From NCBI RefSeq assembly GCF_009914755.1, contig NC_060946.1: DNA of 64,000 bases; one strand, written 5' to 3'. Positions 1 to 64,000 of the stretch are shown here, one piece after another; the first letter of the stretch is position 1; each line of letters starts with the position of its first letter. The translations under genes and the position numbers were made by a program. The notes under the pieces were generated by a model that made no database searches, was not told the origin of the DNA, and saw only the letters and a program-made list of their open reading frames with translations. Source of the stretch: the human T2T-CHM13v2.0 reference genome, Homo sapiens.

Positions 1-3000
1 CAGAACAAGGACCCAGTGGACAGAATGAGGCAGCCAAATACTCAACCCAACATGATACATAGGGAACACATTTTTCAAAACACCAAAAAGACACAATGGG
101 AAAGGGAGAGTCTGGTTCAAGAAGTGATTTTGAGAAAACTGAATATGCACATGCAAAACACTGAAATAAGACCTTTGCATTGCACGATACACAAAATCAA
201 CACAAAATAAATTAAAGACCTAAACTCAATCTTGAAACTGCAAAGGTCTTATAAGAAAACATAGGTTGGGTGTATATTTTAGGAAGCCTGTATCTATGCA
301 CACAGGCTGCAAAAGGTGAAAAATAATCATAACACTAAAGGGAAAATTAGGGGAACTACATGCACAGACAATGCAATGGCTTGGCTATATATGTGTGTGT
401 GTATGTGTGTGTGTTTTGTAGGGTGGAGGTTTGGATACAAAAATTACAGCTAACATGCAAATATAAACAAAGACACTAGTGACACTTTAGAACTTCTACA
501 GGGGGAAAGAAACAATGAAATAAACAAACAAACAAAATGCATCCTAAAGACTAGGAGAGAATTATGGAAAGTCCTACCTCTGAAAGAGATTGTTATCTAA
601 CACCTACAATAAACTCACTCTACTAAATGAAAAACAACAAAAACAACAACAACAAATACCCAAGCTAAGAGGATCTGAATAGACATGTGTGTAAAGAAGA
701 CAGGAAATTGACTCACAGGTTAACAGTTTCTCAATATCACTAATCCTCACAAAAAAGTGAATCAAAACCATACTCAGGTACCATATAATTCCAGTTAAAA
801 TGAATATTGCAAAAGATAAAAATAAAAATTGTTGGAGGTGATGGCTGGTGTAGAATTGCAGGAAGGAAAACTCTTGTACGCTCTTTGTGGGAATGTAAAT
901 TAGTATACACACTATGCAAAACTGTTGGAGGTTCCTTAAAAAAGTAAAAGGTCAAAGTACAACCACCACTCCAGGTTAACAATCCCACCACTGGGTACAC
1001 ATTTAGAGGAAACAAAATCCCTGCATTGAAGAGGTATCTGCCTTCCCATGTGTCCTGAAGCACTAGTCACAATAGTCAAGATATGGAATCAACCTAACTG
1101 TCCATCCACAGATGAAGAGATAAAGGAACTGGATATATACATGATGGAAAGCATTTCAGCCATAACAGTTTGGGAAATCATTGATCTGCAGCCATGTGGA
1201 GAAACCTGGAAGACAATTAGGGGAAATGAAATGAGCCTGTTAGAGAGAGACCCATACTGCATGACATTAGGCAAATGGAATCCAAAAAACACTGTCTTCT
1301 AGAAGCAGAACTTTCAATAGGGGTTACTAGAAGCTGGAGAGAGGAGGGGGCCTGGGCAGGGATTGGTAATGGGTACAGAGTAACACTCAGAGGAGAGGAA
1401 TCCATTCTGATGTTCTATTCCACAGCAGGGTGACCAGGGTCAACAATGTCTAGGGGAATTTTTCAAAAACAGCTGGAAAGGATGGTTCTGAATGTTCTCT
1501 CCACAGGGAAATAATAAGAAGCCAGACACCATGATTTGATCATGACACTACGTATACATATATCAAAATGTCCCTTGCACCCTCTGGTTATATACATACA
1601 CTCTATAGTAATGAAACTGCCATCAAATGTTGGTAGTATTCATTCTAACTGGAGTGACATAGAATCTGAGTGTGGTTTTCAATCATGTTTTGGTGTGAAT
1701 CGGCCATGTTGATAATCTTATCTTTTACCTGTGCATCAACCTCATGTCTTCAGGTCCTCTGCCCACTTTTACACATCAAATTCAAAACAAATTAACAATA
1801 ACATGGCAAATATAACTAATCACACACACACAGAAAATGAAAACCACCACTCAGATTCCATCTCACTCTAGATGGAATGGATACTACAAAAAAAAAGTTG
1901 AAAAATATTAAAAGACAAAAAAACGATGGTGTGGATTTCCAGAGGGGGAACTTGTCTCCGCAGTTCGTAGGAACATAAACTAGTACACACACTAAAGAAA
2001 CCACTTGGAGGTCCCTCCAAACCTTAAAACCACAACTACCATTTCATCCAGCAATCTACTACTAGTCGTATATACAGAGTACATGAAATCAAGCCATGGA
2101 AGAGATTATCTGCGTTCCCAGGTGGAATCCAGCACTATGCAGAATGGCCAAGATGAGAAATCAGCCGACCTGTCCATCTGCAGATGAAGGGATAAGGAAA
2201 CTGTCCCATGCGTAGACACTGGAATACTCTTCAGCCAGAAAAATACAATGAATTCCCATCACGGGAGCCACACGGTTGCACCTGGAGGACATGATGGTAA
2301 ATGAAATGAGCCAGGCAGAGACAGACAAACTTTGCATCCTCTCACTCATGCAGAAGCTGAGAAACTTTATCTCAAAGACCTAGAAAGCATAATCATGGTT
2401 ACCAGAGGTTGGGGGGAAGAAGGGGAAGGGGCAAGGATTGGAAAGGGGTAGAAAGTTCCACACAGATGAGAGGAAGGAAATTCTGTTTTTCTATTCCACA
2501 GCAGGGTGACTAGGGTTAATAGCATCATTACATCTTCAAAACAGCTTGAAAGGAGGATACTGAAGCTTCTCGCCACAAAAGAATAAACAGTGGTACGAAA
2601 TAACAGAAAAAATAAATACCCTGATTTCGTCATTCCACAATGTATGCAAAGACCAAAATGTCGCACTCTACCCTCTCATTGCATTCCTTTACTATTCAGC
2701 AAATTTGTTTAAAGAAATATAAATACATGATGCTAGAATTCACATGGGACCATGAATCACCCTGAATTTCTTCCAAAGCAATCCTGAGACATTCAGACTA
2801 CATCAGATGCATCTCACCCACCGATTTCAAATTTCATGGAAAAACTGGGTACCTGCTTCCACACAGAGCAGTGGAACACAAGAGAGGGCCCAGAAGTAAA
2901 CTCACACACCAAAAACCATCTGATCCTTGACAGAATCCACAACAATAAGCAAGGGGGAAAGGATGCCCTATTCAAACAATGGTGCTGGGATAAGTGGTTA

Positions 3001-4227
3001 GCCATATGCGGAAGAGTAACACTGGGCCCCGACCTCTAACCAGACACAAAAAGAAACTCCAGATGAATGAAAGATTTAAATGGAAGACCTCAAACTATTA
3101 AAATCCTGCAAGAAAACATACAAAATACCTTTCTCCACACAGGTTTTGGCAAAGAATCTATTTGGCTATGTCCCCAAAGGAAATGACAACAAAAATGGAC
3201 AAGCCATGCTTAATACTCTAAAGAGCCACCACACAGCAAAATAAATTAGCAACAGAGTAAGAGACAGCATACAGAGTGGGAGAACATGTTCCCAAACTGC
3301 ATCTGATCAAGGTCTAATATCCAGAATCTTCAAGGATCTTATGCCAATCATTCAACAAAAAACAACAAAAAAATCCCATTAGTGTATGGGCAAGGGATGT
3401 GAACACACACTTCTCATAGGACAATGTGCAAGTGACCAACAAAGAGGGAAACATGCTCAAACTCACTCATCAACAGAGAAATGCCAATCAAGAGCAGGTC
3501 GAGATACCATCCCACACCACTCAGAGCGGCGATGACTATGCAGACAAAGAAAGAAAGAAAGATACTGGCGAGGCAGCTGAGGAGAGGAAAGGCTGATATG
3601 GTCTTGGTGGGGGAAGCAAGCTAGTACAGACACTGTGGAAAGAAGTTTGGAGATTTCTCAAAGAACTTAGAACTACCATCCAACCCCACAATCCCTCTCC
3701 TGAAGATCTACCCAAGGAAAATATATCCTTCTATCCAAAAGACACAGGCACTTGTATGCTCACGGCCGTGTTATTCACAATGGTAAAGAAACGGAATCAA
3801 CCTAGGCATCCATCAACAGTGGATAAGATAAAGAAAATATGGTATGTATACACCACAAAACACTACACAGCCCCCAAAAATCACATTTTTGGCAGCAACA
3901 TGGATGGAGCTGCAGGTCATTATCCTAAGTGAACTCAAGGCCAGAACAGAAATCCAAATGCCACACATTCTCACTTATAAGTGGGAACTAAACTATGAAT
4001 GCACCTGAACGTAAAGAAGGGAATGATTACATTAGGAATAACTACCAGACCAAAAAGAAAATGCAAATGGGAGGGAGGGGGCGTTGCGTCCTGAAGACCC
4101 ACCTTGTGCGTCCTCTGCTCACTGCCCGGGTCATGGAGTTGTTGGGAGCCCAAGCCTCAGTATTATGCAACCAACAGATATAATTAACCTGTGTGTGTAC
4201 TCTTTCATCTATAATAAAAGTAGAAAC

Positions 4228-4267
<40 letters not shown>

Positions 4268-5110
4268 AGAAGCTTAAGAGCTACATAAACAAAAAAATAA
4301 GTAAAATCTATAGTTATCCAAACAATCCCTCACTGGCAAACACACAGAAACACTAACCTATGGACAAAATGAGAAAGCCAAAAATGCAGCCCAAAATTAC
4401 ATATGGTGAATGCATTTTTCAAGAGAACACCAAATATCACAACAGTGAAGAGAGAAGTCTGCTAATTGTCTTTGAGTAAAATGAATTTCTACCTGCAAAA
4501 CACTGAAATGGATCCTCATGTTACATAAGACAAAAAAATCAATGCAAAATACAGTAAAGATCTCCACCCAAAACTGAAAACACAGGGTGTTTTCACACCC
4601 TAGAAGAAAACACAGGGTGAGCGTTTACTTCAGTGAAACTTTAATCTATGTACACAGATTGCCAAAAGGAAAGAAAACAAAAGGGAAAAGTAGGAGGAAG
4701 AAACCCACAGACAATGCGATCTTTTTTCCTTTTTTTTTGTGACGGGACACCAAAGTCACCACATGCACATGCAAATAGAAACACGCAGGACTATGGAAAG
4801 CTTTAGAGATGTTCCACAGGAATGAAACCAATGAACCGAAAGAGAAGGTGTCCTACAGATTTGGAGACAGATCTGAAAAACTGTATCTCTGAAAGCGGTT
4901 GTTATCTAACATGTCCAAGAAACTAACACCACTGTGTTTGGAAGCAACAACAACAACAAAAAAGACAAAACAAAACAAAAACACAACAACACATATGCTG
5001 AAGCAAAACTGGGCAAAGGCCCTTAATAGACATTTCTGAAAAGATGACATGAATTGACTAATGAGTCAAAAAGAAGTTGCTCAACTTTATCATTTCTCCC
5101 GCAAAGGTAA
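1..5110 (+). mobile_element. Mosaic of old L1 ORF2/3'-end fragments
   Basis: IWNQPNCPSTDE; KQGGKDALFKQWCWDKWLAIC; CACATTCTCACTTATAAGTGGGAACTAAAC. The same L1 3' segments occur more than once. Confidence 0.85.
4233..4265. repeat. (CA)n microsatellite
   Basis: ~16 CA units. Confidence 0.95.
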
Positions 5111-5119
5111 GTCCAAACC

Positions 5120-5200
5120 ACAGATTCTCTGGGATTCTGGAGAATGTGAATTCTGACTCAGTAGGTCTGGAGTGAGCCTGAGATTCTGCGTTTCTAAAAG
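5120..5200. mobile_element. MER5A-like DNA transposon fragment
   Basis: TTCTGACTCAGTAGGTCTGGAGTGAGCCTGAGATTCTGCGTTTCTAA. Confidence 0.65.
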
Positions 5201-5297
5201 GTTCATTTCCCCACAAATCCACATTATGTGTATTAATATTACCAAGTAAATAAGAAAGGTCAAAAATAAAATGGCAAGCCATTAGTAGATAACCTTA

Positions 5298-5690
5298 GTC
5301 TTCCTCCTCATCCTCCTCCTCCACTGCATGGGTTAGGATGGTCCCCAGCATCCTGATCCCCCAGGTCACTGACATCAGCTCCCAAACTCATGCCAGGAAT
5401 GTCCTTCCCTCTTCTTCCTTCAGGCCATAATGGGTATCTATTTTTCCAGCATCTTTCTCCCAATCTGTGCTGATTTAGCCACCCTCTGTATCTGCCTCCC
5501 TGGGACAAAGGGTCAAACTCACCAGCACTCTGAGCAAGAGCTACAGCAGCTGCCACATAGACTATCCCCAGCAGAGCTCAGTGATGGACACCAGGTTCAC
5601 AATGCCAGTGGGCAGTGGTGCTGTTTACTGCATCCAGTGGGGATGGAGTGGTTGTCCAGGCACAGACAGATGGACAATCACACAGCAGGA
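5298..5690 (+). pseudogene. Decayed V-lambda relic, IGLV9/IGLV4-like
   Basis: Leader tail LLILLLHCM + GT donor at 5332; acceptor TTCCAG at 5449; SFSQSVLI*PPSVSASLGQRVKLTSTLSKSYSSCHIDYPQQSSVMDTRFTMPVGSG resembles IGLV9 ([51 protein letters not shown]). Stop in FR1, Cys and Trp lost, no RSS seen. Confidence 0.75.
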
Positions 5691-6188
5691 ACAAATGTAC
5701 ATTCTGAAATTTAACAAAGACAGAATAAGGGACTCTTGGGGAATAGAGGTCTCAATTGCAGACATAGTGAGTGCCTCAAAAATTAGAGAACTGGGGCCAT
5801 CTCTGTCATGGCCCGGATTCCTCTCTCCTTCATCCTCCTCAGTCATCAAAGAGATTCCATTAGGGGGCAATCAAAGGATGCTGGGGCCTGCTACTAGCTC
5901 CCAAAAAACACCACAAGCATTTCAGCAGGGAGAAAAGAAAATGCTCACAAGGATGGGGTTAGATTTAGTTATAAACCAGATTGTGTGGCAGGAGGGAGGA
6001 CATATCCCCCATCCTTTGGCCACTCCAAAATTGGGAGAGCTAATCTGGGGAAAGGCACCAACACCTATTCATTAGTGTCTCGGTCCTGTGTGATCATGGG
6101 TCTGTGTGAGTTCTCAGCAGCTGCCTCTCTCAAGGTCTCCCCACAGGACAGCAGGGTGAAACCTGGGGCAGGAAGAGAGGGGAAGCTG

Positions 6189-6196
6189 ATTTGCAT
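6189..6196 (+). promoter_or_regulatory. Ig promoter octamer ATTTGCAT of IGLV8-61
   Basis: Exact octamer ~100 bp upstream of the ATG, the canonical V-light promoter position. Confidence 0.93.
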
Positions 6197-6291
6197 AAAG
6201 AACTTTTTTTATCCTATTGGGTCTGGGGAGGCATGAAAAGGCCCTGAGGAAAACAAACCCCAGCTGGGAAGCCTGAGAACACTTAGCCTTC

Positions 6292-6758
6292 ATGAGTGTC
6301 CCCACCATGGCCTGGATGATGCTTCTCCTCGGACTCCTTGCTTATGGATCAGGTCAGGGGAAGGGACTCTATCCCTGGGGGACCACAGAAAACAGGGTCC
6401 AGGTTACTCTCATCCTCATGATCATAACTGTGTCTCTCCTGTTCGTTTTAGGAGTGGATTCTCAGACTGTGGTGACCCAGGAGCCATCGTTCTCAGTGTC
6501 CCCTGGAGGGACAGTCACACTCACTTGTGGCTTGAGCTCTGGCTCAGTCTCTACTAGTTACTACCCCAGCTGGTACCAGCAGACCCCAGGCCAGGCTCCA
6601 CGCACGCTCATCTACAGCACAAACACTCGCTCTTCTGGGGTCCCTGATCGCTTCTCTGGCTCCATCCTTGGGAACAAAGCTGCCCTCACCATCACGGGGG
6701 CCCAGGCAGATGATGAATCTGATTATTACTGTGTGCTGTATATGGGTAGTGGCATTTC
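6292..6758 (+). CDS. IGLV8-61: Immunoglobulin lambda variable segment 8-61, germline and unrearranged (L-part1 6292-6352, intron 6353-6451, L-part2/V 6452-6758)
   Basis: Leader [21 protein letters not shown]; GT..AG intron; V exon [98 protein letters not shown] with conserved Cys/Trp/Cys and no stops; matches recalled IGLV8-61. Confidence 0.97.
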
Positions 6759-6797
6759 CACAGTGATTTAAACCTATGAGGAAGTGCAACTAAAACC
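6759..6797 (+). other. 23-bp-spacer recombination signal sequence of IGLV8-61
   Basis: CACAGTG (6759-6765) + 23 nt + ACTAAAACC (6789-6797). Confidence 0.96.
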
Positions 6798-7515
6798 TCT
6801 TTATATACTGAGAACAGTTCAGCCCTTACAGACAGGAGGGAAAGTGAGAGGGTGGAAATGGTCAACACGGTGAGTGAGGAGTCTCCTCGCCCCAGTCTCT
6901 GACGCAGGGGTTCACTGCCAGGTGCCTCACCCAGTCTCTCCCCGGGTGTGTCCACCTTCCCAGTGTGGCTTTTCCATGGCTGTGCTTCGTCTCCACTGAG
7001 AATAATGTGGAGGGAGAATTATCTACAAAATATATAAGCTCACAGTGAGTCACAGACACCCCAGTGCTCCAGGAAGACGCTTCTTATTCAAAGAGAATTA
7101 ACAGGCATATGCTCACTCATTAATTTGACCATGGAGGCTGACTGAATATTTTATTTATCACTGAAGTGGGAGCATTTTCAAGGGGCTTGTTAAAAATGTA
7201 ATTCTCTAACCTAAACCTACTAAGTCAGAAACTTGTGTTGGTGACAGATAGCCTGTATTTAACAAGCTGTACATGAGATTTTTATTAGCGTTAATGTTTG
7301 GGAAGAACCTACTTTTATTATCATAAAATTATTCATAAGGATCTCCATTTATAATGATGTCAGGTTAATATTCCATAATCCTACTCTCCTAAATTCCCAT
7401 TCAAAGCCCCCAAATACTCAGAAACAGATTTTAAATCTCAAGCCATAGCAAAAATTATAACTTGATTTATGCAGACAGAGTAGGGAGGAATTTCTAAAAC
7501 CGTAAGTTCCTAGGT

Positions 7516-7648
7516 GCCAGGTGTGCTGACTCATGCTTATAATCACAATACTTTGGGAGGTTGAGACAAGAGGACTGCTTCAAGCCAGGAGATTGAGACC
7601 AGTGTCTTCCACATAGCGAGAGTCTATCACCACGAAAGAAAAAAAAAA
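7516..7648 (+). mobile_element. FLAM / free left Alu monomer
   Basis: Diverged Alu left arm followed directly by an A-tail. Confidence 0.8.
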
Positions 7649-9171
7649 GATATAAGTCCCTTCAGGAATTTCCAAAAACTTGTTTCCTTAGGGTATATTT
7701 AGTGGTCCATATGAACATCTGTTACTGAAAACCATCCCGTAGAGGACTGGCTTCCAGAATCCCTTCTCCCTCCCACTGAGCTCACCTACCTGTGGCTCTG
7801 GCTCTCAGGGTCTTTATAGGACACAGGGCTCAGCCTCTTATCACCGATTGTTCCACAGGATCATGGTTCCACTGAGATCCTCTCAGCATAGATACGTACC
7901 TGTCCTGAACAGTGTCTTTTAACATAATGTTGGCAAGATGGGAAGGACTAAGGGGTGACGGAGCCTTGGAGCCACCAGAAGATGGCAGTAACCTCACTGC
8001 TGAGCTTTGCTAGGCCAGACTCAGGCTCCCACCCTCCTCCCTTCCTCTGACTCTTTCTTCTGGCCACCCGGGGTCCAGGAGCTTTTTCCACTCAATCTGG
8101 GCTCAGGGGTCACCTCAGAGAACCTCTCAAGACAAAGGAGGTGCTTCAGGGGATCTAACACAAGTGAGGGCAGATTTTAAGACTGTCCATGCACAGAAAA
8201 TCCTGTGAAAAGAAACAAACCAGCCCTACTTGTGTCTGCGCACCTGAGTCCTTAGGACTGTTTTCTCCTGATCTCCTGGCTGAGTAAAGATTGCAAATGT
8301 GCGGTTCATTATCCAGATCCAGAGAAATCCATGAGAGTTTATGAAGACAAAGACGACAACTACCCTATCTACTTGTCACACAATGAAGACACTGGCCTTA
8401 GATCTGTCAGTGCCCTGGAACATTCTGGAAGAAGAGGGTGAAGGTTACTTGGCATACGTTGGGACTCAAACATGAGGATCTCATGATGACCCAGAGGGAT
8501 AAAGGTGGGATCAGTTGTGAGGGTGGAAAATGTGGATTTCTTAAGGCCATTTTGTTAATCCTTTTCTCATTGCAAAGGATTTAAACTGAAATGAACACGA
8601 TTTTTCTAATAAATGCTTATGAGGCTTTCCATTAAATTTAATCATATTTCCTGCCTTTATGAAAATAAATATAGAAATAAAATATACTTCCATAATGCAT
8701 TACTGATTGTGTATCTTTAAACTAGAGGGAACCATTACTTCTAAAGAAAAATTACTAGGATTGTTTGCATTTTAATCTGGGATCCTACATGATGGCTACA
8801 GATACAGCTGTTGTTCAAGGTTTTAGCCTGGAATCTCTGCCAATTCAATAACGGAGGCAATAAAAATAGACACTAGTATTATAAAGACAGAATTCATTTA
8901 TTTTGAAAGTTTTGAAAGCTATGAATATCTACCAAGAATAAAATAAATTGTACTGAAAATATATTAGAATGAATTAAAAAATGCCAAATTCACAACTAAT
9001 AAAATTTATTATAAAGTTAAAAATTCTTATATTTTTCTGTCTCAGTATAAAAAATAAACATTTAATGTATCTATTAGAAAATAATTAGCAATTTTGTAAA
9101 TGATATCAAAGAAAATTTGAACAAATGGTGAAATATTTTCTTATCTGCGGACACCAAATTAAAAAAATTCA

Positions 9172-9750
9172 GGCCAGGTGCAGTGGCTCACACCTGTAAT
9201 CCCAACTACTTTGGGAGGCCAAGGCAGGAGGATCTCTTGATCCAAGGAGTTTAAGACCAGCCTGGGCAGGGACGGGTGCAGTGGCTCATGCCTGTAATCC
9301 CAGCATTTTGGGAGGCTGAGACGGCAGATCATGAGGTCAAGAGATCAAGACCATCCTGGCCAACATGGTGAAACCCTGTCTCTACTAAAAATACAAAAAT
9401 TAGCTGTACATGGTGACGCATGCACTCCTGTAGTCCCAGCTACTTGGGAGGCTGAGGCAGGAGAATCACTTGAACCGGGGAGGCGGAGGTTGCAGTGAGC
9501 CAGATCGCACCACTGCACTCCAGCCTGGTGACAGAGCGAGACCCCATCTCAAAAAAAAATTAGCCAGGCATGGCTTCATGTGCCTATAGTCCTAGCTACT
9601 AGGGAGGCTGAGGTCGGAGGATTGCTTGAGCCTGGGAGGTCGAGGCTGCTGTGAACCGAGATTGTGCTACTGGACTCCAGCCTGGGTGACAAAGTGAGAC
9701 CCTGTCTCAAACAAACAAACAAACAAAAAACCAAAAAAACCCCAAAATAA
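9172..9750 (+). mobile_element. Nested Alus: AluS (~9270-9558) within an AluJ-type element
   Basis: Left arm, then a full Alu, then a right arm with a (CAAA)n tail. Confidence 0.85.
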
Positions 9751-10009
9751 AACAAAAATTCAACAGCATGTAGATTAGTAATGTTAGTGCTTTATTTTTA
9801 AAAATTATTGTTAACTTATATGGGTTTTCCTCTGAGAAGGTGCACTGGAAGGTGTCAGCAGAGCAGATAGCACAAACTCCTCAGATTTCAGAAGCAGGGG
9901 TTTATGGTAAATGAAAAATGCCAGTCACTTGTCAGCATGCACAGGTGGCTATGCCCGCCCTGTGTCAGGCTCTGTGTCAGTAGTAGGGTGCTCCATGCGT
10001 CCTTTTCAG

Positions 10010-10165
10010 AGTCCTACATGCCATCTATGCTCACTCAGCCAGGCCTGTCACCTGGAAGTAACAGGCAACTCCTCCTGCACTGGAATTAGCAGCAGAGTCA
10101 GGTGAATAATGTGGCCTGGCCACACCACCTCTCAGCAAATGTCCCCAGTGGTGATGCCCGATAGT
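10010..10165 (+). pseudogene. V-lambda relic, 5' part (IGLV1/2/10-like FR1-FR2)
   Basis: Acceptor CTTTTCAG at 10009, then SMLTQP..., SCTGISSRV, NNVAW with frameshifts, resembling QSALTQP...SCTGTSSDV...VSWYQQ. Confidence 0.65.
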
Positions 10166-10766
10166 TCCCAATCCTCCTTAAGTAATTAATTCACTTCAAT
10201 TGAATTAAAAAAATCAATCACTTCCCTATGACACACAAGGACATTCACTCTCTGGCTTTAACTATCCTTGCCTGCCTTGTTATTATCATTCCATGTGCCC
10301 AATACTGTCAAAAGATGTATTTTTGCCATACCCTCCACATGCATTTCATATGTGTGATTTTTATTTTCAAATTCTATATCTCTTCTAGGAATATGGTGTG
10401 TTTTATTTGTCCTGCTGCAGGACTCCCCTCTCCACTCAGATTAAATTATTAAATTCCAGATAAAAAATTAACTTGGAATACTGTTGAATCAATAGTAGAA
10501 GTAACCAAAATAATAAAGATATTTCAAAATGAAGATTGATTTTTAAAAGTAAAAATGTCACATACTCCACCTAGAAGATAAGAGACTGTACTACAAATTC
10601 ATTAGAACATCCCCTTCATGTCATGGGCCAGTCATGTCCCTGAACTTAACCTCTGTCTTCTCGGGTGATGTTACAGGCCAATGCAGCATCAGCTGCCCAC
10701 ACTCCTAGTGGTGGAATCTGGGAGCACAGGCAGGAGTCTGCGCCTGTGGCCTTGGCTGGGTGAAAG

Positions 10767-12341
10767 ATGACATTTCCAAGACTTCTTGCTTGGCAGCCAT
10801 CCTCACGTGCAGGTGGTCTGGCAGCAGCACTGCAAAACCCAGGCAAGGGATGCCCCACTGCAAGGCCCAGTGGTAACTGTGGTGGCCATTGGCATTGGGG
10901 GCAGATGCAGCCATGTGAGTTGGTGGGCTGTGGCAGCCACCCTAATGATGGTTTCCACCCCTCCCAGCTGGTGGTGGCTAAAACCACCCGGTAGGAGTTT
11001 CAAAAGCAGTGGCACCATTAAGCGGAGCTCCTGGAGGAGGACTGGAAGCAACTGCTTGCATTGAAGGAATGTAGCTATAGTGGAATTATTGAACCACATC
11101 ATATTTGCAAAGATGCAGAATGTATTACAGATTACGAGATATGGAAGTTGAGGTTAATCTGGTAGAGAGCAGTGAATATGAGGAGGAAGCTCTCTATTGG
11201 GCGGGTGCTATCATAGCTGCAGAAGGTGATGGTGCAATGCTTCTGCCAGTGAGTAAAGTCTTGTACAAACTTAAACCAGTTACGGGGTAAAATCTGATCC
11301 AGGACTACCTGAGGGTCACTTATGTTGGCCTGTTCAATACACACATTTCTTTCCAGGAGCCTTACCAAAGGTCTATAGTAGTGAGTTCAGTATGGAGGCA
11401 GTAATCAGATCATATCTGGAAGGAACTGGCATAAACTCCAATCCTGTGGGACATCATGGACAGCAACTAAATTCGAATCAACAGAGTAGAGCCCTTGACA
11501 TTGGACAAGTTCGTGGTGAAAGATCTGAGGCTTTAGGACTCCGACATTTGTGAATGACAGCACTAAATGAAGTCTTTACTGGTGAACGTCTATCCAGAAT
11601 ACCTTATGCTTGGGCTGTGGCAGTGGATAATTTAAGTAGACCCACTCTATTTATTTATTTATTTTGAGACGGAGTCTTGCTCTGTTGCCCAGGCTGGAGT
11701 GCAGTGGCGTGATCTAGGTTCACTGCAAGCTCCGCCTCCCAGGTTCACGCCATTCTCCTGCCTCAGCCTCCCAAGTAGGTGGGACTATAGGCACCCATCA
11801 CCACACCTGGCTAATTTTTTGTATTTTTAGTAGAGACAGGGTTTCACCGTGTTAGCCAGGATGGTCTCGATCTCCTGACCTGGTGATCCATCCGCCTTGG
11901 TCTCCCAAAGTGCTGGGATTACAGGTGTGAGCCTCTGCGCCTGGCTAAGTAGACCCACTCTAAAAGACTGGTTTCTTACTGTGAGATTTCAGTTGGTAAT
12001 GGTCCATGGGAAAAATGGAAGACTTCAGGGCTCAATTTGTGAACTGGAGCAAGATCAAAGGCAACAGGGTTGCAAGTCAGGCTGTGGAGCATGATTAAAA
12101 TATTGCAAATGACAAGGACGTTGGAGTCTTGCATTCAACTGTAAAATGACAGAATAACAAATAAATATAATGAATCATTGTTCTAGAGTCCAAAAAGGGC
12201 CAAAAGTAATTTTCAGTATTCAAGAACTAAAAAGCAAGCAGTTTTCTCGAGCACCCATGAGCATTGTTTCTCCTGAGAGATTTGTCCTCGTTTTCATTGC
12301 TGGAACACCTGCATGGTTGTAGATGGAGGAATGTCTTTTGA
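10767..12341 (+). pseudogene. Processed pseudogene of mitochondrial NAD kinase NADK2, 3'-truncated by L1 and interrupted by an Alu
   Basis: Frameshifted translation without introns: MTF..AGGLAAALQNPG..GQMQPCELVGCGSHPNDGFHPSQLVVAKTTR*EFQKQWHH*AELLEEDWKQLLALKECSYSGIIEPHHI; EVNLVESSEYEEEALYWAGAIIAAEGDGAMLLPVSKVLYKLKPV; VKSDPGLPEGHLCWPVQYTHFFPGALPK; YLEGTGINSNPV; TALNEVFTGERLS; SYCEISVGNGPWEKWKTSGLNL; CMVVDGG. Colinear with recalled NADK2 (VVVAKTTRYEFEQQRYRYAELSEEDLKQLLALKGSSYSG; AAGGDGTMLLAASKVLDRLKPV; RALNEVFIGESLS). Confidence 0.92.
11650..11946 (-). mobile_element. AluY-like element inside the NADK2 pseudogene
   Basis: Full Alu; TSD AAGTAGACCCACTCTA (11634-11649, 11947-11962). Confidence 0.92.
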
Positions 12342-13423
12342 TGTTCCTATTTTTATATCAGACAAGCTTTAAAGCAACAACAGTTATAAAAGACAAAGAA
12401 GGAAATTTTATAATGATAAAAGGATCGGTCCAACAGAACAATATCACAAACCTAAATATATATGCACCTAATACTGGAGCTCCCAAATTTATAAAACAAT
12501 TATTACTAGACCTAAGAAATGGGATAGATGGCACCACAATAATAGTAGGGGACTTCAATACTCCATGGACAGCACTAGACAGGACATCAAGGCAGAAAGT
12601 CAATAAAGAAAAAATTGACTTTAATTATATCCTAGAACAAATAGATTTAGCAGATATTTACCTAACATTCTACCCAACAACTTCAGAATATACCATATTT
12701 TAATCAGCACATAGAACGTTCTCCAAGATAAATCATAAGATAGGCCACAAAACAAGTCTCAACAAATTTAAGAAAATTGAAATTATGTCAAGTACCTTTT
12801 CAGACCACAATGGAATAAAACTGGAAATTAACTCCAAAAAGAACCCTTAAAACTATACAAATACATGAAAATTAAATAATCTGCTCCTGAATGACCTTTG
12901 GGTTAACAATGAAATCAAGAAGGAAATTTAAAAATTGCTTGAACTGAACAATAATAGTGACACAACCTATTAAAACCTCTGAGATACAGCAAAACTAAGA
13001 GGACAGTTCATAGCATTAAATAGTCTGAAACAGCATGAACAGACAATCTAAGGTGACACCTCAAGGAACTCAAGAAACAAGAACCAACCAAACTCAAACC
13101 CAGAAGAAAAGAAATAACAAAGATCAGAGCAGAACTAAATAAAATTGAAACAAAAAATACAAAAGATAAATGAAACAAAAACTGGTTATTTGAAGAGATA
13201 AACAAAATTGACAGACCGTTAGTGAGATTAACCAAGAAAAAAAGGGAGACGATCCAAATAAGCTCAATTAGAAATGAAATGGGAAATATTACAACCAATA
13301 CCACAGAAATATGAAAGATATTCAAGGCTACTATGAACACCCTTATGCACACAGACTAGAAAATCTAGAAGAGATGGATAAATTCCTGGAAAATAAGTTA
13401 TTATTTGAAAAAGACACTTGTAT

Positions 13424-13811
<388 letters not shown>

Positions 13812-13841
13812 TCAACCAATGAGTGAATAAAGAAAACGTTA

Positions 13842-14135
13842 TTTTTTTATTTTTAGACGGAATTTCGCTTTTGTTGCCCAGGCTGGAGTGCAATGGTATG
13901 ATCTAGGTTTACCGCAACCTCTGCCTCCTGGGTTCAAGTGATTCTCTTGCCTCAGCCTCCCGAGTAGCTGGGATTACAGGCATGTACCACCACGTCCAGC
14001 TAATTTTGTATTTTTAGTAGAGACAGGGTTTCTCCATGTTGGTCAGGCTGGTCTCGAACTCCTGACCTCAGATGATCTGCCTACCTTGGCCTCCCAAAGT
14101 GCTGGGATTATGGGCATCAGCCACTGCACCCAGCC
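13842..14135 (-). mobile_element. AluS
   Basis: Full antisense dimer. Confidence 0.9.
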
Positions 14136-14239
14136 AAAAATGTGATTTTATATATATATATATAATATACACCATGAAATACTACTCAGACCTAAAAAGG
14201 AATAAAATAATGGAATTTGCAGCAACCTGGATGGAGTTG

Positions 14240-14361
14240 GCCTCGTTTACTACTCTGGGTTTCTGTCTGAGGATGAGGGTGATGATTGCTGATCAGGATG
14301 CGGAAGGAACCCAGTGCTAACCCACAGCATCTGCCCCACAGGGAAATAAGGCACAAGTCTC
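14240..14361 (+). pseudogene. V-lambda relic, 3' part (FR3 end + degenerate RSS)
   Basis: ASFT.SGFLSEDEGDDC*SG resembles ASLTISGLQSEDEADYYCSA; followed by CACAGCA (14323) and a degenerate nonamer ~23 nt later. Confidence 0.65.
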
Positions 14362-14964
14362 TTGTTTGATCCCACGCTATGACCTCTAGACCTACTCTTC
14401 CCTCTTGTCACCAAAACCACAATCAGGAAAAATTTCTGCAGGCATTTCCCCATCCTGGAACAAGGATCTGAGACTCTTCACTGAATTTGTGACCTTCTAT
14501 CCAGCCAATATTTATACTGAGCTATTAAGATTAACATCTTAGCCTGGTCATTGCCACACAGGCAGGCAAGGCAGCTCAGGTGGAAAATACTTTTGGTCAT
14601 CCCATGTGTCTGGGCATATGGCCTTGATGTGAGTTTATGTTCATGCTCAGGACAAGTTATGGGTCAGGGGACTAGTCAGCTTATGGGCCAGGAAAAGGTG
14701 CTAAGGTTTGTGGAGTCAAAGAGGGAATTCACACATATTAATGCTCCTTGTTTCCACCTAAGGCAGTTTGTGAAGTCTGTGGGTTCTGTGACTGTCCACA
14801 AATGGAGCAGGAACATTCCTTAGAACGGATGATTGGGACCCCACAAAGGAAAAGACAAGAGGAAGCACAGGCTACACAATGAAAATACACTTGGTCATGC
14901 CAAAGGCTAGGTCATGCCAAAGGCTAATGAAAGAGCTTTGAGTATAATTCAGTGCCTTTGGGGT

Positions 14965-15750
14965 TGAGTGGAAAATACAAAAACCATCTTTGCCCTGCTC
15001 TCACACCACAACAATCAACACGTTTCCATGACCAAATGTGTAGGATTTCTCCCCACCCCCTAGAAAGCAAGCCATTGGTTTTGCAGCGGACACCACACAG
15101 GTGCCCTCTCATTGAATGCAATTCTGACACTATCCACATGGAGACAGGGTCAGATCTTACAGTTTGAGGGCTATTTCCCCAAGACTGTGCCCCACTACTT
15201 ACGCCAATCCCAAGCCTCAGATTGCTTTACCTGTGCTTCTGTCCAAATAGCTGTAAGTTGAAGATTTCACAACATCTCCTTGGCTTCTATTAATTTGCTA
15301 GAATGGCTCACAGAGCTCAGTAGACACTTACAGGTTTATTAAAAAGGATACAACCAAGCATATAGATGAAGACATGCATAGCACAAGGTATGGGAAGTGG
15401 TGCACCACCGTCCAGTAATCTTCATGTGTTCAGCCTTCCAGAAGTTCTCCCAGCCTAGCTCCATTTGGGTTATTTTATGGACGCTTCCTCACCGAGGCTT
15501 TATGGAGTAAACCACTGCCCATTGGTGAATAATCGGCAGCCCCTCTCCCCTCCACAGAGGTTGGGAGATGAGGCTGAAAGTCCCATCCCTCTAACCCTGC
15601 CTTGGTCTTTCTTGTGACCTGCCCCCATCCTGAAGTTACCTAGGGACTGTCAGCCAACAGTCATCTCATTAGCATACAAAAAGACTCTGGTGATTTTAAG
15701 TATTTTAGGAGTTGTATAACAAGAAATGGGGTCAAAGACCAAAACCATAA
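14965..15750. mobile_element. MER21-like LTR
   Basis: CAATTCTGACACTATC..GTCAGATC and GGCTGAAAGTCCCATCCCTCTAA..CTTGGTCTTTC motifs. Confidence 0.6.
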
Positions 15751-15989
15751 TTTATAATAACACAGGGATGAAAAAGAAAGTAGAGGTTGATGATTTCAAG
15801 CCCACACTAGTCCTCATTATGACAGATGTGGATTTCCAACCCATAAGAGGCAGGAGGCTGAAGAGCTGAGACGAAACCTGTGAAAAGCAGGGACAGGGGA
15901 CATTTCTCAATTTCTTGTTACTGAAGTGATAGAGCTCCACCAGGCCTCACTTGGATTGACAAACTAAATTAAAAGATACACTCTTTAAA

Positions 15990-17135
<1,146 letters not shown>

Positions 17136-17197
17136 AAAGGGATAGAAAATACCATGAAACCACTTACAGAAAGCAAGTATGGCAATCCTCTGTCCTT

Positions 17198-17882
17198 TGT
17201 CTTGGGAGAAAGTTTTGGCCAAGAGACAATTTAGGCAAAAAAGAGAATTTACTGAAGAAAAACAGAGAGCAAATAGTTTATTTAGAGAGACAGTGTACTC
17301 TGGAAGATAAGGCAGAGCGGGCTGCTGATAGAGAATGAGCCAGCGGCCCGAGAAATGTGCACTGAGTTTTTATGATATTGCACTTTTTCTTGGAGTTCCC
17401 ACCTCTGTTTTAAGTCTCCACCTTTTTTTCTTTCTCTAGTTTTTCTGCTTCAGCCTTAAGTCCCTGCCTTTTCCCCACATAGTTTCCAGCCCAGGCTGTG
17501 GGACCCTCCCTTAACACACACATGGGCCCAGTGTTTGATAGGAATTCTACCTAATGGCTGCATTGCTCATTACTGCCACCCCAGGAAGGTTGTATGGTGG
17601 TCAAATCTATACTTACTGTACCTGCATCTCTCTTAGAAATTTCTCCTTTGCTCTCACCCCTATTATCAGCATGCAGCTAGCTACATTCTGACAGGTTAAC
17701 TTCAGAGTGAGTGAATACTGGGTGTCTTAAGGGGCTTTGTTCTGGCATAGGTATTTACCCTAATCTCTGTTCGTATCTAGCATGTGTGCTTTGGGTGGTC
17801 TCTGGGGTGTGAGATTTTCCAGAACTCCCTTTTCTCAGGGGCTGCCCCTCCTGCTTCTGTCTAGCTATCTGCCTACTCTAAA
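17198..17882 (-). mobile_element. ERV1-type solo LTR, subfamily uncertain
   Basis: TG start, TTTATT (minus-strand poly(A) signal) at ~17277, LTR-like composition ending CTATCTGCCTACTCTAA. Confidence 0.55.
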
Positions 17883-18859
17883 GTTAGTATTAGTATGAAA
17901 GCTTTTATGAAAAACATTTTTTTCCAAGAAAAGGGAGGCATTTTATACTGGTGAAATAAGGTGTTCAATGACAACACATAACAACTGTAAATTGTATGCA
18001 CCTAATAAAATAGCTTTAAAGTATTTGAAGCAAAACTGTCTCTTTTAGCAGAATTAAAAAGAGAAATAATCAATCCATAATCATATACACAGATATTAAT
18101 ACAACTCTCTTATTAACTGAGTGAATGACATGGAGAAAAAAGAGTATACATACAAATACGTGAAAACCATGATTAACAAAATCAATCCAGTGACACCAGG
18201 AACCCAAGCCTGAAGGGTAGTTGCTTGAGTATGCATTCATGGATGAACGCATCCAATGAATCATCACAGGAACAAACAATTGAGGCCTTCGTTTATGTAT
18301 TTCTAACTGATGTTAAGTTTTTCCTTCCTATTCTGTGAGTAGAGGTGGATCCCTGTGGAAGGAGCTGCCCGGGTCTTTGCTCCAGAAGCTGTCTGCATTC
18401 TCCCCTCACTGTAGCCTCGTCACATTAGGCCATTGTTATATTTCCCATATGTCCTTCTTCTAGTAATCCAGGAGCCCTCAATGAAAAGGCTGTTTATTAA
18501 TACCAGTAGCTCAGGACAGAGCAGGGGCATGGCTCATGGATGGTTTGGACCAGGCCCTTAGATGACTGCACTCACATGATTCCCACTGAGACTGCAGTCT
18601 GGCCAGTGAGCAGCAGGGGCACTGTGGGTCTGTCTCACGGTCTGCACAGTGGCTATTCATAGCTGTGCCAACCCCTAAACTCCCCAGGGCTGGGCAGTGG
18701 AGCCTGCACTCACTGAAGCCGACTCAGCTGCTGCATCTTCTCTGGGTGTGGTTCCAGCACCCACTTCCTCCCAGGTCCTGCCAGACTCTCTCATCCACCA
18801 GTCCCCAGGTCTTGAATAAATGCATAGAGTGGGGTGGGGGCAGGCAGTGGGTGGGACAC

Positions 18860-19759
18860 ATTTGCATCCATAACCCTTCCTCTGTGAGGCCAGTGGAGGG
18901 GATAAGAGAGGCCTAGGGCAGCCACTCCAGCTCTGGACCTCGGGAGGGCTGTGTCCACCATGGCCGGGGCCCCTGCTCCTCCCTGCTGCTCCCCTCTCAC
19001 TTATCAGGTAGGGACAGGCCTCAGATTCCTGGGAAAGCCTCCCAGTCTGAGTTCTTGCCCCGTGTTCCACTCTCACATTTCATCCCTGCTTACTCACCCA
19101 TGAGCATTTGTGTTTGCAGGTTCCCCCCACCTCGGCCTGTTCTGACTCAGCCACCCTCCCTCTCTGCATCTCTGGGAAATTCTGAGGCTCACATTTACCC
19201 TGAGCTGTGGCTTCACTGCTGGTGGCTAGCACATATCCTGCTACCAGTAGCATCTAGGGAGTGCTCTCTAGTATCTCCTGAGAGATGATATATCTCCAGT
19301 GGGATAGATATCTCAAGAGTGGGCTCCTGATAAAAGGATAAAGTTCAACCCTATTTACTCATTTTCACACTCTTCTTTGCCCTTTTTCCCTGAGATAATG
19401 CAGCAGAAAGACCCTTGCCAGATTTCAGCATCTGCTTGTGGACTTCTAAGGTCACAGAAATCTCAACCAAATAAACTTTTAGTCTCAGTAAGTTACCCAA
19501 TATATGGTATTCTATTGTATCAGAAGAAAATGGAGAAAATGGACTAGGACAGCACGTGTAGAACAGTCTGCTAATCTGACTCAAGTAAGCACCATGGCTC
19601 CAGGGTCCCCGGTCACTTTTCTAAATCTAAAGATGCCTCAGCCAATGCAGTAATTCTGCACATCTCTGGGCTGCAGCCAGAGGATGAGGCTACTACATAT
19701 CTCAGCAGCCATGGCACTTCCACAGTGCTCCAGAACCCCAGGGAAGTGAGACTAGGACC
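18860..19759 (+). pseudogene. IGLV5-like pseudogene with octamer, leader, interrupted V exon and 23-RSS
   Basis: Octamer 18860-18867; ATG 18960; donor 19008; acceptor 19119; RPVLTQPPSLSASLG; after a ~265-bp insert DSSKHHGSRVPGHFSKSKDASANAVILHISGLQPEDEA; CACAGTG 19721-19727 + 23 nt + ACTAGGACC. Confidence 0.88.
19297..19561 (+). repeat. Inverted copy of 20026-20290 inserted in the IGLV5-like pseudogene
   Basis: Near-identical reverse complement of the LTR end plus 10 nt of flanking DNA. Confidence 0.9.
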
Positions 19760-20035
19760 TCCCCTGTGTTCTCTCTGCCTGGTGCAATCACCACTGTCCT
19801 GCCTGGGACCAACTCTGGCTCAGGGATTGATTCCTGTTGTTACTTTTTCAGCCAGTGTCTAATTTTCCTAGGATATATAGATGTAAAATGTGTTTTTTTC
19901 TTAAAATGTTAATTTGATATATTTTTCATATCTTTTCCCCTTATGATGCCTACAGTGGAGTAGGTCAGTTCTTAGAGCTAAGTTTCCCTCCAGGAAGATT
20001 ACAGAAGAGGAAGGAGATGAATAACCTACACGTGC

Positions 20036-20430
20036 TGTCCTAGTCCATTTCCCCCATTTTCTTCTGATATAATAGAATATCATATGTTGGGTAACTTACT
20101 GAGACTAAAAGTTTATTTGGTTGAGATTTCCGTGGCCTTAGAAGTCCACAAGCAGATGCTGAAATTTGGCAAGGGTCTTTCTGCTGCATTATCTCAGGGA
20201 AAAAGGGCAAAGAAGAGTGTGAAAATGAGTAAATAGGGTTGAACTTTATCCTTTTATCAGGAGCCCACTCTTGAGATATCTATCCCATTGCCAGGATAAG
20301 GGCACTAATCCATTCATGATGGTGGAACCCTCATGACCTAATCACCTCTTAAAGGTCCTGCCTCCAATTACTTTTACCATGATAATTAAATTCTACCATG
20401 AGTTTTGGAGGGGATATTCAAACCATACAC
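20036..20430 (-). mobile_element. MaLR LTR (MST/MLT1A-like)
   Basis: TGTCCTAGTCCATTT...CCCTCATGACCTAATCACCTC..CATGAGTTTTGGAGGGGA..TTCAAACCATA. Confidence 0.85.
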
Positions 20431-21746
20431 ATGTCCAAACTAGGGCCTAGACCTGACTTAGAGATGTGTGTGGTCTGAGAACTTCTGATCAGCTGGTTGG
20501 TCCAGCATGCCCCAACCCCAGCTCCACTGACCAGCTCCAGGAGTGAGTGAGGTCACCTTCCTCACAACTGCTCATTCCAGCCTGTCTCTGAACTGTTCAC
20601 TCCTCTTGAGGTTCAGAGGATGCAGGTCTTTGTGGTTCCAGGGATGTTGGGCAAACAGTCTTTTCCACAGTGGAATATGACTGTGCTTGTGACTTCGCAG
20701 TGTGCAGAGGACACTCAGCACCTGCCTCTCCCCCCCGACTTTGTCAGGCCCATGATTATCACCCTCTCCTTCATCCCAAGTTCATCTGATACGCATGCCA
20801 AGATTTCAGTGAGGCTGGGGACACATAAGGATGATGATACTAAAATGAACAAGTTCCATTTCATAATAGTGGCAGAAGATCAGAGATCTGTAGGGGAGTT
20901 GTGCCCCCACTCTGAGTATTTAGGAAGCAACTCTAGGGACATCTTGCTCTGCTTCTCCCTTCTCTGCACAGGTGAAAGAAGGAGCCTGTGCAGACAATCG
21001 TTCATTAGAAGCTCCTGCCTTCTTCCTCTTTTCCACCCCCCAGGACTGGATGGGGCCTTTGTAATGGCTTCAAATTATAGTGAGAGTCAAACAAGACAAT
21101 TGGTCAATGACTCCAACATCCCTCTCAGGGCTGCCTGACATGAGACAGGATGGATTGCATCTGATACACCCCCACCCTTCTTTCTTATCGGTATATTAGG
21201 TTTTTCTTATTGATGTGAACACACTCTACATTATACAAAATAAGTTATATTTATATTTCAAACCTGTGATGGTGATTTTTAAATTATAGTAAAAATATAC
21301 ATATAAAATTTACCATCTTAATCATTTTAGGTGTACAGATCATAAGTATTAACTATATTCACATTGCTGTGCAACAGATCTGCAGAAATTATCCATCTTG
21401 CAAAACTGTAGCTATTGAATAACAGCTCCCCATTTTCCTGCCTCTTGTGGTGGTTTTAAATACAATGCAATACATACTAGCTGAAAATGGAAAAAAGAAG
21501 TATATGAAAATGTTAAATGCATAGCACAAAAAATGAATAATAGGGTCACTTTGGTTATAACTTTAAATGAGAAAACTCAAAGTAAAACAACAATCTATGA
21601 TATATCATATAAAATGCACAATTTAAAATTTTTAAAATTTAATATTAACAAAAATATATGTAATACACCACATAAGTATTCAATAAAACTAAATACAATT
21701 ATGTTTAATTTTTTTAAACTGTGAAAAAGATCCTATTAACTTTTGA

Positions 21747-22089
<343 letters not shown>

Positions 22090-22155
22090 AGTTTGATTCC
22101 AATTTTAACAGACAGGTGTTTTTGACAACCAGTTTATTTTCTTACTGAAATTTTC

Positions 22156-25100
22156 TTTTTCTTTTTTTTAAAAATTTTAAATCTTTAATTTCCGTTTTCA
22201 CTTATTTTCTTCTTGCTTCCAAAAGGAAAGGAGTGCGTAGCTCTGTTGCCTGTACATCGTCCACAGCCCCCGGCTCGGGGCAGGGTCCCCTAGGCCGCCC
22301 GGGGGTCCACATGCAGCCCCTGGGGGGCCGGCGCGGGGTGAGGTCCGGGGACCGCCTTATTGCTGAGGTCTGGCCGGTTGGGGCCGCCGCTAGGCGCGCT
22401 GGCTGGGCAGCTCCTGGGAGATGAAGCGACGCAGGCGCTCCAGGTACTGGCTGTAGAGCTCGATGTCGTTGTGCCCGGCGCCCTCCACCCACAGCGGCTC
22501 CACCGCCTTGGGGCAGCGCTCGTAGAGCGCCAGCCCGTGTGAGAAGTCGATCACCTCGTCCTCCATGCCGTGGATGATGAGCACGGGCGACGTGATCTTG
22601 GACACCTTCTCGATGTTAGGGAAGGCGTCGAAGCAGTAGGTCTTGGTGTCGGGGAAGGCGACGGGCATGCCCGAGGTGAGCGGCAGTGCAGCACCACCGC
22701 GGCACACTCGTAGCGCGAGGCCAGGTCCACGGTGGGCACCGTGCCGATGCTCTGCCCGTACAGGATGATGCTGTCCGGGCTGATGCCGTACCTGGCGGCG
22801 CCCGAGCAGGGTCAGCCGCTGCCTCCGACGCGCGCGCACCCTTCCCACCAGCGGGCGTCCCCGGGCCCAGCTCCGGATGCGACCCTCTAGTCTCCCCACT
22901 CAGCCAAGTCAGTGGGTCAGGCCCAGGCTCCACACCAGTCCCGAGGGCCACCCCCAGCCCCCCAACACCACGGCGGTGGGCGAAGCCAGCGGCCCCGCCC
23001 CGTTCCCTGGCGCTGCCGTTCACTGGCGTTTCCTAGCAAGGATCTGCAGGGATCCCGCCTACGGAGTGCCCCTGGGGCGGGGGTAGGGGAGGCCCTGGCG
23101 CCTCTTCTCCTCCTGGTCACCCCTAGGTGCACACTGGGAACTGTGTGCCCCCCACATCCTGAATGCGTCACGCCTTCCTGCCCGGGTTAGAAAGCCGTTC
23201 CTGGTGCACTGGCCAGGACAGCGGACACTCTTCCTTCCTGCAGCCCTTGCCCACCCCCTTGGCCATGAGGAATTCAGGCAGCTGTGTCCCCAAATGTCTC
23301 CACCCAATTTTGGACTCTCGGAGTCCCCACGCCCAATGAGATGCCAGTGCAACCCAGGTCAGCATCGAAGGTGGTGGCTGCGGAGGTGGCACCCCCTCCC
23401 ACCAGCACCTTCCCTTGGGAGTGGACAAGTCCTTGGCCACCTCAGCACCACCAGCTCCCACCCAGGGGCACCCTCACCCCCAGGTCACTGGTGTGCGGCC
23501 CTTGACCCAGCTGATCCAGCACCAGTTACAAGGCCTCCTCGTGCCCAGTCCCAACCACGCGGGACCCACCTGCTACCCTGCCCATGCCGGGACCCCACAA
23601 CTCTCCTCCCACACGCTCTAGGCTCTGATCCCAGGTAGATGCCCTCTTGCAAGGCAGGAGCATGGGCAGGTGTGCGTCCCCTCTGCCTGGCATTCGGACT
23701 CCACCAGCGGGCTGTCCCCGTCCCTGGCCTGGAATCCCAGCCTCCTGGCAGCACTCCACAGCTCGCCACTCACCCATGCCCCAAAGGATGCTGCCTGGCT
23801 GGTGCCTGTGGCCCCAGCTCTGCCTCGGCCTCCCTGGCCTGCTCCCTGGCAGCCATGGTCAGTAGTGTGCTGAGCCAGCCCAGCCCTGTCACCTGCTACA
23901 GGCAGGAGCCCCCAGCTGCCACCTGGATGTCACCACTCAAACGAACGGGACACATCCCCAGTGGAGGCCCTGGGCACGCTCTGGCCTCCCCCTCACAGCT
24001 CTGGGCCTAGGTTCCTGCAGGACAAAGTGGCAGCAGGACAGATGGCCGAGCAGACGAGCTCAGAGCTGGCCATGGCGGGTGTGACTCTGCCAGTGGCCCA
24101 GGCAGTAGAGACAGGAGGGGCCGAGGAAGTCGCATGAAGTGGTACTTGGTGTCAGCGCCCCACACTGCTGGGAGGCCCCCAGAGCCAGGGTGGTGCCAGG
24201 GGACCAGCTCCCAGGCCCACAGCAGGGACAGCCTGCAATATCACCAAGGCAACGAGGACCCCACCTCCCCAGGGCCTCTGACTTCTCAGAGTTGTGCCTG
24301 GTCCCCTGCAGGAGCAGGTCAGACCAGTGGGCTGGGCAGGGCCAGGACGAGACAGCCCCAGTGGATGGCGAGCAGGAAAGGCCACCAGAGGCCCACCCGG
24401 GTCTCCTCGTCCAAAGCAGCACTGGCCCGGGCGGTGCTCAAACACCGGTGAAGGGCCCAGGCAAGCGCAGGGCTGGGGACCTGGATGACTAGGAGGGCTG
24501 GATCTGGAATCGAGGCTGGCCCAGACCTCGGGTGTGTGCTGGGGGTCTGCACCCTACCCTGCAGGCCCTGCCCCAGGATGGCCAAGCTCCGCAGCCACAG
24601 GGCCTCGTGGGCCAGGCCTCGGGACCTGGATGCAGCAGCCTCGCCTCACTTGGCCCCAAGTGCTGCCTCGGCAGATGGGCTCCCAGCCACACGTGCACAG
24701 ACCCCCAGACCACCACCCACTCCCTCCCACCGGGTGGCATCCACGCCCCTGTGACAAGCTCAGCCCCTTCCCGTCCTCAGGCCAGGGGTTCCAGGGAGCC
24801 TGGCTCCACAGGCCAGGGTGTGGGAGGACCGCCTGGCCACACCTCAGCCATGTGGAGGTGGCACCTGCACACCCCAGCTCGCCTGTCCGGCTCTCTGGCC
24901 CTGTGCATCCACTGTGGCTCCCCTCCTGCAGGGCCGCCCAACTTCCTCCCAGGGAAGCCCGCCCCCCGGCCCCCGGCTTGGTCCCCTCTTGGGTGTGCCC
25001 AGGCTGAGCTGCCCCCAGGGTCGCCCTCACCTGGTGCGCAGGGCCTGCCAGGCGGCGTCGATGTCGGCATAGAGGTTCCTCTCGGAAGGCCTGCCCGCGC

Positions 25101-25930
25101 TGGCACCGTAGCCGGAGTAGTCGTAGAAGATGTTGCAGTGGAGGCGGGAGCCCAGGCCAATGTAGAAGCTGCTCATCTGGCCCAGGTCCACGGCGTTGCC
25201 GTGCGAGAAGAGGACCGTGTACCTGGCACCAGGCACGCAGCGAACATACATACAGGAGACGCGGTTGCCGCGGGCGCTCTTGGTGGGGAAGACCTCGATG
25301 GTGTCCAGCTCGCGCTGGCTGTACTGGAAGTCGGCGCGCTCCGCCAGGTGCAGCTTCCAGCGCCCGGGTGCGCCCGAGGAGGCCCGCAGGGTCCCCGAGG
25401 GGGCGGCCCCGGCCCCACCAGGCCCCGGCTCGGGCTCAGGCACCAGGGAGTAGGTGGCCTCCGGCGGCAGGAAGGCGAGCTTGGCAGCGATGCGGCCGGG
25501 GCAGGGCGGGCAGCAAAGGCAGCAGAGCTCACTCAGCGACAGCCCATTCATGGCGGGCGCCGCCCGGGCCGGGCCTCCACCGGGGCCCCCGCCAACAACG
25601 CCGCCTGGCCTGGCCCGGCAGGGGAAGCGTGGGGGTGCTCCGAGTCGCGGGCAGGGGGGAGAGCGCCCCCCCAGCTACCGCCCCAGACGGCAGCCCCGTT
25701 AGGAGGCCAGGGCCCACCCCCATCGCGGTCCAAGCCGAGCCCCAGGGAGCCTCGCAACCACAGGTCTCCATGTCGTGCCCTGGGAAGCCCATCCCGGCCC
25801 GCGCCCCCGGGCCCCAGGGCCGCGCTCCATGGCTCCCGGCCGCCCGCCCGTGCATCCGTCGGTCCCTCTGCGCCCCGGCCCGGCCTCCTGCACCGCCACC
25901 GCCGCAGCTCCCCCACGGACGGAAGTGAGT
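22156..25930 (-). pseudogene. ABHD17AP5: Semi-processed ABHD17A (FAM108A1) retrocopy: ATG 25551, retained intron 25030-22792, stop 22392-22390
   Basis: [31 protein letters not shown]...WQALRTR / [35 protein letters not shown] / ...[30 protein letters not shown]. Frameshift near 22685; two single-codon deletions; poly(A) ~22156-22169; TSD TTACTGAAATTTTC at 22142-22155 and 25931-25944. The paralogue number is inferred from the position next to IGLV8-61. Confidence 0.93.
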
Positions 25931-27249
25931 TTACTGAAATTTTCAAGCCACAGAAAGAACAAAAGAAGTAATATCCATTATATTGTCCAAAACAATAGTA
26001 CCTGGAAGATCTGGAGGCAAAAATGAAGCCTGAGAATAGCAGGACATAGACATATTTCATAACATAGACTCACAGCAGAATAATGGTTATGTTGGTTCAT
26101 TAGGGAAGAAAACACTAAACAGCTCTTGCAAATACACTCAATATACAGTAAGATAGCTTGTGATTTTAACGAGTTAGCAAAGCAGAACAATGAGGCAAAA
26201 GCAAACAGAAACACTAAAAGAAATCCATTCTCTAGAATCATTTTTAAAGACTTTGCTAGATTTACCAAATAATTCAGTATTGACTTATTCTGTCTCCATT
26301 TTATTTCATAATGGAACCCGTCTAATTTTATGCTAAATGTATGCTGTAAGGACACCTTGCTACTCTGAAAAAATAAGGGATCAGTGGATAAAAGACCATA
26401 TTTTATTAAAAAAAGAGTGTGTTTTGATGCATGATTTTGTGACTCTACATTTTTAAGTAAGGATGAAGAACTTGGTGATTAATTAAATGATTCCTCAGTT
26501 GCTCATCAATGCCATCAGATGCCTTGAATATACTGTGAGGACAGCATCTGGAAGAAATGGAGGAGATCTGAGTAATAATTCAGATGGAGCCAATTTCCAC
26601 AATCTTATTTTCCCATTACCTGCAGCTCTGAATTTAACTAAGTCTCTGTGTTAACAACTTGTATTGTTTATCTGGGTGAATGACCTCAGAAGACACCAGG
26701 CAGCTGGATGCCTGCACTTCTTTCGTGCTAATGGTTCATATAGTCTCCTCACCCCCAACACTTTGATACTTCCTTGAAACTGGATTACATATGAGATAGA
26801 AACAAAGAATGCAGGTGCCATAATGACTCTCAGGAGTCACTGAATCTGTGTTCATGATGCATTACTGTGCCAGCTGCCTCCCTCTTCTTGTGAAGGCCCT
26901 TCTTTATTCCTTGAGATGTGCTCATCATGAAATAGCTACAAGCATATCATCTGCTTGCCTTGCCCGTTATAGCAACCATGAAAATAAATTTGCAGCATCA
27001 TATATAGCCCAAATATTCTCGAAAGATGATCCTAATAGCTCTAATAACAAAATAAGTTTTCTACAGAGTAGCTATATGTACCTGCTCTCAGCTTATGTAA
27101 ACTTGTGTTTTTATTGCTCTTAAAGCAAAATTTTTCCTAAAATTGAGAAAAGAACTAAAGTTCTTTGTCATTATATGAAGAAAGATACAGCATCTAATAT
27201 TGTGAACTTCTCTATTTTGAGATGTTTTCAGACATCAAGACTGGATAAT

Positions 27250-27549
27250 AGGCTGGGCACGGTGGCTCACGCCTGTAATCCCAGCACTTTGGGAGGCCGA
27301 GGCAGGCGGATCACGACGTCAGGAGATTGAGACCATCCTGGTTAACATGGTGAAACCCCGTCTCTACTAAAAATACAAAAAAATTAGCCGGGTGTAGTGG
27401 TGGGTGCCTGTAGTCCCAGCTACTTGGGAGGCTGAGGCAGGAAAATGGCGTCAACTCGGGAGGCGGAGGTTGCAGTGAGCCGAGATCACGCCACTGCTCT
27501 CCAGCCTGGGCGACAGAGCAAGACTCCGTCTCAAAAAAAAAAAAAAAAG
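27250..27549 (+). mobile_element. AluY/Sc
   Basis: Full dimer; TSD AAGACTGGATAATA. Confidence 0.92.
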
Positions 27550-27607
27550 ACTGGATAATAAAATTATTTAACAATTCGGAACATAAATTTAGAATTGAAA
27601 AAAGCTT

Positions 27608-27655
27608 TATACTATACTATACTATACTATACTATACTATACTATACTATACTAC
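27608..27655. repeat. (TATAC)n pentanucleotide microsatellite
   Basis: ~9 perfect units. Confidence 0.95.
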
Positions 27656-29149
27656 TAACACATTTTGTTTGAGCATGGTTGCCTTATAAGTTTTTGGTAG
27701 TTCAATGAAAATAATGGCTACTTGTGAGAAAACTGAAATAGACTAGGACATAGTAGATAGAGATAGAAAGAACAGGTAAATTAACTGTCTATGCCACATG
27801 GCAAAGAAAGTTTACAGTACGTAGTCATTAAACGTACATGCTTATAAATATATAACCAATGATGAATAATTTTAAATGCAATTTAGCAGAATTCAGACCG
27901 TTTTATATTAAACATATATTTCTGAATGAAATATAAAATCTATTGAATGAGGGAGACACTTTATATGTGTAATTAATCTCATAAATAGAGAAGACTTTTA
28001 CAATAGTTTGTACACTTTAGCTATAAACTGTAATTCAAGAGATTCAGTAAGAGTAGCTTTTTGTAACTTAAATATTCTATATTTTCCTTGCATACATTTT
28101 TGCCTTTGATCATGTATTTTATTTAGCCTGCTAAGATGGTAGAGAAGGTACAGACAGTAAGCTTTTCAACCTGACACATAAATTCAGGTTATTTGAAAAT
28201 GGAATGGTAAAGTGTTACTGAAGAACTTTTACTATGGTTCGCATTTGGTAATATTTCCTAATTATTCTATAAACAAAATCCAAAAAAACCTTGATTTCAT
28301 AACATAAACTTCTGAGGTCTAAATTAATCAATAAAATAAATTTGTTTTAATTAATTATATTTTATTTTGATGCTAATTTCATAATAGATTAAATACTAGC
28401 TGAGGCTCATTAGAGGTAAACTAGAGAATTATCATCCCATTAAGATAAATTTTGATTCAGGGAAGTAACATCTTGGAAGTTTACTAAATTTAAATTTAGG
28501 AGGAATTTACTAAATCAAGTACCAAGATTTTATTTCTGCACCAAATGGAAGACATATGTAAAATTTAAATACATTCCATTACTTAATTTACTCTTTACTA
28601 TCATGAGAATTAGTATAGACAGCATATTTTACACAGAGCATACAAAGCCTTATCTTCATTGAATTACAAGTAAAATATATGTATGTACATATAATTATAT
28701 ATGTAATTTAGATATTAAATGACAGAATTTACTTATTTACCTGTGTGTGATGGAATTTGATTCTAGTAATTATTCCAGGTACAGTAACTGGTTGAAAATG
28801 GGACATGAAGTAAACTGATATGCTTACAAGTAATTACAGCAAGCGAATTCATTGTAATGTCTCCAAGCAAAGCAAGACTACCCACATGAGATAAGAAATG
28901 AGAGGCTACTTATTTTGACCAAGTTAGCTCGGTGACTTGGGGACCAAGGACTACATGCACATGGATGCTTCTTTTGTACCCCTACCCCTGCCAAAAAATA
29001 TGTTTCCATGGCAATATTTGGGAACCCATTATTTCCCAATTGATGCTTTTACTTTCATATAAGACAACAGTTGATACTCCAAAATCAACTTACATTTTAA
29101 TTAACCAAATACAATGTTCCTAAAGACAAAGAGAAACATTTCATAACAA

Positions 29150-30305
29150 TAAGAGTTAAGCCAACAGAAAGATAGGGAGTATGAAAAAACAGAGAAAATC
29201 AATAAACCAAAATTAAATGCTTGAAAAGACAACACAATTGGCAAATGTTTATTTAGGCTAAGCAAGAAAAAAGCAGAAGAGACTCAAGTTTCTAAAATCA
29301 GCAATAAAAGAGAATCCATCACTGCTAGTAATACAAAATAAAAATAAAAGACAATGCAATGAAAATCTTATGCTAAAAAAATTAGATAGCCTAGATAGAA
29401 TGAAGTCCTAGAAAGACACAAACTAAAACAGACTAAAGGACTAAGGAGCAATAGAAAATCTAAATAGACCTACAAAAGGTAAAAAGATTGGATTGTAATT
29501 TTAAGAACTTATAATAAAATTCCCATCTCAGGTAGCTATCACTCTGAGAAATTAATATCAATTGTTCACCAACTCTTGCAGAAAATAAAAGGGGAGAGAA
29601 CACTTCCCAATTCATCTTATAAAGCCAGGATTACTCTGACACCAAAGCTATATCACAAAACAATATATAACAGTATCTTTCTTTTTTTTTTTTTCAGATG
29701 GAGTCTCACTCTGTCGCCAAAGCTGGAATGCAGTGGCCCAATCTCGGCTCACTGCAACCTGTTTCCTGGGTTCAAGTGATTCTCCTGCCTCAGCCTCCCA
29801 AGTAGCTGGGATTACAGGTGTCTGCCACCACGTCCGGCTAATTTTTGTATTTTTAGTAGAGATGGGGTTTCATGTTGGCCAGACTGGTCTTGAACTCCTG
29901 ACCTCAGGTGATCTGCCAATCTCTGCCTTCCAAAGTGCGATATAAGTGTGAGCCTTATATCACGGTGAGCCACTGTGCCTGGCCCATTGTTTAAATAAAA
30001 TTAAAAATCTTCAACAAAATACTGGACAAACTGAATCCAGCAACATATAAAATAGATTATACACTATATGCAGATGTGATTTACCCCAGCAATGCAACAT
30101 TGATTTAATATTTGAAAATCAATGCATACAAAAATCGTATTAATAGAATAAAACACAAAAATACATGAGCATCTCAACAGAAAGTATTTGAGAAAATATT
30201 ACACATTTTCATCATAAAACACTCCAGAGTTATGGACAAGAAGATAACTTCCTGAAACTAGTGGTAGTTATCTATGAAACCCACAGCTATCATTATACTT
30301 ACCAA
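29150..30305 (+). mobile_element. Old L1 ORF2 fragments with an antisense AluS (29680-29984)
   Basis: [23 protein letters not shown]; GAATCCAGCAACATATAAAA. Confidence 0.8.
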
Positions 30306-30339
30306 GGAGAGAGTGAATGACTAATCAGAATGACCACTC

Positions 30340-31070
30340 TTGCAAATTCTCCCTTTTTCACCTTCCTGCTCTCATCACCCTCTTTTGCTCCTCCATCTTC
30401 CCAAAAACATTTTCCCCCATCTTTTCCCAAAGCCTTCTCCCCTCTCCTGCTGCTCACCACCATTTTATCCCCCTCCACCTACCCCAAAACTTTTTTCTCA
30501 CACCCCCACCATCTTTTCACAATGCCTTCTCCCCACTCCTGCTTACCAACCTCTTTTCCCCACTCCTGCCCCTCTCCCATATGCCACTCTTTTTTCACCC
30601 TCCATCTACCCCAAAACTATTTGTCTTCCCAACCCTCCTTCCCCTCATGCTCGCCACCATCTTTTCCCCCTCCATCTACCCAAAAACTTTTCTCCCCACT
30701 GTCTTTTTGCAAATCCTTCCCTCCCTCCCGCTTGCCCATTTTCCCCACCTTTACCAACCTCTCTTTACTCCTCCCACTTGCCACCCTCTTTTCCCCCTCC
30801 ATCTGCCCAAAAACTTTTTACCCACCATCTTTTCCCCACCCTGTTTTCACAAAACCTTTTCTCCCTCCTGCTCAGCCCCCCGTTTTTCCCTCTCCTATTT
30901 GCCAACCTCATTTCCCCCTCCATCTACCCAAAAACGTTTTTTTTTCCCACCGTCTTTTTCCTATTGCCTTTTTGCAATGCCTTCTCCTGCTTGCCATCCT
31001 CTTTTCCCGTTGGTACTCACCACCCTGTTTTCCTCCTCCATCTACCCCAAAACTATTTTCCCCCTCTTAC
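30340..31070 (+). repeat. Degenerate pyrimidine-rich (C/T) minisatellite
   Basis: Core CCCCCTCCATCTACCC(C/A)AAAAC recurs ~7 times at ~70-127 bp spacing; + strand nearly devoid of G. Confidence 0.85.
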
Positions 31071-31240
31071 CACTCCGGTCGCACTGCAGTCGCCATCTCG
31101 GCCACCACCCACAGTGAGGCGAGCCGCGGTGCCGCAGGCTGCAGCCTCCAGCATTTGGCAGGTGTCTTCCTTCCCCTTCTCCTCTGCCTTTAAGTTGGGC
31201 ACAGAAGAGCTGTGTAGGCAAACAGGAAAGAACCCGGGAT
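31071..31240 (-). other. BAGE-like first exon, leftward
   Basis: Minus strand ..GCTGGAGGCTGCAGCCTGCGGCACCGCGGCTCGCCTCACTGTGGGTGGTGG.. resembles the recalled BAGE 5' exon; ends at donor GTG|GTAAGA (31070). Confidence 0.6.
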
Positions 31241-31243
31241 GGT

Positions 31244-31531
31244 CTGACTCCCCCACCTCAGCATACTTTATATGCGGAGTTATGCAAATGAGTTCTGGGA
31301 CTACATGTTCTGATTGGATGAGAGAAAAACCTCTAGGCATACTCAGATTTGGACTTTGTTATCATGTTCTGACTGGATGAGAGCAAGTCTTAAAACGACC
31401 AATCAGAACATGATAATAAAGTCCAATCAGAGTAGGCCTAGAGGTTTTTCTCTCATCCAATCAGAACATGCAGTTCAGGAATTCATTTGCATACCCTCCC
31501 TGTATAAAGCATGTTGAGTGGGCAGAGTCAG
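31244..31531. promoter_or_regulatory. Palindromic bidirectional Pol II promoter-like element
   Basis: Arms 31244-31376 and 31399-31531 are imperfect reverse complements. Each arm carries TATAAA (31267-31272 minus; 31503-31508 plus), an octamer (31282-31289; 31485-31492) and CCAAT boxes (31313 minus; 31399, 31423, 31457 plus). Confidence 0.8.
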
Positions 31532-31698
31532 GGTCTTCCGTATATTCTCCCCGTACCGTCCGTGCTCGGCTTAGTGCAGGAAGAGGAGAAGAACGGGAAG
31601 ACAACCGCGGCACAGCAGCTTACCTGCTGATGTTGGCTGTGGTGATGGAGCCTGCTACCGGAGCCACAGTGGCCCACAGCGGGAGCATGGCCAGAGTG
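31530..31698 (+). other. BAGE-like first exon, rightward
   Basis: Starts ~25 nt after the TATA; ends ATGGCCAGAGTG|GTAGAA, compared with recalled BAGE ATGGCGGCCAGAGCG. Confidence 0.6.
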
Positions 31699-31714
31699 GT
31701 AGAAAGACAGTGGG

Positions 31715-32935
31715 GCAGGTATGCTATCAGAGCTGCGCTGCCCGCGGTGAGGGCAGATTGGGGGCGCTATCTGGGGTTGCATTGCCTAGGTGGGTTCTGT
31801 GCAGTATCGGGGACTACGTTACTTGCGGAGGTGGAACAGGGGAAGGGGGTGGGGTGGGGGGTACACTATTGAGGATGGGATTAGGTGTGCTATCGGGGGC
31901 CGTGCTGATCATCAAGGCGGCTTAGGTGTGCTATCGGGGCAGGGGACACGCTGCTCCGAGTTGGGGGATGTTACAGGGGCTACACTGCCTGTGGCTGGCA
32001 GGGGTTAGGGGCACTATCTGGGGCTGCACAGCCGGTAGTGGGTGGCGTGTTAGGGACGCTATAAGCTACTGTGTTGTCTGTGCCCCAGGGAGGGTTGGGT
32101 GTGGGGTTGGGTGTGCTATCGGAGGCTACAGTGCTAGCAGACAGGTTAGGGGCACTGTTGGGTGTTGCACCGCTTGTGCCAAGGGGTATGTTTGGTGTGC
32201 TATTTGGGGCTACAAGGGGCAGGTTGGGAGCACTGTCGGGTGCTGCACTGCCCATGGCAAGGGGTGGGTTGGGTGCACTATCAGGGGCTACACTGCCCAG
32301 GGCGGGGCGGGTGGGGGGGGCGTGCTATCCTGGGCTTCACTGCCCATGGCGGGGGGCTGGCTGGGGACGCTGTCATAGGTTGCATTGGGGTGGTAGGGGG
32401 CGGGTTCGGTGTGGTATTGGGGGCTGCATTGCCAGCAGTGTGGGGGGGGGGGTGGTTGGGGGCACTGTCAGGAGCTTGCGCTGTCAAGCTAGTAGCAGGT
32501 TAGGTGTGCTATTGGGGGCTGCACTGCCCGAGGTAGGGGGGCGGATTAGGTGCGCTATTGGGGGCTAAACTGCCCACAGCTGGCGGGGTTTGGGGGCTCT
32601 GTTGGGGGGTTGCAGTGTCAGAGGCGGGTTAGGGGCATTATCAGCTGCTGCACTACCCGTGGCAGGAATCAGGTTGGGGGCACTATCGGGTGCTGCAATG
32701 CCTGTGGTGGGGACGGGTTGTGGGCATTATCGGGTGCTACACTGCTGGCGGTGGAGTGGTTGGGGGTGCTATCGGGGTCACACTGTCAGCGGCGGGGGAC
32801 AGGTTAGGGGTGCTATCGGATGCTACACTGTGGTGGAGGGCAGGGGGTGGGGTGTTGAGAGCGCTATTTGAGGACTACATTGCTGGCAGCGGGGGGCGGA
32901 TTAGGGGCACTCTCAGGGCTGCACTGCCGGCAGCA
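31715..32935 (+). repeat. Degenerate G-rich ~40-50 bp minisatellite
   Basis: Recurring GG(G/T)G(T/C)(G/A)CTATCGGG..GCT(G/A)CACTGC..GGCGGGTT units with many G3+ runs. Confidence 0.85.
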
Positions 32936-33492
32936 GGCAGCAGAGGTGGCAGTGACAGCAGTGGTCTCCACGGAAAGGACAGTCCTTCCCTCCCTGGACT
33001 CCAGGCTTTACAAAGCGATTTTCTCCTGCTTAAGTACAGAGGACATACAGTGTTTCCGCAGGAATACTGAGCACGGCAGGGCCCCCCACATCTGCTGTGG
33101 TTCCCTGGGTTACACCCTCTCGCTCTGTGTTGTGGATACTGCCTGGGACCCCCAGGCACCGAGTAACGTGCACCACGTGGGGGACGGTGCTCTCTGGGTG
33201 GAGGCTCAGGAATGAGAGCCCGCACTTGGGTGGGGAGAGCTGGCTGGGTCTGACTTTTTGCTGCTTCCGTTCCCCTAGGACCGCAGCTCTGGTGGGCCCA
33301 GTGGTTCCTGCGGAGTGGGGAGCCGGGCACTGTGGTGTCTCCAGTCCCCACCACAGGCTCCGATTCATGGCCAGCTTGGGCCGAAAGGGGAGGGTGGGTG
33401 TCAGTGCCTTCGCTGAAACTGGCACCTGCCACCCAGTGGCCAGCATGACCAAGGTGAGGCTTTAATGCTACCACTCCCTGCATCTGTTCTAG

Positions 33493-33673
33493 GTTTTTCT
33501 GGCTTTGCCTGCCCAGCAGTCTGTGCCCACCTAGAGGAGTAGGAGGGGCCACCATGCCGCATGCTGGAGGCTGGAGCCCGCAGCCTGCAGATGGCACAGT
33601 ACTACAGCTCGCCTTGCTGCGGTTGGTGGCAGTGATGGAGACTGCAGCTCGACCCCAGCGATGGAGGCTGGAG
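33493..33673 (+). other. BAGE-like exon 2
   Basis: Acceptor TGTTCTAG|GTTTTTCTGGCTTTGCCTGCCCAGC resembles recalled BAGE GTTTTTCTGGCATTGTCTGCCCAGC; downstream GCTGGAG..GGCACAG..GTGATGGAGAC.GCAGCTC is colinear; candidate donor GAG|GTAGGA. Confidence 0.7.
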
Positions 33674-35435
33674 GTAGGAGGGTACCTGGTGGTGGCCACG
33701 TGGTAGGAGCCTTGTAGGGTGGGGCTGGTGCATTGAGAGCAACAGCAGCAGTGGTTGTATTGGCATGGGCATTAGTGGTGGCAGCAGCAGCAAGTCTGTG
33801 AGCCGGGAAGGGGGTAGTAGGAGCCCTGCAAGGCCCAGCTGGCCTGGGGTGGGTAAGAAGCAGTGGGTGCTGCAGCGTGGGCCTCGGTGGCAGCAGTGGA
33901 AGTGCAGCCAGGGCAAGGAGTCCTCCCCCACCTTTCTGCAGTCTCTGGAGGGCGCCCACCTCCTGCTGGCTCCTGAGCCAGGCATGAGTGGCAGCATTGT
34001 CTCATTCTTAACAAAATTTAGGGAATGACTATTTGTGTATCTTTTTGCTTGTTTTTTGTTGTGTTAATCTTGGACTTTTCGAATTTCATGAATCAGGGAG
34101 TGGATAAAAGGTATCATAATAGGCCTTCTAACTCTATCACCTGATTTTTTTCCTTTCTTCCAGTCTGTTTTTTCTTATCACCATCATCTTGTTCTTTATT
34201 TTCTTATGCTGCTGCCTATATTTCTGGTTTCTATTCTTGTTTCTCTTTCTGGTCCTCCTGCTTTTTGTTTTCTTTATCCCAAGCAATGGCCTTAACAAAC
34301 TGAAACTGAGTTAAAAGTAAACTACTTGCTAGTGTGTTGTATTTTTAAAGTAATTGGTCCATTACTGTGTTTTAGAGATGAGAAAGTAGTTGCATAATGA
34401 TTTAGTTACTTGAATAGCTTTGCTTTCGTGATCCTGTTAATGCGTTGTAAGTAGTTATGCAAGGAATCAAAAAATGAAGCATCAAATAAAATACTGATAG
34501 CAAACAGTCATTTCATCTCTCTCCCATATAGTCTGGAGATAAATGCAAGTCAGGGGGTTAATAAGTTCCAAAAATTTATGAGATCGTTAAGTGAACCACA
34601 TTCCCTTCATTTTATTTTTCTGCCACAGTTTTCAAGAGCATTGTCATTTGCATGAGCAAACCTTGTTCACCACATCTTTGCAACAGGGAAGGGAAGGGGA
34701 GGATCATATGTACAATGTTTTAAGGCAAAAAAATTCACAACCAAAAGCAAGGCTTTATTAACTTTCACCTTCGAGAAGCTGCAGTGTTGAGCCCTGTTTT
34801 ATTCCTAGTATTACTGCCTTTGATACGAACTCTTAAGTGATCACTTTAGAAGTTAATGCATTTTATTGACTGCTTTCAAGAAACAGTCTATATTGTATCA
34901 TGCATGTTTTTCAAGCCCGCAGAATTGTATAAGGCCTATATATACATAGGGCCTATAATTTTGACACTTTTTAATGATTTATAAGGTTACGATCATGTAA
35001 AATCCTGTTGACACGTGAGAATATGCCTAAGTACCGCTAGATAGCTTATTTTGAAGAGATAGTTATTTTGAAGAGATAGAAATTGGTTGCAGTTTGTTAG
35101 GTGTATTTGTCAATGCATTGCCTCAATGCTTTAAAGCATATAGAAGTTTGAATATGCTTTAATCTCATGTAGTCCTTTGTTTATAGGGTGTTTAATATTT
35201 TTAAAGACTAAAGATGTCACAGCCCCCTTTAAGGTTCAGTAATATTAAGATTGGAGATTTATAGGGTTAGAATCCAACAAATTCAGAGGAAAATTGTTAA
35301 ATTATATAGCTGTAGAGCAGGAAATGAAACCCAGGTTCTAAGCTCTAAGGGGACCATGAGCTGCCATACCAAGTGCATCAGTGACTGGGCATAGAGTTGG
35401 CAGAATTACAGGATGGTTAAGAGAGTGAGCTGTAG

Positions 35436-35840
<405 letters not shown>

Positions 35841-35859
35841 TAAGGTTTTCTTTTTCTTC

Positions 35860-36950
35860 TCAGTTGACTGAATTATTTCCATAGTCTGTCTGTCTTGCCA
35901 CTCTTGTTACCCACACGAAAGGACCTAAGGTAATTTCTGACAGCCTGGGACTCCTTGTGCAAAACAGAAGGTGCCACAGACCTCATTTTAGGAGAAACCT
36001 TTGTTTTCCTCTTGGAACCCCAAGAACTGTAAGCAGACAGGTCCATCTCAAAATCCAAGGCTCTGCTCTGTTTTGCTTTGCTTTACCTGACTTTTTTTTT
36101 GATTTGGGTGGGCATCAAAAATTAGTAGGGGAGAGCTAAAGAAAGTTGTGGATATGAACATGTATTTATGGTAAGGTAAGTTATGAAGGAGAGAAATCTT
36201 AGGATCTTGTATGGCAAATTCTTGCACTAAAGTAGATAATGACTAATTAGGAAAGCAGGAAATATAGGACAAGTCAGAAAGTCATAAGATGGGAGAGAAA
36301 AGCTTACGCCTGGTAGATCCTCTCCTGTCTAGAAGTGTCGTATGTGTGATGTTTATATGAAGGAGCTCTAATTAATTGGATTAAAAGATAATGAAAGCTC
36401 TAAAATTGTCAGAAAAATAGAAGCTCTAATGCCTTTTATTTCACGTGACTTCAGCAATCTTTGGGAAATGAGAGTTTTAAAATTATTGGTGGTAAAAAGT
36501 CTTCAAAAAGTAGACATTTGGTCTAAATTAAGTCAGAGGTTAAATTGGCTAAGTGCTTTAATGTCATAAACTGCTTCTTTGACTTTGGAAAATTGTTCAG
36601 TTTACCTAATTTGGAACTGTTAGATTTCTAGGTAAGGCCTGGGGAGAGGTGGAGTTAGCCATGTCTCCTAGCTATGCTGGAAGAGTTAGACTTTATCTGC
36701 AGTTCTGTCATGTATCCTGGACTCTGCACCTGGTATGTAATTGAAACTGCTTACATTGAAAAGAAAAATTATGTGTTTTTGGTTTTAAAAGGGGTGGGAA
36801 TATGGTTTTTTCCAAAAAGTGAGTTTTGGCAAATTTAGAAAGTTTAAGAATTATTTTTAGTTGTAAGAAAATAAAGTTTAAGCAAGTTATAGAAGGTTTA
36901 TGAAAATTAACTTTGTAAAGAATTGTGTGTGTGAGCAAGTTGACTAAAGG
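35860..36950 (+). mobile_element. ERV1 (MER4-group) internal fragment
   Basis: Composition and motifs typical of non-autonomous MER4-group internal regions; no ORF. Confidence 0.55.
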
Positions 36951-37104
36951 GACAGTAATGTTAGATGTAATAAATGCAGGTACCCTTCCACTTTATCTTC
37001 TGTTTCTTAGGTTATAAATATTCACTACCTACGTTTCTAAAAACTCTTTCACTGTAATATTAACACATAACTCCATTCTCCTTGTATTGCCTGCTTTTTC
37101 ATAG

Positions 37105-38115
37105 TATCCTGAAATTGCATTAGTAGATTTAGATTCAGAAGATGGTGGGGAAGCATCTTATGAGTGTTTTAAGTAAATTTAAGGCAAAGGGTTTTCTGTA
37201 CATGGGTGGTTATCACAGCATCACTTGTTGCAGCAAAACACTGGGTAACAACAATGTTTATCAATGAGAAATTGTTCGGATAAATGATGATTTGTGCCTT
37301 GCGAGGCTCAACTATTCAAAAGCACCCTCTTTTCCTCACTTGCTTTACCTTTGGTTCTGGGCCTGGAGCCTTTCAGAGGTTACTCAGGAAATGGACTCCT
37401 GTTTCCTGTGACTAATCTGGACAGCGGCTTCCTATTTCATTCTTCAGCATCTTCCAAAAATTTCTGAAGATAATTTCTTCCTTTGTGACCACCCATACTC
37501 TTGGTTTACTTTGCAGTTAACAATTTCATGCCTTCACTAGATTATCTGTGTGAAGGTGTGGGGTGTATGTGTTCATACTCTGGAGGGAGCAGAGGAAAAT
37601 AGCCACAGCCAAAGGAGTAATCTTGCACTAAATACTCATTATAAGAATGTTGATACGTTCATAGATGGTAAATCTGTCAGTAATTTTTGCTTGTATGATT
37701 CTTGGTTAAGACTGCACTCACTGGTGATAAGCGTGCTGAAGGGATCATAGGTGCTATACTTATGTGTGGGAATTGCATTCAAACCACCAATGCCTGTCTA
37801 CTCAAGTTTTGTTGCCTTTTGATTAAAAACTCTTGGGAATGTTTCCCTGGCATGCAAATATGGGAACTGCAGTTTGATTCTAGGTAGAAACTCTTTGGTA
37901 GTTGAAATGCCATAATAAGAGACACAGCTGTCAATGGGCAACAATTCACTGTTGGTAAGGAATTTACAGTGCTACTTGCCATATCCTTTATCCAGACTTT
38001 GTGCCAAGAAAATGAAATTCTTTTTAAAAATTTTTTTCTAGAGTAATCCTACAATATTGCTGTTATCAAGCCTGATGCTGTAATTAGTAGAAAATGTCTA
38101 GAAATTAAAAGAAAA
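37105..38115 (+). pseudogene. Unprocessed two-exon fragment of NME8 (TXNDC3): exons 37105-37172 and 38042-38115
   Basis: YPEIALVDLDSEDGGEASYECF vs recalled NME8 YPEIPLVDSDSEVSEESPCESV; *SYNIAVIKPDAVISRKCLEIKRK vs ELYSIAIIKPDAVISKKVLEIKRK. Both exons are bounded by polypyrimidine-AG and GT. Confidence 0.88.
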
Positions 38116-38548
38116 GTAGTATTTTCCAACTATGGTTAAATTAATTGCAAAATAACTTCCTCTTAATTGTCAGATTGGAGACAAGCTTATTAAGAGTGAA
38201 ATAAAACATAATGTGTTGCTGGTGCTAGGTACCTCTAAAGCCTTTGAGCACTTTCTTCTTTATAAAGGCTCAATCTACTCATGTGTCCTGTAAATAATCC
38301 TGCTCTACCAGCATCCTATGTAAATTTTAAAAATTATAGTTCATATATTAGATTGTAACAAATGTTGTTCTTCTTTAATTATATGCAATGCAATCTTGTT
38401 ATAGACTCACATTAGCTTGCCTTATTCCCTGTATGTTTGTTGTAAAATGTATAGTCCTTTTCAATATATGATAGCTTAAAGATGGACTTAATATTTTGTT
38501 TTAGAACCAAAATCTTTTATCTTATATACAGGAAAATTACATTGGAAT

Positions 38549-38763
38549 TCAGAGATCAGCAAACATTTCCTGTAAAGGATGAAATAGTAACTATTTTCAG
38601 GTTTGCTCAGCATGTGGTCTCTGACAACTAAACTCTGAAGTCATACCAAGGCAGCATCAGTAATGTTTAAATGAGTGAATGGCGCTGTGTTCCAATAAAC
38701 TTTATTTACAGAAACAAGTGGTGGGCCACATTTTGACTGCAGGGTATAGTTTGTGGACCCCTG
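38549..38763. mobile_element. MER58A DNA transposon
   Basis: CAGAGATCAGCAAAC..CTGTAAAGG..GTTCCAATAAACTTTATTTACA..GTTTGTGGACCCCTG termini. Confidence 0.8.
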
Positions 38764-38819
38764 AACAATGGCTTTTTCTGAAACAACACAATTGAATTGA
38801 GATTTGAAAGAATGTTGAG

Positions 38820-39452
38820 GCAGCATTGTTTGTCTGGGGTAATACCTGAGGTTTGTCATCTCACACCAGGGAAATCAGGGATGTGGACACACAAGAAGTG
38901 AGTTCAAGAGTGGATGATTAATAGGTGAAAGAAAGAGAAAAGAGAACAGCTCTCTCTCCTGCAGAAAGAGAGAGGGGCACCTGAGTGGGTCTTCCGGTTT
39001 TGTGGTGAAAAGCACAAGGTTTTATAAAGGAGCTTGAGGAGGTGGTGTCTTGATTTACACAGGGCTCTAGAGACTGGTTGGACCAGGTGTGAACGTTTGC
39101 ATAGCACAGGGAGAAGCTGGCCATTGCACCCTAATCTTTTATTATGCAGATGGGTTCTTTACCTTACCAGGACCATATTGTCTGTTCCTTACTGTACCTG
39201 TGGTTGACAGAGAAAAGGGAAGATGGAGCCACCATGTTGAACATGCCTGGCCCACAGGTAGCCTTTTCCTATTGGCACAGCTGCTGGCATTCCTATGAGA
39301 GCTTATCAATGTCTGCAGCCCAATTTTACAAGATGCTCTTTGTTAGAAAATAAATGATATGGGTTTTTTTTTTCATTAGTAGGAAAACTTTACACTAGGA
39401 CTTCCTTACTTTCAGTATCTGCCTAAATAATTTCTTTTTAATTCCTACATCA
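38820..39452 (-). mobile_element. MER50-like solo LTR
   Basis: Minus strand begins TGATGTAGGAATTAAAAAGAAATTATTTAGGCAGATA. Confidence 0.7.
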
Positions 39453-39914
39453 ATGTTGCATGTGCAATAGAGAAGGTGACATGTAGGGAGCTGTGTCAGC
39501 AGGGGTTGCATATTTCTTGATGAGCATCCCATGATGCATTCTTCTTCACTTGTGGCAACATTAGCATTAACTAATCTACAGTAAAGTAGATGGGTCCACA
39601 GGTCATGGGACATACACTAGCTCTGCCAATTACATGTTGATTTAAATAATATCATTCTCTAAGGACAGCTTTTTTTCCCCCAGATCCTGGTATGTATGTG
39701 GAGTTGGGGAGAGACACCAAACTGTACCCCATTTCCTCATACATTGCTTATACTTTTAGAAGTGTTTGAAAGATAATATCACATACTAGTAGTTTACTGT
39801 TTCTTATTCAAGTTAGTTTTAATAGTCGCTAGGGTGAATGTTTTCAAAATTGTATAGATATTCGGGTTGAGGCGATACTATAAATTATGAGTTCATCTCA
39901 GTTTTTTTGTGCTA

Positions 39915-40300
<386 letters not shown>

Positions 40301-40689
40301 TAAGTAAAAATTTATAAAACAAAGAATGTTTCTAACTGTAATAAAGGAGAAGTGATCAAGCTTAAGTGTAGCTTAGATTTAATCTTTGATTTCCGGGTAC
40401 TATATTACTTAAAAATATGATTTGGATATTTAGAAGTTGTTCAAATTAGAAACTCAGGAGTGGGGTCACTGGTCACTAAGGTGCTGAATATTTTTAATAC
40501 CTTAGTGGATATGTAATCAACAAAGCCAACGGAACCAATAGAGCATTTGCTTTCATAAGAATTTAAGTGTTGCTGGGTACTCTTAAATCGAGCTCACATT
40601 ATTGGTGTCATTTAATATAATTACTGAATTTCTTTGAACCCAGTTTCCACTTTTTAAAAATTATTTAGCTCATTAGGCTGAAAACTTCT

Positions 40690-41525
<836 letters not shown>

Positions 41526-41526
41526 G

Positions 41527-47375
<5,849 letters not shown>

Positions 47376-49254
47376 AATCTTAAGCCAGTTAGATACTCTG
47401 ATGAGCCAGCTGTGTGTGTATGTGTGTATGTGTGTGTGATCTTTGATTATTAAAACTGAAAAAATAATCGTATATTCATGACTAGTAGACACAGTGTTTT
47501 AAAACTGATTCTGAAAGATTTGAGGGTTAGGCTTGTTTTAAAAACAATTGCATAGGTCCTGGAAACACCAAGAATTAGTGGCTTCTCATTCCTAGTCACA
47601 TGAAAAATATTTTACTACTCTTGTGAATGGCCATAAATAATATGCAGAATTTTTTCTGTGTCCTAACCTTTTATATAATTGGTTCTACAGTGTACATCAC
47701 TGTGTGCAACTTTGTTTTGTGTGCTCAGACTTACATTTTCCAGTTTTCTCCACTTTGATACAATTGGTCCGTGTTTCATACATTTTGTATTTTCTATAGC
47801 GTTCCTTTATATGACTCTACCACATTTTATTGAGTCTCCTCATGCTGACAGGTAAGTAGATGAATTAATAAATGAATGAATAAATAAAAATGAGAGCAAA
47901 TTTCAAACAGGTGATTAATTTAGTGATTGTAACCATGGACTCAGCAGGTTAGAAATAAAAACTGAAAGATTTAGAATGCAAGCAGGCACATCATACCTTC
48001 TAATAGCCATTGGAACTATGACCCACAAACCATTAGCCTAGAATGATGGGACATATCTTGTCTCTAAAAAAAGGTCACTGTTCAGTTCTCAAAGAATGGA
48101 TATAAAAATGGCAGATACCATTCCACATTATTCTACTTCCTTTAACCTCTACGCATAAAACTTGAGCTGCAGGGAATGTTACCTCCTGTTCTTAAAAAGA
48201 CTTGTAGTTCAGTGAGGAACTCACTCCTTTCTTCATTCATGTGTTCAAATAATATAGGGAAATGAATGGAAAAGTGAAGAGAAGTTGAAGACTATTATGG
48301 GGATAGCACAGGATTAGTCAGCCTCATGGTATTATTGATCTGCCTTATTCCACAAATATTTACCAAGCACCTGCTACATGCAATTTGTATACTAGGTGCT
48401 GGGGATACAGGAGATAACAAAGTCCCTGCTGTCAATGAAAGGGGTCAGTCCTTTGATTCATCTTTAGTTAATTTTAAGCACACAACAACTATCTCAAACT
48501 TTCTTCACACTTTCCAAGCTCCCGATCCTTCATGCACTCTTGGTAGATGCCTGACCTTACCTCTTACCTTACTAGAACCTAAGACCACCTGGTATAAAAT
48601 CCCTTAAGCACACTCAGATTTGCGTGATTTTACAATGATGTCTGTTCCCAAAGCATCCTCACTTCTCTTGGAGCTGAGGGTGAAGAGCTCCTCTTTCTTC
48701 CCATCCGTGATCTTGGAACATGTACGACTACACTTGTGACAGTAAATGCTTAATACAGGCAGAAGGTTTGTTCCTTATTTCCTCCCTGGGGCCTCCCTCC
48801 AGTGAATATCTCTTCTAGCATTGTCAGTTGTATCCAACAGAAAAGCAGAGATCTCTCCATTGGTCCAAAAACCTAAGATGGACTCTCACTGCTAAACTTC
48901 TCAAATGAAAATTCCTCCACTTTAGTCCTGATTACCACTCAAACACTGTTAGACTGGGCAGGTCACTACCCCTGCCTAGTTCTGTTTCCCCATCTACATA
49001 ACAGAGAAATAATTGCGCCTTATCTATCCTACAGAAGTGTGAAGAGGTTTGATGTGACAGCAGTGAAAGCAATTTAAAAAGCACAGAGTGCTATACATAA
49101 GAAGACATTTTCATAATTATTCCGCTCTAACATGATATCTGTATTCATACGATCTCAAAGTACTTACCCAAGCATGGATTCTAACTCTTGTGTATGTAAG
49201 CAAAGGTGTAAGTCTGTCACCCTCCATGCAAATAGAATCTCCCCTCCCTTGGCC

Positions 49255-49750
49255 CCTGCATCTCACCATATACAGGAATTAACTCAAGATGAATCAAAGT
49301 TTTAAATGCAAGACCGCAAACTATGAAAATCCTTTAAGATAACCTAGGCCATACCCTTCTTGACAAAGGCTTTGGCAAAGCATGTGTATGTCTAAGTCCC
49401 TAAAAGCAATAGAAATAAAAACAATTATTGACAAGTGAGACCTAATACATGAAAGAGTGGCTGCACAGTAGAAGATATTACCAACAGAGTAAACAGACAG
49501 CCTTCACAATGGAAGCAAATGTTCCCAAACTACATCTGACAAAGGTCTAATATGTACGATCTACCTTAAGTCCTTAAATCAGATCAAAAAGTCCAATTAA
49601 TGGTTAGAGACATGAATACACACTGCTGAAAAGATGTAACAGCCACCAGTAAACATGAAAACATGCTCAACCTCGTTAATAGAGAAATGCAAATCAAAAG
49701 CACACTGGTCAAAATGGTGATTATAACACAGTCCACAAGAACAGATACCA
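49255..49750 (+). mobile_element. L1 ORF2 fragment
   Basis: ATCTCACCATATACA..ATTAACTCAAGATG..CAACAGAGTAAACAGACA..AGAGAAATGCAAATCAAAA. Confidence 0.8.
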
Positions 49751-49873
49751 GCAGGACAGAGGAGGGCACTGGGGCAATTGATCATGATTCTTATGGATAG
49801 TCATTTAGTGTTATTAATGAATTTCATAACAAAATGATCACCATACAAAAAATACAAAATGTGTTTTCTTCCC

Positions 49874-50311
49874 TGAGAAAGGAAAATAAAAACTTGGAAT
49901 GCCGATTCACTATGCCAAAAGGAAAAGTTAAGCTGAAAGCTGAGTCATGCAAGAAACTGCCTTTCTTTTTTTTTCCTGAGCAGACAGCTACTGATAAATA
50001 GTTAAATTTCTCCACAGGTAGCTACTCTATGTTCATCTCATCTTACTTAAAGTGCTGATTTACTGAGCAGGAGAAAAATATATAACTGACTATTCCTTTA
50101 CCTGTTTGTTTTCTCTTGCAACATGTGGATTCAGCAACGTGACCATACTCTCCCTCTTTTCCCCGCAGCCTGCTTTTCTCTTCTAAACACTGAAACCCTA
50201 AAATATTTTTGGAGAAAGGCACAGACCTCTGTCGCCCAGGCATGTCTTTAACCTTGGAAGAAGAAACTTCTAAATTGATAAGAGATCTGTCTCAGACACT
50301 TTTTCGTTTAC
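49874..50311 (+). mobile_element. MER4-group solo LTR
   Basis: TGAGAAAGGAAAATAAA...GAGATCTGTCTCAGACACTTTTTCGTTTACA (TG...CA). Confidence 0.7.
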
Positions 50312-52004
50312 ATCCCGTTATCTCAGAAAGCAAAACAGGCTTTGTTCCAACCCAAAGTAATTTGTGAATATTCAAGCGGTATCATTCTGATGTAAAATTT
50401 ACATAAATTCTTGGGTTTACCAAAATGCAAATGGGCAAGCAGATCACTATTTACAGATAATGGCCTAAAAAATGGTAAGAGTAAATGCTGTGGAGCTAAA
50501 TGTTTCTGAGTCTGCCATTTCCTAGTTTTGTAGTTTCTCTCGGGCAAGTTACCCAAAGTTGCTGTATGTTATTATCTTGACATTTAAAATAGAAGTAATA
50601 ACTTTATTATAAATAATAGTTAATACCATAGGGTCATTAGGAAAGGGTCTGGCATATATAGTCACAACCCAGTGAATGCCATTATTGTTTTTGCTATTAT
50701 CAGTATAATAATTGATACTAATTTTGATGCTGAGGTAAAATAATATCTGGCAGCTTTTAATTTGCTAATGTTAAATAACTGAAAATAGCTTTAAAAAGTG
50801 AAAATATCCAAATCAATGACAATATTTGATTTATATAAAATAAGCTTCATTTTTTTTAGTTTTTTTGCTCCTAATTATTACTTCACTCATCACACTGATA
50901 TCTGAGCACTTTTTAAAACATATCCACCCTTCTCAGTTGTACTACTTATTCCCTTTTCTTGTAATCCCAGCCTTCAAAGATCCTTTCTCATTTTTCTAAC
51001 TCATTTCACGACTCCCTCACCTTGACCCCCAGTTATATCTCTCTTGAAGTCAATTCCATTGAATTGACTACTTGGCCCAAACTTCACCCCAACTCAGTCT
51101 CTCTTCAGGAAGGAAAGTCCCCACACAAAAAGGAATGTGTCTTTCAACTCATGCGCCCTTTTTGAAGAAGCTTTCCAGACAGCTTCCTTACAGTGATCTC
51201 CGTTATCCATCCTTTAGATCGCTGTGGAGTCCTACAGGGGCGCAATGTGGACAGTCATTCAAATGAAGCACACCTAAGTGCTTGCATTTTCTAAAGGCCC
51301 ATTGATTCATGTAACTCCCGTACTTGCACAGATAAGATGTTCCTGCCTGAATGCAGCAGATGGAAATGAAAATTGTATTCTCTGTCAAGGCTGATTGTAT
51401 TACAGCTTAATGATTTGCATTTTAAAACTTGGAAGTTCTCATAAATATTAAAGTGAAAGAACAATTGGCTACATTATTAGGTAGGTTCGGCTGTTCGTAT
51501 AACCTGGTGCTAACTATCTAACCTGCCTGAGTGAGCCTCAGTCTTCATTACTGCAGCATTTGTAAGATATCAATGCCTGCTTGAACTCATGTCTTACTAA
51601 GATTATGGCCAGGATTGAGTAACATATGGATATAAAAGCACTTGACAAATCAGAGTATTTCATAAATGTAATAATAATATGCTACATTTATAACATCTAT
51701 ACTCTTTTCCTGTGTCTATCTTCATTTAAACCTTGCAGTTTCTATCATAATCAAAGATTTTGTAATCAGGTTACAATGAGTAGGATTTAACCCATAAGCA
51801 ATTTTCAAATTTCCTAGATATGTTTTCAGTTTTCACATTTATGTTGGTGACAAAATTCTGTTTTCAGTTTTGGTGTTTGCATCTTCTAAAACAGTGTCTT
51901 GGGTACTTGCTCTTTGATGAGACACTGTGCAGACATAAAGAATGTAAGAAAACAGAACAGTTTATCTCAGCTTTTTGTGGTCTAGATAACCTGCACACTG
52001 CTTT

Positions 52005-52236
52005 CTTGGCTCACTGCAACCTCCTCTTCCTGGGTTCAAGTGATTCTCCTGCCTTGGCCTCCCGAGTAGCTGAGACTACAGGCATGTGCCACCACGCCCA
52101 GCTAATTTTTGTATTTTTAGTAGAGATGGGGTTTCACCATGTTGGCCCGGATGGTCTCGATCTCTTGACCTTGTGATCCCCCTGCCTTGGCCTCCCAAAG
52201 TGCTGGGATTACAGGTGTGAGCCACCGTGCCCGGCC
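52005..52236 (-). mobile_element. AluS lacking its 3' end
   Basis: Flanked by TGCACACTGCTTT on both sides; no poly(A). Confidence 0.85.
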
Positions 52237-53028
52237 TGCACACTGCTTTTTAATAAGCTGATCTGTCTTCTTGTTTACATAGGCTGTGCTATAGTCATTT
52301 AAAGTTCAAAATTACTGCTAAAAAGTAATTAATCCTTTACTGAAATATTCCTGCTATTTCATGAGCTGTCTTACAATTTGGAGGAATCTATTTGTCACTG
52401 ATGTTTAAAAAAGAAAGTCACAGCAGGGAGGCTTTAGCTTCATTGAGGAACATTATTATAAAATAAAATGATCGAGGGTAATTTTTTTTTGTCCTTGTGG
52501 TACTGTTTCTGCAGATCTACATTAATCTGAGCATTTAAAGTAATAATAAATTTGTTATATCCTCTTTATTATTCACTTCACCATGGTAGCCCCTAGTGGT
52601 AAAAGGAGATGTAAATTGCTCAGTGCTCACATTGCAGGGAATTTTTTCCTCAGTTGAATAAAAAGGAGTTAAGCCTCTTTGGAAATGAGGGCTATAGCCT
52701 GTCAATAACTACATATATTCCTGTTTTTAAGAAATCAGAATTCTGGTGTCCAGTAAATGTAGATGCCAGCATTATTAAAAAGTGATTGAGCAGAGAAATG
52801 AATTGAATTTTTGACCCACTCTGGCTTCCAGCTTTCATGGGAGCCTATACAGGGGGATGATGAAGAGGGATATAAGAGAATAAATGATTGCTCTATTAAT
52901 CTACTTTAATTGATACTAAAATCTGACAGCGAATTACAAGTTCCAGGCAGTAAGGCTTACCAATTCATTGGTAATTTCAAGGTTCTACTTTGCTTTCTTT
53001 TTGCCTTCAGCTCCTTGCAAAGGACACC

Positions 53029-53323
53029 TTTTTTTTTTTTTTTTTTTTTGAGACGGAGTATTGCTCTTGTTGCCCAAATTGGAGTGTAATGGCCCTTAAC
53101 ATCCGCCTCCTGGGTTCAAATGATTCTCCTGCCTCAGCCTCCTAAGAAGCTGGGATTACAGGCATACATCACCACGCCTGGCTAATTTTGTATTTTTAGT
53201 AGAGATGGGGTTTCTCTATGTTGGTCAGGCTGGTCTTGAACTCCTGACCCCAGGTGATTTGCCTGCCTCAGCATCCCCCGCCCAAAGTGCTGGGATTACA
53301 GGTAGGAGCCACCACACCTGGCC
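53029..53323 (-). mobile_element. AluS
   Basis: Antisense dimer with T-tract. Confidence 0.9.
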
Positions 53324-55003
53324 AAGGACAGCCTTTTATAGTTCAGTTTCTCAGTTTATCTTTGACTATTCTTAATTAAGCTTGACCTGGTTCTCCACCA
53401 CTGACGCTATTGGAATTGCAAAGCATTTTGCTGTTATAATGATAGCTCCCTTGATGGCTGTTCATTATTAACTGGTTTTCAAAAGTGCTGCTTTTAACTT
53501 TCATTTTATAAATATTTAACTCAATTTTTATAAAATGTGCATAGACTATAGAGGTTCTGCTTACCTGTTTAATACAGTAAAAAAATCCCTTTTGTAATCT
53601 TATATAATATTAAGAATGTGTCCTTAATTCATGCTTAACATAAATTCTTACACAACTAGCAGTATCTCAAAAAATAAATGATTTAATAGTTTATGACCCT
53701 TATACATATAATTAATTGTAGTAAAATATCTTAGAAAATAGAATGAGTATTTTTTATAAAGATAAAAAATCCTGATTTTTTTTTCTGGTCTTAATATAAA
53801 ATTAAATGTGTTAAAGGGAACTTATAAATTACATAGTAGTTCATTGCTCAGGAAAAGAAATGACAAAGTAATTAAGAGTGTAAAATTAAAAGGATTAATT
53901 TTTCTTAAAGGCCGATGAGTTAACAACACGCATCAATCTCTCTTCCTTCTCCAAACTTCAGACAAATGATGGCAAAGTAATTTTTAAGAAGTCAATTTAT
54001 AGAGGCAAAAAACCTGAAGTACAGAGAGTAGGAAAGACAGTAATAGAATTGAGAGCAGTTGACATCCATAACATTCCTATTATTACCTCCATTTTCTGGA
54101 TAAGAATATGGAGAAGAGGAATCGTTAAGCAATTTGCTGATTGTCACATATTCAGTAAGTGGCAAAGTTAGTATTGAAACCCAAGTAGTCTTGTTTTAAA
54201 GTCATACACTCAATCACTGTGCCATAATTCAATAAATTGTGAAGGATGGGAAGCAGATGGAGAAGTGATTGATGAAGCAGGACTGAGAAAGTGCTGCCTA
54301 TGTGCCCACAGTGTGAAGACCCTACAAGACATCAGAACATCATCCAGTGAAGCTGTGAGCAGCTCACCACTTGGAAAAACTGAGTGTTTTGGAAGGCAGG
54401 GATAAAGTGCAGTTCTGAAAAGAGAAAAATCCATCAAGTTCTAAACGGTCGCGCTCTCTTACCCCACAGTGGGCAATGGTCTCTCCATTCATCATTTTCT
54501 TTTCCCTGAGTCCCTTGAATCTTAAATATACTATTCTGTGAATTAAACATGGTAAACATTAGACTTTGACCAGCGCTATTATCAGAAGTTCACATACCTA
54601 ATCAAAGGACCTGTAACCTTCTTCCCCTCCTTAGTTTCTACACCACCAGTAGCCAATTATACTATCCCAGCTCCCATCCTAAAATCCCCTTCTAAAATAT
54701 AAATAGAAGGCAAAAGATCATCAGTCATTTGAGCAAAATTTCAGCATGACAGCATGAGTAGTTGAGACCTATAGTAACAACTAAAATGGACTGGGATAAA
54801 ACAAATAATGTTTGGAATCAAAGAACAGGAAAAATACAACCGATATTGGAGCAAGAAAAAATAAAAAAGAATATGAAAAATAGATAAGAAATAGCTATTG
54901 GAAAGGTACAAGAAATACAATTTTAAAACCAGTGGAACATAAGACAAACCACAAAATGAGAAAATTCTATTAATAAAAGGTAGGGGGTCGGGGAACTGTA
55001 TTC

Positions 55004-55299
55004 TTTTTTTTTTTTTTTTTTTTTTAAGACAGAGTTTCGTTCTTGTTGCCCAGGCTGGAGTTGCAATGGCGCAATCTCGGCTCACTGGGCAACCTCCACC
55101 TTCTGGGTTTAAGCTATTCTCCTGCCTCAGCCTCCCAAATAGCTGGGATTACAGGCATGCGCCACCACGCCTGGCTAATTTTTGTATTTTTAGTAGAGAT
55201 TGGGTTTCACCATGTTGATCAGGCTGGATGGTCTTGAACCCCTGACCTCGGGTGATCCCAAAGTGCAGGGATTATGGGTGTGAGCCACCGTGCCCGGCC
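55004..55299 (-). mobile_element. AluS
   Basis: Antisense dimer with T-tract. Confidence 0.9.
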
Positions 55300-57619
55300 A
55301 CTGTATCTTTTAAAAATGTAATTGTCGTGGAAGGCAAGAAAGGTTTAGGAGGCTTTCCATATTGAAGAGGACTGAGGAGACATGGCAACTAATTGCAATA
55401 CATGATTCTAGACTGCATGCAATACTGGAGGAAAATCATGCTATAAAGAATTGACTCAATTGATAAAATCAGAATACTAGCAGTAGATTACATCAAAGTA
55501 TCGTATCAATGTTACATTTACTGAATCTGACTACCATACTATAGTTAAGTAAGAGAATATTCCTATTTTTAGGAAATACAGAAGTGTTTAGAGGTAAAGG
55601 GTCATGATATATACAACTTAACAAAAGACTTAGACAAATATGGGGTATTTAAATAAAGGAGAATGACGTGCAATCTGAGAACAAGAAGTCCAACAGAGAA
55701 AAGCAAAAATAGGGAGTCAGCGAGCAACCAGTGAGATGGGAGCAGAAGGATGGAAGGGTGGAGGAGTGACATCTAAACATATTAAGAACTCAAATATGTT
55801 GATTATTTTGTATATCTGAAGTTTGAAATTATCACTGACAATCTTCTAAACTTCAGGAAAAATGAGGATACTGTGCTACAAATGTAAACTTAAGAACAAT
55901 ATTTACATAGTCATCATAATGTAATTATGAAATACTGATTTCACCAAAACCAATTTGATTTAACACATCGAGAGAACAGTGGGAATAGAGTCCTGTAATT
56001 GGTGCACCTGTCCTAATTCCTATGTAGGTATTATAATAGAAAGTTAATAGGTAATGTTTAAAATTGATAAATCAAGATAACAATATCAGCATGTTAGGTT
56101 AAAAACAAGGTAATTACCAAAAGCACCAGATAAAAGAGCCAAACATTGCTTTCTCTATTGAACGGGACTACAGCATAGAGAAGTGTTAAGCAAGCTGCCA
56201 TTATTCTTTTGCTCTTATTATAAGCCTCTTAATACTATTTGATTACTAGCTCATGAGCTCCTATTTATAAAAATAAAAGCAAATTTTCGAAGTCAGAACA
56301 ATTCATGCTGCTACAAAATCCCTAAAGTCATTTCAACAATACAGCACACTGATGATTATATAGACATTTTTCTTGTCTGAGTTCTTTGTCTAGAAACTTT
56401 TTAAAAGAAACGTGGTCCTGTATTACATGTAGCATGCTTTGGAAGAAAAACTATCTCCAATCAAAAAGTTTTTAAAAGAGCCCAGATGTTATCGTCCTTT
56501 GTATCTCTAAAAGCAATTGCTTTTATAAAATTAGGATCTACTCTTTTTTGAAATTTGAATGCTGAAGTTTTGTGGGTTTCAGCAAAAGATAGGCATAACA
56601 TACATCTCTACATTTTATTAAATATGATGGTGCAGATGTTAAAAATATGTTTGAAATGCAGTACCTTCTGTTCTTGCTTTCAACTCCTACCCTAGAGTAA
56701 ATGAAATGCTAATCACCTCTTGTGTTAGTGATAGAATTTGTGAGTTTCCACAGATAAAATATGTTTACTGTAATTTCCAAATAGTTGATAGCCAGTAGCA
56801 ATATCTTGACTTCAGCAACTGGTATGTAAGGGTCTATATTAAAGTGTTTATATTATGACTAGTATAACAGATGGTATTATTTGTTACAGCAGGTCATAAC
56901 ACTAAAAAATAAAACTATTACACATCTACAATTTGATCACAAATTTTAGTGGCAGTGATCACTTATTTTATGAAAGAGAGGCAGTAATTGCCGAAGTACT
57001 GCCTAAAAATGTAAGACAATTCTCATTACAGGGTAAGGTAAAATTATTGACTTATTAACCAGAAATTCACATCTATCCCGCTACAGGAAAAAAAGTGTAC
57101 ATTTAATATCTACTACAGTCAGTTGAGTTTTCAAAGTAATCTGTCATCTCTACCATGAATATGGGGAACAGGAGAATAACTGCTGGATTTTTGGCATTTG
57201 ACACCTAATATATAGAACTTTAAAGGAGGTTATCTATTATATAAATAATCTTTGAAGAAGAGCAATTTATGTTTTTGGACAACCAAAAAATTACTTGTTT
57301 AGCTTCACAGGAATTTTAAAGCATGTTTTCACTTATTATTAAACAGTAACATTGAATATACTGCTCTTTTATCAGTTCTCATTTTTTTCAACATTCAGTA
57401 GATGACTTTAAAGAACTCTCACCTTCCTGGTTTTCTTTCTAAACTGAGATTATTTCTTCTCTCACTTATGCACCTATTTTCTAATGGCCATGTCTCAAAA
57501 AATTTTTATTCTAGCGTCTTTTTTCCTTTTATCTTGGTTTTGCTGTAGTGCTAGATAGATGGTTACTTGTGAGACTTTCAAATCTATATACCAGGCTCCA
57601 ACTTCTCTCCCTCTCCCTC

Positions 57620-57893
57620 TCTTTTTGAGTAAGGGTTTGGCTCCATCACCCAGGCTGGAAGGTCATGGCTGATTGCAGCTTTGGACTCCTGGGCTCAAGG
57701 GATCCTCCCACCTCAGCTTCCTGATTAGCTGGGACTCCAGGTGTACAGCATCATGACTAGCAATTCCATTGTTTTTAGAAATGGGGTCTTGCTCTGTCGA
57801 CCAGGCTGGTCTAGAACTCCCAGCCTCAAGCAATCCTCCTGCCTCAGCCTCCTAACGTGCTAAGATTACAGGCGTGAGCCACCACACCTGGCC
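57620..57893 (-). mobile_element. AluJ
   Basis: Diverged antisense dimer. Confidence 0.85.
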
Positions 57894-59506
57894 AACTTCT
57901 AAGTTTCAGTGCTGTAGTTTTAAATTGTTTCTCATACTTATCTAATATTTTTTCCCACCATGTCAAACCCTTAAAAACTCAGTATGGACAAAATAAATAT
58001 TAACTTTTTTGAGATTGATAATTGTATGATAGTGCTTATTACCTCAAAAGAATTACTGGGGCAGCAGTATAATCCAGTAGATGGGGGAAATAGTGGATAT
58101 TAAGACCGAAATGGGATCATAACTTTTTAGTTGTATTTGCCCACATTAATTGTTTTAAAGGGGGTAAAGGCCTGGAATATGAAAACAGGAGGATATAAAA
58201 TATATGGAGGTTGTGAAAGATGACTCAGAACTTGAAACAATTGTTTCACTGCAGTAAATACATGTTGAATGCATAGAACAGAGAAAAACAGAAGAAAAGA
58301 AGAAAGAAAAACAAACTCCATGATTTAAAATATTGATGAATGTGACAATAATTGTATCTTTAAAATAACTGAGAAATGGTAGAAATAAAAATTATAAGCT
58401 TCAACTGTATATTACTTATTCTTGACAAAGATGATAGTTGCAAGCTGAAGCCAAAATTTCTAACTAGGACTAATGCAAAGATTTCAAGAGAAACTTTAAT
58501 AAAGAATTATTGATGCAAGCGCTTTCAGAAAGCAAAGGTAGGGACTAACCATTAGCTCTTGTTTAGAAAGATAAAGGTCACAAATAAAATTTGTGTTTTA
58601 ATCTATACATTTTCAGCATTATGTCATCATAAATTTGCATGTTGTTTATTACAAATGGGAAAAGGTTTCCTGTAATATATCAAGATGAGTTTTAATAGTT
58701 TCAAGGACCATTGATTTGTAAACTTAAGACTATTATAGTGTTGTGGAAAATTAAATATAATTGGTGTTTTAGGAAAAGTTGTTCATTGAAGTTTCCATTT
58801 TATGTGCCTTAACAGATTAATTTTGCTTATTAATTCTGTGATATTTAAGCACTGCTGTAAGCTTCACAGATTTGGCAATAGCCACTATATACTTAATGAG
58901 TACAAACTATGGAGTATTTCCATATTAAGGTAGAAGAAATATTTAAAAGCACTTCTACTTGTGATGTCATTGGGGGTGCAACACAATATAAAGTACGCAC
59001 ATTGCTGGAGGAGAAGCATAAAATAAAGAACTCACGGGGCAGAAACTTAAGACACACCTAAATCAAATCTTTGTTTTCAGCATTATCTTTCATTACTATT
59101 CTTTGTTACAAAAAAACATTGCTATCTGTCCTTTTCTATATGTTCTCTACATTAAAACTTATTATTTGTATACATACTGTTCCCTACATCTGCAGTGCCA
59201 TTCCCAGCTCACATATCTGCCCTCTTAAATTTATATCAAATTCAACTCCCTTCAAAAAGCCTTCTCAGTTGCTTTAACCCAAGCCAGTAGTCTGTCTTCT
59301 AGAAAACAGTTGATGCCGATGCCTCCTTTTCCTTTAGCAACTGAAAATAATATTATAGTTATTTAATGTGTGTGTGTGTGTGTGTGTGTGCATAACATCA
59401 TACTATTTAGTAGTATCTATATCTATCAAGTATCTGCTACAGTGGATGATAGATGACTTAAAGACAGAAATATGTTATTCATATCTACTTCTCACAGGTC
59501 TAGTGC

Positions 59507-60001
59507 TGTTGCAGGATATTTTTTAAGGAATCAGAGAGACTGATGGGGTTCAGGAGGATATTTATTATTTAGGTGCACCAGCCCAGTCGGATTAACATCC
59601 AAAGGACTGAGCCCTGAACAAAGAGTTAAGTTACCTTTTAAGCATTTTGTAGGGTGGGAGGAGATCTGTGCAGGGGGAAGCATGTTAGAGAAGTGAGAAA
59701 CAAAGACAGTTATTCAATTAATTGAGAAATGCGTTACATCATTTCTTACTTTTCAAGGAAAAACATGTTTTGCGACTTTTGTTTATGTGTCTAGTGACTT
59801 TGCAGCTGCCCAGCTAGGGAATCAGGGTCTTCACAATGCCTGGGAATGGAGGGGAGAGAAAGCTCATTAGCCACAGAAAAATAGGCCGTTAGTTTTTTAA
59901 AGGACTCTAGCTCTTTCTCTTTCTCAGGGGGAATTGGATTTTCTTACATACAACTGAGGTTCTGCTTACACATTCTTTAATTTCTTTTAATTCCTGTTCC
60001 A
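59507..60001 (-). mobile_element. ERV1 solo LTR (LTR15-like)
   Basis: TG...CA termini with a 4-bp TSD GTGC (59503-59506, 60002-60005); minus strand starts TGGAACAGGAATTAAAAGAAATTAAAGAATGTGTAAGC. Confidence 0.8.
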
Positions 60002-60743
60002 GTGCAGTGCAATGTTCATAGTAGATGCTTAATATTTTTTGAATTATTGTATCTTTAGTCATTGCGAGCCATCATTTTGAGAGTCAGTCTCATTCTTTTA
60101 GCCCTAGATTATTTTTATTTTCTTGAGATACGTGAATAAAGGGCACAGGAAAAAAACACAGTTGAGAGTTTTGGATAATAGTAACCTAATTCACCCAGAT
60201 TTTACTTCATATTGGTTGGAACTCTAAGTTGGGTGCAACTAACATGAGACTTGTTTTGATTTATTGTAAACATATTCTTGAATGACTAATGAACAGTGCT
60301 TCATGTGAACAAATTTTCACCTTCTGATAATTTCCAATATTACACTTTGAAAAACATTCCCATTGTAGTGCTCTAGAAAATATAATTTCAATTGTTAAAA
60401 TTCAATATTACTGTAATTGAGGATATTAAATAACTTGTTGTTACATGATGCTAGCTGCAGCTTAAATTTCAGATCATGAGTGTTGTTAATATTATATAGT
60501 TGGAATTAGTTCTGAGATCAATGAATCAATGCTGTCTTACTGTTTTGTCTTTAATTTTTATACCACATTTATTTTGTGAGTGGATTTCATAAAAGGAAGT
60601 TGCTTTATGTTGCCAAGCTCATTATCTTGGGTTTTTGTCCAGAGCTGAATTCCCTTTTTCATCAAAGGACAGAGAGAGCCCATTATAAACTATTGAGTAA
60701 TGCTGATTTGATGGGTAGGCCACTTACCTTTAAGTGGAAAGGA

Positions 60744-61070
<327 letters not shown>

Positions 61071-62399
61071 CTAAAGGAAGAAATTTAGTGGAACATTTAT
61101 CAGAGGCAACAGACCAGGAAGTTATAGTTACCCTGTGAAAAGGCATCATCTAGGATTCATTTGCAAATTGGCAACAACCACCACCACAACAAACTAAAAC
61201 AAATGAAAGAAATAGACATTTATACAGGGAAAATATAAATAGATAATAAGTGTAATAAATTTTGTGACTTTCCACTTGAAAACAAAGAAATGGAAATAAA
61301 ACCTATGTAAAGAAGTGGTGGAGTGAGCCGAGCTGGGGTGGGAGGGGTGGGGGCATCCCAGGCAGAGGGAACAGCAGATGCAAAGGTCTGGAGGCTGGAG
61401 CAGGCTGTGAGGGGTGAGAGCAGCAAGTACATGAAGTCTAGACCACAAATCGATGCTTCACCCTCAAAAATAGCCTCTCACTGGCCACCACTCAGGCCCA
61501 GATACATGTGTAAGGTGGGCAGCCTTCAGGAAAAGTGACCGCAAAAGTGCACCACATTGGGAATTCTGAGGTGTTTGAGAAAGTTATGGATGAAGGGTGA
61601 GGTAGACTCTAGTGGGGAATGTCCTCTTGCCACTTGGACTTCTCTGTCTATTTCATGGGCTATTATCAACTTCTAAAGAGCCAGTGGTTTGGGTGCACAT
61701 TTAGGTGTAAGTACCTCTTGCCTCAAGCCTTAACTCTCTTTCCAATGAGTCAAGTGAGCTGTTGTGTTTAAGTAACTTCTCTTTATTGTGAAATCTTTCC
61801 TATCACTTTAAGAACCTTCTTCTTCAGACCCAAGTAATCCCAAGGCACCTATAATGTCCCTCCTGGAGAAGACAAAAGGGTGTCTTCTATTTCTGTGTGG
61901 CCCGATATTTCAGGGCCCCTAACCAGGTTAGTTCAAGGTGCTCAGCATAACCATGAATCTGCTACCCATGTTTCTCAGGTGGGTCATAGGCCCTGGAGGG
62001 ATTGTGGCTGTGGACCAAGCAGGGGGTGCTGTGGGCTGTTCTGAGAAGGAGGGTTTTGGAGTGTCCAAGCTGAGAACAGTCTTAGAGGCCCCAGATGTTG
62101 TATGAGTAAATTTTCATCTGACAGAATTATATTTTCCTAACTGAAAACATGAAACAGAGATGTAACAACTGTGCCTCTTTGGCTCTGTCTTTGCATGCTG
62201 TCATCAGCCACTGAACAGGAGCTGAGAGGGAAGACATAAAGAACAGAAAACCCATGAGGGGGATGGTCCATGTGGGTGTGGAAGTGAGGGTGAGTGGGGA
62301 TTTGGCCAAAGAGGCCTAATCCACAGGAGTAGAGTCTCATGTGTGACTTTCAGAATGAGCAGGAGTGAGATAGGTGGAGGGGGAGTGTTGGAACATCTC

Positions 62400-62990
62400 A
62401 TCAGAGGTGAGAATCCATAGAAGGAGACACTGGTCATTACAGTCAGTGAGAAAAGTGACTTTAGCCTGAGCCTAAGGTCATTGGATCAAGGAAGGGGCCA
62501 GGAGGAGCTCCTTGAAGGGAAGCTGTGAGCTTGAGAGGCAGGCTGAGGCAGATCAGTAGAATGAGCCCCCGAGAAGGGCTCACAGAGTCACTGAAGGACT
62601 GTGAGGTGGCAGGGACAAGCTCACATGGCCTTTGGTCAGTGAGTCTCCAGCTGTAATGAGAATGAAATGGGGAAGATCTGGGACAGGAAGACAAGCTGGG
62701 GGCGCTGGTACCATCATGGGGAGATGATGGTGGGTGGCTCTAGATTAGTTAGAGTTGGAATGAAGAGCAGAAAGCAGCTTCGTGATACCTTTATGTCATA
62801 AAATACATTTGGCATGGAGAGGACTTGGACTTTGTGCATGAAGGATATGGATGTTTCTAGGCTGACTCCCAAATGTTTCTAGGCTGACTCCCAGAAACTA
62901 GGATGTTTCTAGGCTGTTCCTGGCTGAGAATTTGGATGGTAACTATAGTCCAAAGAAACAAAGAACACTGAAATCATATCTTATTTTTTT
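62400..62990 (-). mobile_element. L2 LINE fragments
   Basis: GAAGTGACTTTAGCCTGAGCCTAAGG..., GATGACTCC-like and TTTCTAGGCTG..ATTTGGATGG motifs. Confidence 0.55.
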
Positions 62991-63152
62991 TAACTCACAA
63001 AATAGAGGCAGGTAGATATTTATATGTGTTTTGTTGGCTCAATGATTTTTTTTAGTAATAAACATATTTACTTAGAAACTACTGGGTGTCTGTATGCTCT
63101 GGGATTTTTTTCTCCTGTCCTGATGACATCTCTTTCCTTTCTCTGGGTTCAG

Positions 63153-63499
63153 GAGTTACTTCCCAGGTTGTGGTGACACAGGAACATTCACTTTCCACAA
63201 CTCCTGGAGGGGCAGTCACCTTCACCTATGGCTCCAAAATTGGGGCTGTCATCAGAGCATCTCGACAGCTGGGCCCAACAGAACATCTGGCAATGTCCCC
63301 AGGGCAATGGTGGGCACAAGCAGTCAGGTCCTGGGACCCCTGCACAATCCCCTGGTTCTCTTCATGAAGAAAAAGCCACTCTGGTTATAATGAGGACTAG
63401 ACCAAGAATGAGGCCCAGTGTTACATGCTCGGTGTGGTGATCTGAAATATCACCACAGGGACAAATACAAAAATACAAGTGGGAAACTACACTCAAACC
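63153..63499 (+). pseudogene. IGLV7/8-like V relic with degenerate RSS
   Basis: Acceptor TTCAG at 63152; GVTSQVVVTQEHSLSTTPGGAVTFTYGSKIGAVI, then GTPAQSPGSLHEEKATLVI after frameshifts; CACAGGG (63454-63460) + 30 nt + ACTCAAACC. No leader exon seen. Confidence 0.8.
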
Positions 63500-64000
63500 C
63501 TTGGATCAAGCCTCAGTCCTATGCTTCTGAAGCAAATTTCTTGTTTTTGGAGTCTGGTTTTCAACCACTGTAGACTCAGATCATTTATTCTTCAGGCCCC
63601 CAATGGGATCATCACAAGCACTTTTTCTATCAATCATGGCAGTCACTTGAGATCAAAGGTGAATTTCTTCTTCCTCAAGTTATAAGCAACACTTTGGCAT
63701 ATTTGGTGAACTTCAAAGAAAATGGCTAAGATAGAGGATGAGAGACATAAGAGGCTTCAGGAATATTTCAGCAGATGCAAAGCAGACTACAGGGTAACTC
63801 ATTTCCCATATGATTTGATTGATTGCAAAATGTGAAATTAAATGCATACAAAGGGGAATGTGTGTCATTTTTCCTCTTAATGACAAAGTAAAAAAAAAGC
63901 AATAAAACAAAAACAAGCACTATTTCATGTGTCTTGATAAACTTGTAGAAAGTCTTATAATATCCACAATATCTAGGATACAGTAAAATAACTTTCCATA

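What the first reader, a model, noticed from the sequence alone, without database searches (positions are those of the whole stretch)
31244..31531. ~290-bp palindrome in which each arm is a full TATA + octamer + CCAAT promoter
Seen: two ~133-bp inverted arms around a 22-nt spacer, each reading outward CCAAT boxes > ATTTGCAT > ~10 nt > TATAAA > exon > splice donor. The left arm also has GGGACTACA, resembling the ZNF143/THAP11 core. Known: an octamer ~10 nt before the TATA with upstream CCAAT boxes is the histone H2B promoter layout, and OCT1/OCT2 with OCA-B drive Ig V promoters through the same octamer. Inference: inverted duplication created a bidirectional promoter that could be recruited in B cells (sense and antisense germline transcription affecting V accessibility) or in germ cells, and could extrude a cruciform.
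Basis: partly seen in the sequence, partly recalled or inferred. Interest (0 to 1): 0.75.

Follow-up and report, generated by a model that had tools for sequence, protein, structure and literature searches.

The report
REP522 repeat's two-way promoter core
This 290-base mirror-image stretch in the antibody lambda locus is one of more than fifty scattered copies of an old duplicated human element, most likely the known REP522 repeat, whose core likely works as a normally silenced two-way promoter for testis and cancer transcripts rather than as a B-cell switch.

Summary
The palindrome is real: two ~133-nt arms, 112 of 131 aligned bases matching, a 22-nt spacer, and octamer plus TATAAA in both arms. 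Only the right arm keeps three exact CCAAT boxes; the left keeps one.

It did not arise in IGL. 58 of 59 loci examined carry the element, 42 as full palindromes, mostly with the same flanks. Two links tie it to REP522. miR-5701, reported inside Rep522, maps only within two sister palindromes. BAGE, reported to hold a large REP522 region, starts just outside the right arm of seven copies. The window keeps a decayed BAGE-like exon 1, intron and exon 2.

Across copies the CCAAT triplet is conserved, while octamer and TATA decay as fast as neighbouring bases. BAGE-type arms lack both. The IGL copy is the only one of 42 with octamer+TATA on both sides, but chance retention is likely enough (about 0.4).

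Verdict: a copy of a known repeat already reported as a cancer-activated promoter. Its activity here is untested and a B-cell role is unsupported.

The parts
31244..31376 (-). Left palindrome arm, read outward: two damaged CCAAT (31372-31376, 31347-31352), one exact CCAAT (31313-31317), octamer (31282-31289), TATAAA (31267-31272)
31377..31398 (.). 22-nt asymmetric spacer; 20-22 nt in all 42 full copies
31399..31531 (+). Right palindrome arm: three exact CCAAT (31399, 31423, 31457), octamer (31485-31492), TATAAA (31503-31508)
31401..31419 (-). Homologue (2 mismatches) of the annotated miR-5701 sequence, which maps exactly only in two C15 sister palindromes
31297..31305 (+).
31535..31718 (+). 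Predicted rightward exon 1, weakly homologous to BAGE exon 1; start codon lost, donor GT kept at 31719-31720; start site inferred
   Evidence: score 54, best of 200 shuffles 41
31730..32940 (+). Degenerate ~45-nt G-rich repeat array in the position of BAGE intron 1
33414..33782 (+). Decayed BAGE-like exon 2 region; acceptor AG at 33491-33492; frame reads VFLALPAQQSVPT then stops
   Evidence: score 299, best of 200 shuffles 40
31070..31211 (-). Predicted leftward exon-like stretch, also homologous to BAGE exon 1, ending at a donor-like GT near 31070
   Evidence: score 113, best of 200 shuffles 49
30351..31068 (.). C/T-rich degenerate repeat array; shared homology stops near 30351 in most copies that carry it
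25931..39439 (.). Approximate span of the old duplicated block holding the element (paralogous pieces mostly 72-85% identical)

Best explanation
The palindrome is the centre of an old multi-copy element spread by segmental duplication, most likely REP522, and its core likely acts as a two-way CCAAT (NF-Y) promoter that is likely silenced in normal somatic cells and opened in germ cells and tumours. Shown here: it is a copy of a dispersed family; the inversion predates most of the dispersal; its right arm is homologous to the DNA directly upstream of BAGE exon 1; the CCAAT triplet is the slowest-changing part; octamer and TATA are often lost. From papers: REP522 promoters are cancer-activated, and BAGE loci are methylated or H3K9me3-marked in normal tissue and expressed in tumours and male germ cells. 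Inferred: NF-Y binds the back-to-back CCAAT triplets and starts Pol II outward on both sides, near 31535 (+) and 31240 (-). The IGL copy is likely a passenger that happens to retain the ancestral octamer-TATA on both arms. If active it would make non-coding RNA, because its BAGE-like frame is broken.
For: 80 matches = 40 loci, each hit on both strands, from 40 scored of 65 candidates. A 20-nt core word gives 160 genome hits against 3 for its reversed control. 58 of 59 loci examined carry the element: 42 full, 13 shortened, 3 single-armed. Flanks are shared. Arms cluster by side: 5 label changes against 11.5 shuffled, 0 of 500 shuffles as low. miR-5701 is reported in Rep522 and at 15q11.2 and maps exactly twice, both inside C15 palindromes. 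BAGE is reported to hold a large REP522 region. 7 of 11 PF08180 hits lie 1.7-2.1 kb from a copy, and the published BAGE primer named +32 starts 113, 146 and 170 nt after the right-arm CCAATs in the same 7 loci. Changes per column: CCAAT 1.0, octamer 4.75, TATA 4.67. REP522 is described as ~1.8 kb, largely palindromic and enriched among cancer-activated promoters.
Against: No Dfam or Repbase consensus was available, so REP522 membership rests on two indirect anchors. No expression, binding or methylation data for this copy could be examined. Evidence for selection on CCAAT is modest: against the other inner columns p = 0.015, and 0.27 without CpG columns. Inner non-motif divergence (0.14) lies within the range of flank windows (0.08-0.31). 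Copies were found by similarity to this core, which favours conserved cores. The IGL left arm has lost two of three CCAAT boxes. The RefSeq table given shows no transcript or functional element at 31244-31531. Transcription in both directions was not shown for any copy in the passages I read.
Confidence: 0.72

Rival explanations
1. The IGL copy was co-opted in B cells: OCT1/OCT2 with OCA-B bind both octamers and drive divergent non-coding transcription that affects V-lambda accessibility.
For: It is the only one of 42 full palindromes with octamer+TATA in both arms; none of 17 further loci has it on both sides. It lies inside IGL, where V promoters use the same octamer (IGLV8-61).
Against: Intact octamers occur on both sides in unrelated lineages, so this looks like the ancestral state. 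From arm-wise rates in the other 16 lineages, the chance that at least one of 17 keeps both is 0.42. The octamer changes as fast as its neighbours (p = 0.49). Octamer-TATA pairs occur 627 times in the genome. The nearest V segments are about 24 kb and 38 kb away.
Confidence: 0.1
2. The IGL copy is a dead fossil: permanently methylated and never transcribed, with motifs surviving by chance and slow decay.
For: BAGE-like start codon and frame are lost. Two left-arm CCAAT boxes are damaged. CpG observed/expected is 0.16-0.64 across the element. No RefSeq transcript is listed.
Against: The right arm retains three CCAAT, octamer, TATA, the exon-1 donor and the exon-2 acceptor. Sister loci are reported active when repression is lifted.
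Confidence: 0.3
3. The conserved feature is structural, not a promoter: the palindrome is a fragile or recombinogenic site that promotes duplication and arm exchange.
For: Arm exchanges and flips are visible: L013/L016/L017 carry a left-arm variant in the right arm, L019/L025/L037 show swapped inner markers, L018 has swapped flanks. Homology ends sharply near 30351. Ig orphan pieces abut two copies.
Against: No family-wide arm homogenisation (own arms closer in 9 of 17 lineages, p = 0.68). The centre is imperfect, with a 22-nt spacer. Shortened copies that lost most of one inner arm also spread (13 loci).
Confidence: 0.12

Closest known systems
REP522 (largely palindromic, unclassified interspersed repeat, about 1.8 kb)
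   Same: Palindromic, dispersed; contains the miR-5701 sequence and sits at BAGE loci, both reported for REP522.
   Different: The shared unit here extends beyond 1.8 kb (at least 30351-34400). This copy lies in a chromosome-arm Ig locus.
BAGE gene family 5' end (PF08180)
   Same: Right arm, exon 1, repeat-filled intron and exon 2 are collinear and homologous.
   Different: BAGE right arms lack octamer and TATA. The window copy keeps them but has no start codon or open BAGE frame.
Histone H2B promoter (octamer bound by Oct-1/OCA-S)
   Same: Same ATTTGCAT octamer, followed by a TATA box, with CCAAT upstream (layout recalled).
   Different: No histone gene here (annotation given). The octamer is not conserved across the family, and both directions carry the same module.
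Ig V-gene octamer promoter (IGLV8-61, octamer near 6190)
   Same: Same octamer in the same locus.
   Different: No leader exon, V exon or RSS follows either arm; the V promoter shows no CCAAT triplet or mirror arm in the 481 nt read.
LTR12/ERV9 multi-CCAAT promoters (recalled)
   Same: Works alike by recollection: a repeat-borne array of CCAAT boxes, silenced in soma and active in germline and cancer.
   Different: One-directional retroviral LTRs; homology was not tested and no LTR features were sought here.

Membership tests
REP522 | Largely palindromic structure | tested here: met
   290-nt core palindrome, weak symmetry to about 31064/31732; description
REP522 | Interspersed multi-copy repeat | tested here: met
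   58 of 59 loci examined; lower bound
REP522 | Contains miR-5701 (reported overlap) | tested here: met
   2 exact genome hits, both in sister palindrome arms; window homologue with 2 mismatches
REP522 | Present at BAGE loci (reported) | tested here: met
   7 of 11 PF08180 hits beside a copy; the other 4 were not examined
REP522 | Alignment to the Repbase/Dfam consensus; length about 1.8 kb | not testable with these tools
   No repeat library is offered; boundaries of the annotated unit are unknown
REP522 | Cancer-activated promoter at this copy | not testable with these tools
   No CAGE data; Kaczkowski 2016 was not held
BAGE gene | Homologous exon 1, intron and exon 2 | tested here: met
BAGE gene | Open BAGE reading frame | tested here: not met
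   Start codon absent, frame stops after 13 residues of exon 2; no PF08180 hit in the window
Histone H2B-type promoter | Octamer shortly upstream of TATA | tested here: met
Histone H2B-type promoter | Octamer conserved or required | tested here: not met
   20 of 84 arms keep it; 4.75 changes per column
ZNF143/THAP11 site | ACTAYRNNNCCCR motif (recalled) | tested here: not met
   0 of 84 arms
miRNA precursor | Rfam family at gathering threshold | tested here: not met
   Only sub-threshold hairpin matches (best 74.8 against 144 bits) in 5 loci scanned

The most novel reading that the evidence does not exclude
The REP522 core is a portable two-way NF-Y promoter that seeded several primate cancer-testis genes (BAGE, and possibly RFPL-family genes), and the IGL copy is the one member kept with both octamer-TATA modules because B cells use it through OCT2/OCA-B to transcribe across the distal V-lambda cluster.
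Probability: 0.1. Interest if true: 0.7.

Novelty: new member of a known kind. Interest (0 to 1): 0.3.

Why it matters
REP522 is reported as a pan-cancer-activated repeat, but I found no description of its promoter anatomy in the passages I could read. The mirror CCAAT-triplet core and its position upstream of BAGE give a concrete, testable mechanism for that activation. They also suggest that miR-5701 is a piece of this palindrome rather than an evolved miRNA. For IGL biology the value is low unless B-cell binding at this copy is shown.

Tried and rejected
Locus-specific inversion: rejected. Family-wide concerted evolution of arms: not supported (9 of 17 lineages, p = 0.68), though the window's own inner arms are closer than average (0.056 against 0.101). 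Conserved ZNF143 site: rejected. Known RNA family: only sub-threshold hairpin hits. Pfam scans of frames around the copies: 90 frames (of 258 listed) gave one V-set hit and 64 further frames gave one C1-set hit; no POTE or other gene was identified this way. The sigma-70 scan is irrelevant to a human promoter. 'REP522' occurs in 14 held papers. No listing named this IGL copy or the CCAAT-octamer-TATA layout, but most subscription papers are not held, including Kaczkowski 2016, whose supplement may list this copy. PMC310890 was not held. Wide flanks of sister copies were not read; their extent comes from search coordinates only. Primate orthologues could not be searched.

Full report
OBSERVATION. 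The arms are 31244-31376 and 31399-31531 around 22 nt, with 112 of 131 aligned bases matching. The strand folds at -111.7 kcal/mol, z -15.6. Each arm has ATTTGCAT followed 9-10 nt later by TATAAA, the only two such pairs in the window. The right arm has three exact CCAAT boxes, the left only one. The centre has just 3 perfect pairs before a mismatch, so cruciform extrusion is unlikely (general knowledge).

IT IS A DISPERSED ELEMENT. The 288-nt core gave 80 matches, i.e. 40 loci each hit on both strands; 40 of 65 candidates were scored. A 20-nt core word had 160 hits against 3 for its reversed control, of which 100 were listed. I read the window, 39 loci and 19 further loci. Of these 59, 42 are full palindromes with a 20-22-nt spacer, 13 are shortened (12 of them by about 59 nt), 3 have one arm and 1 is unrelated. 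Most 5-kb loci also share the C/T-rich array from 30351, the ~45-nt G-rich array and the sequence beyond 33070. Pieces of homology run from about 25931 to 39439 at mostly 72-85% identity. That divergence implies an age of tens of millions of years (inference from a recalled substitution rate).

THE INVERSION PREDATES DISPERSAL. In a tree of 34 arms from 17 lineages (one copy per cluster at 10% distance; the other 25 full copies were left out), the left/right label needs 5 changes against 11.5 shuffled, with 0 of 500 shuffles as low. Backbone support is weak. A locus's own two arms are not generally closer than arms from different loci (9 of 17, p = 0.68). Sporadic exchange is visible in some lineages.

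IDENTITY. I recalled REP522 and then tested it. A meeting abstract describes REP522 as about 1.8 kb, largely palindromic, unclassified and strongly enriched among cancer-activated promoters (PMC4896275, passage). First anchor: a preprint says miR-5701 overlaps Rep522 (10.1101/2021.12.09.471935, passage), and PMC9365560 places it at 15q11.2 (passages and supplement rows). Its sequence (PMC8677043 supplement row) has two exact genome hits, both in palindrome arms of L041 and L043 on C15. The window homologue is at 31401-31419 with 2 mismatches. Second anchor: PMC3560060 reports a large REP522 region at BAGE, marked by H3K9me3 in human liver and active in Tc1 mouse liver (passages). Seven of 11 PF08180 hits lie 1.7-2.1 kb from a copy; the other four were not examined. 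In the same seven loci the BAGE primer named +32 (PMC3757347, passages) starts 113, 146 and 170 nt after the three right-arm CCAATs. The window keeps homology to BAGE exon 2 (score 299 against 40 for the best shuffle) and to exon 1 on both sides (113 against 49 leftward; 54 against 41 rightward, weak). The rightward donor and the acceptor are intact but the frame is lost.

WHAT IS CONSERVED. 62 of 84 arms keep three exact CCAAT boxes. 20 keep the octamer and 17 keep octamer+TATA. In 12 lineages with an alignable flank (5 dropped), pairwise divergence is 0.06 at CCAAT, 0.15 at other inner columns, 0.31 at the octamer, 0.34 at TATA and 0.23 in the flank. Parsimony changes per column are 1.0, 1.9, 4.75 and 4.67; the octamer does not differ from its neighbours (p = 0.49). 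Against over-reading: CCAAT versus other inner columns is p = 0.015, or 0.27 without CpG columns; flank windows range 0.08-0.31; and copies were found by similarity to this core. All six full BAGE-type right arms checked lack both octamer and TATA but keep at least three CCAAT, and BAGE is reported as expressed in tumours and male germ cells. So the octamer looks dispensable for that promoter (inference).

THE IGL COPY. It alone among 42 full copies has octamer+TATA on both arms. From rates in the other 16 lineages (2 of 16 left, 4 of 16 right), the chance that at least one of 17 keeps both is 0.42. Octamer-TATA pairs occur 627 times genome-wide. IGLV8-61, about 24 kb away, has its own octamer. 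BAGE loci were methylated in controls, and BAGE was silent in both ICF and control blood or lymphoblast cells (PMC3084872, passages); those arms lack the octamer, so this bears only weakly on the IGL copy.

MECHANISM. Most likely NF-Y binds back-to-back CCAAT triplets and starts transcription outward on both sides, with optional help from octamer and TATA; methylation and H3K9me3 keep it off in soma (inferred from anatomy and from sister loci; untested here). REP522 RNA is also reported to rise at the 8-cell stage (PMC6545021, passages) and in lung cancer samples (PMC6925957, PMC11353194, passages). The H2B likeness (PMC5706932, passages) is a likeness of layout only. PMC7556247 gave one passing mention and PMC8524813 no main-text mention.

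VERDICT. A real and striking feature, but a copy of a known repeat family already linked to promoter activity. What may be new is the motif-level anatomy and the explicit link to the BAGE 5' end; my 10 searches did not surface them, but the key subscription papers were not readable. Interest 0.3.

Noticed in passing
window 19297-19561 and 20026-20290: A 265-nt, 97% inverted repeat brackets an unannotated V-lambda-like 3' fragment near 19600-19720 with a framework-3-like frame and a CACAGTG heptamer; no Pfam hit for that frame.
   Followed up: partly
L023:2914-3166 (G000:C2 near 95.454 Mb): A heavy-chain-like V-set frame ends tail-on about 300 nt outside the right arm, cut just before where its RSS would be.
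   Followed up: partly
L019:3871-4245 and G000:C22:32822249: An Ig C1-set orphan lies about 1.3-1.6 kb outside one arm and an RFPL RDM exon 3.0 kb outside it; another RDM exon lies 11.8 kb from the L037 copy (2 of 13 hits). These may be RFPL3 and RFPL2 (names recalled) using the palindrome as promoter.
   Followed up: partly
L047-L057, L059: A shortened subfamily lacks about 59 nt, i.e. two CCAAT boxes of one arm.
   Followed up: partly
L013, L016, L017; L019, L025, L037; L018: Signs of arm-to-arm conversion and of inversion of the centre relative to arms or flanks.
   Followed up: partly
L041:2466 and L043:2475: Annotated miR-5701 is simply one inner arm of this palindrome, which questions its status as an evolved miRNA.
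   Followed up: partly
window 22200-25925: The ABHD17AP5 block is a much younger duplication (90-97% to copies on C22, C1, C17, C19, C15 and C16) abutting the old block.
   Followed up: no
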